Part shown: one piece after another, positions 1 through 40,508 of the stretch | How positions within the stretch are numbered: the stretch's first letter is position 1 | Layout of the letters: each line of letters begins with the position of its first letter | Source: Microcoleaceae cyanobacterium | GTDB taxonomy: Bacteria > Cyanobacteriota > Cyanobacteriia > Cyanobacteriales > Microcoleaceae | Direction of reading: 5' to 3' | DNA: 40,508 nt | Assembly (NCBI GenBank): GCA_051652765.1 | Contig: JBOFUV010000134.1 | Span: forward strand, 1 to 40,508 | Translations under genes and position numbers: made by a program | The notes under the pieces: model-generated | The model's database searches: none | The model's input: the letters and a program-made list of their open reading frames with translations, nothing else | Told to the model about the DNA's origin: nothing

Positions 1-284
1 TGGTCTACATAAGCTTGCCCCCAGCCCACTAGTGGCAACGCAACCAATTCTGTCGAGGGAGAACAGGAGTACAGCTCTTGTAAAATCCGAATCGCGATCG
101 CATCTTCCCCATGACCATTACTCAAGCACAGTATTTTCAGACTCAAATCCTTACTCCCAGATCATCCACAAGCACCCTGTTGTTGGGGTTAATGACAGCA
201 ACAGAGCCAAAACAGCTTAATTCATTGAGGTGATGTCGGCAATAAGACACTGTTAAGTGCCGTGATGCCTTTCTGTGCATCAAC

Positions 285-350
285 ATATTTAAGTCAATAT
301 ATTTAAGTCAATGTATTTAAGTCAATGTATTTAAGTCAATATATTTAAGT
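285..350. repeat. 14-bp tandem repeat (TATTTAAGTCAATR) x ~4.6
   Basis: Units start at 286, 300, 314, 328 and 342 (partial). Confidence 0.95.
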
Positions 351-469
351 GACGCACTGTTTCAGAGCTAATATTGCCCGCAACGAACTCGAGTGGATAA
401 GGCTGTTTTGACTTGGCCAAGACGGATAAAGCGGTACGGTTCCGCATCTACAGTATAAGGTCTATTGAA

Positions 470-523
470 TCTCCCCTTTTCTATCTCCTTTTGAGAAAAG
501 GGGAGATAGAAAAGAGGGGAGAA
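470..523. repeat. Imperfect inverted repeat (hairpin) upstream of RTX gene
   Basis: TCTCCCCTTTTCTATCTCC ... GGAGATAGAAAAGAGGGGGAGA arms. Confidence 0.6.
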
Positions 524-615
524 GTCTCAACCTGCTATTCTACGGAGTACCCTAGATGCTACCTTGGAACATCAAGATACCTACATCTATATCTAATCCG
601 GGGAGTTTGAATCCA

Positions 616-1419
616 ATGGTTGATGAAGTCGTTCAAGCAAGTCCTGTTCCTGCTGGTACTCCACCAATTCTAATTACAGCGGAGATTGATACCTTACTGG
701 GTGGAGAGGGTGCAGATTCTTTTGCACTGAGAAACAATGCCGACCAGCTTGATATTGCCTTGTTCACTCCTGTCCCGACTCAACAGGGAACCCAGCAAGC
801 TGATTCTTTGGTGGGAACCTTGGAGAATGATGTGATCTATGGTCGCTCAGGCAACGACACGATTTCTAGTTTTACGGGCTCTGATATTCTCAACGGGGGG
901 TTTGGGAGTGACTTGCTGTTTAGTGGCCAAGGCAATGATCTGGGGATCGGAGATATTGGCAATGACACGATATTTGGCGATATTGGAGTCGATAGCCTCT
1001 ATGGCGGCGGAGACAGGGATTTACTTTTTGGCAACAATGATTCTGATACGATCTTTGGGGATCAGGCGGATGACAGCCTCTACGGAGGAAGTGGTAACGA
1101 TATTGTTGTCGGGGGAAGTGGCAGTGATATCGTTTTGGGCGATCGCGGCGATGACACTTTGACGGGGATTAGCCGTCGAGGTGCTGGGGTCACTCTGATC
1201 ACAGATTTCAATCCAGACGAAGATACGATTTTGCTGCCCGGTAATATCTTGCAGTACGAACTGGCCCGGTTTGAGGATTTGCTGGTTAGTTTCCCAGTCC
1301 AAGCTTTAGTGGGAACTGCAATTATTTTTATTAACTCCCAGGGCGGGCGAGAAATTATTGCGGTTGTCACCGGCACCGACCCCCTCAATCTGGATTCAAC
1401 TTATGTTAGTTTTATTTGA
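616..1419 (+). CDS. RTX/hemolysin-type calcium-binding repeat protein
   Basis: Multiple GGxGxD nonapeptides (GRSGNDTI, GGFGSDLL, GGSGNDIV) and C-terminal ITDFNPDEDTILL; ORF opens at 556, ATG 616 is a guess for the start. Confidence 0.85.
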   Translation: MVDEVVQASPVPAGTPPILITAEIDTLLGGEGADSFALRNNADQLDIALFTPVPTQQGTQQADSLVGTLENDVIYGRSGNDTISSFTGSDILNGGFGSDLLFSGQGNDLGIGDIGNDTIFGDIGVDSLYGGGDRDLLFGNNDSDTIFGDQADDSLYGGSGNDIVVGGSGSDIVLGDRGDDTLTGISRRGAGVTLITDFNPDEDTILLPGNILQYELARFEDLLVSFPVQALVGTAIIFINSQGGREIIAVVTGTDPLNLDSTYVSFI

Positions 1420-1542
1420 TCAAAAAATTAGTATGCCGGGAATTGTTCTGAGAGAATTGTCCCAAAAGAATTGTCCTAAAAGAATGATGATAGAGGGACT
1501 GCTTCAGGCATGACCTTGAATTGAGCAGCCCATGGCAGCAGC

Positions 1543-2406
1543 CTACTCTACAGTGAAGTCATTCAGGTCAGGATTCGGCCTCAATTGGCTGTCGTTAACG
1601 CCCAGGGTAAACTCTCGAATATACTCCACCACTACCTCGGGTGCTTCTATCAGTAAATTTTGACCCTCTACCTGCACTATGTGACGCTGGGTCAGGGGGG
1701 CTAACGTCTCATAGGATTGACTCTGGGAACAAGCGATCGCCTGTTCCTGAGACCCCTGTAAAATCAGGATCGGGCGATGAAGGCACGGCAGACGTTCATT
1801 CAGTAACTCAGCTTGATATTCTGCCCAACGCCTCTTGTAGAGGAGCTTGCAGGTTCCGCCAGATCTTTGTAGTTCTCGTCGTAGCTGTAACCATTGATTA
1901 ACCTTGCCGCCTTGACCCAATAGGATGGCCAAAGGATGAATCAGGGTCAACCCCAAACAACTGAAAGAAGGAGACTGAACCAGCGATCGCACCCATTGCC
2001 GATGTTTCTTGAGTTCAGGCACCTGAACCCCTTCAGGAGAGAGTAAAATCAAGCCCTGCACTTGTTCCAGGTATTTGAGCGCATAATTGGCTGCGATCCA
2101 TCCTCCGACTGAATGGCCGACTAGATAAACTCGTTGTAGTTTCAAGGCGCGCAAGTATTCAGCCAAGATTTCCGTCACGGCATGAATCGAGTAATGCCCT
2201 GTGAGTTCATCAGATTCTCCACATCCCGGCAAATCCACCACCAAACAGTGATACTGAGCGGACAAGTCCTGTGCAACCGATAACCACCCACTGCCATCCT
2301 GTCCTATCCCATGTAGAAACACGATGGTCGTTCCCTGACCCAGTTCGCGCCAGAATAGATGGCCCTGAGACAGTTGAATGTGAGCGTAATGGAGCGGTTG
2401 ATACAT
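1543..2406 (-). CDS. alpha/beta fold hydrolase
   Basis: VFLHG, DLPGCGES and the GHSVGG nucleophile elbow. Confidence 0.88.
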   Translation of the reverse strand: MYQPLHYAHIQLSQGHLFWRELGQGTTIVFLHGIGQDGSGWLSVAQDLSAQYHCLVVDLPGCGESDELTGHYSIHAVTEILAEYLRALKLQRVYLVGHSVGGWIAANYALKYLEQVQGLILLSPEGVQVPELKKHRQWVRSLVQSPSFSCLGLTLIHPLAILLGQGGKVNQWLQLRRELQRSGGTCKLLYKRRWAEYQAELLNERLPCLHRPILILQGSQEQAIACSQSQSYETLAPLTQRHIVQVEGQNLLIEAPEVVVEYIREFTLGVNDSQLRPNPDLNDFTVE

Positions 2407-2560
2407 GCTGCTAAATTGGCTGCTAAATTTGTCAGGAACGAGATTTGAATAGTCTACCTTACAGACTGGATGCAGTTGCAGTCAACGGGGTTAGACTAAC
2501 CCACCGACTTAAGTAACTCACTTAAGTAACTCACCTCAGCAACCAATCTAAGCAACTCAT

Positions 2561-3028
2561 CTAAGCAACTGTTGTGCCTCCTGCCAAATAATCTTGAACC
2601 TGGCGAGAGTAATCGTAGCTCAGATTGTCTAGGGGAATTTGGCTGGGACTAAATGCCTGTACCTCAGTAATTTCTGAAGTATCCTGAACTTTCATTGTGC
2701 CTTGAACTTTAGCCGCGATCAGAATACAGATCGAATGTACCCTTGGATCGCGATCGGGGGCAGAGTAAACCCCAACCAAGCGATCCAGTTCAACGACTTC
2801 TAAACCGGTTTCTTCTTGCAGTTCTCGACGGGCCGTAGTCAGAATATCCTCTCCCCAATCCACCATTCCTCCCGGTAAAGCCCACTTCCCGTTATCTCGT
2901 CTGCGGACAAGTACAATCTGACCATCCGACAGAATAGGGACAATACTGACTCCCGTAACAGGGTGACGAAAGATAATCCCAAGCACGGCTTGACCAAACT
3001 GCCACAGTCGCTTTACCGATTCAACCAT
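2561..3028 (-). CDS. NUDIX hydrolase
   Basis: Nudix box GGMVDWGEDILTTARRELQEETG. Confidence 0.92.
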   Translation of the reverse strand: MVESVKRLWQFGQAVLGIIFRHPVTGVSIVPILSDGQIVLVRRRDNGKWALPGGMVDWGEDILTTARRELQEETGLEVVELDRLVGVYSAPDRDPRVHSICILIAAKVQGTMKVQDTSEITEVQAFSPSQIPLDNLSYDYSRQVQDYLAGGTTVA

Positions 3029-3142
3029 CGTGTTTTAAGAATCTATATTTAAGACTCTATAGTTAACGCTCTATTTTAACGCTCTGTTTTAATAAGCTGT
3101 TCTAAGACTCTGTATCACCATGATTTGGATTCACCCACTGAT

Positions 3143-3610
3143 TCAAGAGTCTGCTGTCAGAGCCTGCAACACTTCATCAGCATGGAGTTCAGGTTTGACC
3201 TTATGATAAATCTTTTGAATTTTCCCTTGGGAATCAATCACAAAGGTATGCCGGGAGATGCCCATGTATTCCTTTCCCATAAACTTTTTCAAACCATAAC
3301 TTTCATAGGATTCTGCAACTTTTCCCCCAGCATCACTCAGGAGTGGAAAAGGTAATTGATATTTCGTCACAAACTTGGTGTGGGATTTAGCATCGTCGGT
3401 ACTAATGCCCAAAACCACAACATTTTGGGCTTGGTAATCTTCGTGGCGATCGCGAAATCCACAGGCTTCTTTGGTGCAACCGGGGGTATTGTCCCGAGGG
3501 TAAAAATAAAGCACAACCGTTTTTCCTCGGAAGTCACTTAAACTCACCGATTGACCGTCGGCATCGGGAAGGGTAAAGTCAGGGGCCAAATCACCTGGAT
3601 TCAAAGTCAT
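3143..3610 (-). CDS. bcp: Peroxiredoxin Q / BCP thiol peroxidase
   Basis: [15 protein letters not shown] motif. Confidence 0.95.
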
Positions 3611-3922
3611 GTTAAAGGTTTAACGTCCAAGTCTAGGGTTCAGAGAATTTCAATCAGTTGCCCAGAGTGGCCCGAAAGAGTTCAAGCCTCAGGGTCTCTG
3701 ATCTGTTGTCAATACTCATCACTCTAAGTTTACTCCACCGACGAGATGGGGAGTAGGGTCAGGGAGTAGAGCAGGAGCTAAATCAGTAAAAACGGCTGTA
3801 ATGAAGCTGTTATGAAATTGTTATGAAATTGTCGAGCAAGCTCGTTTGGAGTTTGGTCAGTAGAGGCGATAAACTGGATTTTGGCGTGTAAGTTAGTTGT
3901 TCTGAGGGGAACGGATTCAACG

Positions 3923-4648
3923 GTGAGAAAAAAGATTATCGCAGGAAACTGGAAGATGTTTAAAACCCAGACAGAAGCCCAAGAGTTTTTGCAGGGTTTT
4001 GCGGGTCACTTGGATGACACTCCAGAAGATCGGGAAGTGGTGCTGTGTGTGCCTTTTACAGACTTGTGGGCCATGTCCAAGAATTTGCATGGCAGTCGGG
4101 TACGGTTGGGCGCGCAGAACCTTCACTGGGAGGATGCAGGAGCCTATACTGGGGAAATCTCTGGCTCCATGTTGATAGAGATGGGGGTACGATATGTGAT
4201 TGTGGGTCACAGCGAACGCCGAGCATATTTTGGAGAAACGGATAAAACAGTTAACTTGAGGCTCAAGGCGGCCCAGCGTCATGGTCTAATTCCTATTCTA
4301 TGTGTGGGAGAGAGTAAGCAACAGCGAGATTTTGGAGAGACAGAAACCCATATTTTTTCGCAACTAGAACAGAATCTGATCAATGTCGATCAACACAAGT
4401 TAGTGATTGCCTACGAACCCATTTGGGCAATTGGCACTGGGGAAACCTGTGATTGTGAAGAAGCCAATCGAGTGATTGGGTTAATTCGGAGCAAGTTGAG
4501 TCATCCCAATGTGCCAATTCAGTACGGCGGTTCTGTCAAGCCGGACAATGTCGATGACATCATGGGGCAATCTGAAATTGATGGGACTTTAGTCGGGGGA
4601 GCCAGTTTACAACCGGACAGCTTTGCCCGGATTGTCAATTATCACTGA
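3923..4648 (+). CDS. tpiA: Triosephosphate isomerase
   Basis: [31 protein letters not shown] 3923 probable start. Confidence 0.98.
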
Positions 4649-4750
4649 AATCTGAATTTCAGGGTCTCAAGCTTGCAGCTTCAAGTCTTAACTTTGCCAC
4701 TCACTAATTCAGACTGAGGCTTTGCCTTGTCAGTCAACTGGAAAGCAACC

Positions 4751-5632
4751 ATGGTCAGAAGTCTCAAAATTCGAGATCAAGTCTTTGATTGGGGTTCTCG
4801 AACTTATGTAATGGGGGTGTTGAATGTCACCCCGGATAGTTTTAGTGATGGGGGTCGGTTTAATACAATAGAAACAGCGATCGCTCAGGCCAAAAGCATG
4901 ATCGAAGCGGGAGTGGATATCATCGATATTGGTGGACAGTCTACTCGACCGGGATCGAACCTGATTTCTCTTGAGGAGGAACTGAGGCGAGTAATTCCAG
5001 TGGTAGAGGCTTTGCGAACCCAGGGCGGTGAATTCGCTAAAATCCCGATTTCAGTGGATACCACGGTTTCTATGGTAGCCAAAGCAGCCGTAAAAGCGGG
5101 GGCAGACCTCGTGAACGATATTTCTGGGGCCGCTTTTGATCCCCAAATGATTGCAACGGTGGCTGCGTTAGGAATACCGATTGTGTTGATGCATCTTCGG
5201 GGTACTCCAAAAACAATGCAAACGCTGACCCAGTATCAAGACTTAATAGGGGAAATTAGTCAGTTTCTACAGTCCAGAATTCAAGCCTGTCAGATGGCTG
5301 GGATTAACCTGGATCAGATCATTCTTGATCCAGGTATTGGGTTTGCCAAAACCTATGAACAAAACTTAGAAATTCTACGCAGATTGCCGGAGCTAAACGT
5401 ACTGCACTGTCCAATTTTAATTGGCCCTTCCCGCAAAAGTTTTATTGGTCATATTCTGAATCAACCCAATCCCCAAGCCAGGGATTGGGGAACAGCGGCG
5501 GCCTGCGTGAGTGCGATCGCGGGTTCTGCTGATATTGTCCGAGTTCATGACGTGAAGGCAATGGTTGAGGTCTGTCAAGTTGCTGATGCGATTTACCGGA
5601 CAAGATTTACCGGACAAATGTCTAGAGGGTAA
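4751..5632 (+). CDS. folP: Dihydropteroate synthase
   Basis: MGVLNVTPDSFSDGG, DIGGQSTRPG, DPGIGF, SRKSF, RVHDV. Confidence 0.98.
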   Translation: MVRSLKIRDQVFDWGSRTYVMGVLNVTPDSFSDGGRFNTIETAIAQAKSMIEAGVDIIDIGGQSTRPGSNLISLEEELRRVIPVVEALRTQGGEFAKIPISVDTTVSMVAKAAVKAGADLVNDISGAAFDPQMIATVAALGIPIVLMHLRGTPKTMQTLTQYQDLIGEISQFLQSRIQACQMAGINLDQIILDPGIGFAKTYEQNLEILRRLPELNVLHCPILIGPSRKSFIGHILNQPNPQARDWGTAAACVSAIAGSADIVRVHDVKAMVEVCQVADAIYRTRFTGQMSRG

Positions 5633-5658
5633 TCCAGATGTCTGCTTGATGCAGTATC

Positions 5659-5694
5659 TATGAAAGCATTTATGAAAGCATTTATGAAGGCGTT
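5659..5694. repeat. 12-bp tandem repeat (TATGAAAGCATT) x3
   Basis: Two exact copies and one diverged copy. Confidence 0.8.
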
Positions 5695-5757
5695 CATAAA
5701 GATAACCGCTTTTGGCATAAGTTGGCATAAGGGCCGCAAAATATTCCCAGGTATTTT

Positions 5758-6279
5758 TTACAGCGGCAAGCTTTTCAGTATGTACTCGGCCCGAGCAATA
5801 TCTCCCTCTGTCCCTTCGACAATCAGTAACACGCTACCCCTCGAAATCTGCTGACTATAGGCTTTGGCTTGCTCCGAGGTGAGTCCCAGGCCAATGAGTC
5901 CCCCCATCAGTCCCCCTGCAGCCGTGCAAACTCCGCCACTCAAAAGCGTGAACGCGATCGCAGAAGACAACATCAGTTGACCTAGACCCGGAAGTGCCAT
6001 GAGCCCAGCACCCAGCAGCAGCCCTGTGGTGCCACCCACAAGATTACCTAGAACAATACCTTTTTTAAGTCCAGTTGCAGTTCCTGTGATCGTTCCATAG
6101 GTGCTCGGGAGAAGCGGCAAGGACTGTTGTTGAGTCTCGGTTAATCCATGGCCTAACAGGAACACTTGGGCAATGGGAAAGCCTGAAAAAACGAGGTGAT
6201 CAAGGGATTGTCCTGCGGCCTCACGACTTGAAAACGTTCTGATGACTTGTCGGTGCTGGGTCAGAATAGCATTAAACAT
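5758..6279 (-). CDS. Glycine-zipper membrane protein (general stress protein 17M-like)
   Basis: GxxxG-rich hydrophobic segment, LPGLG, and 'GLGLTSEQAKAYSQQISRGSVLLIV' tail typical of this family. Confidence 0.75.
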   Translation of the reverse strand: MFNAILTQHRQVIRTFSSREAAGQSLDHLVFSGFPIAQVFLLGHGLTETQQQSLPLLPSTYGTITGTATGLKKGIVLGNLVGGTTGLLLGAGLMALPGLGQLMLSSAIAFTLLSGGVCTAAGGLMGGLIGLGLTSEQAKAYSQQISRGSVLLIVEGTEGDIARAEYILKSLPL

Positions 6280-6511
6280 TGCTTGGCCTTGATGAATTTT
6301 ATTTTTTCTGTATCCTTCAATACTATTTTACCCAAAACCAAACAAAGACTCAGCAGTTATGTCAGAAAAGTTTGACAGAAAAATTAGCAAAAAAAATTGA
6401 CAAAAAAAATCACGGGAAGGAGAGAACCCGCGATCGCAGCAAGACAAAGCATTGTGGCTGGCTGAATTATGTTTGGCTGACTCTTAGAGCTAAATCTTCA
6501 GGGCTAAACTC

Positions 6512-6835
6512 TTAGGTTCGAGGTGCATACATAATCACTAAAACACCCAGCAGGGCAATCCAGCCCCCCAGCCAATCGTATTTGTCGGGGGTCACCCGAT
6601 CAATCCCCCAACCCCACAGGATTGATAGCACGATGAACACACCGCCGTAAGCTGCATAGACCCGCCCAAAGTTAGCAGTCTGCAAGGTGGGAATCACACC
6701 ATAAGCGACTAAAAACACAGCACCAATCACTGCCAACCAAACGCTTTTTCCTTCCCGCAGCCACAGCCAAAACAAATAGCCGCCGCCAATTTCACACAAT
6801 CCAGCCAGCACAAAAAACAGTAACGACTTGATCAT
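6512..6835 (-). CDS. ynfA: YnfA/UPF0060 small 4-TM membrane protein (SMR-like)
   Basis: [11 protein letters not shown] and [13 protein letters not shown] signatures; start overlaps PII stop (ATGA). Confidence 0.92.
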
Positions 6836-7233
6836 TTTTTCTTCAAGGGGTCACTCAGGGTTGCAGGCTCTTCAATCGTCAATGCAGCCTCGTTTTCTTC
6901 CCCTGTCCGAATGCGAATCGCCCGACTGACCGGAATCACAAACAGCTTACCATCTCCAATGGTTCCTGTTTTTGCCGTAGTCACAATAGTATCGACGACA
7001 TCATCCACCACGTTGTCATTCACTACAACTTCAATTCTAACTTTCGGTATAAAGTCAATGGTGAAGGGTTTACCCTCCATATCAAGTAGTCCTAAAAAGG
7101 CTAGGGGTCGGCCCTTTTGTCGGCCAAATCCCTTCGCGCCTGTCACGGTCATTCCCTGGACACCGAGTCTAACTAAGGCTTCTTTCACGGCCTCCAATTT
7201 ATTGGGCTGAATGATGGCAAGAATTAATTGCAT
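6832..7233 (-). CDS. PII-family signal transduction protein, non-canonical paralogue
   Basis: GMTV, GFGRQKG, [11 protein letters not shown] and RIRTGE motifs; divergent T-loop and C-terminal extension. Confidence 0.93.
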
Positions 7234-7334
7234 AAGATTGCGATTCCCTCGTCTTGGGGCTAATGATAAGTGATGTGAGAACAGCTTTGCGTGGGAAAAG
7301 CTGATGTTTCTGGTAGACCACCGTTCCTCAATGC

Positions 7335-8900
7335 CTAACGATACTTGGAAGAACTGACCTGATCGCGCAGAGGATGACTGAGATCAGCAGGCAAGAACAG
7401 GGGTCTGCCCTTAATCATGCTATCTCCAATCAAGTAAGCAAATCCGGCGACAAAGAACGCAATGGACAGCCCAATTGCGGTAATAGCATTGAGTCTTGTG
7501 CTTCCTGACCCCGTTAAACCATAATAAAAAATCCCGCATACCATCGCGAGATTGGTAATTAAGCCGAGGGTGGGAATCACAATGGTTTTAAAGACATTAT
7601 GCTCATCGTCCAACAGATGCTCTAAGGTTGCAATCAACGTGACTCCACAGGTAATCCCGTAAAGCATGAACGTGCCAATGTTGGACACCAGGGTCACAAT
7701 CGTCACATTATCCACACTTTGCACCGCATAGGCCCCAATCAACGCAGACAGTCCCGCCAGAAAATAGATTCCCATATGGGGTGTGTTGTATTGACCATGC
7801 AAGAACCCAAAAACCGCTGGAAGTTCCCGATCATTGCCCATGGCATAGCTGATGCGGACTCCCGTTGAAAGCGATGACAGGGCCGTTCCAATCAGTGCCA
7901 TCACCACAGTTCCGGCGATGATGATCTGCAACAAAAATCCATTCCCAAACAACAACTCATCCCCCAATATTTTCGCCATGTCACCAATTGGCGCACCGGA
8001 GGACAAGGCAGCCGCAAACCCCGTTACCGTTTGACCATCAACCGTTGCTGTATATTGATCTCCAATAAAAAAGTTGGCCGCAAAATATTCAAAAAAGTAG
8101 CAGATGCACGCCTGAATAAATAACGATAAAATTACACCTCTGGGAATATCGCGCTGAGGATTCACCGCCTCTCCAGCCATGGCAGTCGCAGATTCAAATC
8201 CAACCAGCAACAGAATCGCAATCGTCGCCTGATAAATCAGTCCCAACAAATCATGGGGAACTACGACACTGAGGGCATTCGCATGTTCATAATTGACATT
8301 GGGATGCCCCAACCGATAGACAATCATCAACAGTCCCAGAAAGGTTAGAGAAGTAATCTGAACAATGTTGATGATGATATTAATCAACGTAGAACCCGTC
8401 ACCCCAATCAGGGCAATACTTCCCACTAGCCCAGCAAAGATAAAGCAAATTAAGGCTTTACTGAACCAACCGGACGCAAAATCAGGATTAAACAATTGTC
8501 CAATGTAAACAATCAGCGTTCCCATGAAGCTGATCATGATGCCGGGATAAACCCAGTAATACAGGTGAGCCGCCCATCCCGTTACAAACTTAGCCAGACG
8601 CGCTAAACGAAAGTGCTTGTGTTCTTCCTTCGCTAAAATTGCCGCCTCAGCATAATAATAGGAACTCCCGGCTCCAGCATCCGGGTAAGCTTTGGAGAGG
8701 GTCGCATAACAACTGGCCGTGAGCATTGCAATCACTGTTGCCAGGGCGATCGCCGCCCACATGTTACGAGCAGAGGTAGGAGGAGCTTGAAGTTGGTAGG
8801 TTGTCCATAGGAAAGCGCCTGGTGCAATCAGGGCCATGGCATTGATCGTGATCCCTACCAAGCCAAGGGTTGGCTTGAGTTCACCACTTGAGCTAGTCAT
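7335..8900 (-). CDS. APC-superfamily amino acid/polyamine permease
   Basis: About 12 hydrophobic segments; AGAGSSYYY, VGFESATAMAGEAVNPQRDIPRG, RISYAMGNDRELP motifs. Confidence 0.93.
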   Translation of the reverse strand: MTSSSGELKPTLGLVGITINAMALIAPGAFLWTTYQLQAPPTSARNMWAAIALATVIAMLTASCYATLSKAYPDAGAGSSYYYAEAAILAKEEHKHFRLARLAKFVTGWAAHLYYWVYPGIMISFMGTLIVYIGQLFNPDFASGWFSKALICFIFAGLVGSIALIGVTGSTLINIIINIVQITSLTFLGLLMIVYRLGHPNVNYEHANALSVVVPHDLLGLIYQATIAILLLVGFESATAMAGEAVNPQRDIPRGVILSLFIQACICYFFEYFAANFFIGDQYTATVDGQTVTGFAAALSSGAPIGDMAKILGDELLFGNGFLLQIIIAGTVVMALIGTALSSLSTGVRISYAMGNDRELPAVFGFLHGQYNTPHMGIYFLAGLSALIGAYAVQSVDNVTIVTLVSNIGTFMLYGITCGVTLIATLEHLLDDEHNVFKTIVIPTLGLITNLAMVCGIFYYGLTGSGSTRLNAITAIGLSIAFFVAGFAYLIGDSMIKGRPLFLPADLSHPLRDQVSSSKYR

Positions 8901-8964
8901 ACTAAGTTGCTATATCCCCCAAAATTACATCACTCCATCTTCAAATGCAGAAACCTACAGATCT

Positions 8965-8978
8965 GTATCGCAATGCAC
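8965..8978 (-). promoter_or_regulatory. Putative NtcA/CRP-family binding site
   Basis: Minus strand GTG-N8-TAC within TGTGCATTGCGATACA, 65 bp upstream of the APC-PII operon. Confidence 0.4.
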
Positions 8979-9106
8979 AAACTACTCTTTCAGGATCTAG
9001 GCTGATTTCGTTGTGATCCTTGCGCTATAGGGTGATGAACTGTGTTGCTAAAACCCTGCGGCCAACTTTCAAGGCTGCAATTCCACAACTTTTGGAGAAA
9101 TTGAGA

Positions 9107-9149
9107 ACAGCTCTACCTAAACCTGTTTCGTGGGTTTAGATAGAGCTGT
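9107..9149 (-). terminator. Stem-loop downstream of tRNA-Val
   Basis: ACAGCTCTACCTAAACC / GGTTTAGATAGAGCTGT, 17-bp arms with one mismatch. Confidence 0.7.
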
Positions 9150-9162
9150 AAAGAACAATAAA

Positions 9163-9234
9163 TGGGCAGTACTGGATTCGAACCAGTGACTCTCTGCTTG
9201 TAAGGCAGATACTCTACCGCTGAGTTAACCGCCC
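9163..9234 (-). tRNA. tRNA-Val (anticodon TAC)
   Basis: Minus strand GGGCGGTTAACTCAGCGGTAGAG...CT-TAC-AA...GGTTCGAATCC...ACTGCCCA; 72 nt cloverleaf, CCA not encoded. Confidence 0.97.
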
Positions 9235-9340
9235 TTAACGGGTATAAATAAGAATAATAGCACAAAGACTGTAGAATAAAAATGCAATTCTCAAATCTTT
9301 TCGAATACTTTCTTGTTGAACACCTTGGAATTCCTCTGTC

Positions 9341-10081
9341 ATGCCCTGTAGTCGCACCCATGATCGCATCACCTTATGGAGTTTGCCTATTGTAGTGGGC
9401 TTGACGTATATTCAGACTCGCAACGAATACTTTCCGCTGTTGGTGGGAACGAGTTTTCTCTTTAGTGGCCTAATGTTTGGCCCGGATCTCGATATTTATT
9501 CCCATCAGTTCCGTCGTTGGGGCTGGTTGCGCTGGATTTGGGTTCCTTATCAAAAGAGTTTGCGCCATCGTTCATTTTTATCCCATGGGCCGCTGATTGG
9601 AACCGCCATTCGCTTGGTTTATCTGGTCACCTGGATGGCTGTTTTAGGGGGCATTCTCCTCACTCTGGCGGGATGGTTTGGATCGCCAGAATTCAGCATC
9701 TTCCAAGGTACCCAACTGGTGCTGCGATCGCTCCATCACCATGACACTAAGTGGATTGCAATTTACTGCGGACTGGAACTGGGATCAATGAGTCACTATC
9801 TGATGGATTGGAGTAATGCAGCTTACAAACGGGTTCAAACCGAAGGACTATCAGGATTATTGACCCCAACTCAGCCCAAAAAACGGAAGCGTTCTGCTAG
9901 CAAACCCAAAAAGATTGATCGAATGATTCCTGAGTCGGTTCCAGCGGGAGAGCTTTCCATAGAAGTCCCTCCAGCCCTTCAGCAACCTTTGTTACCCCCG
10001 ATTGCAGACCCATCTCTGCCGCCTACGGTCACTGCTCCAGTAACCGTTGAGGATCTAACCTTTACAGGTAGTAATCATTAG
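9341..10081 (+). CDS. DUF2227-type metal-binding membrane protein
   Basis: RTHDRIT, GPDLD, HRSFLSHGP, SHYLMD motifs. Confidence 0.85.
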   Translation: MPCSRTHDRITLWSLPIVVGLTYIQTRNEYFPLLVGTSFLFSGLMFGPDLDIYSHQFRRWGWLRWIWVPYQKSLRHRSFLSHGPLIGTAIRLVYLVTWMAVLGGILLTLAGWFGSPEFSIFQGTQLVLRSLHHHDTKWIAIYCGLELGSMSHYLMDWSNAAYKRVQTEGLSGLLTPTQPKKRKRSASKPKKIDRMIPESVPAGELSIEVPPALQQPLLPPIADPSLPPTVTAPVTVEDLTFTGSNH

Positions 10082-10230
10082 GGTCAAGGTTACCTTGCCC
10101 CTAATGATCTTGAAACCCTGGATATTGAGCCGTTCAAGATGTTCAAGATGTGCAAGAACTTTTGTCACTGTTAAGATTTCGATGGATTTCTGGGGACAAT
10201 GGAGTTTGAAAACGTTTTTATCCCCAGATC

Positions 10231-11124
10231 ATGCTTGAATCCACAGAACCAACTACGGAACCATCCCCAGAAAAATCTAGCGAAAATCTAGCGAATATAC
10301 CCTCTGCAACTGGAGGGAGCTTAACCCCAACCCTCACTGCCTTACAAGACTTAATTACAGTGGTTGCCCAACTGCGATCGCCCAATGGAGGATGTCCTTG
10401 GGATTTAGCGCAAACGCCCCAAACGTTAATCCCCTACGTGATTGAAGAAGCCTACGAAGTGGTTGATGCTATCAACAGTGGCGATCAAAATGCGATCGCC
10501 GAGGAGTTAGGGGATTTATTATTGCAAGTTGTGCTCCAGGCTGAAATTGCTAGTGAATCTCAACAGTTTTCGTTACAAGAGATCGCCCAAGGGATTACCG
10601 AAAAGCTGATTCGTCGTCATCCCCATGTCTTCAGTGACGCTAAGGTGGAGACGGTGGAGCAAGTTCGGGAGACTTGGGAACACATTAAAGCTCAAGAGCA
10701 GGGAAAATCGGATGCAACTCCTGGGGTTTCTGCTAAACTCAGCCGCTATGCCCGTCAACTGCCTCCCTTGATGGCGGGGATGAAAATTTCTCAGAAAGCT
10801 GCTGCCATGGGGTTCGAGTGGGAGAGCGTGGCAGGGGTTTGGGACAAGCTCCAGGAAGAAATAGCTGAGTTTGAAGAAGCCTTACAAACGGAGGACAAGG
10901 CCCACCAACAGGCAGAGCTAGGAGACATCTTGTTTGTAATCATCAATTTAGCGCGGTGGTATGACCTTGATCCAGAGGCCGCACTGCGGGAAACCAATCA
11001 CCGATTTGTCAAGCGCTTAACCCAAGTGGAGCAGGCGTGCGATCGCCCCCTCTCTGAATACTCCTTAGCAGAGTTAGAGGCATTCTGGCAGCAGGCAAAA
11101 GCGCTATTGGCCCAACAAAGTTGA
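10231..11124 (+). CDS. mazG: Nucleoside triphosphate pyrophosphohydrolase MazG (two-domain)
   Basis: GGCPWD, EEAYEV, EELGDLL, RRHPHVF and a second ELGD domain. Confidence 0.96.
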   Translation: MLESTEPTTEPSPEKSSENLANIPSATGGSLTPTLTALQDLITVVAQLRSPNGGCPWDLAQTPQTLIPYVIEEAYEVVDAINSGDQNAIAEELGDLLLQVVLQAEIASESQQFSLQEIAQGITEKLIRRHPHVFSDAKVETVEQVRETWEHIKAQEQGKSDATPGVSAKLSRYARQLPPLMAGMKISQKAAAMGFEWESVAGVWDKLQEEIAEFEEALQTEDKAHQQAELGDILFVIINLARWYDLDPEAALRETNHRFVKRLTQVEQACDRPLSEYSLAELEAFWQQAKALLAQQS

Positions 11125-11366
11125 AATTAGACCACCTGACCCTCAGATCCTGTGCTAATTTGTACATCAATCCGGAGGGACGTGTTGCTACAATAGGGCT
11201 TCTTGTCATCATCCTCAATTTTTTAATAAAAAAGTTTTTTATTAAAAAGTACGGAATTATTGATTTAGGGCAATGCCAGATGCCAGATGCCAATGGCTTT
11301 GGAAAGCCTAGTATTGACATGGCAAAGCCAGTTCTCTCTCGGTCACACTAGATACATCAGGATGCT

Positions 11367-11795
11367 ATGCTCGTTCCCCAATCTCAAACTCTTCTTTCAT
11401 CGGCCAATTGGCCCATTACTCAACTTCCTGGATTAACCCTCCAAAATCAACAACAACTTAAGACCTGCGATATTCAAACCACTGGACAATTGTTGGAGCA
11501 AGGGAGAACTCAAGCCCAAAAGATGATTCTGGCTAATCTCCTGAAGGTGAATCTACGAGATGTGAGTAAGTGGGTTGCGATGGCCGACCTTGCCCAAGTT
11601 CCGAGTATTGGCTGTGAACACTGTGGGTTACTCCTTCATTCCGGAGTCGGTTCCGTTACTCAGTTAGCCCAGATGCCTGTTCATCGCCTGCACCAACAGG
11701 TTCTGCGTCTCCACGTCGCTACTTTAAAACGACGAGATCTCTGTCCCTCCCTGAATCAAGTTTTGCAGTGGATTCAGCAAGCTAGGGGCCTTTAG
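11367..11795 (+). CDS. DUF4332 (HhH-like) protein
   Basis: WPITQLPGL, WVAMADL, LLLHSGV, QWIQQA pattern. Confidence 0.8.
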   Translation: MLVPQSQTLLSSANWPITQLPGLTLQNQQQLKTCDIQTTGQLLEQGRTQAQKMILANLLKVNLRDVSKWVAMADLAQVPSIGCEHCGLLLHSGVGSVTQLAQMPVHRLHQQVLRLHVATLKRRDLCPSLNQVLQWIQQARGL

Positions 11796-11819
11796 ATTGA
11801 CCTTGGATTTGGCTGGGAG

Positions 11820-12458
11820 CTAGGGAGTGGATTGACTTCCCTCAGCATCAGAACTCAGCACACCATTAAGAAAAATATCAGCTAACCCCTCGGCCATTTC
11901 CTGCATGTCACTAGGGCCAGCTTTTGGTTCAATCAAGGTATTGTAGCTGAATCCAGCAACAGCAAACATGCCTAGAAAGACTTGCGCCACAATCCGAGGG
12001 TTCATTTTTCGGTAAGCCCCTTTTTCAATCGCTGTTTCAAAGAAGGCTTCAGCAACATCTGTCATTTTGACAATGACTTCAGATTGAATGCGATCGCGCA
12101 GCTCTGGATGAAATTGGGCTTCAAGGAAACAGACTCGCATCATCTCTGCATTCTGGTGGAGGTTCAGCATTCGTCGTCGCATCACCTGGGCCACTGCTTT
12201 GTAGCTGCCCATTTCACTAAGTTCCGTTAATAAGTCAGTCAGAATTTCGACCCATCCTTCTGTTGCTACTTCAATCAAAATCGCTTTTTTGTTGGGAAAG
12301 TATCGAAAGACAGTACCCTCAGCAATCCCTGCTGCCTTAGCCAGATCGCGAGTCGTGGTGCCGTCATACCCCTTATGGGCAAACAACTTACGGGCAGCTT
12401 GAAGAATTCGAACTGAGGTTTCAGTTTCTAAATGAGGAGCCCGACTTAAGATTCCCAT
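11820..12458 (-). CDS. TetR/AcrR family transcriptional regulator
   Basis: N-terminal HTH TTTRDLAKAAGIAEGTVFRYFPNK. Confidence 0.95.
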   Translation of the reverse strand: MGILSRAPHLETETSVRILQAARKLFAHKGYDGTTTRDLAKAAGIAEGTVFRYFPNKKAILIEVATEGWVEILTDLLTELSEMGSYKAVAQVMRRRMLNLHQNAEMMRVCFLEAQFHPELRDRIQSEVIVKMTDVAEAFFETAIEKGAYRKMNPRIVAQVFLGMFAVAGFSYNTLIEPKAGPSDMQEMAEGLADIFLNGVLSSDAEGSQSTP

Positions 12459-12782
12459 GAGTTCCGAGTGTTAGTTGAATGTTCGCTGAGAGCAACCCTA
12501 GCAAGGCAGTAAAAATGCTGATCTCAACCGTTGTTGCCCCATTATCTATTGGTCATCAGAATAGCGTCCTAAATGACAAAACTCTTCATGTTTTCAGGAT
12601 AATCACAAACCTGCAGCAATTAGAGTATGAAACCTGTCGAAAATCTGAACAAAAACAGCTGTATGGGATGACAAAAAGTAAGTTTTTGAGAAGATGTTAA
12701 CAAACCCTGGATCAACCTAGGTCTTAAACCCTCATCCCTGGTAAAACTCTCCTCCGAATGTGGGGAGTTTTGCCTCCGCTTC

Positions 12783-12788
12783 TATAAT
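12783..12788 (+). promoter_or_regulatory. -10 element for NAD kinase
   Basis: Exact TATAAT about 30 nt upstream of probable GTG start 12817. Confidence 0.5.
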
Positions 12789-12816
12789 AGCGGTTAGCAA
12801 ATTAGTGGGAAAAGCA

Positions 12817-13737
12817 GTGGACATCAAGCAGGTCATTATTGCTCATAAAGCCAGAGATCGGCAGAGCAAACACTGGGCAGAGGAATATTCCAAGTATTTT
12901 GAGCAACGGGGGTGTCAGGTGCTCATGGGGCCAAGCGGCCCAAAAGACAACCCTTACCCGGTGTTCCTGGCATCCAGTAGCGTCTCCATTGACTTAGCTG
13001 TTGTGTTAGGGGGAGATGGGACAGCCTTGGCTGCAGCTCGACATCTTGCCCCCGAGGGAATTCCGATTCTGGCTGCGAATATTGGCGGACACTTAGGATT
13101 TCTCTCGGAGTCTTTTGAAGAGGTTGAGAATACGAAGGCTGTGATTGATCGCTTGTTTGAGGATCGCTATGCAATTCAACAACGGATGATGGTGCAAGCA
13201 GCCGTGTTTGAGGGCAACCGCACGAACCTTGAGCCTGCCAGCGATCGCTTCCTCGCTCTCAACGAAATGTGTGTGAAGCCTGCTTCGGCCTATCGAATGC
13301 CAACTTCGATCCTAGAGATGGAAGTGGATGGCGAAGTCGTTGATCAGTACCAGGGGGATGGGTTGATTGTGGGAACACCAACGGGATCAACCTGTTATAA
13401 TGCTTCTGCCAATGGCCCCATTGTTCATCCCGGCATGGCAGCCTTAGTGGTTACCCCTATTTGTCCCCTAAGTTTGTCGAGTCGCCCCATTGTCTTGCCA
13501 CCGGGTTCCGTTGTCAGCGTTTGGCCCCTCGCTGATCCCGAACATGAGACGAAGCTTTGGATGGATGGTGTTTTGGCAACCTCGGTTTGGCCGGGACAGA
13601 GAGTCGATGTCAGGATGGCGGACTGTCAGGCTAGATTTATTATTTTGCGGGAGAATTATTCATTCTATCAGACAATCCAGGAAAAATTACAGTGGGCTGG
13701 GGCTCGGATTCGATATGATAATAACCATCGAAATTAG
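12817..13737 (+). CDS. ppnK: NAD(+) kinase
   Basis: GGDGT, GHLGFL, LNE, DGLIVGTPTGSTCY motifs; probable start GTG 12817. Confidence 0.95.
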   Translation: MDIKQVIIAHKARDRQSKHWAEEYSKYFEQRGCQVLMGPSGPKDNPYPVFLASSSVSIDLAVVLGGDGTALAAARHLAPEGIPILAANIGGHLGFLSESFEEVENTKAVIDRLFEDRYAIQQRMMVQAAVFEGNRTNLEPASDRFLALNEMCVKPASAYRMPTSILEMEVDGEVVDQYQGDGLIVGTPTGSTCYNASANGPIVHPGMAALVVTPICPLSLSSRPIVLPPGSVVSVWPLADPEHETKLWMDGVLATSVWPGQRVDVRMADCQARFIILRENYSFYQTIQEKLQWAGARIRYDNNHRN

Positions 13738-13888
13738 CTGTCATATCGCGATCTCAAATGGTTTGTAGAAGTTTGTAGTGCAGGCTTTAGCCTGCTCAGG
13801 TAAGATGCCAAACTAACGTTCACGATTCTCTTTCTTGGGACTTTGTCTCCGAAACCATTGTGATCTTTTGAAGCAAGATCACCTTGCC

Positions 13889-15541
13889 TTACTTGGGTTG
13901 GGGTTTTAACTCTAGAAACATTTCAACTTCAGCTTGGGTCTGTGTCGGACGAGTCGCACTGAGTCCTATCCCCTGAATGGCATTGAGCAGGGTGAGGGCA
14001 TCCGGTTGTAACGCCGTTGCTGGGGCTGCCAAGAGATATCCTGTTGCCCAAGCGAGTAAGTGTTCCATATCGATGTAAATGTAGCTGTAATCAGGATGTG
14101 GCAGGGATTGGCGAATCGTTTGAAAGCGAGGGTTGTCCTGCAAGAGCCGTTGAGGGGGAGTGGTCATGGCTTCTACAACGGGGCCACCAAAGGCAAGGAA
14201 TACCAGGTTTTCATCTAACCAACCGTGACCAAACAGAGTTCCTTGTCGGGGATCTTTCCATTCTGTAACCTCAACGCCTCTCAAGGTTCGCTGCTCTACA
14301 TTGACCGGGGGATTACTCTGGGCAATGATCGTATCTAGTTTGGCAAACATGGCTTCTGCCTGAGGGCGATCGCTGGTTTCTAATACCAAGACTCCCCCCA
14401 AACCCAAAGGAGCCAGAATCCCCTCTTCAGAGGGCACAGCACCAAGGGCAAACTCCCCATCCATCCACCCAAACACGTCTTGATCGGCATCCAGATTAAT
14501 CGTTTGTAACGCCTGTCGAACTTGGTCTACCCAACGCTGAGGTTGAGAATCTTCCGGGGCCCAAGTGGAAATCTGCGACCAGATCTGGTTTACTCCTTGA
14601 GTATTCATCAAGGCAATCGTCTCTGTCGGCAGCCGATCTAGAATTTTGCCCAGTTCAACGGTGCTCACTTCAGGCTGGTTCTGAGTTGACTGGGCGGGAG
14701 CCAAACGAGTGACTAGCTTGAGTCGCATTCCTTCTGAATCCACTCCAACCCCAAACACCACAGATCGTACAGGCTTGAACTGAGCGAGAATCCGGACTGA
14801 GGGTTGGGCAGATTTCTGAGCATCTTTAGCCATTACCTGAATGAACTGAGGATAGTTGGCAATGTAAACCGTAGCCAACGGGTTTGGAACACCCGCACTG
14901 TCTAGAAATTGTTCAGACATTTCCCTTGGAGTTGCCAGGGATATTCCAGACTGAACGCTATCAATGACTTGTGTGATCGCCTGACGATGAGCGCCAACAA
15001 CGATGTGATCCCTGAGCATTGTCAGATAGTATTGCTTACCATCGGGTTCCTGGTACTGGGTGATCTTAACGCCCTGATATTGACTCTCTTGCCGTTTCAA
15101 GTCTGTCTGGCGATTCAAACTCCGGGCAAAACCCCAAGCTTTCAGCCGATCTTTGATCCCGATCACCATGACCAGGTTGGGTTGAGCGGTAGTAGTTTTT
15201 GCGGGGAGAACCGCCACTAAAATTCCTCCTATCCAAGGTCTGAGATCCCGATCATAGCTGAGGGTTGTTCCTGCTAAACCCTGCTCTATCAGAGGAGTGA
15301 GGGCTTGGCCCAGTAAAGCGCGGGACTCTGGCGTACTAAAGTCTTCCAGATAGCCCAAGGCCGTTGGATGAGGCGCAATGAACGTAGCAGCGATCGCCTC
15401 CTGGGGAACCAACTGAGCACTATTGGATAAACTGTAAGCTCGCACCCTAACCTGTTGCCAGTAGGTAAAAACGACCAGACTGCTCAACCCAGCGATCGCA
15501 ACAGCAACAATCAAGCCTCCTGACCAGTATTTGCGCGGCAT
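13889..15541 (-). CDS. DUF3352 domain protein
   Basis: N-terminal TM, AQLVPQEA, YDRDLRPWIG, DVFGWMDGEFAL patterns. Confidence 0.8.
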   Translation of the reverse strand: MPRKYWSGGLIVAVAIAGLSSLVVFTYWQQVRVRAYSLSNSAQLVPQEAIAATFIAPHPTALGYLEDFSTPESRALLGQALTPLIEQGLAGTTLSYDRDLRPWIGGILVAVLPAKTTTAQPNLVMVIGIKDRLKAWGFARSLNRQTDLKRQESQYQGVKITQYQEPDGKQYYLTMLRDHIVVGAHRQAITQVIDSVQSGISLATPREMSEQFLDSAGVPNPLATVYIANYPQFIQVMAKDAQKSAQPSVRILAQFKPVRSVVFGVGVDSEGMRLKLVTRLAPAQSTQNQPEVSTVELGKILDRLPTETIALMNTQGVNQIWSQISTWAPEDSQPQRWVDQVRQALQTINLDADQDVFGWMDGEFALGAVPSEEGILAPLGLGGVLVLETSDRPQAEAMFAKLDTIIAQSNPPVNVEQRTLRGVEVTEWKDPRQGTLFGHGWLDENLVFLAFGGPVVEAMTTPPQRLLQDNPRFQTIRQSLPHPDYSYIYIDMEHLLAWATGYLLAAPATALQPDALTLLNAIQGIGLSATRPTQTQAEVEMFLELKPQPK

Positions 15542-15743
15542 TATTTCTTATGACTTCCGAGTCAGAACTAACGAGTAAGAACTAAAGGAATCGGGATGAC
15601 TCTCCTCTAGTGTACTGATTCCCCAAAGAAGCTGAATCCCTTGCAGAATCCATCGGGTTCGTTGTGATCAGGAGGGACGTATCTGGCTTAATTGGCCCTC
15701 ATTTGCCACTCCCTTTTGCTACTCCTTACTTTCTACTCCCCAC

Positions 15744-15774
15744 TTTATCGGAATTTTATCGGAATTTTATCGGA
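15744..15774. repeat. 11-bp tandem repeat (TTTATCGGAAT) x ~3
   Basis: Seen directly. Confidence 0.8.
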
Positions 15775-15891
15775 GGTCTATTCTTCGCCAGGAATGAAGG
15801 CGCGTTGCCCCTGCTTGAAGACTTTATCCTAAACCCTCCCTGATTTTTTCATAACTGATTTAGGATTGCTATAGTGTATCAAAGTTGCATC

Positions 15892-16818
15892 ATGAAAGTC
15901 GCAATTACCGGAGCAACTGGATTTGTTGGGAGTCGTCTTGTTGAAAGACTGCACTTAGAAGGGCATCAAGTGCTGGTTCTCACTCGTAACCCAGAACGAG
16001 CACAGCGAACTTTTCCGAGTTCCGTGTATCCCAACTTACAAGTTATTGGCTACAGTCCAACCCAGTCAGGGGAGTGGCAACAGGCGATCGCCGGATCTGC
16101 AGGAGTGGTCAATCTGGCCGGAGCTTCGATTGCAGATGAACGCTGGACACCCCAACGCAAACAGGAGATTCTAGACAGTCGGGCTCAAACAACAGAAAAG
16201 TTGGTGGAAGCAATCATTCAGGCAAATCCTCGACCCGGCGTATTGGTTAATGCCTCGGCCATTGGTTACTATGGCACAAGCGAAACCGCTACGTTTGATG
16301 AAACGAGTCGTTCGGGGGAAGACTTTCTGGCTCAGGTTTGTCAGGACTGGGAAGCCTCAGCAGAGCAGGTCAGGCCGAGTGGAACGCGACTGGTTATCCT
16401 GCGTTTTGGGATTGTATTAGGCATGGGGGGGGCTTTAGGCAAAATGTTAACTCCCTTTCGGCTGTTTGCTGGCGGGCCATTGGGAACGGGCCGACAGTGG
16501 TTCTCTTGGATTCATTGGGATGATGTGGTTAATTTGATTCTCTTTAGCCTGCAACATCCAGAAGTAGAAGGGGTACTAAACGCGACTGCCCCTAATCCTG
16601 TGCGAATGTCCGAGTTTTGCCACACATTGGGCGAGGTGATGAATCGTCCCTCTTGGCTGCCTGTTCCTAGCTTTGCCCTAGAAGCCCTATTGGGAGATGC
16701 AGCCCAGCTTGTTCTAGAGGGTCAACAAGTACTACCCAAACGGACTCTAGCCTATCAGTTTAATTATCAATATCCTAAACTGGAACAAGCGTTGAGGGAA
16801 ATTTTGCCCGAAAGCTAG
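15892..16818 (+). CDS. TIGR01777-family epimerase-like oxidoreductase (ThyD-like)
   Basis: TGATGFVG, VVNLAG, NASAIGYYG, GRQWFSWIH, NATAPNPV. Confidence 0.92.
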   Translation: MKVAITGATGFVGSRLVERLHLEGHQVLVLTRNPERAQRTFPSSVYPNLQVIGYSPTQSGEWQQAIAGSAGVVNLAGASIADERWTPQRKQEILDSRAQTTEKLVEAIIQANPRPGVLVNASAIGYYGTSETATFDETSRSGEDFLAQVCQDWEASAEQVRPSGTRLVILRFGIVLGMGGALGKMLTPFRLFAGGPLGTGRQWFSWIHWDDVVNLILFSLQHPEVEGVLNATAPNPVRMSEFCHTLGEVMNRPSWLPVPSFALEALLGDAAQLVLEGQQVLPKRTLAYQFNYQYPKLEQALREILPES

Positions 16819-16963
16819 GCTGAATTCCCTGCTAAAATTGCTAGGCAAGATGAGTTGAAGTCAAGCTTAACTTGCAGTTGTCAAGGACTAAAACGTTCAA
16901 CCATTGTGGCCAGATCCTAACAACTCTATAACCTCAGAGGGCTGACCCATTTCCTGATTTCCT

Positions 16964-18364
16964 ATGATTGCCTCTAACTCCCAGGACACCGATCTTGAGC
17001 GTGCTCGTACCAGCTTGCGTCGATCCTTAAACCGTTATTCTCAGTGGCAACGGCAGCGACGAACCAATAATTCGGAGATGCGGGCCACCCTTAAAACTCA
17101 ACTGGATGTCATTTCAGCCAACCTTGAAAAACTAGATCAAAATTTAGTGCGAATTGCTACGTTTGGTTTAGTCAGTCGGGGAAAATCTGCAGTCTTAAAT
17201 GCCTTACTGGGGCAAAAATTGTTACAAACGGGGCCATTACATGGAGTCACCCAATGGCCTCGATTTGTGCGCTGGGAGATGAACCCAGAGGCTTGGAGTG
17301 CAGGGGACAATTTTCAAATGGAATTAATTGATACTCCAGGCTTGGACGAAGTTGGGGGCGAGGTACGGGGAGAAATGGCCCGGGAAATTACCCGTCAAGC
17401 TGACCTAATTTTGTTTGTAATCTCTGGGGACTTAACGCGAACAGAATACGATGCCCTTGGCGAACTTCGCAAAGCCCAGAAACCCCTAATCTTAGTGTTC
17501 AACAAAGTTGATCTGTTTACTCCATTTGAACAGCAGAGAATCTATCAGAGCTTACAAACGCTGGTCATGGGAGAAGAACCAGAGGATTGGGAGCTAGAAC
17601 CTTACAATGAGCAATTTGCGTTCAGCTCTACAGCCGCCTCAAACCGACCTTGGGATATTGTCAAGGTTGCTGCCGATCCTGCTCCTGTCCAAGTCCGAAC
17701 TGAATGGCCTGATGGTCGTGTGACTCAAGAGTTAGAAAAACCCCCCGCTCAAGTAGAGGAATTGAAGCAAGCGATTGTCAAACTTCTGAACCAAGACGGA
17801 CAGTCTCTCTTAGCCTTGAATGCTTTAGTCCAAGCCCGCGATGCCGAAAAGGCGATCGCCCGTAAAAGTATCTTCCTGCTTCAGGCCGAATCAGAGGATT
17901 TGATCTGGACATTTACCAAGTACAAAGCTCTGGGAGTTGCCTTGAACCCAATTGCAGTGCTCGACGTAGTGGGAGCCTCTGTAACAGACTTGATGATGAT
18001 CCGGGCCTTAGCGCGCTTGTATGGTTTACCGATGACCAGCTTTGAAGCAGGCAAACTGTTGCAGAAAATTCTCTTCAGTTCTGGGGGGTTAATCCTAGCA
18101 GAAATGGGCAGTGGCGCACTCATGGGACTGGGCAAAACGGCGGCAGGACTGGCAGCAAATGTGACTACCTATGCCGGAGTGGCAATTACTCAAGCTTCAA
18201 TTGCTGCCTATGGAACCTATACTGTCGGCCGAACGGCCCAAGTGTATCTAGAACAGGGCTGCACTTGGGGAGAATTAGGGATTGATACCGTTATTCAAGA
18301 AGTGATAGGTCACTTGGATCGAGACACATTGGTCTATCAATTGCAACAAGAATTTCAGCGCTAG
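16964..18364 (+). CDS. GTP-binding protein with DUF697 C-terminal domain
   Basis: GLVSRGKS (G1), DTPG (G3), NKVD (G4); NPIAVLD...YLEQGCTWG C-terminus. Confidence 0.9.
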   Translation: MIASNSQDTDLERARTSLRRSLNRYSQWQRQRRTNNSEMRATLKTQLDVISANLEKLDQNLVRIATFGLVSRGKSAVLNALLGQKLLQTGPLHGVTQWPRFVRWEMNPEAWSAGDNFQMELIDTPGLDEVGGEVRGEMAREITRQADLILFVISGDLTRTEYDALGELRKAQKPLILVFNKVDLFTPFEQQRIYQSLQTLVMGEEPEDWELEPYNEQFAFSSTAASNRPWDIVKVAADPAPVQVRTEWPDGRVTQELEKPPAQVEELKQAIVKLLNQDGQSLLALNALVQARDAEKAIARKSIFLLQAESEDLIWTFTKYKALGVALNPIAVLDVVGASVTDLMMIRALARLYGLPMTSFEAGKLLQKILFSSGGLILAEMGSGALMGLGKTAAGLAANVTTYAGVAITQASIAAYGTYTVGRTAQVYLEQGCTWGELGIDTVIQEVIGHLDRDTLVYQLQQEFQR

Positions 18365-18380
18365 TCAAAAAAGTGTAATT

Positions 18381-20825
18381 TTAAACCTTCTCTATCACGC
18401 GATATACGAAATTAAAAGTTGCCCAAGCATTGATATCCAAAGCAATATCATCCGTTGAAACCCCTGCTCGCTCTACTCCCGGTTGACTGGCACGGTTAAG
18501 ATCTTGCAAAACCGCTTCAGTAACTGCTAGCGGATTAGATAGAGGTAAGACCTTCAGCATTCCTCCATCTTTTTTGGTTTCAGGGGCGATCGCCTGCAAG
18601 GTGCGAGTAAATGGGGCGTGACTGAGTACGACATAGGTTTCTGCCAAACCTTCTGGCCCTTGGACGATTTCTCCAGGGATTCCGGCAGAACCAGATCCTG
18701 CATAGGCACTGGCCGTTGGCAAACTTAGGGTTTTCCCCGGAGCAACCTGTTGTTGAGCGGGTTGAGCCTCAAGATTTTCTGTTTTGATTGCATCTGTTTT
18801 GATTGCAGGAGTTAAGGTTGGGTCTAATAAGTAGGCCCGTCCTCGGCTATCCAGTTGGAACAAGATAAAGAAGAGGGGCAATGACCCATTATTTTGAATT
18901 TGATACTGAATGCGACTCCCAACCGGTGTTGTCACTATTCCTTGCGAGGTAGAACTTTGGAATGGGCTGACAAGGGCCTGAGTTTCTGGCTTCTCCAGCT
19001 TTTCATTCTTCGATTTAGGGAGTTGCTCGGTCTCCTGAGGCTGCTGATCTTTCGTTTCCTCTATCAGGTCTAAGGGTTGACTGTTAGCCCGATCTTGAGG
19101 AGTCTCTTGTTGCATGAGAACGCGGGATTGAGGGGCTAACAAGGCAAAAGTAACCCTGGTTTTAAGAACCAGAGATCGCTCATTGACCGTCAGATGTAGG
19201 AGCTTCACCGCTAAACGGATTTTCAACTGAGGAGTCAAACGTTGTACAGCCACCTTCACGGTTTCCCCCCTTTCTCCTAGGGTTTCCGGGATCAGGACTT
19301 GACCCAAGGAGAATAGTCCATATCGTCCTGGAGACAGTGCAGGCAATGGAGCATTGGGACTTTGGGCAATAGCTGTGTCCTGAACCCGACCCAGTAGATA
19401 TTCAGCCGGTTGCTCACCAGACACAACGGTCACCTGAGTAATCCCTGAAAAGGCACTCGTTGCATCAACTCGCTCAATCCTGGCCAGATCTGGATCTAAA
19501 CCTACTTTTAAACTGACCTGTCGAGGGAGTACCCGAATTGCCTCTTGAACTAGCTGTCCCTTGTGCAGCAGTGGAGTTAAGTTGTCTGTTCCCAGGGTTC
19601 GAAGGGTTGCCTTGGCAACTAGGCCCGTTTGAGAGCGAACCAATAACTGGGGCTGGACAGGGTTTTGCCTAGGCTGATTGTTCGGCCCCGGGTGATTCGG
19701 CAAGACCGCCAACACCGAATTGATCCCATAGCCATCCAGAAATGGGGGGGACAAACCTGCTAGCCAGACTTTAGCTGTTTTGTTGCCATTGTCCACAGAC
19801 TGAACAATCCCATCGGCAACCGGAACTGTTTTCAGGATTTGGCCTAGGGCAGACTCTATCTTTTGCAGAGAGTCGTGCTGGTAATAGAGTTGAGGCTGTT
19901 GAGCAGTTCCCATCAACTGTTCAACCTGAGCGGCGGCTTGGCGCATTGGAGTTGTTAAAGTAATCGACGGAGTCGCTGACCATAACGCTTGAGTCAAGCT
20001 GTAGGTAAAGAGTCCGGCACTAAATCCCTCTCGGGTGATTTCGGCAGCAATTTGGGACGGTTTAGCTGCGGTGAACAAGAGAGAGGCACTCTGGGGAATT
20101 CCTGGATCTTCAAGCTGATTCAGGAAAAGATTGGCTTGACTCAACAGATGTTCCTGGAATGCGAGTTCTTTTGGATCGGGTTGAAAGCCGGTTGAGTGGG
20201 CTGATGAGCGAATCCTTAAAGTCCCTGGATGAGAAAAACTGGGGTAAGTATAACTGGTATCTAATACTGTAATTACCCATGGCGTTCGCAGCGATCGCAG
20301 CAGCAGCCACAATGTATCTTCCAAAATGCCATTCACAAGATTGTCTTCTGAGGCGAGGAAGTGTCCGTCAGCCGGAACCAAGGCATTTTGAGTGGGAGGA
20401 ACACCCACCACAGACGAGTCATGAGGACGCAGGACGCAACATCCGTATCCACTGAAGTGAAACACCACTATATCTTCCGCTTGGGCTTGTTCCGTGAGAT
20501 GGGTAATAAACGCTGTCTCAATGTTCTCCCGAGTGGCCTGGGTATCCGTCAGGGTTAGAATATCTGCAGATTGAAACCCGAAGCGAGCCTGCAGTAATTC
20601 CCGTTGTAGCTCAACATCTGTGATACAGCCGCGCAAAGGCTCGAAACAGTCCTTGCCTGCAGGGTATTGATTAATCCCCACCAAAAGCGCCAGTTTTCGC
20701 TGCGTAGGTTGAGCTAACACCTGAGCATAGCGATCGCCCAACTGCCACCATCCCACTTCACTAACGCCCAACGCCCCTAGCCACAGGCCAGTTCGTTGTA
20801 AAAAACTTCGCCGTGTTAGTCTCAT
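18381..20825 (-). CDS. Caspase-family (orthocaspase) protein with substituted catalytic dyad, Tat-like signal, DUF4384-like C-terminus
   Basis: TRRSFL, KLALLVGINQY, LRGCITDV, HFSGYG, LDTSY. Confidence 0.88.
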   Translation of the reverse strand: MRLTRRSFLQRTGLWLGALGVSEVGWWQLGDRYAQVLAQPTQRKLALLVGINQYPAGKDCFEPLRGCITDVELQRELLQARFGFQSADILTLTDTQATRENIETAFITHLTEQAQAEDIVVFHFSGYGCCVLRPHDSSVVGVPPTQNALVPADGHFLASEDNLVNGILEDTLWLLLRSLRTPWVITVLDTSYTYPSFSHPGTLRIRSSAHSTGFQPDPKELAFQEHLLSQANLFLNQLEDPGIPQSASLLFTAAKPSQIAAEITREGFSAGLFTYSLTQALWSATPSITLTTPMRQAAAQVEQLMGTAQQPQLYYQHDSLQKIESALGQILKTVPVADGIVQSVDNGNKTAKVWLAGLSPPFLDGYGINSVLAVLPNHPGPNNQPRQNPVQPQLLVRSQTGLVAKATLRTLGTDNLTPLLHKGQLVQEAIRVLPRQVSLKVGLDPDLARIERVDATSAFSGITQVTVVSGEQPAEYLLGRVQDTAIAQSPNAPLPALSPGRYGLFSLGQVLIPETLGERGETVKVAVQRLTPQLKIRLAVKLLHLTVNERSLVLKTRVTFALLAPQSRVLMQQETPQDRANSQPLDLIEETKDQQPQETEQLPKSKNEKLEKPETQALVSPFQSSTSQGIVTTPVGSRIQYQIQNNGSLPLFFILFQLDSRGRAYLLDPTLTPAIKTDAIKTENLEAQPAQQQVAPGKTLSLPTASAYAGSGSAGIPGEIVQGPEGLAETYVVLSHAPFTRTLQAIAPETKKDGGMLKVLPLSNPLAVTEAVLQDLNRASQPGVERAGVSTDDIALDINAWATFNFVYRVIEKV

Positions 20826-20941
20826 GCCCTGTCCCTGACACACCTTATAGATTCAGAAAAGATGCACCCCAACATCTGGTTCAGTTGTACAACAAATTCA
20901 GGGAACTTAGAGCAGATTAGTTCCCAATTCTATAACTAGGA

Positions 20942-22114
20942 CTACTCGGCATCTTGCATTGCTTTCGCAAGTTCAGCCGCAACTTCAGGACGGGAGAACT
21001 CAGGCGGTGGCAGTTCACCCCGACGCAGCATCTCTCGCACTTTAGTTCCAGACAAGTGAATTCGTTGTTCTGGTTTGCTTGGGCTAGTCTTATTTGTCGC
21101 CATACCCTTAGTGACCGTGCAGTAAAATGCATGTTCAAACTTCATTGGCACAATGCCTAGCTCTCCGGGCTCAAATTCATCGAAAATATGCTGAGCATCG
21201 TAGGTGCCGTAGTAGTCTCCCACTCCAGCATGATCTCGACCCACAATAAAGTGAGTACAGCCATAGTTCTTGCGAACTAACGCATGGAAAATCGCTTCGC
21301 GGGGGCCAGCATAACGCATCGCCGCCGGATTAATCGCCAAAATCACTCGTTCCGCTGGATAGTAATGATCCATCAGGATTTCATAGCACCGCATCCGCAC
21401 ATCAGCCGGAATATCATCGGACTTGGTTGCTCCAACCAGCGGATGCAGAAACAGTCCGTCTACTGTTTCTAGGGCGCACTTCTGAATATATTCGTGGGCA
21501 CGGTGAATGGGGTTACGCGTTTGGAAGCCCACAATCGTTTTCCAGCCCCGTTCCCAGAATAACGCCCGTGAAACGGCTGGATCGATTTGGTAAACAGGAA
21601 ACTCAGGATGAGGATCGCGTTGCAAGAGCCAAACTGGGCCTGCCAAATTAATTGGGCCTTGATCGTAGACCACCTTGACCCCAGGATGCTTGTCTTCCGT
21701 TGTGAGGTAGACCTGTTGAGCTTCTTTGGTCTTGTCGTAAGTATATTTCTGGGTCAGTTCTAGAACTCCAACAAACTCTCCTTCAGGGGAATCTAGCCGA
21801 ACTAGACTTCCTTCCAGTAGAGGGGTTGCAACTTCTTCTGAGACAGAGAGGGTGATTGGCACTGACCAGGGGAGCCCATTGCTCAGGCGCATACTCGTGA
21901 CGACGGTGTCATAGTCGGCCTGTTCCATAAAGCCAGTTAAGGGGCTGAATCCTCCAATAGCAATCATATGCAGGTCAGAGAGCGATCGCACATCAAGCTG
22001 AACCCGAGGCAGAAAGTCTGCTTTTTCAAGCATCTCTTGTCGTTTTTCGGGGCTGGCGATCCGGTTAATCAGTTCTCCACCATGGGGTGCAATAACATCT
22101 TGCTGCTGGCTCAA
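20942..22114 (-). CDS. sat: Sulfate adenylyltransferase
   Basis: [33 protein letters not shown]. Confidence 0.98.
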
Positions 22115-22265
22115 GGTAACTTCTCCTCAATTTGAATAACAAGGGAAAAAAATACTAAGCTGCCCTGACTCTCTATTTTACAGTGTAATTTGAACTCTCT
22201 TAAAAGAAAGCCCCTTCTCCCTTATACTCCATTCTGCATGACAAAACTGGATGAATTAATCACCA

Positions 22266-22301
22266 ATAAAAATCTCATGGGCCAGACAGCGACCCATGAG
22301 A
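22266..22301 (-). terminator. Rho-independent terminator after PEP-CTERM gene
   Basis: TCTCATGGG/CCCATGAGA stem followed by a T-run on the minus strand. Confidence 0.7.
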
Positions 22302-22347
22302 GCATCTAAGTGATTACTGAAATATGCTCCTGCTGAATCTCAGGCAT

Positions 22348-23220
22348 CTATGCCTTTGCCTTGCTCTTCTGCTGCTTCTTACCGTACTCTTTCTTAAAGA
22401 CAGCACCAAACCCTAAGGCAGCTCCTGTGCCTAGGATCGTCAGAGGCTCAGGAACGAAGTAGACTCCGTTGATCTCTGCATCTGCAAGGGCAATTTGTTG
22501 AGCAATCACTGAGCCGTCAATAACTCCGTTGCTAATAGACGTTGTAGAGCCGTCGCCCGTTACAAAGAGTGAACCAAACAAACTGGAGTTGTTGCTCAGA
22601 TCCGCTGATCCACCCACTACAAACAGGACGTTATCTGTTAGTGCCCCACCCTCAAGCTTGAAAGAAGAATTATTCAGCTTCAGGTCATCCTCAACCACAA
22701 TCACAAAAGTTGCACCTCGGCCACCCTTGAGAGTCACCTCTGTGTTACTCAAATCTAGACTTCCGCTGAACTGAATCAAATTCCGAAACTGAGTAGAAAG
22801 TCCTGCATCTTGAATGGTGAATGGAGCCGTGATGGATGCACTATTAAAAGTTTGCGTTGCATTGACGGCAAACGCATTGTCCGAAACCGTTTGAGCATCA
22901 CCAACCAACCCTGGCAGTTGGGCTTGGTCTAGAAAGCTGAAATCATCCAGAGTTTGTGAACCTCGAGTGCCTGTAGTGTAGCCTCCAGTGTACAAATCAA
23001 GCACTGAGTAATCCTTGGTTAGCTGATTAGCCAATGGTGTAACGTCTTGCTTGATTGACATCGCCTGAACAGGGGAAGGCAGCAATGTTGCCAACCCAGT
23101 CATTCCTGCTACCGATAGCCAACCTGCAATCAAGCTAGCCGATAAAGACGGCTTTGTTCCGGGCTTCTGAGACATTGACTCAAATATATTCATCGGTAGA
23201 CGACTCCAAAAAAACTGCAT
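22348..23220 (-). CDS. PEP-CTERM sorting-domain surface protein with beta-helix-like domain
   Basis: Signal peptide ending SPVQA; C-terminal VPEPLTILGTGAALGFG plus basic tail; start may be downstream of 23220. Confidence 0.9.
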   Translation of the reverse strand: MQFFWSRLPMNIFESMSQKPGTKPSLSASLIAGWLSVAGMTGLATLLPSPVQAMSIKQDVTPLANQLTKDYSVLDLYTGGYTTGTRGSQTLDDFSFLDQAQLPGLVGDAQTVSDNAFAVNATQTFNSASITAPFTIQDAGLSTQFRNLIQFSGSLDLSNTEVTLKGGRGATFVIVVEDDLKLNNSSFKLEGGALTDNVLFVVGGSADLSNNSSLFGSLFVTGDGSTTSISNGVIDGSVIAQQIALADAEINGVYFVPEPLTILGTGAALGFGAVFKKEYGKKQQKSKAKA

Positions 23221-23469
23221 CTAGGATTAAGTGATCAAGTCCGCAAAAGCGAAGTGTTTGGATTAGACAATAGAACAGAATCAGGAACTGCGCGAACCAA
23301 CCCCAAACAACTCGGCTCAGCGACAAAAAAATTACTGGATGTATAACTTCGGTATATATTCTGATTACGGCAAGTATAAAATCTTTGCCTTAGAATATCA
23401 CTAGTCGAACGGTTGGTTTTACAGAAGATTTACAAAGTTTTTCCGGAAGCTTCACAATTGGGGTACTTT

Positions 23470-23504
23470 TGTAAAGTTCACCTGTAAAGTTCACCTGTAA
23501 AGTT
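23470..23504. repeat. 13-bp tandem repeat (TGTAAAGTTCACC) x ~2.7
   Basis: Seen directly. Confidence 0.8.
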
Positions 23505-23589
23505 TATCCGCAGGGTGCTGTTGAGAGAAGGGCCGTAAGGCTGATGATGAGGTGGTTTGATTAACGATGAACAGGAGCTAGCTGAGGAC

Positions 23590-24831
23590 ATGAACATTCG
23601 ATCGACAGACCTTGGCTGTCATGAACATAACTTATCGTTATTCCAGTTTGTGAAGGAACAAGTTAGAGTCAGTTCCCAGAGAAGGATTACTTTTTCAGAA
23701 TACATGAATTGGGTACTGTATCACCCTGAATTCGGTTATTACAATGGGAGTCAGCCAAAAATTGGGGCAGGAGGAGACTTTTTTACATCAGTTCATCTGG
23801 GCCCAGACTTTGGGGAGTTGCTGGCAGAACAATTCGTTGAACTGTGGGAAGTTCTGGGTTGCCCTGAACCTTTTACGCTAGTAGAAATGGGGGCCGGACA
23901 GGGGATACTGGCGGTGGACATCTTGCAGTACTTGCAAGAGAGGCATCCAGAATTTCTGCGCGCTTTGACCTACGGCATTATTGAGCACTCCCCTAGGTTC
24001 CGCACAGAGCAAGCTCACAGGCTTAAGCCTTGGAGTGATTTGGGGTGTTCTATTCAATGGTTGGACTGGGAAGCTATTCCTCAAAATTCAATCACCGGCT
24101 GTTTTTTTTCCAATGAGTTGGTTGATGCTTTTCCGGTTCATCAAGTCGTTTTTGAGAATGGACAATTGCAAGAAGTCTATGTGACTGTAGATTTGGGTTC
24201 AGAAGATGCCAATCCCCAATCACTTCAGTTCGCAGAATTCACAGAAGTGATTGGTGACCTGTCAACGCCTCAACTTTCAGAATACTTCCAATTTTTGGAT
24301 ATTCACTTCAACTCAGAGCTTTACCCTGATCACTATCGAACTGAAGTCAATCTGGCCGCCCTGGATTGGATGACAACGATTGCGAGTAAGTTGCATCAAG
24401 GCTTTGTATTGACAATTGACTACGGTTACTCCGCTCAGAAGTACTATAGCCCGATGCGCCAAGGGGGAACTCTACAATGTTATTTTCAACATCGCTACCA
24501 CAATCATCCTTACCTGAATATTGGATATCAGGATCTGACCGCCCACGTTAACTTTACGGCCTTGGAAAAGCAGGGTGAACGGTGGGGATTGGAAACGGTG
24601 GGGTTTACGCAACAAGCCTTGTTTCTCATGGCTTTGGGGTTGGGCGATCGCCTTGCAACCCTCTCCCAACCTTCAGGATTGTCTCTCTCAGCAGTCCTGC
24701 GCCATCGCGAGGCCCTACACAGCTTGATTAACCCCATGGGATTAGGCAACTTTGGAGTCCTGATCCAAAGCAAAGGGTTGAATCACTTACAACCGATTAA
24801 ACTCAAGGGCTTAAGCGTTCCAGACCCTTAG
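23590..24831 (+). CDS. SAM-dependent methyltransferase, MidA/NDUFAF7 family
   Basis: GDFFTS, VEMGAGQG, SNELVDAFP, TIDYGY, QDLTAHVNF. Confidence 0.92.
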   Translation: MNIRSTDLGCHEHNLSLFQFVKEQVRVSSQRRITFSEYMNWVLYHPEFGYYNGSQPKIGAGGDFFTSVHLGPDFGELLAEQFVELWEVLGCPEPFTLVEMGAGQGILAVDILQYLQERHPEFLRALTYGIIEHSPRFRTEQAHRLKPWSDLGCSIQWLDWEAIPQNSITGCFFSNELVDAFPVHQVVFENGQLQEVYVTVDLGSEDANPQSLQFAEFTEVIGDLSTPQLSEYFQFLDIHFNSELYPDHYRTEVNLAALDWMTTIASKLHQGFVLTIDYGYSAQKYYSPMRQGGTLQCYFQHRYHNHPYLNIGYQDLTAHVNFTALEKQGERWGLETVGFTQQALFLMALGLGDRLATLSQPSGLSLSAVLRHREALHSLINPMGLGNFGVLIQSKGLNHLQPIKLKGLSVPDP

Positions 24832-24892
24832 GTGACATCGTGCTACCCCTGCAAACATTGTTCTGTAAAGTGCTAACAATCGGGTGGGCAAT

Positions 24893-25123
24893 TTACAGTG
24901 TGTCTGGATCAATATTCAATTCTCGGAGTTTGGCTGCTAATTTTTCCTGCTGCTGACGTTCAATTCCAAGGTATTGTCCTGTCTCTGAACCTGTAGGTGG
25001 ATTCACGATGAGTTCTCCGGTGGCGGTGAGTTCGAGTCTGAGATCTCGGTTGGCCCCACACAGGCGATAGAACTGGTCGTCGGTGAGGTGGAGGATGGGG
25101 GTGAGTTTAAGGGTAATGGTCAT
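24893..25123 (-). pseudogene. Uma2-family endonuclease remnant (N-terminus fused to C-terminal tail)
   Basis: LTDDQFYRLCGANRDLRLELTATGELIVNPPTGSETG joined directly to ERQQQEKLAAKLRELNIDPDTL; no PD-(D/E)xK core. Confidence 0.8.
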
Positions 25124-25173
25124 GGTGTCTTGCCCTCTGGGTTATGTAGGGATAACTTGAGTCTATTGCATTC

Positions 25174-25459
25174 TATAGAACCCATTTGGGATCTACTTAA
25201 CCTGCAGCAAGTCTTTTGAGCATGAATCTGACGAAACAAAGATTGACCTTGGCTGTGGCGTGCCCAAGAGTTCTCTCAAAGTTTTTGACTAAACTCTTGC
25301 ATCTTTCTACCCAAGCATTGCTTCTCTCTAGGTCTAGTTCTCTTCTTCTGTGGCAGCAGGGGTTTGACAATTTCCCACTCTTTTTCGGTCAGGCTACTTG
25401 AATACTTCATGCTTTTCCCTTAATTGCTCCTTTTCTCAAGATACCAAATGGGTTCTATA
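25174..25459 (-). mobile_element. Internally deleted IS5-family element (MITE-like)
   Basis: Inverted ends CTATAGAACCCATTTGGGATCT (25173) / AGATACCAAATGGGTTCTATAG (to 25460), 21/22 match, TATA on both flanks; minus strand encodes MKYSSSLTEKEWEIVKPLLPQKKRTRP (ATG 25410) and, in another frame, ERSNAWVERCKSLVKNFERTLGHATAKVNLCFVRFMLKRLAAG* (stop 25197). Confidence 0.88.
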
Positions 25460-26144
25460 GCTGAATTTTGAGCGGGAGCGCAGGTTCAAAGCTCATCGCT
25501 TGTCTTTGTCTGCCATCATCCAGTGTAAGCGAGACCAAGGGTGCCGATCCGACCTCAAATTGTAGTGCATTAGTAAGTGCCCCCAATGCTCCAATATCAA
25601 ATATTGTGCTAGTGATCGTGGCTTGCGTGAGTGTAAGTTGACGAGAACCAATCGGGTGGCATATCGAATCCCGGAGATTTGCATCTCCTTCGACTGCCGC
25701 AGCCCAATCCATCTCGGGCGGAATAACGAAAATGAGAGGCGTTCCGAGATCGGATGCACCTTCGGCAAACAGAATCGTATCGTTTGCCCTCATCCACTCA
25801 GCATGAAAGGGACGAACCGCGAAAGGCAATGCTGCACGAACCTTATCCTTTCGCCGTAGGGCAATTCCAAAGGGGCAAGCACCTGTACTATGCCAACGTG
25901 CGCGCGCAAGCAGATCTGTATTAATCGCCTGCCCAAACTTTGCCGCCTCGTCCTCATCATTGACCCAGATCAACTCAATGTAGGCGTTCTCAAAGGAGAA
26001 AGTGATCGACGCAGTTCCCTGCCCATGATGGACAATGAGTTCCTCATCAAATTGGAAACCAGACTCTATTAGTGTTGTCTTCTCGGGCGCATCTGAAGCT
26101 ACCCAAATGAAGAGATGATCTAGTTCGAAGTGCTCTTCAAGCAT
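25455..26144 (-). CDS. VOC/glyoxalase-like protein (cassette gene)
   Basis: ELDHLFIWV, HHGQGT, FENAYIELIWV, PFGIALR motifs; ATG 26144. Confidence 0.85.
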   Translation of the reverse strand: MLEEHFELDHLFIWVASDAPEKTTLIESGFQFDEELIVHHGQGTASITFSFENAYIELIWVNDEDEAAKFGQAINTDLLARARWHSTGACPFGIALRRKDKVRAALPFAVRPFHAEWMRANDTILFAEGASDLGTPLIFVIPPEMDWAAAVEGDANLRDSICHPIGSRQLTLTQATITSTIFDIGALGALTNALQFEVGSAPLVSLTLDDGRQRQAMSFEPALPLKIQL

Positions 26145-26218
26145 AACCCTACAGCCCTCACCTAGCAAATGTCTGAATAGATCAGCGAAAACTCAGTTAC
26201 AGGCTCTATCAATTAGAC

Positions 26219-26306
26219 GCACAACTTCTCAAATCAGCAGCGGCAGAGGACTTGAAACGCAACACCAACCAACTTTGTTCAGTCCGCTCCAATTGGGTTG
26301 TTATCC
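26219..26306 (-). other. attC-like recombination site 1 (88 bp)
   Basis: Minus strand GGATAAC-AACCCA-ATTGGAGCGGAC...GCCGCTGCTGATT-TGAGAA-GTTGTGC; the most degenerate of the four. Confidence 0.7.
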
Positions 26307-26333
26307 CATGATTAGGTAGGGGTTAGTTGTTGG

Positions 26334-26813
26334 CTAACTGATGCCGTCCGCTGCACGCTCAATCGTGGCAATGTCAATCTTGACCATTTGCATCATCGCC
26401 TCTTGGGCACGTCGAGCACGGCTTGTGTCGGGGTCGTTGAGTAATTCGATCATCCGCTTGGGTACGATCTGCCAAGAAAGTCCCCAACGATCTTTGACCC
26501 ATCCGCATGCGACTTCCGATCCACCATCTGCGAGAGCAGTCCATAGGCGATCAACTTCAGGCTGGTCATCACAATAGATTTGAAACGACACTGCTTCAGT
26601 GAACGGAAACTGAGGGCCGCCGTTTAGCCCCATGTATTGCACACCAGCCAAAGTGAATTCGACAGTCAAGACCTTTCCGGTAGGAACACTCGGCGTGTCA
26701 GCAGGAGACTTCAAAACACGGTCGATTCGCGAATCTGGCAGCAGCGAGACATAGAACTCAGCCGCCGCCTCGGCGTTGCCGTCGAACCACAAACAAGGAA
26801 CGATTTTTTGCAT
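26334..26813 (-). CDS. VOC family PhnB/3-demethylubiquinone-9 methyltransferase-like protein (cassette gene)
   Basis: KIVPCLWFDGNAEAAAEFY, LNGGP, CGWVKDRWGLSWQIVP. Confidence 0.93.
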   Translation of the reverse strand: MQKIVPCLWFDGNAEAAAEFYVSLLPDSRIDRVLKSPADTPSVPTGKVLTVEFTLAGVQYMGLNGGPQFPFTEAVSFQIYCDDQPEVDRLWTALADGGSEVACGWVKDRWGLSWQIVPKRMIELLNDPDTSRARRAQEAMMQMVKIDIATIERAADGIS

Positions 26814-26892
26814 AAAGTCTTCTCCATTCGAGAGGGATAATAGTCAGTCGCCCTTCGGTTCAACTCCACACGGAAACTGTGGTGCGCTGGCA

Positions 26893-26981
26893 AGATAACG
26901 TTGCCCATCACCCGCCGCAGACTACCTCTGCATCATAACCGATTACATTGTGGCGGTCGGTGTGCATGGGCGTTGTTAGAC
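26893..26981 (-). other. attC-like recombination site 2 (89 bp)
   Basis: Minus strand GTCTAAC-AACGCCC-ATGCACACCGACCGCC...GCGGCGGGTGAT-GGGCAAC-GTTATCT; extra-helical base in L''. Confidence 0.88.
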
Positions 26982-27012
26982 AGATTTACGCCTTTAGCTG
27001 TTGACTGTCTGA

Positions 27013-27061
27013 TCTCATGCATTTTCTGCACCGAAGGGGTTAGTGCAGAAAATGCATGAGA
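27013..27061 (-). terminator. Perfect 19-bp-stem hairpin after SDR gene
   Basis: TCTCATGCATTTTCTGCAC / GTGCAGAAAATGCATGAGA. Confidence 0.7.
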
Positions 27062-27079
27062 CTGCTTCTGGACAGCGAC

Positions 27080-27847
27080 TTAAGCTGCTTGCTGGCGATT
27101 GTTAAAGCCATCTCCTCCAGCCGCAATACCACCATCCACCGGGAGGATTACCCCCGTTACCCAGCTTGCATTTGCCAAATATAGAACGGCATCGGCGATA
27201 TCTTTGGGCGTGCCAACCCGACCCAGAGGATGCTGCCGATCTAAATAATTTAATGTTTCTTGGGTCAGTTCACCATGAAGAGGTGTTGGTACAATCCCAG
27301 GCGCGATCGTGTTGATCCGAATCCTATCCTCGGCTAACTCAAAGGATAGGTTTTTCGCCATAGCTGTAATTGCGGCTTTCGCCATAATCGGTGCTGAAGC
27401 AGGAGTTGACTGGCTAGCGTGGAATGTGAGAATCGTCCCAATGTTGATAATTGCGCCGCCATCTCCTTGCAAGCGCATTTGCTTGACGGTTTCCTGAGTG
27501 AGTGCAAAGGTACCGCGCACATAGTTTAGGTATTGGTCTAACTCCCCAATGCTATATTCAGTAAAGGGTTTGACCGCAAAGATGCCAGCATTATTGATGA
27601 GCACATTCACTCGACCAAACCTGGAGATAGCTTCATCAACTAGTTTTGGCGCAAATGCCGGATCGGTAATGTCACCTGCGACAAGATGGATGCGATCGGG
27701 GCGATCGAGTTTTTGAGCCGCCATTTCAAGCTTTGAGAATGTTCTCCCGTTCAGTATCACATTCGCCTGATTGTGCAAAAATGCTTCAGCAATGGCATAA
27801 CCTAAGCCAGTTGCACCGCCCGTGATAATTACAGTCTGAGTTGTCAT
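27080..27847 (-). CDS. SDR-family oxidoreductase (atypical active site)
   Basis: TGGATGLG, NNAG, IAPG, PVDGG; GGAGG RBS before ATG 27847. Confidence 0.93.
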   Translation of the reverse strand: MTTQTVIITGGATGLGYAIAEAFLHNQANVILNGRTFSKLEMAAQKLDRPDRIHLVAGDITDPAFAPKLVDEAISRFGRVNVLINNAGIFAVKPFTEYSIGELDQYLNYVRGTFALTQETVKQMRLQGDGGAIINIGTILTFHASQSTPASAPIMAKAAITAMAKNLSFELAEDRIRINTIAPGIVPTPLHGELTQETLNYLDRQHPLGRVGTPKDIADAVLYLANASWVTGVILPVDGGIAAGGDGFNNRQQAA

Positions 27848-27899
27848 GCTATCTACCTCCAATTCGGTTCAAAGATTTGACTGTCTAGATCGATATTTT

Positions 27900-28115
27900 T
27901 CAATGTAATTGTTGCTGAATGCCTTGCCGAAGTTCTTTCACAGGCACGCCAGCAATTCCCCAATCTTCAGTCGCAACTTCATCAATAACGACAAATGTCG
28001 TTGCGGGTGTCTTATTTAGAACACGCACCAAAAGTTCTGTTACACCTTTGATTAGTTCAGCTTTTTGCTGTGCTGTTGCTCCTTCGCGAGTGATTTTGAT
28101 GTTTACATAGGGCAT
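27900..28115 (-). CDS. 4-oxalocrotonate tautomerase family protein
   Basis: N-terminal Pro (MPYVNIKI), VVIDEV, WGIAG; GGAGG RBS before ATG 28115. Confidence 0.93.
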   Translation of the reverse strand: MPYVNIKITREGATAQQKAELIKGVTELLVRVLNKTPATTFVVIDEVATEDWGIAGVPVKELRQGIQQQLH

Positions 28116-28129
28116 GGTTTGACCTCCCG

Positions 28130-28573
28130 CTAATTTTGGCTTGTTGGCAATATTGCCGTGTCTACATGGTTCGTGTAGTGAAAGACTTTGGTAATAATTT
28201 TCCATTCACCCTCAAGCTGAATGAGGCTGAGGAGATCAATAAAATCTTTGCCTAGCATGGAAGAACGCATTCGGGCGATCGCGGTTACAGCGCCTGCGAA
28301 CTCGATCGATTCGATCAAAAATGAATAGGGTTCACCAGAATCTTCTGGTGAAATTCGTTGCTCAACGATTGGAAAATAGGAATTCATATCCAGATGCAAT
28401 AGTTCTCCACTAGATGCAGTAAAGTATTGAGCACTGGCATGAAACACAGTTGCCAAAAGAGCTGTATCACAACGATATAAAGCGTCGTAATATCGCTTGA
28501 GCAGATCGACGATCGCAGCATATTCAATGCCGTAAACCTGTTTATCCACTGCATAAACTTGTGCTTGATTCAT
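28130..28573 (-). CDS. NTF2/SnoaL-like (putative lumazine-binding) protein
   Basis: YYDALYRCD, VFHASA, FIDLLSLIQLEGEWKIITKVF. Confidence 0.88.
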   Translation of the reverse strand: MNQAQVYAVDKQVYGIEYAAIVDLLKRYYDALYRCDTALLATVFHASAQYFTASSGELLHLDMNSYFPIVEQRISPEDSGEPYSFLIESIEFAGAVTAIARMRSSMLGKDFIDLLSLIQLEGEWKIITKVFHYTNHVDTAILPTSQN

Positions 28574-28670
28574 AGTTCCTCCGCGCTTCGGGTTATCACA
28601 GTTTGAAGCGCATACTTAGACCATAACTCTTCACTTAAAAAAGATAAAGACCGATTTAGTTGAATAACTT

Positions 28671-28685
28671 TTCACCCATAGTGAA
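28671..28685. promoter_or_regulatory. LysR-type operator (T-N11-A palindrome)
   Basis: TTCAC-CCATA-GTGAA in the divergent intergenic region. Confidence 0.65.
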
Positions 28686-28727
28686 TAATACAGGTGGCGC
28701 GATGGATCATTTTGTAAGTGGTTTTCT

Positions 28728-29630
28728 ATGGACAAATTAATTGCTCTGAACGTCTTTAGACGGGTCGTTGAGTTGGAGAGTTTTAGCTGTGCAGCAAACG
28801 CTCTGAACTTATCAAATGCAGCCGTCAGTAAAAATGTCCAGGAACTGGAAAAAGAACTGGGAACCCAGTTGATCCATCGAACCACCAGACGTTTGAACTT
28901 GACTGAAGCCGGACGACTCTATTTTCAGCGAGTTTCCTCGATTCTGGATGAACTGGAAAGTGTTGAAGAAACTGTTGCCGATCTCTCGGTCAAACCCCAT
29001 GGACTGCTTCGCGTGACAGCACCCATGTCTCTGGGTTTAACCCATGTCGCAACAGCGATTTATCAATTTCAATCCATTTATCCAGATATACGGATCGAAC
29101 TCATCCTCAACGATCGTTATGTGGATCTCATTGAGGAGGGATTTGATGTGGGGATCAGAGGGGGCGGATTGGTCAACGATAATAGTCTGGTCTCACATCG
29201 AATCGGCGACATTCAACGAGTCGTTTGTGCATCACCGGCATATCTAAAACAGTATGGTGAACCCCAATCGCCGGAGGATCTAAAGCAGCACCATTGTGTG
29301 GTTTATACGCTAGCGCGATCGCCCCATGAGTGGAGCTTTTGGCGAGGTCATGAAACAGTGTCAGTGCATGTCGATGGATCTTTGAAAGTGAACAATAGCC
29401 TTGCTGCGAGTCAAGCGGCTGTTGCAGGACTCGGTTTGATTTTTTTGCCCATGTTCACAGTCTTAGATGAATTGGAACGTGGGATGCTGAAAACTGTCTT
29501 GCAAGAATGGTCTACGGAACCTTTGACTCTGTATGCGATTTACCCAAAACATCGCCAACACTCTGGAAAACTTCAAGTATTCATAGATTTCATATCGGAG
29601 GCTCTTGCATCAATTGCTGCCAGACTTTAA
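28728..29630 (+). CDS. LysR family transcriptional regulator (CrgA-like)
   Basis: SFSCAANAL...AVSKNVQELEKELGTQLIHRTTRRLNLTEAG HTH; CASPAYL. Confidence 0.96.
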   Translation: MDKLIALNVFRRVVELESFSCAANALNLSNAAVSKNVQELEKELGTQLIHRTTRRLNLTEAGRLYFQRVSSILDELESVEETVADLSVKPHGLLRVTAPMSLGLTHVATAIYQFQSIYPDIRIELILNDRYVDLIEEGFDVGIRGGGLVNDNSLVSHRIGDIQRVVCASPAYLKQYGEPQSPEDLKQHHCVVYTLARSPHEWSFWRGHETVSVHVDGSLKVNNSLAASQAAVAGLGLIFLPMFTVLDELERGMLKTVLQEWSTEPLTLYAIYPKHRQHSGKLQVFIDFISEALASIAARL

Positions 29631-29736
29631 CCTTTAACAAGCCAACAGAAAAGCCAAGATTTACGAATAGTAATAGCTCAGCAAAAACAGTATATCAAGA
29701 TCAATTTTTCACAACCGTACTATTACAAAATCAGCG

Positions 29737-29823
29737 GTCTAACGTTGCCCATCACCCGCCGCAGACGACCTTGAACACTCACAGATAACCTCTAAACGGT
29801 CGAGTGCATTGGGCTTGTTAGCC
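29737..29823 (-). other. attC-like recombination site 3 (87 bp)
   Basis: Minus strand GGCTAAC-AAGCCCA-ATGCACTCGACCG...CGGCGGGTGAT-GGGCAAC-GTTAGAC; right arm near-identical to site 2. Confidence 0.9.
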
Positions 29824-30011
29824 ATCGTCGCCATTTTGCCTTATTTCGCGTTCGACGATCTCCTTGATAAACTCAGGGATTTCCTTGTCAAGACTAGTAG
29901 CACGTTGTCTCAATCGTTCATAATGTGATCAATCACAGCTTTTGGTCTTTTAGCGGTTACTGATTGACAAAGTTGGATAAAATCATCGGGTAACTGCTGA
30001 GAACTGTCCAT
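29818..30011 (-). pseudogene. Internally deleted cassette gene, probably HNH-type restriction endonuclease remnant
   Basis: MDSSQQLPDDFIQLCQSVTAKRPKAVIDHI joined out of frame to YERLRQRATSLDKEIPEFIKEIVEREIRQNGDDG*, stop TAA inside the attC R'' GGCTAAC; family assignment is from memory of similar termini. Confidence 0.55.
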
Positions 30012-30156
30012 GCTTTTCTAGAAGTGTAAGCTGTTGCGGTAAAGTAGCCATTTCCAAAGGAGCAAGAACAAATGACCTTGGCTAGATTACCACAAAGAAA
30101 AGAAGTCTGGCTCCGCTAGAGAATATTGTTCATGAACCATAATCAACAATTGAGAG

Positions 30157-30242
30157 GGATAACGGCTAAGCTCACCGGACACAAACAAACTCTCAAACCC
30201 AACCGACCGACCTCGTTGTTCTGGTGCAGCGCAGTGTTAGCC
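30157..30242 (-). other. attC-like recombination site 4 (86 bp)
   Basis: Minus strand GGCTAAC-ACTGCG-CTGCACCAGAAC...GTCCGGTGAG-CTTAGCC-GTTATCC. Confidence 0.82.
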
Positions 30243-30404
30243 TGCCACACCGTCAACCAAACCCAGGCCAACCTTGACACTCACAGTCTAACCCGAAACC
30301 ACAACTGCCTCAACAAACTGACTTCGCGGTGCTTTGCAACTGGCAAACCTGACCCAAGCCACCGTCCAAACCTATAATCTTCGCGCTTTCACAGATCATC
30401 GTTA

Positions 30405-30588
30405 AGATCAATGCGGGTTTGGTGTGAGATCAACGCGGGTTTGGTGTGAGATCAACGCGGGTTTGGTGTGAGATCAACGCGGGTTTGGTGTGAGATCAAT
30501 GCGGGTTTAGTATGAGATCAATGCGGGTTTGGTGTGAGATCAACGCGGGTTTAGTATGAGATCAACGCGGGTTTAGTATGAGATCAAT
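30405..30588. repeat. 22-bp tandem repeat AGATCAAYGCGGGTTTRGTRTG x8 plus partial
   Basis: Units start at 30405, 30427, 30449, 30471, 30493, 30515, 30537, 30559 and 30581 (partial). Confidence 0.97.
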
Positions 30589-30811
30589 CTGCACATGCTT
30601 TGACATCAACTTGATCTCCTTTCGAGATCAACTTTAACTGTATCCAGAACCAATAGGGGTTTGATGTGATTTACAACTGAGTCTGAAATGCTTACTGAAC
30701 AAGGCATCGACGCAAGTCAGCGAAAGAATCAGGTTCTCAAGGATCTGGGGAGGTGGGTCGATGAGACGATACAAACCAGACCAGTCGATCAAACGCCAAC
30801 TGTCAAACTAA

Positions 30812-30925
30812 CAGGACTTACCCACTTGCCCCCTAAATCCCCCAATGCTAGGGGACTTTAAGAAATCCGGCTCCCCCCAGGATTGGGGCTGGGGGGCCAA
30901 AGAATGCTTAACTGCGTCAGTCCTA
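30812..30925. mobile_element. MITE copy A with 5-bp target duplication ACTAA
   Basis: Ends CAGGACTTACCCA...TGCGTCAGTCCTA; ACTAA at 30807-30811 and 30926-30930; internal C-rich/G-rich palindromes. Confidence 0.85.
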
Positions 30926-30943
30926 ACTAAACAATATTCGAAG

Positions 30944-31912
30944 TCAAGAAATAGAGCTGAACAGATGAGTGGCTTGCCTTAAATCTACATTGCCCCCACT
31001 GATAACGATACCAATGCGGGCTTGAGGTCGAGTCACAATCCCCTGAAGCAAAGCCGCCGCCGCCAAAGCTCCTGTCGGCTCCACGACCAACTTCATCCGT
31101 TCCCAGAGGAAGAGCATTGTCTGCAAAATCTCCTCCTCAGAAACCGTGACCATATCATCCACACAGTTCAGCACAATTGGAAACGTGAGCTTACCCAGAT
31201 AAGGGGTTCTTGCGCCATCAGCAATCGTGTCAGGATTTTCGATGGTTTGCAGAGTTTTGCTGTGATAGGAACGGGTCGCATCATCCGCATTGGTGGGCTC
31301 AACTCCGATCACTTGACAGGTAGGGCATAGGTGGCATGTTGCGATCGCACATCCAGAAAGCAGTCCCCCACCCCCACAACAGACCAGCAAGAGATCAAGA
31401 GGCCCCACCTCCTGAATCAATTCCACTGCCGTTGTTCCCTGGCCAGCAATCACATCGCGATGGTCATAGGGCGGAATTATCGTCAATCCCCGTTCTGTGG
31501 CAATCTGCTGACCCAAGGCTTCCCTGGCAATTTCCGACCGTTCGTAGAGCAAGATCTCGGCCCCATACCCTGCTGTGGCGATCCGTTTCACCTGTGGAGC
31601 ATCCGCAGGCATGACAATCGTTGCCGGAACTCCGAGGATCTGTCCAGCAAGGGCGATCGCCTGAGCATGATTACCAGAGGAAAACGTTAAAATTCCTTGC
31701 TGTTTTTGATCGTTAGAAAGTTGAGAGAGGGCATTGAACGCTCCCCGAAATTTAAAAGAACCTGTCCGCTGAAAATTCTCACATTTGAAAAACACCTCAG
31801 CCTGAGTCAGTTCGTTCACCGTTCGAGAGGTCATGACCGGCGTGCGGCGGGCGTAACCGTTTAAGCGTTTGGCGGCAGCTTCGATATCGGTATAACTGAC
31901 AAGATTCATCAT
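30944..31912 (-). CDS. PLP-dependent threonine/serine dehydratase family (threo-3-hydroxyaspartate ammonia-lyase-like)
   Basis: KCENFQRTGSFKFRGA, SSGNHAQA, GGGGLLSG, VEPTGA, SGGNVD. Confidence 0.93.
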   Translation of the reverse strand: MMNLVSYTDIEAAAKRLNGYARRTPVMTSRTVNELTQAEVFFKCENFQRTGSFKFRGAFNALSQLSNDQKQQGILTFSSGNHAQAIALAGQILGVPATIVMPADAPQVKRIATAGYGAEILLYERSEIAREALGQQIATERGLTIIPPYDHRDVIAGQGTTAVELIQEVGPLDLLLVCCGGGGLLSGCAIATCHLCPTCQVIGVEPTNADDATRSYHSKTLQTIENPDTIADGARTPYLGKLTFPIVLNCVDDMVTVSEEEILQTMLFLWERMKLVVEPTGALAAAALLQGIVTRPQARIGIVISGGNVDLRQATHLFSSIS

Positions 31913-32026
31913 CAGGGCCTACGCACTTGCCCCCTAAATCCCCCAATCCTGGGGGACTTTGAGAAATCTGGCTCCCCCAGTATTGAGGGCTGGGGGGCCA
32001 AAGAATGCTTAACTGCGTCAGTCCTA
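31913..32026. mobile_element. MITE copy B with 5-bp target duplication ATCAT
   Basis: Ends CAGGGCCTACGCA...TGCGTCAGTCCTA; ATCAT at 31908-31912 and 32027-32031; closely similar to copy A. Confidence 0.85.
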
Positions 32027-32069
32027 ATCATGATTCATAACTGTAGAGTGGTCATCTTGCCCGCGTAGT

Positions 32070-32112
32070 CTGGAAATCTGCATCCTGGAAGTCTGCATCC
32101 TGGAAGTCTGCA
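32070..32112. repeat. 15-bp tandem repeat (CTGGAAGTCTGCATC) x ~3
   Basis: Seen directly. Confidence 0.8.
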
Positions 32113-32195
32113 CTACAGATATCTCATAAATTATGACTGATTGCTATAGTTTGTAAGAAACAGCTCATCTTTAGGTAGCTATTAAGTGACAAGTT

Positions 32196-32585
32196 ATGGA
32201 TTTAAGAGATTATCAATACCGAGCAACTCGTCAAGGGCTAGCCTCGATCAAGTTCTTTAAATTTTGTGCGATTGGCCTTGAGCAGGAAGTTAAAGAGATC
32301 AACACCAAGGCCAAACGGCTGGAAAGTTTAGAGGATGCAAACCTGAATAAACTTCAGGAACAACTGGGAGATTGTCTATGGTTCATTACCAACTTGGCCC
32401 AAGCGGTAGGATTAAGTTTGGAAGACGTGGTGACAGAAAGCTTGGAGATGAACAGTAGCGAAGCGGTAGAGCGATCGCCTGTTCCAGTCCCAGAACCCCG
32501 TTCCAACAAGCGCAAGAAATCAAGTAGCCCGGAAGAGGATCAGCCAGGGGGTAACGACGATGTTCCTCCCTGGGAAGAAGACTAG
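32196..32585 (+). CDS. Single-domain MazG-like NTP pyrophosphohydrolase-fold protein
   Basis: MDLRDYQ, GLEQEVKE, QLGDCLWF, LSLEDV pattern. Confidence 0.7.
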   Translation: MDLRDYQYRATRQGLASIKFFKFCAIGLEQEVKEINTKAKRLESLEDANLNKLQEQLGDCLWFITNLAQAVGLSLEDVVTESLEMNSSEAVERSPVPVPEPRSNKRKKSSSPEEDQPGGNDDVPPWEED

Positions 32586-32599
32586 GGGCGGGATTTGCC

Positions 32600-32920
32600 T
32601 TACCAGCCTTTACCCCCTTCCAAGGTTCTGGGTAAGTTCAATTGGGGAAATCGATAGATTGTGTTTCCTTCGTCATCCACTTCAGGAAAGGCCGCAAAGA
32701 CGCTCACCTGGCGATCGAGATATGCTTGAGCGACCTCCGCACTGACCTGGGCGACGGCAGCCAGTTGAATCAAAGACACTCGACCGTTCTGACTCGATAG
32801 CAATCGGTAGAAGGCAGTATCCAGTTCCCGTTTTTGTGCTCGGTTTGCGCTGAGATTATTAATCAGAAAACCAACGAATACACCCAATCCTGCAATTCCT
32901 AGAAATTCAAAAATAGCCAT
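32600..32920 (-). CDS. Small membrane-anchored hypothetical protein
   Basis: N-terminal TM then FYRLL..GRVSLIQLA..A..YLD..F.A..EVDDEG..IYRF pattern. Confidence 0.75.
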   Translation of the reverse strand: MAIFEFLGIAGLGVFVGFLINNLSANRAQKRELDTAFYRLLSSQNGRVSLIQLAAVAQVSAEVAQAYLDRQVSVFAAFPEVDDEGNTIYRFPQLNLPRTLEGGKGW

Positions 32921-33020
32921 GGGTTTGAAGATAGGTTAGTGGAATCAGTGGTCAGCAAATTAAAGTGTCAAAATCCTGCAATTTAGGCTCTTTGCTTGCA
33001 AATCTAAACTGGGTTCTGGG

Positions 33021-34151
33021 TTAACTCACGGGCTCTACCAAATTTTTGGCCCCCTGAACCACCTTGGCAGACTCAATAGTATCTCCTTCGGTGAGTTGCT
33101 CCAAGACTTCTTTGCCTTCAACCACATATCCAAAGGCCCCATAGCGACCATCCAACAGATTCAGGCCAGCGGGGGTGAGTTCAGGTTCAAACAGAAAGAA
33201 GAAAATTTGGGAGGAGCCTCCGTCTGGGTTAGGTTCTGGGCGCGCTAGAGCAACCGTTCCATAGGCGGAAAAGGGCAATACAGGCTTATCTCGATAGCGA
33301 CCAATCTCTTCAAGGGTAAAGCCGTAAATTGGCTCAGAATCGCCTCGCAACAAAATTTCTAAGGGAATCGCCCGATACTCTCCCGTTTTGGGATCAATAA
33401 ATCCTTCCTCTGGGCCAGGGGGATCGCCAACTTGTAACACGTAGGATGCCTCAGACCGGATAAACTTTAACCCGTTGTAAAACCCGCGTTGTACCAAATC
33501 GACAAAGTTTCCAGCGGTCACAGGAGCACTATAGCCATCGGCAACCACCGTGACATTCCCTTTACTGGTTTTAATTTCAACGGTGGCCCGTCCTTTTAAT
33601 TGAGGAAGATTGGCATACTCGGCTGGGACTTCAAAGGGGAATTTCTGAACCATTAATTCCTCAAGCTGACCTACGTTCTGTAACATATCAGCCCGAGTTT
33701 CCAGCAACATTTCTCCATCCTTCACTTCCAAGGCTCCCCGGAGGCGGTCAATCCCAGCATCCAGTTGGGTAATGATTTCCTGGGCTTCCGCTTGCCGATC
33801 GGCAGGGATACTCGCCAGCAATTTGGGTTTCTCACTGGTCAAGACTCTAGAGGCGATCGCAATATCTCCACTAACCGGACTCCAGCGCTTGCCCCGAATC
33901 CGTTCAGCAATGATTTCTAGGCTTTTTTGCAGCTTGCGAACAGGTTCATTGTCAATTGGCAGGGCATACTGCAACAAAGCTTTGCCATCCGTCACGGCAT
34001 TGCCCGCAGGCAGCACACTCTCTCGTTTAGACTTGCTGCCGCCATCCAAAACCGCACCACTCAGACCGAGGGACAGGGAAAATAGCAGTACAGCAACAAT
34101 TCCAGTCTTGAGCCAACGGTCGTAAAGATTCATCATATAAGGATTCATCAT
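33021..34151 (-). CDS. Cyclophilin-type peptidyl-prolyl isomerase (TLP40/CYP38-like)
   Basis: LPAGNAVTDG, DGYSAPVTAGNFVDLV, SSQIFF, NLLDGRY; start uncertain because of a 15-bp duplication at the 5' end. Confidence 0.93.
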   Translation of the reverse strand: MMNPYMMNLYDRWLKTGIVAVLLFSLSLGLSGAVLDGGSKSKRESVLPAGNAVTDGKALLQYALPIDNEPVRKLQKSLEIIAERIRGKRWSPVSGDIAIASRVLTSEKPKLLASIPADRQAEAQEIITQLDAGIDRLRGALEVKDGEMLLETRADMLQNVGQLEELMVQKFPFEVPAEYANLPQLKGRATVEIKTSKGNVTVVADGYSAPVTAGNFVDLVQRGFYNGLKFIRSEASYVLQVGDPPGPEEGFIDPKTGEYRAIPLEILLRGDSEPIYGFTLEEIGRYRDKPVLPFSAYGTVALARPEPNPDGGSSQIFFFLFEPELTPAGLNLLDGRYGAFGYVVEGKEVLEQLTEGDTIESAKVVQGAKNLVEPVS

Positions 34152-34468
34152 ATAAAGATTTCCAATCAGATTCAGCTCAGGGACAAACTTAGGGGCTTAG
34201 GGGCATAGTTCCTGCCTGGAGCGAAGTCCCAGACCCCAACCTTGCTTGCCAGGGAAACGCGATCAGTTTCAGCAGCACAAACAGCACAAACTTCAGCGGT
34301 TGTTTTCCCTATCCCATCTTGCCATAGGGGGGTCAACTCACAGTTTGAAAGTTCTAGTTGAAAGTTCTAGCTCAGGCTCAGAATGTAAAGAACTCTTCTG
34401 AAGACTTTAGGGAAGACCCTATTGGAGGTACAATAAAATCCCGATTGTCCTGCTACCTAAAAAGCTTC

Positions 34469-35026
34469 ATGATTTCGAGTAACGACTTTCGCCCAGGTGT
34501 AACAATTGAGCTAGATGGGTCAGTTTGGCGGGTAATTGAGTTTCTTCACGTCAAGCCAGGGAAAGGTTCAGCCTTTGTGCGAACAAAGCTCAAAAATGTC
34601 CAGAGTGGGAATACCGTTGAACGTACCTTTCGAGCTGCGGAAACTGTGCCTCAGGCCACTTTAGAAAAAAAAGTGATGCAGCATACCTACAAGGAAGCAG
34701 AGCAGTTTATCTTCATGGATATGGATTCTTATGAAGAGGCTCAGCTCACGGCAGGGCAAATTGGCGATCGCGTCAAATATCTCAAAGAAGGGATGGAAGT
34801 CAGCGTCGTCTTCTGGGATGATCAGGTTCTAGAGGTTGAACTGCCCAACTCTGTGGTTTTGGAGATCACTGAAACCGACCCAGGGGTCAAGGGAGATACG
34901 GCGACGGGCGGGACAAAGCCTGCAATCCTTGAAACTGGAGCGATGGTGATGGTGCCGCTGTTCATTTCTATTGGTGAAAGAATTCGGATTGACACCCGCA
35001 ATGATACGTACTTAGGTCGGGAATAA
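34469..35026 (+). CDS. efp: Translation elongation factor P
   Basis: [32 protein letters not shown] at 34429-34434 upstream. Confidence 0.98.
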
Positions 35027-35078
35027 ACATCGGGCAATACCTGCTCGCACACTAACCCTAGAGGGAGCCAAACCAACT

Positions 35079-35600
35079 GTGCAACTTGATCTAAATCAGC
35101 TTCGGGAGCTTTTGGCCGATTTTGATAAAACGAATATTTCGGAGTTGACCCTGAAAAGTGAAGACTTCGAACTGACCGTTCGCAAAGAAATTTCTCTGGG
35201 CGATCGTCCTTTGCAACCGATTGATTCCCTGTTGGCAACTGGGGTTGCACGTCCAGAATGGGTTGCTCCTGTTGCTCCAATTGGCTCTGAGTCCCCTGGG
35301 AGATCGGCTCCCTCAACTACGCCCCCTCCTACCGTTGGGCCTTTGCCAATTGAAACTCGGTTCTTCGAGGTGACCTCTCCGATGGTCGGAACGTTCTATC
35401 GATCCCCAGCTCCCAATGAACCTCCTTTTGTGAATGTGGGCGATCGCATTGGGGTTGGACAAAGCGTTTGCATTATTGAAGCCATGAAACTCATGAATGA
35501 GATAGAGAGCGAGAGTTCTGGCCGAGTGATTGAGATTTTAGTAGACAGTGGGGCTCCCGTTGAGTATGGCCAAACGTTAATGCGGATCAAGCCGGACTAG
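35079..35600 (+). CDS. accB: Acetyl-CoA carboxylase biotin carboxyl carrier protein
   Basis: SPMVGTFYR and EAMKLMNEI biotinylation motif; follows efp. Confidence 0.98.
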   Translation: MQLDLNQLRELLADFDKTNISELTLKSEDFELTVRKEISLGDRPLQPIDSLLATGVARPEWVAPVAPIGSESPGRSAPSTTPPPTVGPLPIETRFFEVTSPMVGTFYRSPAPNEPPFVNVGDRIGVGQSVCIIEAMKLMNEIESESSGRVIEILVDSGAPVEYGQTLMRIKPD

Positions 35601-35631
35601 GCTTGTTTGGTTTGGCATCAAAGCAATGCCT

Positions 35632-35714
35632 CCAGGATAATCTGGTCTTGTTCGAGTTCAAAGTCTTGAATCTGATGACCAGAACTGCCGCTGAAGCACA
35701 CAAACAAGTCATCT
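35632..35714 (-). pseudogene. Diverged copy of the 3' region of the RTX adhesin gene
   Basis: DDLFVCFSGSSGHQIQDFELEQDQIIL vs EDLFVFFSGNSGNLIQDFELEQDQIVL at ~37190-37272; about 11 mismatches in 82 nt. Confidence 0.8.
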
Positions 35715-35765
35715 TTAGAATTTTGCTAGACTGATTAATAGGTCTGATCAATAGTTTTGAATCGT

Positions 35766-35824
35766 TTGCAGCTTAGAATTGCAGCTTAGAATTGCAGCTT
35801 AGAATTGCAGCTTAGAATTGCAGC
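35766..35824. repeat. 13-bp tandem repeat (TTGCAGCTTAGAA) x4.5
   Basis: Units start at 35766, 35779, 35792, 35805 and 35818 (partial). Confidence 0.95.
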
Positions 35825-35903
35825 ATTTTGCAGCAGTTTACGAGTCGGGCAATGTCCATCTAACTTTTCAGATCTTGATAGAAATTGCAGGACAAAAGCA
35901 ATC

Positions 35904-36767
35904 ATGACTGAAACTCCAACTCAAACTGCGCCTCAAGTTGAAATTCATCCGGATATTCCCCCAGCTTTTCCCGATCATACTCAGCTTCCCGAATCCGATG
36001 GAACGTTTGTGAAGAATTTTCAGGAACATCCCCAGAGTATTTTTTTAACTGACTCCATTGGTTCAGTCTTGGAACAACTACACCCAGATGGGCAGTACGC
36101 TATTGGTCAAGATTGCGGAATTTATTGGCGACAGACCGATCCACCAGAACAGGGGGCAGAAGCGCCCGATTGGTTCTATGTTCCCAATGTGCCTCCCAAA
36201 CTCAAGGGACAAATTCGTCGCTCCTATGTATTCTGGCGAGAGTTGAAAGCACCACTGATTGCCCTAGAGTTCGCCAGCGGTGATGGTTCAGCCGAGCGAG
36301 ACATCACCCCTCTCTGGGCAGATGCCGAGGGCACGATTCAGAAACCAGGAAAATGCTGGGTGTACGAACAAATCTTGCGGATTCCCTACTACGGTATTTT
36401 TGAAATCAGTAGCAATAGCTTAGAGGTTTACCATCTGGTTGATTTTTCCTATCAAAGACTCATTCCCAATGAACGAGGGCACTATTCTATTAAGCCCTTG
36501 GGGGTTGAGTTGGGACTCTGGCAAGGCACCTACCAAAATCAAACCCAACTCTGGCTCCGCTGGTGGGATCTGGAGGGGAATTTGTTGTTGATTGGTAATG
36601 AAAGAGCAGAACTAGAAAAGCAACGGGCTGAACAAGCTCAACGTCAAGCTGAACAGGCTCAGCATCAGGTCGATCTAGAACGGCAGCGGACAGCCAAAGC
36701 CGAGCAAAAAGCAGCAAAGTTGGCGGAGCGGTTACGGGCAATGGGCGTTAATCTAGAGGAAGAATAA
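35904..36767 (+). CDS. Uma2-family (DUF820) endonuclease with coiled-coil tail
   Basis: PDHTQLPESDG, APDWFYV, LEFASG, WLRWWD, LAERLRAMGVN; ATG 35904. Confidence 0.93.
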   Translation: MTETPTQTAPQVEIHPDIPPAFPDHTQLPESDGTFVKNFQEHPQSIFLTDSIGSVLEQLHPDGQYAIGQDCGIYWRQTDPPEQGAEAPDWFYVPNVPPKLKGQIRRSYVFWRELKAPLIALEFASGDGSAERDITPLWADAEGTIQKPGKCWVYEQILRIPYYGIFEISSNSLEVYHLVDFSYQRLIPNERGHYSIKPLGVELGLWQGTYQNQTQLWLRWWDLEGNLLLIGNERAELEKQRAEQAQRQAEQAQHQVDLERQRTAKAEQKAAKLAERLRAMGVNLEEE

Positions 36768-36999
36768 ATTCCCTTCTCAGTTAAGTTCCCTGTACAAATG
36801 TCTCAAAATCCTTCCTCTTCCCTCCATTCTGGGAATGGACACACCCTACATTGCTAATGTGTCCATCCAACTCAAAGGATAAAGACGATAGTTACCCAAT
36901 CGTAATCTGGCAGAGGTGGGTGACAACCTTGAACGTGATGTTCTCAACTTGCAACATCCCATTGGGTGATAATAAGCCATTAATCTAATTGATAGATTG

Positions 37000-37026
37000 T
37001 TGAGGTAGGTTTGAAACCTACCCCAA
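37000..37026 (-). terminator. Hairpin downstream of RTX adhesin
   Basis: TTGAGGTAGGTTT / AAACCTACCCCAA. Confidence 0.55.
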
Positions 37027-37046
37027 TGATTTTTCATCAACAACGC

Positions 37047-40000
37047 CTAGAAACTGAGGAACTGCCCAGAGGTTAAGTCCGCTGCTGCAATCTCCGTCAA
37101 GGTGACTAACTGTTGCTCACCAACAAAGATATTAGTGTTGCCACTGCCATCGTCAGTTAAGGTCAACTGGCTAAAGGTTAACCCGCCACCCAGGACAATT
37201 TGGTCTTGTTCGAGTTCAAAGTCTTGAATCAAGTTACCAGAATTGCCGCTGAAGAACACAAATAAATCCTCTCCGTCCCCTCCAACTAAAGTGTCGCGGC
37301 CATCACCGCCCACCAGGGTGTCATTGCCCTCATCTCCCAGGAGTGAGTCATTCCCAGCGCCACCCCAGGCAATGTCATCATCCTTGCCAGCGAATAGGGT
37401 GTCATTGTCCTCATTGCCACAGAGTTCATCCCGACCTTCATCACCGAAGAGGATATCCCGACCAGTACCGCCATAGAGCTTGTCCTGCTGACCATTGGCT
37501 CCCACTGCTGGAGAATCCCCATCATCAATCGGGTCACCCCGCAGGGTGTCATTGCCTGCATCGCCGCAGAGGGTGTCGTTGCCGTTGTCTCCCAAGAGGA
37601 AGTCATCTCCAGGTTCACCCCAGAGGAAGTCATTCTCCTGACCCCCAAAAGCCGTATCATCTCCCTCCCCAGCAATAATCTGGTCATCCCCTTCATTGCC
37701 GTCAATTCGGTCATTGCCACTACCTGCAAAGATCAAATCTGAACCATCCGCATCCCGAACCGGGTCGTCAGCATCATTAAAAGTACCGCCGAAGAGGGTG
37801 TCATCTCCCTCTTCTCCGAGCAGGGTGTCGTTGCCCAATTCTCCTAGAACCAGGTCATTGTCCTTGCCACCGCGCACATCATCGTTCTGTTCACCACCGT
37901 TCAGGGTGTCTTGACCCAAGTTCCCGGCAATCACGTCATCGCCTTCATTCCCGAAGATAATATCTTGTTCCCCGGTATCTCCTAATGGGTCATCACCACT
38001 GGGGCCACCCACCAGGGTATCATTCCCCAGTTCACCAAATAGGATGTCGTTGCCTTCGTTCCCATCCATCAGGTCATCATTCTGGCCGCCGTGGACTTGG
38101 TCATTGCCTTCATTGCCAACCAGGGTGTCATTATTCTGGTTGCCAAACAGGGTATCATTGCCCTCTCCACCAAACATCAAGTCTTGACCGTCCAAGTCTT
38201 GAGGAACCCCAAGAGCGTTGCTGGTTCCACCCAGAAGTGTATCATCCCCCTGTTCCCCCAGGAGAGTATCATTCCCCAATTCTGACAGAACTAGGTCATC
38301 TCCCTGACCCGCAAAGACTAAGTCGTTGCCTTGACCGCCATTCAGAGTGTCATTTCCCCTTGCGCCTGCAAGCAGATCATCACCGTCATCAGCTTGAATC
38401 AGGTCAGGATCAGGATCGCGAGCATCGGCAGGGCCCCCTGTAATTCCACCAATTAGGGTGTCATTGCCTGCGTCTCCCTTAAGGAAGTCGTTGCCGGGAT
38501 CACCGTAAATCAGGTCATCCCCTGCTGAACCCAATGACCCGTCATTGCCTGTGCCAGAGAGAATCGTGTCATTCCCAGCCTCCGCCAGCAGAATATCATT
38601 GCCGCCCAAACCATCAATCTGGTCAGCATCCTCGGTTCCTTGAAGGATGTCTCCAGCCTCTGTCCCTTCAATGGTGTTGGTGCTGGCATCTGGACGAAGG
38701 GGTAGAATTTCTGTTGGAGGAACAGGGGAGATAGCAATGCTAATCGGGTCTGGTGACGGTGGTTCAGGACATTCGGGACAGTCTGGTGGAATCGGGGCGA
38801 TCGCGGCGTTGATTGTGATCGTCACTGTTGCCGTATCGAACCCGCCGTTGCCATCACTAATTTGGTAGGTAAAGGTGTCCGTTCCCGTGAAGCCTGCGGG
38901 TGGGGTGTAGATGAACTGATCCCCATCAATGACAACGGTACCGCCGTTGACTGAATTAGCGTCAAACTGGCTGATTGTTAAAGGATCTCCATCCGGATCA
39001 GAGTCATTGCTCAATGCTCCAATGGTGACTGGAGCATCAACTAGGGTTGTAACCCTGTCATCATTGGCAACGGGAGGAGCATTTGTTGGGCCAGGAACCA
39101 CAATCGTTACCGTAGCAGTATCAGTTCCGCCTTGACCATCAGAAATAGTGTAGGTAAAGGTGTCTGTTCCCGTGAATCCGTTGGGTGGGGTGTACAGAAA
39201 CTGATTCCCATTCAGTTGTACTTGCCCCCTTGTCCTCGTAGTGTCAAAATCTACAATATTTAGGGGGTCACCGTCTGGGTCTGAGTCATTCCTCAAGGGG
39301 CTGATCAATGTGATGCTGTTAAAGGCTCCGGATACAAAGTCATCAACTGCAACAGGAGGAGTATTTACAGTGGTATCAACAATGGTGATATTGACCGTTG
39401 TTGTAGATGCATCACCATTGGGATTTTCAATTGTGTAGGTGAAGGTATCGGTGCCAACAAAACTAGGATTAGGAGTATAAACAAAACGATCATCGCTGGG
39501 GTCAGGAGTGCCGTTATCGTTAAGCGTTACTGTACCGCTGGTGGGATTGGTAAAGCTAACAATCTCCAACGGCAAGTTGTTCGGGTCAGAGTCATTCACC
39601 AGAACGTCAATGTTGACTGGAGTGGCTGGAGGGGTTGTGGTGCGGTCAGGGGCAGCTAGAGGAATATCTCCGACTAAAACAGTTACGTTGGCCGTCAGAA
39701 CATTACCGTCAGGATCAGTGACATCATAGGTAAACGTATCTGTACCCGTAAAACCAGGAGCAGGGGTATAGACCAGAACGTCATCTGCTGGATCATTGGG
39801 GGTGCCGTTGTCGTCAAATGTCACACTACCATTGGGTGGGTCGCTAAAACCGTCAGGAATCAGGGTGAAGGGGCCACCATCACCCTGATTGTCGTTATCC
39901 AGGACACTAATCGTTACTGGTTGACCTGGAGGGGTTGTGGCAAAGTCATCCTGCACTGGGGAAAGCTCAGTGATTCGGATAGTAACGGTTGCGGTATCTG

Positions 40001-40508
40001 TCAATCCAGAAGGATTGACAATTTCGTAAACAAAACTATCCGTTCCGGTAAATCCTGAGTTAGGAGTGTAAATGGCAAAGTCATCCGTTGCATCGTTAGG
40101 AGTACCATTGTCGTTGATGGTGACTGTACCGTTGATGGGATTCTGAGTAACGCCAACCAACTCAACCGGATCGCCACTGGGATCAAAGTCATCCTCCAGA
40201 ATATTCAAGAAGACGGGCACATCAACGGGAGTAATAGCACTGTCATCTACAGCAACAGGGGGGGTCACGGCTAGAATGGTCAGTTGGTAATCCTCAACTT
40301 CCCCATCAGGAGCAGCACTCGTAGCAGTGATGTTGGGATCAGTAGAGATGCGGAATCGGGCAAAGGTATCTCCCCCAACAATCCCTGTAAATCCTGGAGC
40401 GGTTGTAGCATCCCAGGTGAGGGTGGCTGTGGTGGCATTATTGGCAACAATGGCTGAAACTGCTTCATCAGCCTGGAAGACCCCATCTCCATCAAAGTCA
40501 ATCCAACC
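37047..40508 (-). CDS. Large RTX adhesin (GEVED domain, five Ig-like repeats, Pro-rich linker, RTX repeats); 5' end outside the window
   Basis: Frame is open from the window edge (GWIDFDGDGVF...FARFRIS...DGEVEDY) into the 1073-aa ORF; repeats PVAVDD...NDSDPDG...YTP..GFTGTDTFTY; many GxxGND nonapeptides. Confidence 0.93.
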   Translation of the reverse strand, partial: GWIDFDGDGVFQADEAVSAIVANNATTATLTWDATTAPGFTGIVGGDTFARFRISTDPNITATSAAPDGEVEDYQLTILAVTPPVAVDDSAITPVDVPVFLNILEDDFDPSGDPVELVGVTQNPINGTVTINDNGTPNDATDDFAIYTPNSGFTGTDSFVYEIVNPSGLTDTATVTIRITELSPVQDDFATTPPGQPVTISVLDNDNQGDGGPFTLIPDGFSDPPNGSVTFDDNGTPNDPADDVLVYTPAPGFTGTDTFTYDVTDPDGNVLTANVTVLVGDIPLAAPDRTTTPPATPVNIDVLVNDSDPNNLPLEIVSFTNPTSGTVTLNDNGTPDPSDDRFVYTPNPSFVGTDTFTYTIENPNGDASTTTVNITIVDTTVNTPPVAVDDFVSGAFNSITLISPLRNDSDPDGDPLNIVDFDTTRTRGQVQLNGNQFLYTPPNGFTGTDTFTYTISDGQGGTDTATVTIVVPGPTNAPPVANDDRVTTLVDAPVTIGALSNDSDPDGDPLTISQFDANSVNGGTVVIDGDQFIYTPPAGFTGTDTFTYQISDGNGGFDTATVTITINAAIAPIPPDCPECPEPPSPDPISIAISPVPPTEILPLRPDASTNTIEGTEAGDILQGTEDADQIDGLGGNDILLAEAGNDTILSGTGNDGSLGSAGDDLIYGDPGNDFLKGDAGNDTLIGGITGGPADARDPDPDLIQADDGDDLLAGARGNDTLNGGQGNDLVFAGQGDDLVLSELGNDTLLGEQGDDTLLGGTSNALGVPQDLDGQDLMFGGEGNDTLFGNQNNDTLVGNEGNDQVHGGQNDDLMDGNEGNDILFGELGNDTLVGGPSGDDPLGDTGEQDIIFGNEGDDVIAGNLGQDTLNGGEQNDDVRGGKDNDLVLGELGNDTLLGEEGDDTLFGGTFNDADDPVRDADGSDLIFAGSGNDRIDGNEGDDQIIAGEGDDTAFGGQENDFLWGEPGDDFLLGDNGNDTLCGDAGNDTLRGDPIDDGDSPAVGANGQQDKLYGGTGRDILFGDEGRDELCGNEDNDTLFAGKDDDIAWGGAGNDSLLGDEGNDTLVGGDGRDTLVGGDGEDLFVFFSGNSGNLIQDFELEQDQIVLGGGLTFSQLTLTDDGSGNTNIFVGEQQLVTLTEIAAADLTSGQFLSF

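Follow-up and report, generated by a model that had tools for sequence, protein, structure and literature searches.

The conserved unit at the locus described here is an APC-superfamily permease together with a PII protein, and not PII together with ynfA. The locus lies in a 40,508-nucleotide stretch of DNA from a Microcoleaceae cyanobacterium, referred to below as the window. Our preferred reading, to which we assign a probability of roughly 0.6, is that the permease imports a nitrogen compound, is induced by NtcA, and is closed by a dedicated PII protein when 2-oxoglutarate is low. The ynfA and YflT-like genes further downstream would be passengers in this explanation.

The permease, PII, and ynfA genes are co-directional, as the earlier note described: all three open reading frames are on the minus strand and have Pfam matches (Table 1). 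The permease and PII genes are separated by an intergenic gap of 101 nt, and the PII stop does overlap the ynfA start in an ATGA, shared at 6832-6835. YnfA scores over both of its cut-offs (PF02694, 159 against 25 bits; PRK02237 of NCBIfam, 152 against 114 bits). Table 1 adds to the three genes of the earlier note a fourth, co-directional gene and an NtcA-type box.

Table 1. Features of the permease-PII locus in the window.
Feature	Position	Strand	Description
APC-superfamily permease	7335-8900	minus	521 aa, ~12 membrane helices; uncharacterised subfamily; PF13520 65 bits, PF00324 48 bits
PII, probably dedicated; long-T-loop subfamily	6832-7233	minus	133 aa; PF00543 106 bits
PII T-loop, residues 42-57	7063-7110	minus	P43, F46, G48, L49, F57 invariant
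ynfA (UPF0060)	6512-6835	minus	107 aa; accessory gene, not a constant partner
YflT-like (general stress) gene	5758-6279	minus	173 aa; weak Pfam match below cut-off; accessory
NtcA-type box GTG-N8-TAC	8965-8978	minus	78 nt 5' of the permease start; putative binding site

A tRNA-Val(TAC) gene (9163-9234, minus strand) is located directly upstream of the module's promoter, and a 17-bp inverted repeat (9107-9149) lies just 3' of it. No repeat of the tRNA end hinting at an integration site was found between 4500 and 10200, and no plasmid record matches the permease at E 1e-20. Near the module, no Rfam element, riboswitches included, is found at gathering score (7 sources), and scans for sigma-70 promoters and terminators gave matches at chance level.

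The permease lies directly upstream of this PII in 17 of 17 related loci, namely 12 of 12 other genomes, counted after removal of identical loci, and 5 of 5 metagenome loci that belong to this permease clade and have downstream DNA; the loci share ancestry, and the counts are not independent. One metagenome locus (L090), which ends 57 nt past the permease, was left out of the linkage count. With every locus linked, the pairing proposed in the earlier note outlives the prospect of unlinked homologues, and in the genomes searched this PII was never found apart from the permease. The PII is found in 4 named genomes, in 4 of 401 genomes at order level (this genome included), and in 8 of 401 at class level; the permease query found 3 of 401, again including this genome. 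As a proxy for linkage, 23 of 51 close permease clusters have a longest contig of the same size as one of 119 PII clusters. Cultured carriers among the named records are Pseudanabaena biceps PCC 7429 and Phormidesmis priestleyi ULC007, and Leptolyngbya sp. NIES-2104 is a cultured carrier of the permease.

Some relatives show features of their own. In a 2.5-Mb genome, two tandem long-T-loop PII genes follow the permease (L182:5187-6228), making mixed trimers possible. A short recombinase-domain gene and a CBS-domain gene occur after the module in two relatives (L181:8445-8795, L185:3337-3732), and one relative has a CRISPR array with 18 DR5 repeats ~3 kb upstream of the permease (L005:19-1326). 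In a metagenome-assembled genome, the permease has an in-frame TAA at codon 7 (L006:4357-4380) and the PII is kept, which indicates a pseudogene or an assembly error and counts against our preferred reading.

The three-gene neighbourhood of the earlier note is kept in its permease-PII part, whereas just 6 of 16 evaluable relatives have ynfA directly after PII. Furthermore, 114 of 401 class-level genomes have ynfA and 8 of 401 have this PII, and of the 12 closest ynfA loci 10 lack both permease and PII within 1.5 kb, two of them adjoining ppk2. On these counts we read ynfA as a resident of the neighbourhood. Of 16 evaluable relatives, 11 have a homologue of the YflT-like gene 3' of PII, and in 3 of these it is on the opposite strand.

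The earlier note had also considered a PII dedicated to YnfA, that is, one regulating a small-multidrug-type or monovalent-cation exporter. Thallium(I) is a mimic of K+ and NH4+. UPF0060 proteins have been proposed to export thallium(I) (bioRxiv 072470), the ATGA overlap of the window recurs in L004 and L005, and YnfA-type genes reappear near members of the permease family in several clades (L007, L120, L123, L124, and L142). The counts given above, by which ynfA mostly occurs without the module, nevertheless leave this proposal unsupported, and we consider it highly improbable.

The PII protein exceeds the gathering score of PF00543 (106 against 25 bits), the closest folds to its model (pLDDT 71.5) are GlnB and GlnK, and it is 56% identical to E. 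coli GlnB and 80-90% identical to the best 119 other clusters. It falls below the NCBIfam cut-offs for GlnB/GlnK (PRK10858, 132 against 202 bits; PRK10665, 123 against 181 bits). Of the two PROSITE signatures (PMC5768801), it lies outside signature I, Y-[KR]-G-[AS]-[AE]-Y, in the T-loop, and misses signature II, [ST]-x3-G-[DY]-G-[KR]-[IV]-[FW]-[LIVM], through a Leu at the [IV] position; this miss is conservative, the position being Leu in 70 and Val in 6 of 76 members.

The nucleotide- and 2-oxoglutarate-binding elements recognised in the earlier note are kept throughout the subfamily: G37-R38-Q39-K40-G41, K64, G93-D-G-K96, R107, and R109 are invariant in 76 of 76 aligned members. K64 is the equivalent of K58, and equivalents of the canonical R38, Q39, K58, B-loop GDGK, R101, and R103, whose roles are described in PMC6908673 and PMC10945777, are all present. 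In PII proteins, 2-oxoglutarate is liganded chiefly by K58 and Q39, and E44, R47, and F11 serve the binding of NAGK (PMC6908673). The T-loop is indeed six residues longer than in E. coli GlnB and other solved PIIs, with 20 against 14 residues between RQK and F.xK, and the alignment confirms that Ser49 and Tyr51 have no equivalent in it. The T-loop residues listed in Table 1 are invariant across the 76 aligned sequences, as are the subfamily-specific Q9 and G32, and F11 is replaced. Since the K58 and Q39 equivalents are kept and E44, R47, and F11 are gone, the protein seems to have kept its sensing site and to have lost the determinants for known targets. From the conserved Q39, K64, R38, R107, and R109, we infer that the protein binds ATP/ADP and 2-oxoglutarate.

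The C-terminal tail of 15 residues is present in the window PII but is typical of one branch only, in which EEPATLS is conserved; in the others it is shortened, and the proteins end 7-12 residues past the core. Plant and algal PII proteins have a conserved glutamine-binding C-terminal extension, the Q-loop (PMC5768801).

The canonical glnB that the earlier note sought elsewhere in the genome is located on contig C62 and has the T-loop QTERYRGSEY. The genome has three PII matches, making the window protein a third PII and not, as supposed, the second. The remaining one, on contig C153 (L003:1480-1818), is GlnB-like, with the T-loop QTEVYRGVKH and no Ser49. In the PII tree (45 rows, 112 columns, quick-mode and unrooted, with a weak backbone), the long-T-loop PIIs form one clade (98% SH-aLRT) that is not sister to this genome's GlnB, which pairs with the C153 protein (97%).

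The consensus for NtcA is GTAN8TAC (PMC5714215). The box in the window has one mismatch to it, and the pattern was widened to GT[AG]N8TAC after this site had been seen. Of 19 loci, 15 have a box of the widened form between -180 and -50 of the permease, in 12 cases at -74 to -85, and 4 have none; the background is 74 of 1964 genes of this genome (3.8%). The strict pattern occurs in 11 of 18 relatives, its background in this genome being 34 of 1964 genes (1.7%). The loci with boxes are kin, so no p-value is attached to these counts. Further nitrogen genes are found nearby, with glnN (GSIII) and ppk2 upstream in 6 cyanobacterial relatives and glnA in one. In this genome, glnA has a strict box upstream; glnN is on a different contig from the module and has no NtcA-type box within 400 nt.

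A second line of evidence comes from other bacteria, in which the two partners are fused. Locus L117 encodes a single 633-aa APC+PII protein (L117:5001-6902). After it come a free PII, amt, and a further PII, and the free PII next to the fusion could complete a mixed trimer. A search with the junction region of this fusion gave 332 matches. Among the best 120 (P0241-P0360; 612-660 aa), PF00543 is found in 120 and an APC Pfam domain in 118, and 120 of 120 match both the window permease (38-47%) and the window PII (36-48%). They come from several anaerobe-rich phyla, under names such as Brevinematales, Endomicrobiales, Desulfomonilia, Smithella, Nitrospiraceae, and Omnitrophica. The fused PII domain begins ~8 residues past the last membrane helix, at the permease C-terminus. 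A search without positive control of 381 + 3 genomes reached via another locus yielded no further fusion locus, so that L117 is our single source for the neighbourhood of the fusion.

The fused PIIs keep Q39 in 98 of 118 and the K58 motif in 119 of 120 sequences. Their T-loops are polar and variable (mean hydropathy -1.05, 10-17 residues, 115 loops), whereas those of the free PIIs are apolar and of the same length in 75 of 75 (mean hydropathy +0.21). The tether may make a docking loop dispensable, and a free PII would need one. In the permease tree (77 rows, quick-mode, SH-aLRT only, unrooted), the cyanobacterial PII-linked clade (99%) and the fusion clade (100%) each lie among kinase-linked members. 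A single clade of fused and free-PII permeases is rejected (p-AU 6e-5, 25-row subset), and the fused and free PII types are separate in the PII tree too. One origin of the two kinds of PII partner being rejected, PII appears to have been recruited twice.

Linkage and fusion point to a joint function of PII and permease, and do not give the direction of control. Could the two genes merely be switched on together? Both would then serve NtcA-controlled nitrogen scavenging, with PII acting on an unrelated target and making no contact with the permease. Nitrogen genes do cluster in these loci generally, and the vicinity of some distant permeases holds a canonical PII gene adjoining amt or glnA (L120, L143). 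Such co-regulation would, however, explain neither the strict adjacency in 17 of 17 loci, with no PII lacking the permease in the genomes searched, nor the fact that PII has been fused independently to permeases of this family, and we think it quite unlikely.

The wider permease family was surveyed in a metagenome scan with the permease alignment, taking the best 79 of more than 585 loci. Downstream of the permease in 42 distant loci (<61% identity, at least 1.5 kb of downstream DNA; 28 shorter ones were left out), we find genes for a Ser/Thr kinase in 36, a PP2C phosphatase in 26, GS in 16, GOGAT in 8, PII in 7, Amt in 5, and a porin in 5. The usual order is permease-PP2C-Ser/Thr kinase-glnA, with permease-kinase-gltB in a branch that has a Ktedonobacteraceae member, and the family as a whole adjoins glnA, gltB, amt, and glnN. 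Among the neighbouring GS proteins, 5 of 7 are over the cut-off for type I GlnA and the GlnA score exceeds the glutamylputrescine synthetase score in 7 of 7; a polyamine-glutamylation context was accordingly rejected.

The permease-PP2C-kinase-glnA operon is seen at L127, L129, L142, L143, L146, L154, L157, L161, and other loci, at times with a porin, an ANTAR regulator, or a PII. It is a candidate phosphorylation switch for nitrogen assimilation, and our search found no literature on it. In these lineages, the targets of the kinase and phosphatase may be GS or PII and not the permease. The alignment column that holds window residue 15 has a Thr in 33 of 33 kinase-linked rows, and this Thr is mostly absent in both PII groups; as one column picked from ~520, it is just a lead. 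In two loci, a PII with an atypical T-loop (GCGLQKG...WNTEFNINLL type) directly follows the PP2C gene (L112:2388-2726, L118:4356-4721). A stand-alone winged-helix (Trans_reg_C) gene occurs after the permease in L136, L137, L147, and L158, and in L158 it is twice paired with PII around glnA.

That the family's commonest operon carries a phosphatase, a kinase, and glnA also fits a transceptor, in which the permease senses or carries a nitrogen compound and signals inward by sequestering or releasing PII, the real targets being GS, GSIII, or another PII. In other lineages, the permease would steer the kinase and phosphatase instead. The free PII genes after PP2C in L112 and L118 and after the fusion in L117, as well as the glnN-ppk2 pair adjoining 6 cyanobacterial loci, agree with such signalling. 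Against it, a PII that is fused has no way to leave the permease, the free PII is missing the T-loop residues used on known soluble targets (E44, R47, S49, and Y51, with F11), and glnN of this genome is on another contig. We regard a transceptor as unlikely.

A broader form of the preferred reading, one undescribed family of APC-fold nitrogen importers shared across phyla whose cytoplasmic switch has been rewired three ways, as kinase and PP2C, as fused PII, and as free PII with a hydrophobic T-loop, is held tentatively, at somewhat worse than even odds.

The permease is over the cut-off of the AA_permease Pfam family and its model has a LeuT-type fold. It falls below all NCBIfam cut-offs, the best score among named APC families (APA, CAT, BcaP, FrlA, KimA) being 73 against 557 bits, and its ESM Atlas matches are 'APC permease' clusters only. 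The best sequence matches are CAT-type, and the best PDB match has an E-value of 4e-7 by sequence and 4e-14 by profile. The model (pLDDT 65, with TM1 and TM6 poorly resolved) resembles AdiC, KimA, GkApcT, and BasC about equally (Foldseek TM ~0.6-0.75; 13-19% identity). Assignment of a substrate from the fold was rejected on these tied matches, and profile matches did no better.

Motifs presumed to form the lining of the substrate site, TM1 NAMALIAPGAFLW, TM3 HLxYWxYPG, TM6 GFES, and TM10 SNxGTF, are invariant in kinase-linked, fused, and free-PII members (60 rows), suggesting one substrate class for the family. This substrate is likely a nitrogen compound, an amino acid or amine feeding GS-GOGAT. 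Ammonium is less likely, because amt genes co-occur in the same clusters.

The pairing in all 17 related loci and the fusion in other bacteria suggest that PII likely shuts the permease when nitrogen is plentiful. We propose that nitrogen starvation would raise 2-oxoglutarate and that NtcA would then turn the operon on, the permease bringing in an amino acid or amine for GS-GOGAT. PII, predicted from its conserved residues to bind ATP/ADP and 2-oxoglutarate, would respond to the effector level. At low 2-oxoglutarate, its trimer would dock on the cytoplasmic face of the permease and block the transport cycle, following the precedents of GlnK, which closes AmtB, and PII, which closes NrtBCD (PMC8042125, PMC10945777). 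The hydrophobic PLAFLGL loop may give partner specificity or membrane contact, and ATP with 2-oxoglutarate would release PII from the permease. Free PII would thus occupy the place taken in other lineages by the Ser/Thr kinase and PP2C or by the fused PII domain. Expression, ligand binding, contact, direction of control, and substrate are here inferred from genomic evidence.

Known APC carriers work as monomers or dimers. According to a 2023 review (PMC10710835), PII control seems to be confined to trimeric transporters, and this rule counts against gating of a non-trimeric carrier by PII. PII-NrtBCD is an asymmetric counter-example to it (PMC10945777).

The putative module would work like GlnK-AmtB, SbtB-SbtA, and PotN-PotABCD and appears to be a member of none. 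As in GlnK-AmtB and cyanobacterial PII-Amt1 (PMC10710835, PMC8042125), a PII that keeps the nucleotide and 2-oxoglutarate residues is co-encoded with a nitrogen importer, here a probable one. In contrast to GlnK-AmtB, the carrier has the APC/LeuT fold and is not a trimeric Amt, the PII gene follows the transporter gene, and the T-loop is apolar, six residues longer, and without R47 and Y51. SbtB-SbtA is likewise a cyanobacterial PII-family protein dedicated to an adjoining transporter, but the PII here is GlnB/K-type with Q39/K58, and its context is nitrogen (NtcA box, GS) and not inorganic carbon. PII-NrtBCD, PII-Urt, and PotN-PotABCD, the last a polyamine importer with PotN as its dedicated PII-like regulator, are cases of PII-controlled uptake of nitrogen compounds without three-fold symmetry (PMC10945777). 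These are ABC transporters contacted at their ATPase domains, whereas the permease is a single-chain secondary carrier. AdiC, GkApcT/CAT, BasC/LAT, and KimA share its fold, but only at the 13-19% identity given above; the invariant TM1 motif is the permease family's own, and none of them has a PII partner in the literature searched.

The PII-controlled transporters named in the available text of the 2023 review are Amt, Nrt, Urt, and SbtA, and never an APC carrier (PMC10710835). The earlier note did not recognise a PII-APC pairing as characterised, and in agreement with this we found none in the literature searched; older PII phylogenomic surveys (e.g. Sant'Anna 2009) could mention such neighbours or fusions. 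The PII-APC module thus appears to be a new form of transporter control by PII, and its genomic support is unusually strong.

If true, PII control would take in the largest amino-acid carrier fold, and a LeuT-fold carrier would for the first time be gated by PII. Either a trimeric regulator would be forced onto a non-trimeric fold, or a trimeric APC carrier would be revealed, and the natural APC-PII fusion offers a single-chain construct for structure determination. PII sensing and protein phosphorylation would be interchangeable controls of one transporter. Phosphorylation-gated transport in bacteria is called scarce by the 2023 review (PMC10710835), and the kinase-linked sister operons provide a test of it. 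Finally, one class of additional cyanobacterial PII genes would gain a role through the module; what the additional genes do is described in a review as unclarified (PMC8042125).

Follow-up and report, generated by a model that had tools for sequence, protein, structure and literature searches.

A Four-Site Integron Cassette Array without a Recombinase Gene in a Cyanobacterial Genome Carrying Many attC Clusters and attI Heads

Layout of the Cassette Array

The window analyzed here, the whole stretch of 40,508 nt, carries a four-site array that was confirmed to be a real row of integron cassettes without a recombinase, a CALIN. The features of the array and its flanks are the following.

25173..25460 (no strand): MITE-like IS remnant of 288 bp, internally deleted, with 22-nt terminal inverted repeats
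25455..26224 (minus): cassette 5 (last), glyoxalase-like (VOC) gene at 26168-25455 (PF13468), attC lost
26219..26306 (minus): attC 1, R'' GGATAAC, R' GTTGTGC, the weakest hairpin among the four
26307..26840 (minus): body of cassette 4, PhnB-like VOC gene at 26813-26334 (PF06983), true cassette start at 26840
26841..26898 (minus): 5' remnant of a ~210-bp ORF-less cassette, recurrent in the genome (16 copies of the 5' part aligned)
26893..26981 (minus): attC 2, R'' GTCTAAC, R' GTTATCT
26982..29742 (minus): cassette 3, 2.8-kb four-gene module (genes assigned with Pfam/NCBIfam)
29737..29823 (minus): attC 3, R'' GGCTAAC, R' GTTAGAC
29818..30162 (minus): cassette 2, gene remnant with its stop codon inside R''; residues 1-31 and 212-243 of the homologue remain
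30157..30242 (minus): attC 4, R'' GGCTAAC, R' GTTATCC
30243..30404 (minus): 3' end of the first cassette, which is truncated and occurs once in the genome; no attI, leader or intI stub
30405..30587 (no strand): 22-bp tandem repeat, 8.3 copies, facing away from the array, no head

The four attC sites lie on a contig without any intI-like match and with 10 kb of sequence upstream of the array. The attI motif of a complete integron was not found in the window with up to two mismatches allowed, and no integrase was found there by a Pfam scan of the window proteins and intI searches. No match above the TIGR02249 cut-off was obtained anywhere in the genome assembly. By itself, the window array is an ordinary CALIN, and it resembles those described by Cury et al. 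(2016, 10.1101/030866) in having two or more co-oriented attC sites, no nearby intI, an IS neighbor and a size close to their figure of about five sites. The same paper gives an IS neighbor for 38% of CALINs and lists cyanobacteria among the hosts.

Both outer cassettes of the array are truncated. The IS remnant caps the 3' end of the array, at the place where the attC of the glyoxalase cassette should be. It has 11 related matches elsewhere in the genome, its 57-aa ORF has no Pfam or NCBIfam match, and we take it to belong to the IS5 family. Of 44 IS-end motifs, 9 are found at 3 kb or less from an attC site, with 2.0 expected and a maximum of 8 in 2000 draws. The 22-bp repeat at the other end is likewise associated with cassettes (10 of its 17 multi-unit genome loci are within 3 kb of attC; 0.8 expected), and at other genome positions it forms a fusion with the intI stub of attI heads; its orientation in the window is wrong for simple head loss. 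The first-pass annotation had placed the array as an insertion between the MidA and dehydratase genes. This could not be confirmed: in both same-genus genomes (G001 and G002) these genes have other inner neighbors, no empty site between them was found in either, and the array sits at a synteny break. A head on contig C34 of G002 was considered as the lost head of the window array and rejected; it is located 11 kb from the dehydratase gene of that genome, with housekeeping genes between.

The annotated "unrelated minus-strand genes" between the sites are unrelated minus-strand genes with one exception in cassette 3, where a LysR regulator (28728-29630) is encoded on the plus strand, divergent from a SnoaL/lumazine-binding-like gene (28573-28130). 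The same cassette encodes a tautomerase (28205-27900) and an SDR (27862-27080); with its own regulator and three enzymes, it is bigger than the usual one- or two-gene cassette. Copies of the module are present in 3 of 300 genomes of the order, with identities of 93, 90, and 83%, and these genomes belong to other families; in one copy (L075) a different attC stands at the same cassette start. The glyoxalase homologue on plasmid4 of Calothrix sp. NIES-4101 is 82% identical, starts at the same G|TT, and is flanked on both sides by truncated attC sites. No attC was detectable at the two remaining module copies (L076 and L077) or at a second glyoxalase copy (L073), and thus these genes also persist outside arrays. 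DNA of the PhnB cassette occurs in none of 300 other genomes of the phylum.

Contigs from sequencing runs extend these comparisons. The 2.8-kb cassette is covered in four of four runs, three of which have pieces ending at 29744. The PhnB cassette is covered from 26259 to 26840 by contigs of runs X2 and X7, with X2 continuing into a different attC directly behind 26840, and a contig of run X6 matches 30210-30395 of the truncated first cassette. All runs were contigs and none contained half of the array's words; parts of the array without contig cover prove nothing. A joint of 26979 to 29737 in run X1 was not accepted as an excised cassette, since halves of the two sites are almost the same in sequence. 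The gene of cassette 2 does have its stop codon (29820-29818) inside R'', as annotated, but what was read as a gene is a deletion remnant in which residues 32-211 of a 244-aa homologue are missing. That homologue, which sits after a D12 methylase gene in another array and has no NCBIfam match, is probably a restriction endonuclease.

The attC Family and the Cassette Ends

The four window sites were verified at 26219, 26893, 29737, and 30157 with lengths of 88, 89, 87, and 86 nt, respectively. They are co-oriented, with the minus strand as the top strand, and all four contain the AAC...GTT cores. They belong to a family of integron attC sites whose signal far exceeds chance expectation: with a profile built up from these four, 83 sites were found in the genome at E<1e-3. 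The model built from these sites, the window sites included, gave 78 matches in the source genome, 0 in G001, and 18 in G002. Rfam returned only a tRNA for the window and no match to the four sites. As a sequence family the sites do cohere (mean pairwise identity of 57%; 48 of 61 sites 86-88 nt long), but the idea that this cyanobacterium has its own attC family must be set against a Cyanobacteria-specific attC covariance model that already exists (Ghaly et al. 2021, PMC8352920), and the window sites are probably members of that published family.

As a family, the sites show paired L boxes, an extra-helical base from L'' and an unpaired central spacer, the features of attC. An unpaired base in the L boxes had been claimed for every site. 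Three of the four window sites are bulged on the R''-side arm, and the site at 26219 is a tie. Across the genome-wide family, the bulge fits better on the R''-side arm in 50 of 61 full sites and on the R'-side arm in one, with ten ties. The bulged base is G on the top strand and C on the bottom strand, while the textbook attC has an extra-helical G on the bottom strand. In the alignment of 45 genome sites, compensatory changes occur at 9 of 13 consensus pairs; the core boxes R'' (..AAC) and R' (GTT..) are invariant in all 45, which were chosen for having both. Folding of the bottom strands as DNA gave z-scores of +0.6, -2.1, -1.15, and -0.55, which is weak for single hairpins, and a crude grammar scan gave 116 genome matches versus 67 in a shuffle while recovering just two of the four window sites. 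These two procedures separated poorly and neither was used as support. The genome also carries other dispersed palindromic repeats.

The junctions follow cassette logic. The upstream R' is a perfect complement of the downstream R'' in 17 of 37 cassette pairs, where 3.2 are expected and none of 10000 shuffles reached 17. Within single attC sites a perfect R'/R'' match was found in only 5 of 61 cases, and the sites are thus chimeric. In the window, the start heptamer of the 2.8-kb cassette is, as had been noted, the perfect complement of its R'' GTCTAAC, and the small cassette is complementary at 6 of 7 positions. The pairing of GTTATCT with GGATAAC proposed for the PhnB cassette uses heptamers that are present as written, but GTTATCT belongs to the ORF-less remnant at 26841-26898; the true start of the PhnB cassette is at 26840, and the heptamer of that start, GTTATCC, complements GGATAAC perfectly. 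Three window cassettes (glyoxalase, PhnB, and 2.8-kb) occur elsewhere with the same junctions. The chimeric ends and the recurrence of the same boundaries support the cassette logic of the array.

It is extremely improbable that the four sites are instead an unrelated intergenic repeat, REP-like or a terminator. The weak folding of single sites and the existence of other palindromic repeats would suit such a reading, but it does not account for the chimeric ends and one-sided bulge, the junction-exact homologues, or the co-orientation of attC downstream of intI-linked attI sites.

attI Heads and Broken Integrase Genes

The window array is one of 36 attC clusters in the genome, 35 of which lie on one strand. 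The assembly further contains 22 attI heads, in which attI is accompanied by palindromic leader repeats and, immediately ahead of the crossover, by a -10-like hexamer (TATAAT in 8 of the 22 only). Conservation of the heads stops at G|TT, where unrelated cassettes begin, and the first cassettes are nearly all different, a single pair of heads sharing one. The heptamer after attI matches the R'' of the first attC in 7 of 14 heads of the source genome (1.5 expected). The assembly consists of 158 contigs; nine headless clusters are near contig ends, and upstream of one head (C68:214) the sequence extends for only 214 bases. The idea that the head itself is a cassette was examined by looking for a shared outer boundary or G|TT junction, and was dropped when only one or two heads fit.

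None of the 22 heads has an intact integrase. The first-pass annotation had invoked an IntI encoded elsewhere; the assembly contains N-terminal intI stubs only, with no C-terminal part of IntI and no intact intI. Twelve heads share one break of intI at base 63. These twelve are only 68-93% identical and have two leader types, which argues against one recent burst. The fusion of the 22-bp repeat to the stub was found in none of 40 relatives and is confined to the source genome among 41 genomes.

In the order, one attI pattern was found in 90 of 401 genomes, 78 of which are without a near-full intI. The attI lies upstream of, and divergent from, intI; the motif is located 145-233 nt upstream in 16 of 32 near-full intI loci, one match being spurious and three of the loci having <200 nt upstream. 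Many of the near-full intI genes carry stops. No trace of intI was found at 17 of 21 sampled attI sites having at least 1.4 kb upstream. Outside the source genome, the heptamer after attI matches R'' of the first cassette's attC in 9 of 10 cases (1.8 expected); the pooled test omits four doubtful 2-mismatch matches in one genome (G228, a second attI pattern). Scattered docking sites without a working recombinase gene seem to be a common arrangement in cyanobacteria, one that was not found in the papers searched.

Origin of the Array and Relation to Known Integrons

As a whole, these data are best explained by an integron cassette array without integrase or attI, a CALIN, and we hold this explanation with high confidence. 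IntI would have linked the five cassettes or cassette remnants at G|TT, with an attC at the end of each; the bottom strand of the attC, which is the plus strand of the window, is predicted to fold into the recombination hairpin. The window array would be a detached and now frozen piece of the pool of 36 clusters and 22 heads, its head most likely lost by rearrangement at the 22-bp repeat and its tail most likely at the IS remnant. Since the assembly has no intact intI, the array is mobile only via an incoming IntI or homologous recombination. Its expression would depend on internal promoters, most plausibly those of the divergent LysR module; a promoter scan of 24800-31000 gave 4 sites versus 8.1 in shuffles and no support for internal promoters. 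The heads elsewhere most likely provide sites for cassette docking and expression; they would have multiplied once intI was broken and received their cassettes through an integrase supplied in trans. The source genome likely carries a distributed integron served in trans.

Two other routes to the window array are each considered unlikely. In the first, the array would have arisen where it now lies, from a cassette that entered a genomic GWT (attG) site off-target and was joined by later insertions, and it would have been headless from the beginning. This route is efficient and has been proposed for small CALINs (Loot et al., 10.1101/2022.09.11.507474), and the window indeed has no attI or leader; against it, truncation of both outer cassettes leaves no G|TT entry junction, joining the flanks does not restore a site observed in relatives, and the array borders directly on the 22-bp repeat, a marker of heads elsewhere. 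In the second, the IS family represented by the remnant at the end of the array would have carried arrays and heads along as composite units. The enrichment of IS-end motifs near attC is in keeping with such movement, as are five repeat loci that share a flank leading towards an IS end and a sixth (C67) that carries part of it. That flank, however, is absent from most heads, only one side of the window array bears an IS end, and the enrichment may merely reflect survival of IS elements in dispensable DNA.

A wider proposal is put forward tentatively, at somewhat less than an even chance: many cyanobacteria may run a distributed integron, in which attI, palindromic leader repeats and a built-in -10 promoter are copied to various chromosomal places without the integrase and continue to capture and express cassettes when IntI is supplied in trans. 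In the source genome, a single broken head would have been copied at least 12 times before the copies took up different cassettes, and headless arrays like the one in the window would be debris and reservoir. It is also possible, if rather doubtful, that complete integrons were acquired many times independently and each lost intI in place, leaving the present heads and arrays as relics; gene conversion, or insertion of the repeat more than once, would then have spread the base-63 break, and nothing would have been served in trans. The heads of G002 carry stubs of different lengths (159, 209, 242, and 260 nt) and, in one case, a full-length gene containing a stop, three tandem intI copies exist in G016, and the divergence and two leader types of the base-63 heads, together with the stops in intI genes of the order, fit relics. 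Such a history would require ~22 acquisitions by a single lineage, whereas the attC model matches nothing in G001, and it sits poorly with a repeat-stub fusion seen in one genome and with the attI sites that have no trace of intI.

If heads do capture and express cassettes in trans, the distributed integron would be a means of gene uptake widespread among cyanobacteria and would offer natural landing pads for engineering. The source genome bears on where CALINs come from and on whether they are still alive. Integrons are described as typically having one attI near the integrase, with attI poorly described outside class 1 (PMC9024848), and because standard tools are blind to such attI sites, arrays with a retained docking site are classed as dead. 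The search in 10.1101/030866 was limited to attI classes 1-3 and sought pseudogenes with C-terminal profiles, and for this reason the N-terminal stubs and 22 attI heads of the source genome would escape it. A cyanobacterial attI consensus, checked by the complementarity of cassette ends, makes retention of docking sites testable.

Several known systems share parts of this arrangement. Insertion at attG sites (SALINs) accounts for cassettes scattered over a chromosome; attI, however, was reported not to insert into genomes at a significant rate (10.1101/2022.09.11.507474), and therefore that model does not directly explain scattered attI heads. In the delta-attI-type cassettes of mobile integrons (PMC12901181), extra attI copies can recombine and bound cassettes, but those are pieces inside clinical arrays, whereas here full heads with leader repeats occupy many chromosomal places. 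The integrons of Xanthomonas (10.1101/2025.06.18.660453) often have an inactivated intI and CALINs at several chromosomal loci; they differ in having one conserved platform at ilvD, and the available text of that preprint reports no multiplied attI heads. Sedentary chromosomal integrons (PMC9024848, PMC8618304) have one attI beside intI, unlike the short clusters, multiple attI sites and missing intact intI found here. They are similar in their large and fairly homogeneous attC pool, which here comprises the 83 sites, and in carrying toxin-antitoxin, restriction-modification, GNAT and ORF-less cassettes. Among 79 proteins scanned from the other arrays of the source genome, the cargo was found to include GNAT, toxin-antitoxin, restriction-modification and glyoxalase genes.

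Anatomy of the array in the window

The array is a CALIN, a cluster of attC sites with no intI nearby, and it is very probably one part of a dispersed pool of cassettes. All four of the attC sites claimed in the first-pass annotation were found to be present. The features of the array are listed below.

Features of the array in order along the minus strand
30587-30405: 22-bp tandem repeat
Between the 22-bp repeat and attC 4: truncated cassette, 162 bp
30157-30242, minus strand: attC 4
Between attC 4 and attC 3: remnant of a gene, with residues 1-31 and 212-243 of a 244-residue homologue still present
29737-29823, minus strand: attC 3
Between attC 3 and attC 2: LysR / SnoaL-like / tautomerase / SDR module
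26893-26981, minus strand: attC 2
26841-26898, after attC 2: ORF-less cassette remnant, 58 bp
From 26840 up to attC 1: PhnB cassette
26219-26306, minus strand: attC 1
After attC 1: glyoxalase cassette, with a 288-bp IS remnant cutting it off at the stop codon

In another array, the 244-residue homologue of the gene remnant follows a methylase gene. A perfect 19-bp inverted repeat (27013-27061), possibly a terminator, is found 3' of the SDR gene within the 2.8-kb cassette. The PhnB cassette had previously been given a different start. It begins at 26840, where a contig from sequencing run X2 that carries this cassette departs from the window and enters another attC. At this position the join departs by two bases from what a clean insertion into the closest GTT of the ORF-less cassette would give. 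Three further copies of that cassette are broken at the equivalent spot. The 5' part of the ORF-less cassette occurs 16 times in the source genome, G000. At about 210 bp, it is the most repeated cassette of G000 (for example, at about 1326-1537 of locus L104, contig C21); it folds into hairpins, several copies are broken at one TA, and it is the first cassette after attI on contigs C50 and C67. A role as a promoter or an RNA cassette is possible.

The proposed insertion of the array between the MidA and dehydratase genes found no support. In two genomes of the same genus, G001 and G002, the inner neighbors of MidA and of the dehydratase differ from those in the window; neither genome therefore offers an empty site, and the array lies at a synteny break. 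An 88-bp dispersed palindromic repeat, with 29 BLAST matches in G000, is located on both sides of the dehydratase gene (30812-30899 and 31913-32000). A gene for an ice-binding-like domain (22348-23220) lies between ATP sulfurylase and MidA; no such ORF was found between these two genes in G001.

The attC family and the exchange of cassettes

The G000 assembly (5.04 Mb in 158 contigs, 99.97% complete), of which the window is contig C134, contains 3231 copies of the octamer GCGATCGC, which we take to be HIP1; the count fits a cyanobacterium. Bottom-strand folding of single sites was weak, with z values of +0.6, -2.1, -1.15, and -0.55 for the four sites of the window. A grammar scan of the assembly returned 116 matches, compared with 67 in a shuffle, and recovered two of the four window sites. 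Using an iterated profile seeded with these four sites, 93 matches were obtained overall and 83 attC sites at E < 1e-3. The 83 sites group into 36 clusters, of which 21 have at least two sites and just one has mixed strands. The mean pairwise identity of the 61 full sites is 57%, and the extra-helical bulge is better placed on the R''-side arm in 50 of them and on the R'-side arm in one, with ties in 10. When the four window sites and 41 others were aligned (45 in all), compensatory changes were evident at 9 of the 13 pairs of the consensus. A model built from sites of this family gave 78 attC matches in G000, 0 in G001, and 18 in G002.

The cassette logic of the first-pass annotation held. 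Among 37 neighboring pairs (less than 4 kb apart, both heptamers readable), the upstream R' is the perfect complement of the downstream R'' in 17, where 3.2 were expected, and 0 of 10,000 shuffles attained this number. The two boxes are perfect complements inside one site in 5 of 61 cases. Complementarity across cassettes is the pattern expected from cassettes joined by crossover at G/TT, and chimeric attC sites have been described by Cury et al. (10.1101/030866).

Three cassettes of the window have moved, with boundary-exact copies at loci L072 and L075 and in the X2 contig. The glyoxalase gene is found at two loci of the genome collection. At L072, it has the same G/TT start as the window copy and an attC remnant on either side; no attC remnant was detected at L073. 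A search of 300 genomes of the order recovered the 2.8-kb module from three (93, 90, and 83% identity). The L075 copy starts at the position seen in the window, next to a different attC; no attC was detected at the copies L076 and L077. Contigs of all four sequencing runs compared cover the module, and in three of them the pieces end at 29744.

The cargo of other arrays includes an ABC-three-component defense module (L096:5052-8570), a type ISP restriction system split by a toxin-antitoxin pair (L097:1383-5194), and a transpeptidase/beta-lactamase-like gene (L089:753-1622). A two-gene cassette (ParA-like and Rho_N) is common to L053:6166-8189 of G002, where it is the first after attI, and L095:682-2717 of G000, where it lies deep within an array at a different locus.

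attI heads in the source genome and across the order

The novelty stems from the architecture of the heads and not from the array itself. Integrons of cyanobacteria have already been described in print, as has an attC model for the phylum (PMC8352920). The literature searched, in which subscription papers are under-covered and to which the supplements of Cury 2016 and Ghaly 2021 may add, contained neither a cyanobacterial attI consensus nor a description of many integrase-less attI heads per genome.

G000 has 22 copies of a site ending in G/TT, beyond which conservation ceases and the sequences are unrelated. The site is preceded by a leader of about 240 bp that contains as many as five GAAANTTTC boxes; most copies also have the start of intI. 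In 12 of the 22 heads, intI is broken at base 63 and is followed first by a piece of 73 bp and then by the 22-bp repeat, a fusion absent from the 40 relatives checked. These 12 heads are 68-93% identical and have two leader types. In 7 of 14 heads, against 1.5 expected, the heptamer that follows the head is a perfect match to R'' of the first attC. Position and end complementarity identify the sites, at the level of sequence, as attI. A head lies within 6 kb of 17 clusters, with that on C138 on the wrong side. The headless clusters comprise 10 with more than 3 kb of upstream sequence, including the window, where a pattern scan found no attI-like motif, and 9 near a contig end.

Immediately ahead of the crossover, 8 of the 22 heads have the hexamer TATAAT and 4 have CATAAT, TAAT having been built into the search pattern, and at L108 a TTGACA is found 16 nt before this hexamer. 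A candidate promoter, Pc, may therefore be built into attI. In the leaders (L108-L132), as many as five palindromic units follow one another at intervals of about 40 bp, each with R-box-like heptamers on its flanks, and the series extends to the intI start codon; the units are possibly accessory sites for IntI or a repressor. The 22-bp repeat occurs at 30405-30587 of the window and at 24 other loci of G000 (copy number 1-13, with 44-bp variant units); it is also found without heads and at low copy in G001 and G002. At C116:2784, C61:33976, and C144:12679, an attC lies beyond the repeat and is oriented toward it, which indicates that some heads are inside older arrays.

A 25-letter pattern (two mismatches allowed), derived from the G000 heads and hence biased to this genome, matched 90 of the 401 genomes examined in the order, compared with 3 for the reversed control. 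There were 20 matches in G000 and at most 4 in every other genome. With five candidates scored per genome, a search of these 401 genomes gave 36 with a near-full intI. The motif and such an intI coincide in 12; in the other 78 of the 90 motif genomes no such intI was found, and the remaining 24 intI genomes are missed by the pattern. A looser pattern matched 145-233 nt upstream of intI at 16 of 32 near-full loci, one match being spurious and three of the 32 loci having less than 200 nt of upstream sequence. Of 25 sampled motif loci, 21 have at least 1.4 kb upstream; 17 of these have no trace of intI, and the others have a near-full intI with stops (one), a stub (one), or distant fragments (two). 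Of 47 loci outside G000, 10 have a first attC that could be read no more than 1.5 kb away, and the heptamer matches it perfectly at 9 of these 10 (1.8 expected). In genome G207, 51 attC sites and 7 motif matches are spread over the chromosome and all intI copies are broken; G600 has 8 motif matches and one intI fragment. The scatter is not an effect of assembly, since it is seen in five nearly closed genomes, G207 and G600 among them, picked for having several motif matches.

The integrase and the origin of the heads

Nothing in the G000 assembly scored above the TIGR02249 cutoff. An intact IntI query returned N-terminal pieces reaching at most residue 141, and the two weak C-terminal matches are other tyrosine recombinases. 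An intact intI is absent from the assembly; one may possibly reside on an unassembled replicon. The first-pass interpretation is thus retained for the CALIN and its cassettes, but not for an IntI elsewhere in the assembly. In G002, a single stop interrupts an otherwise full-length intI.

IntI excises cassettes by attC x attC and inserts them by attC x attI recombination, and it can act on CALINs in trans (PMC9024848, PMC9668308). In Vibrio, IntI can recruit cassettes out of transforming DNA (PMC12614218). The shared break in intI, combined with first cassettes that differ among the 22 heads (one is common to two heads only, C50 and C67), suggests that the heads multiplied after intI was broken and were then loaded in trans. 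The main rival is gene conversion among separately decayed integrons, which would have spread the common break between heads of independent origin. Loot et al. (10.1101/2022.09.11.507474) found no significant rate of attI insertion into genomes. A distributed integron served in trans is a tentative reading, somewhat short of an even chance.

The window array would be a detached fragment, with the 22-bp repeat and the IS remnant as its limits. Multi-unit loci of the 22-bp repeat are near arrays in 10 of 17 cases (0.8 expected), as are 9 of 44 IS ends (2.0 expected). The repeat points away from the array, an orientation for which simple deletion of a head would not account.

An attC at L131 is fused straight to a leader unit at G/AT, about 270-190 nt upstream of attI; intI may possibly have been lost here through IntI itself, by recombination of attC with the leader. 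Another genome has three intI copies in tandem, together with stubs, among cassettes within 50 kb (G016:C1, 4.45-4.50 Mb; L066-L068).
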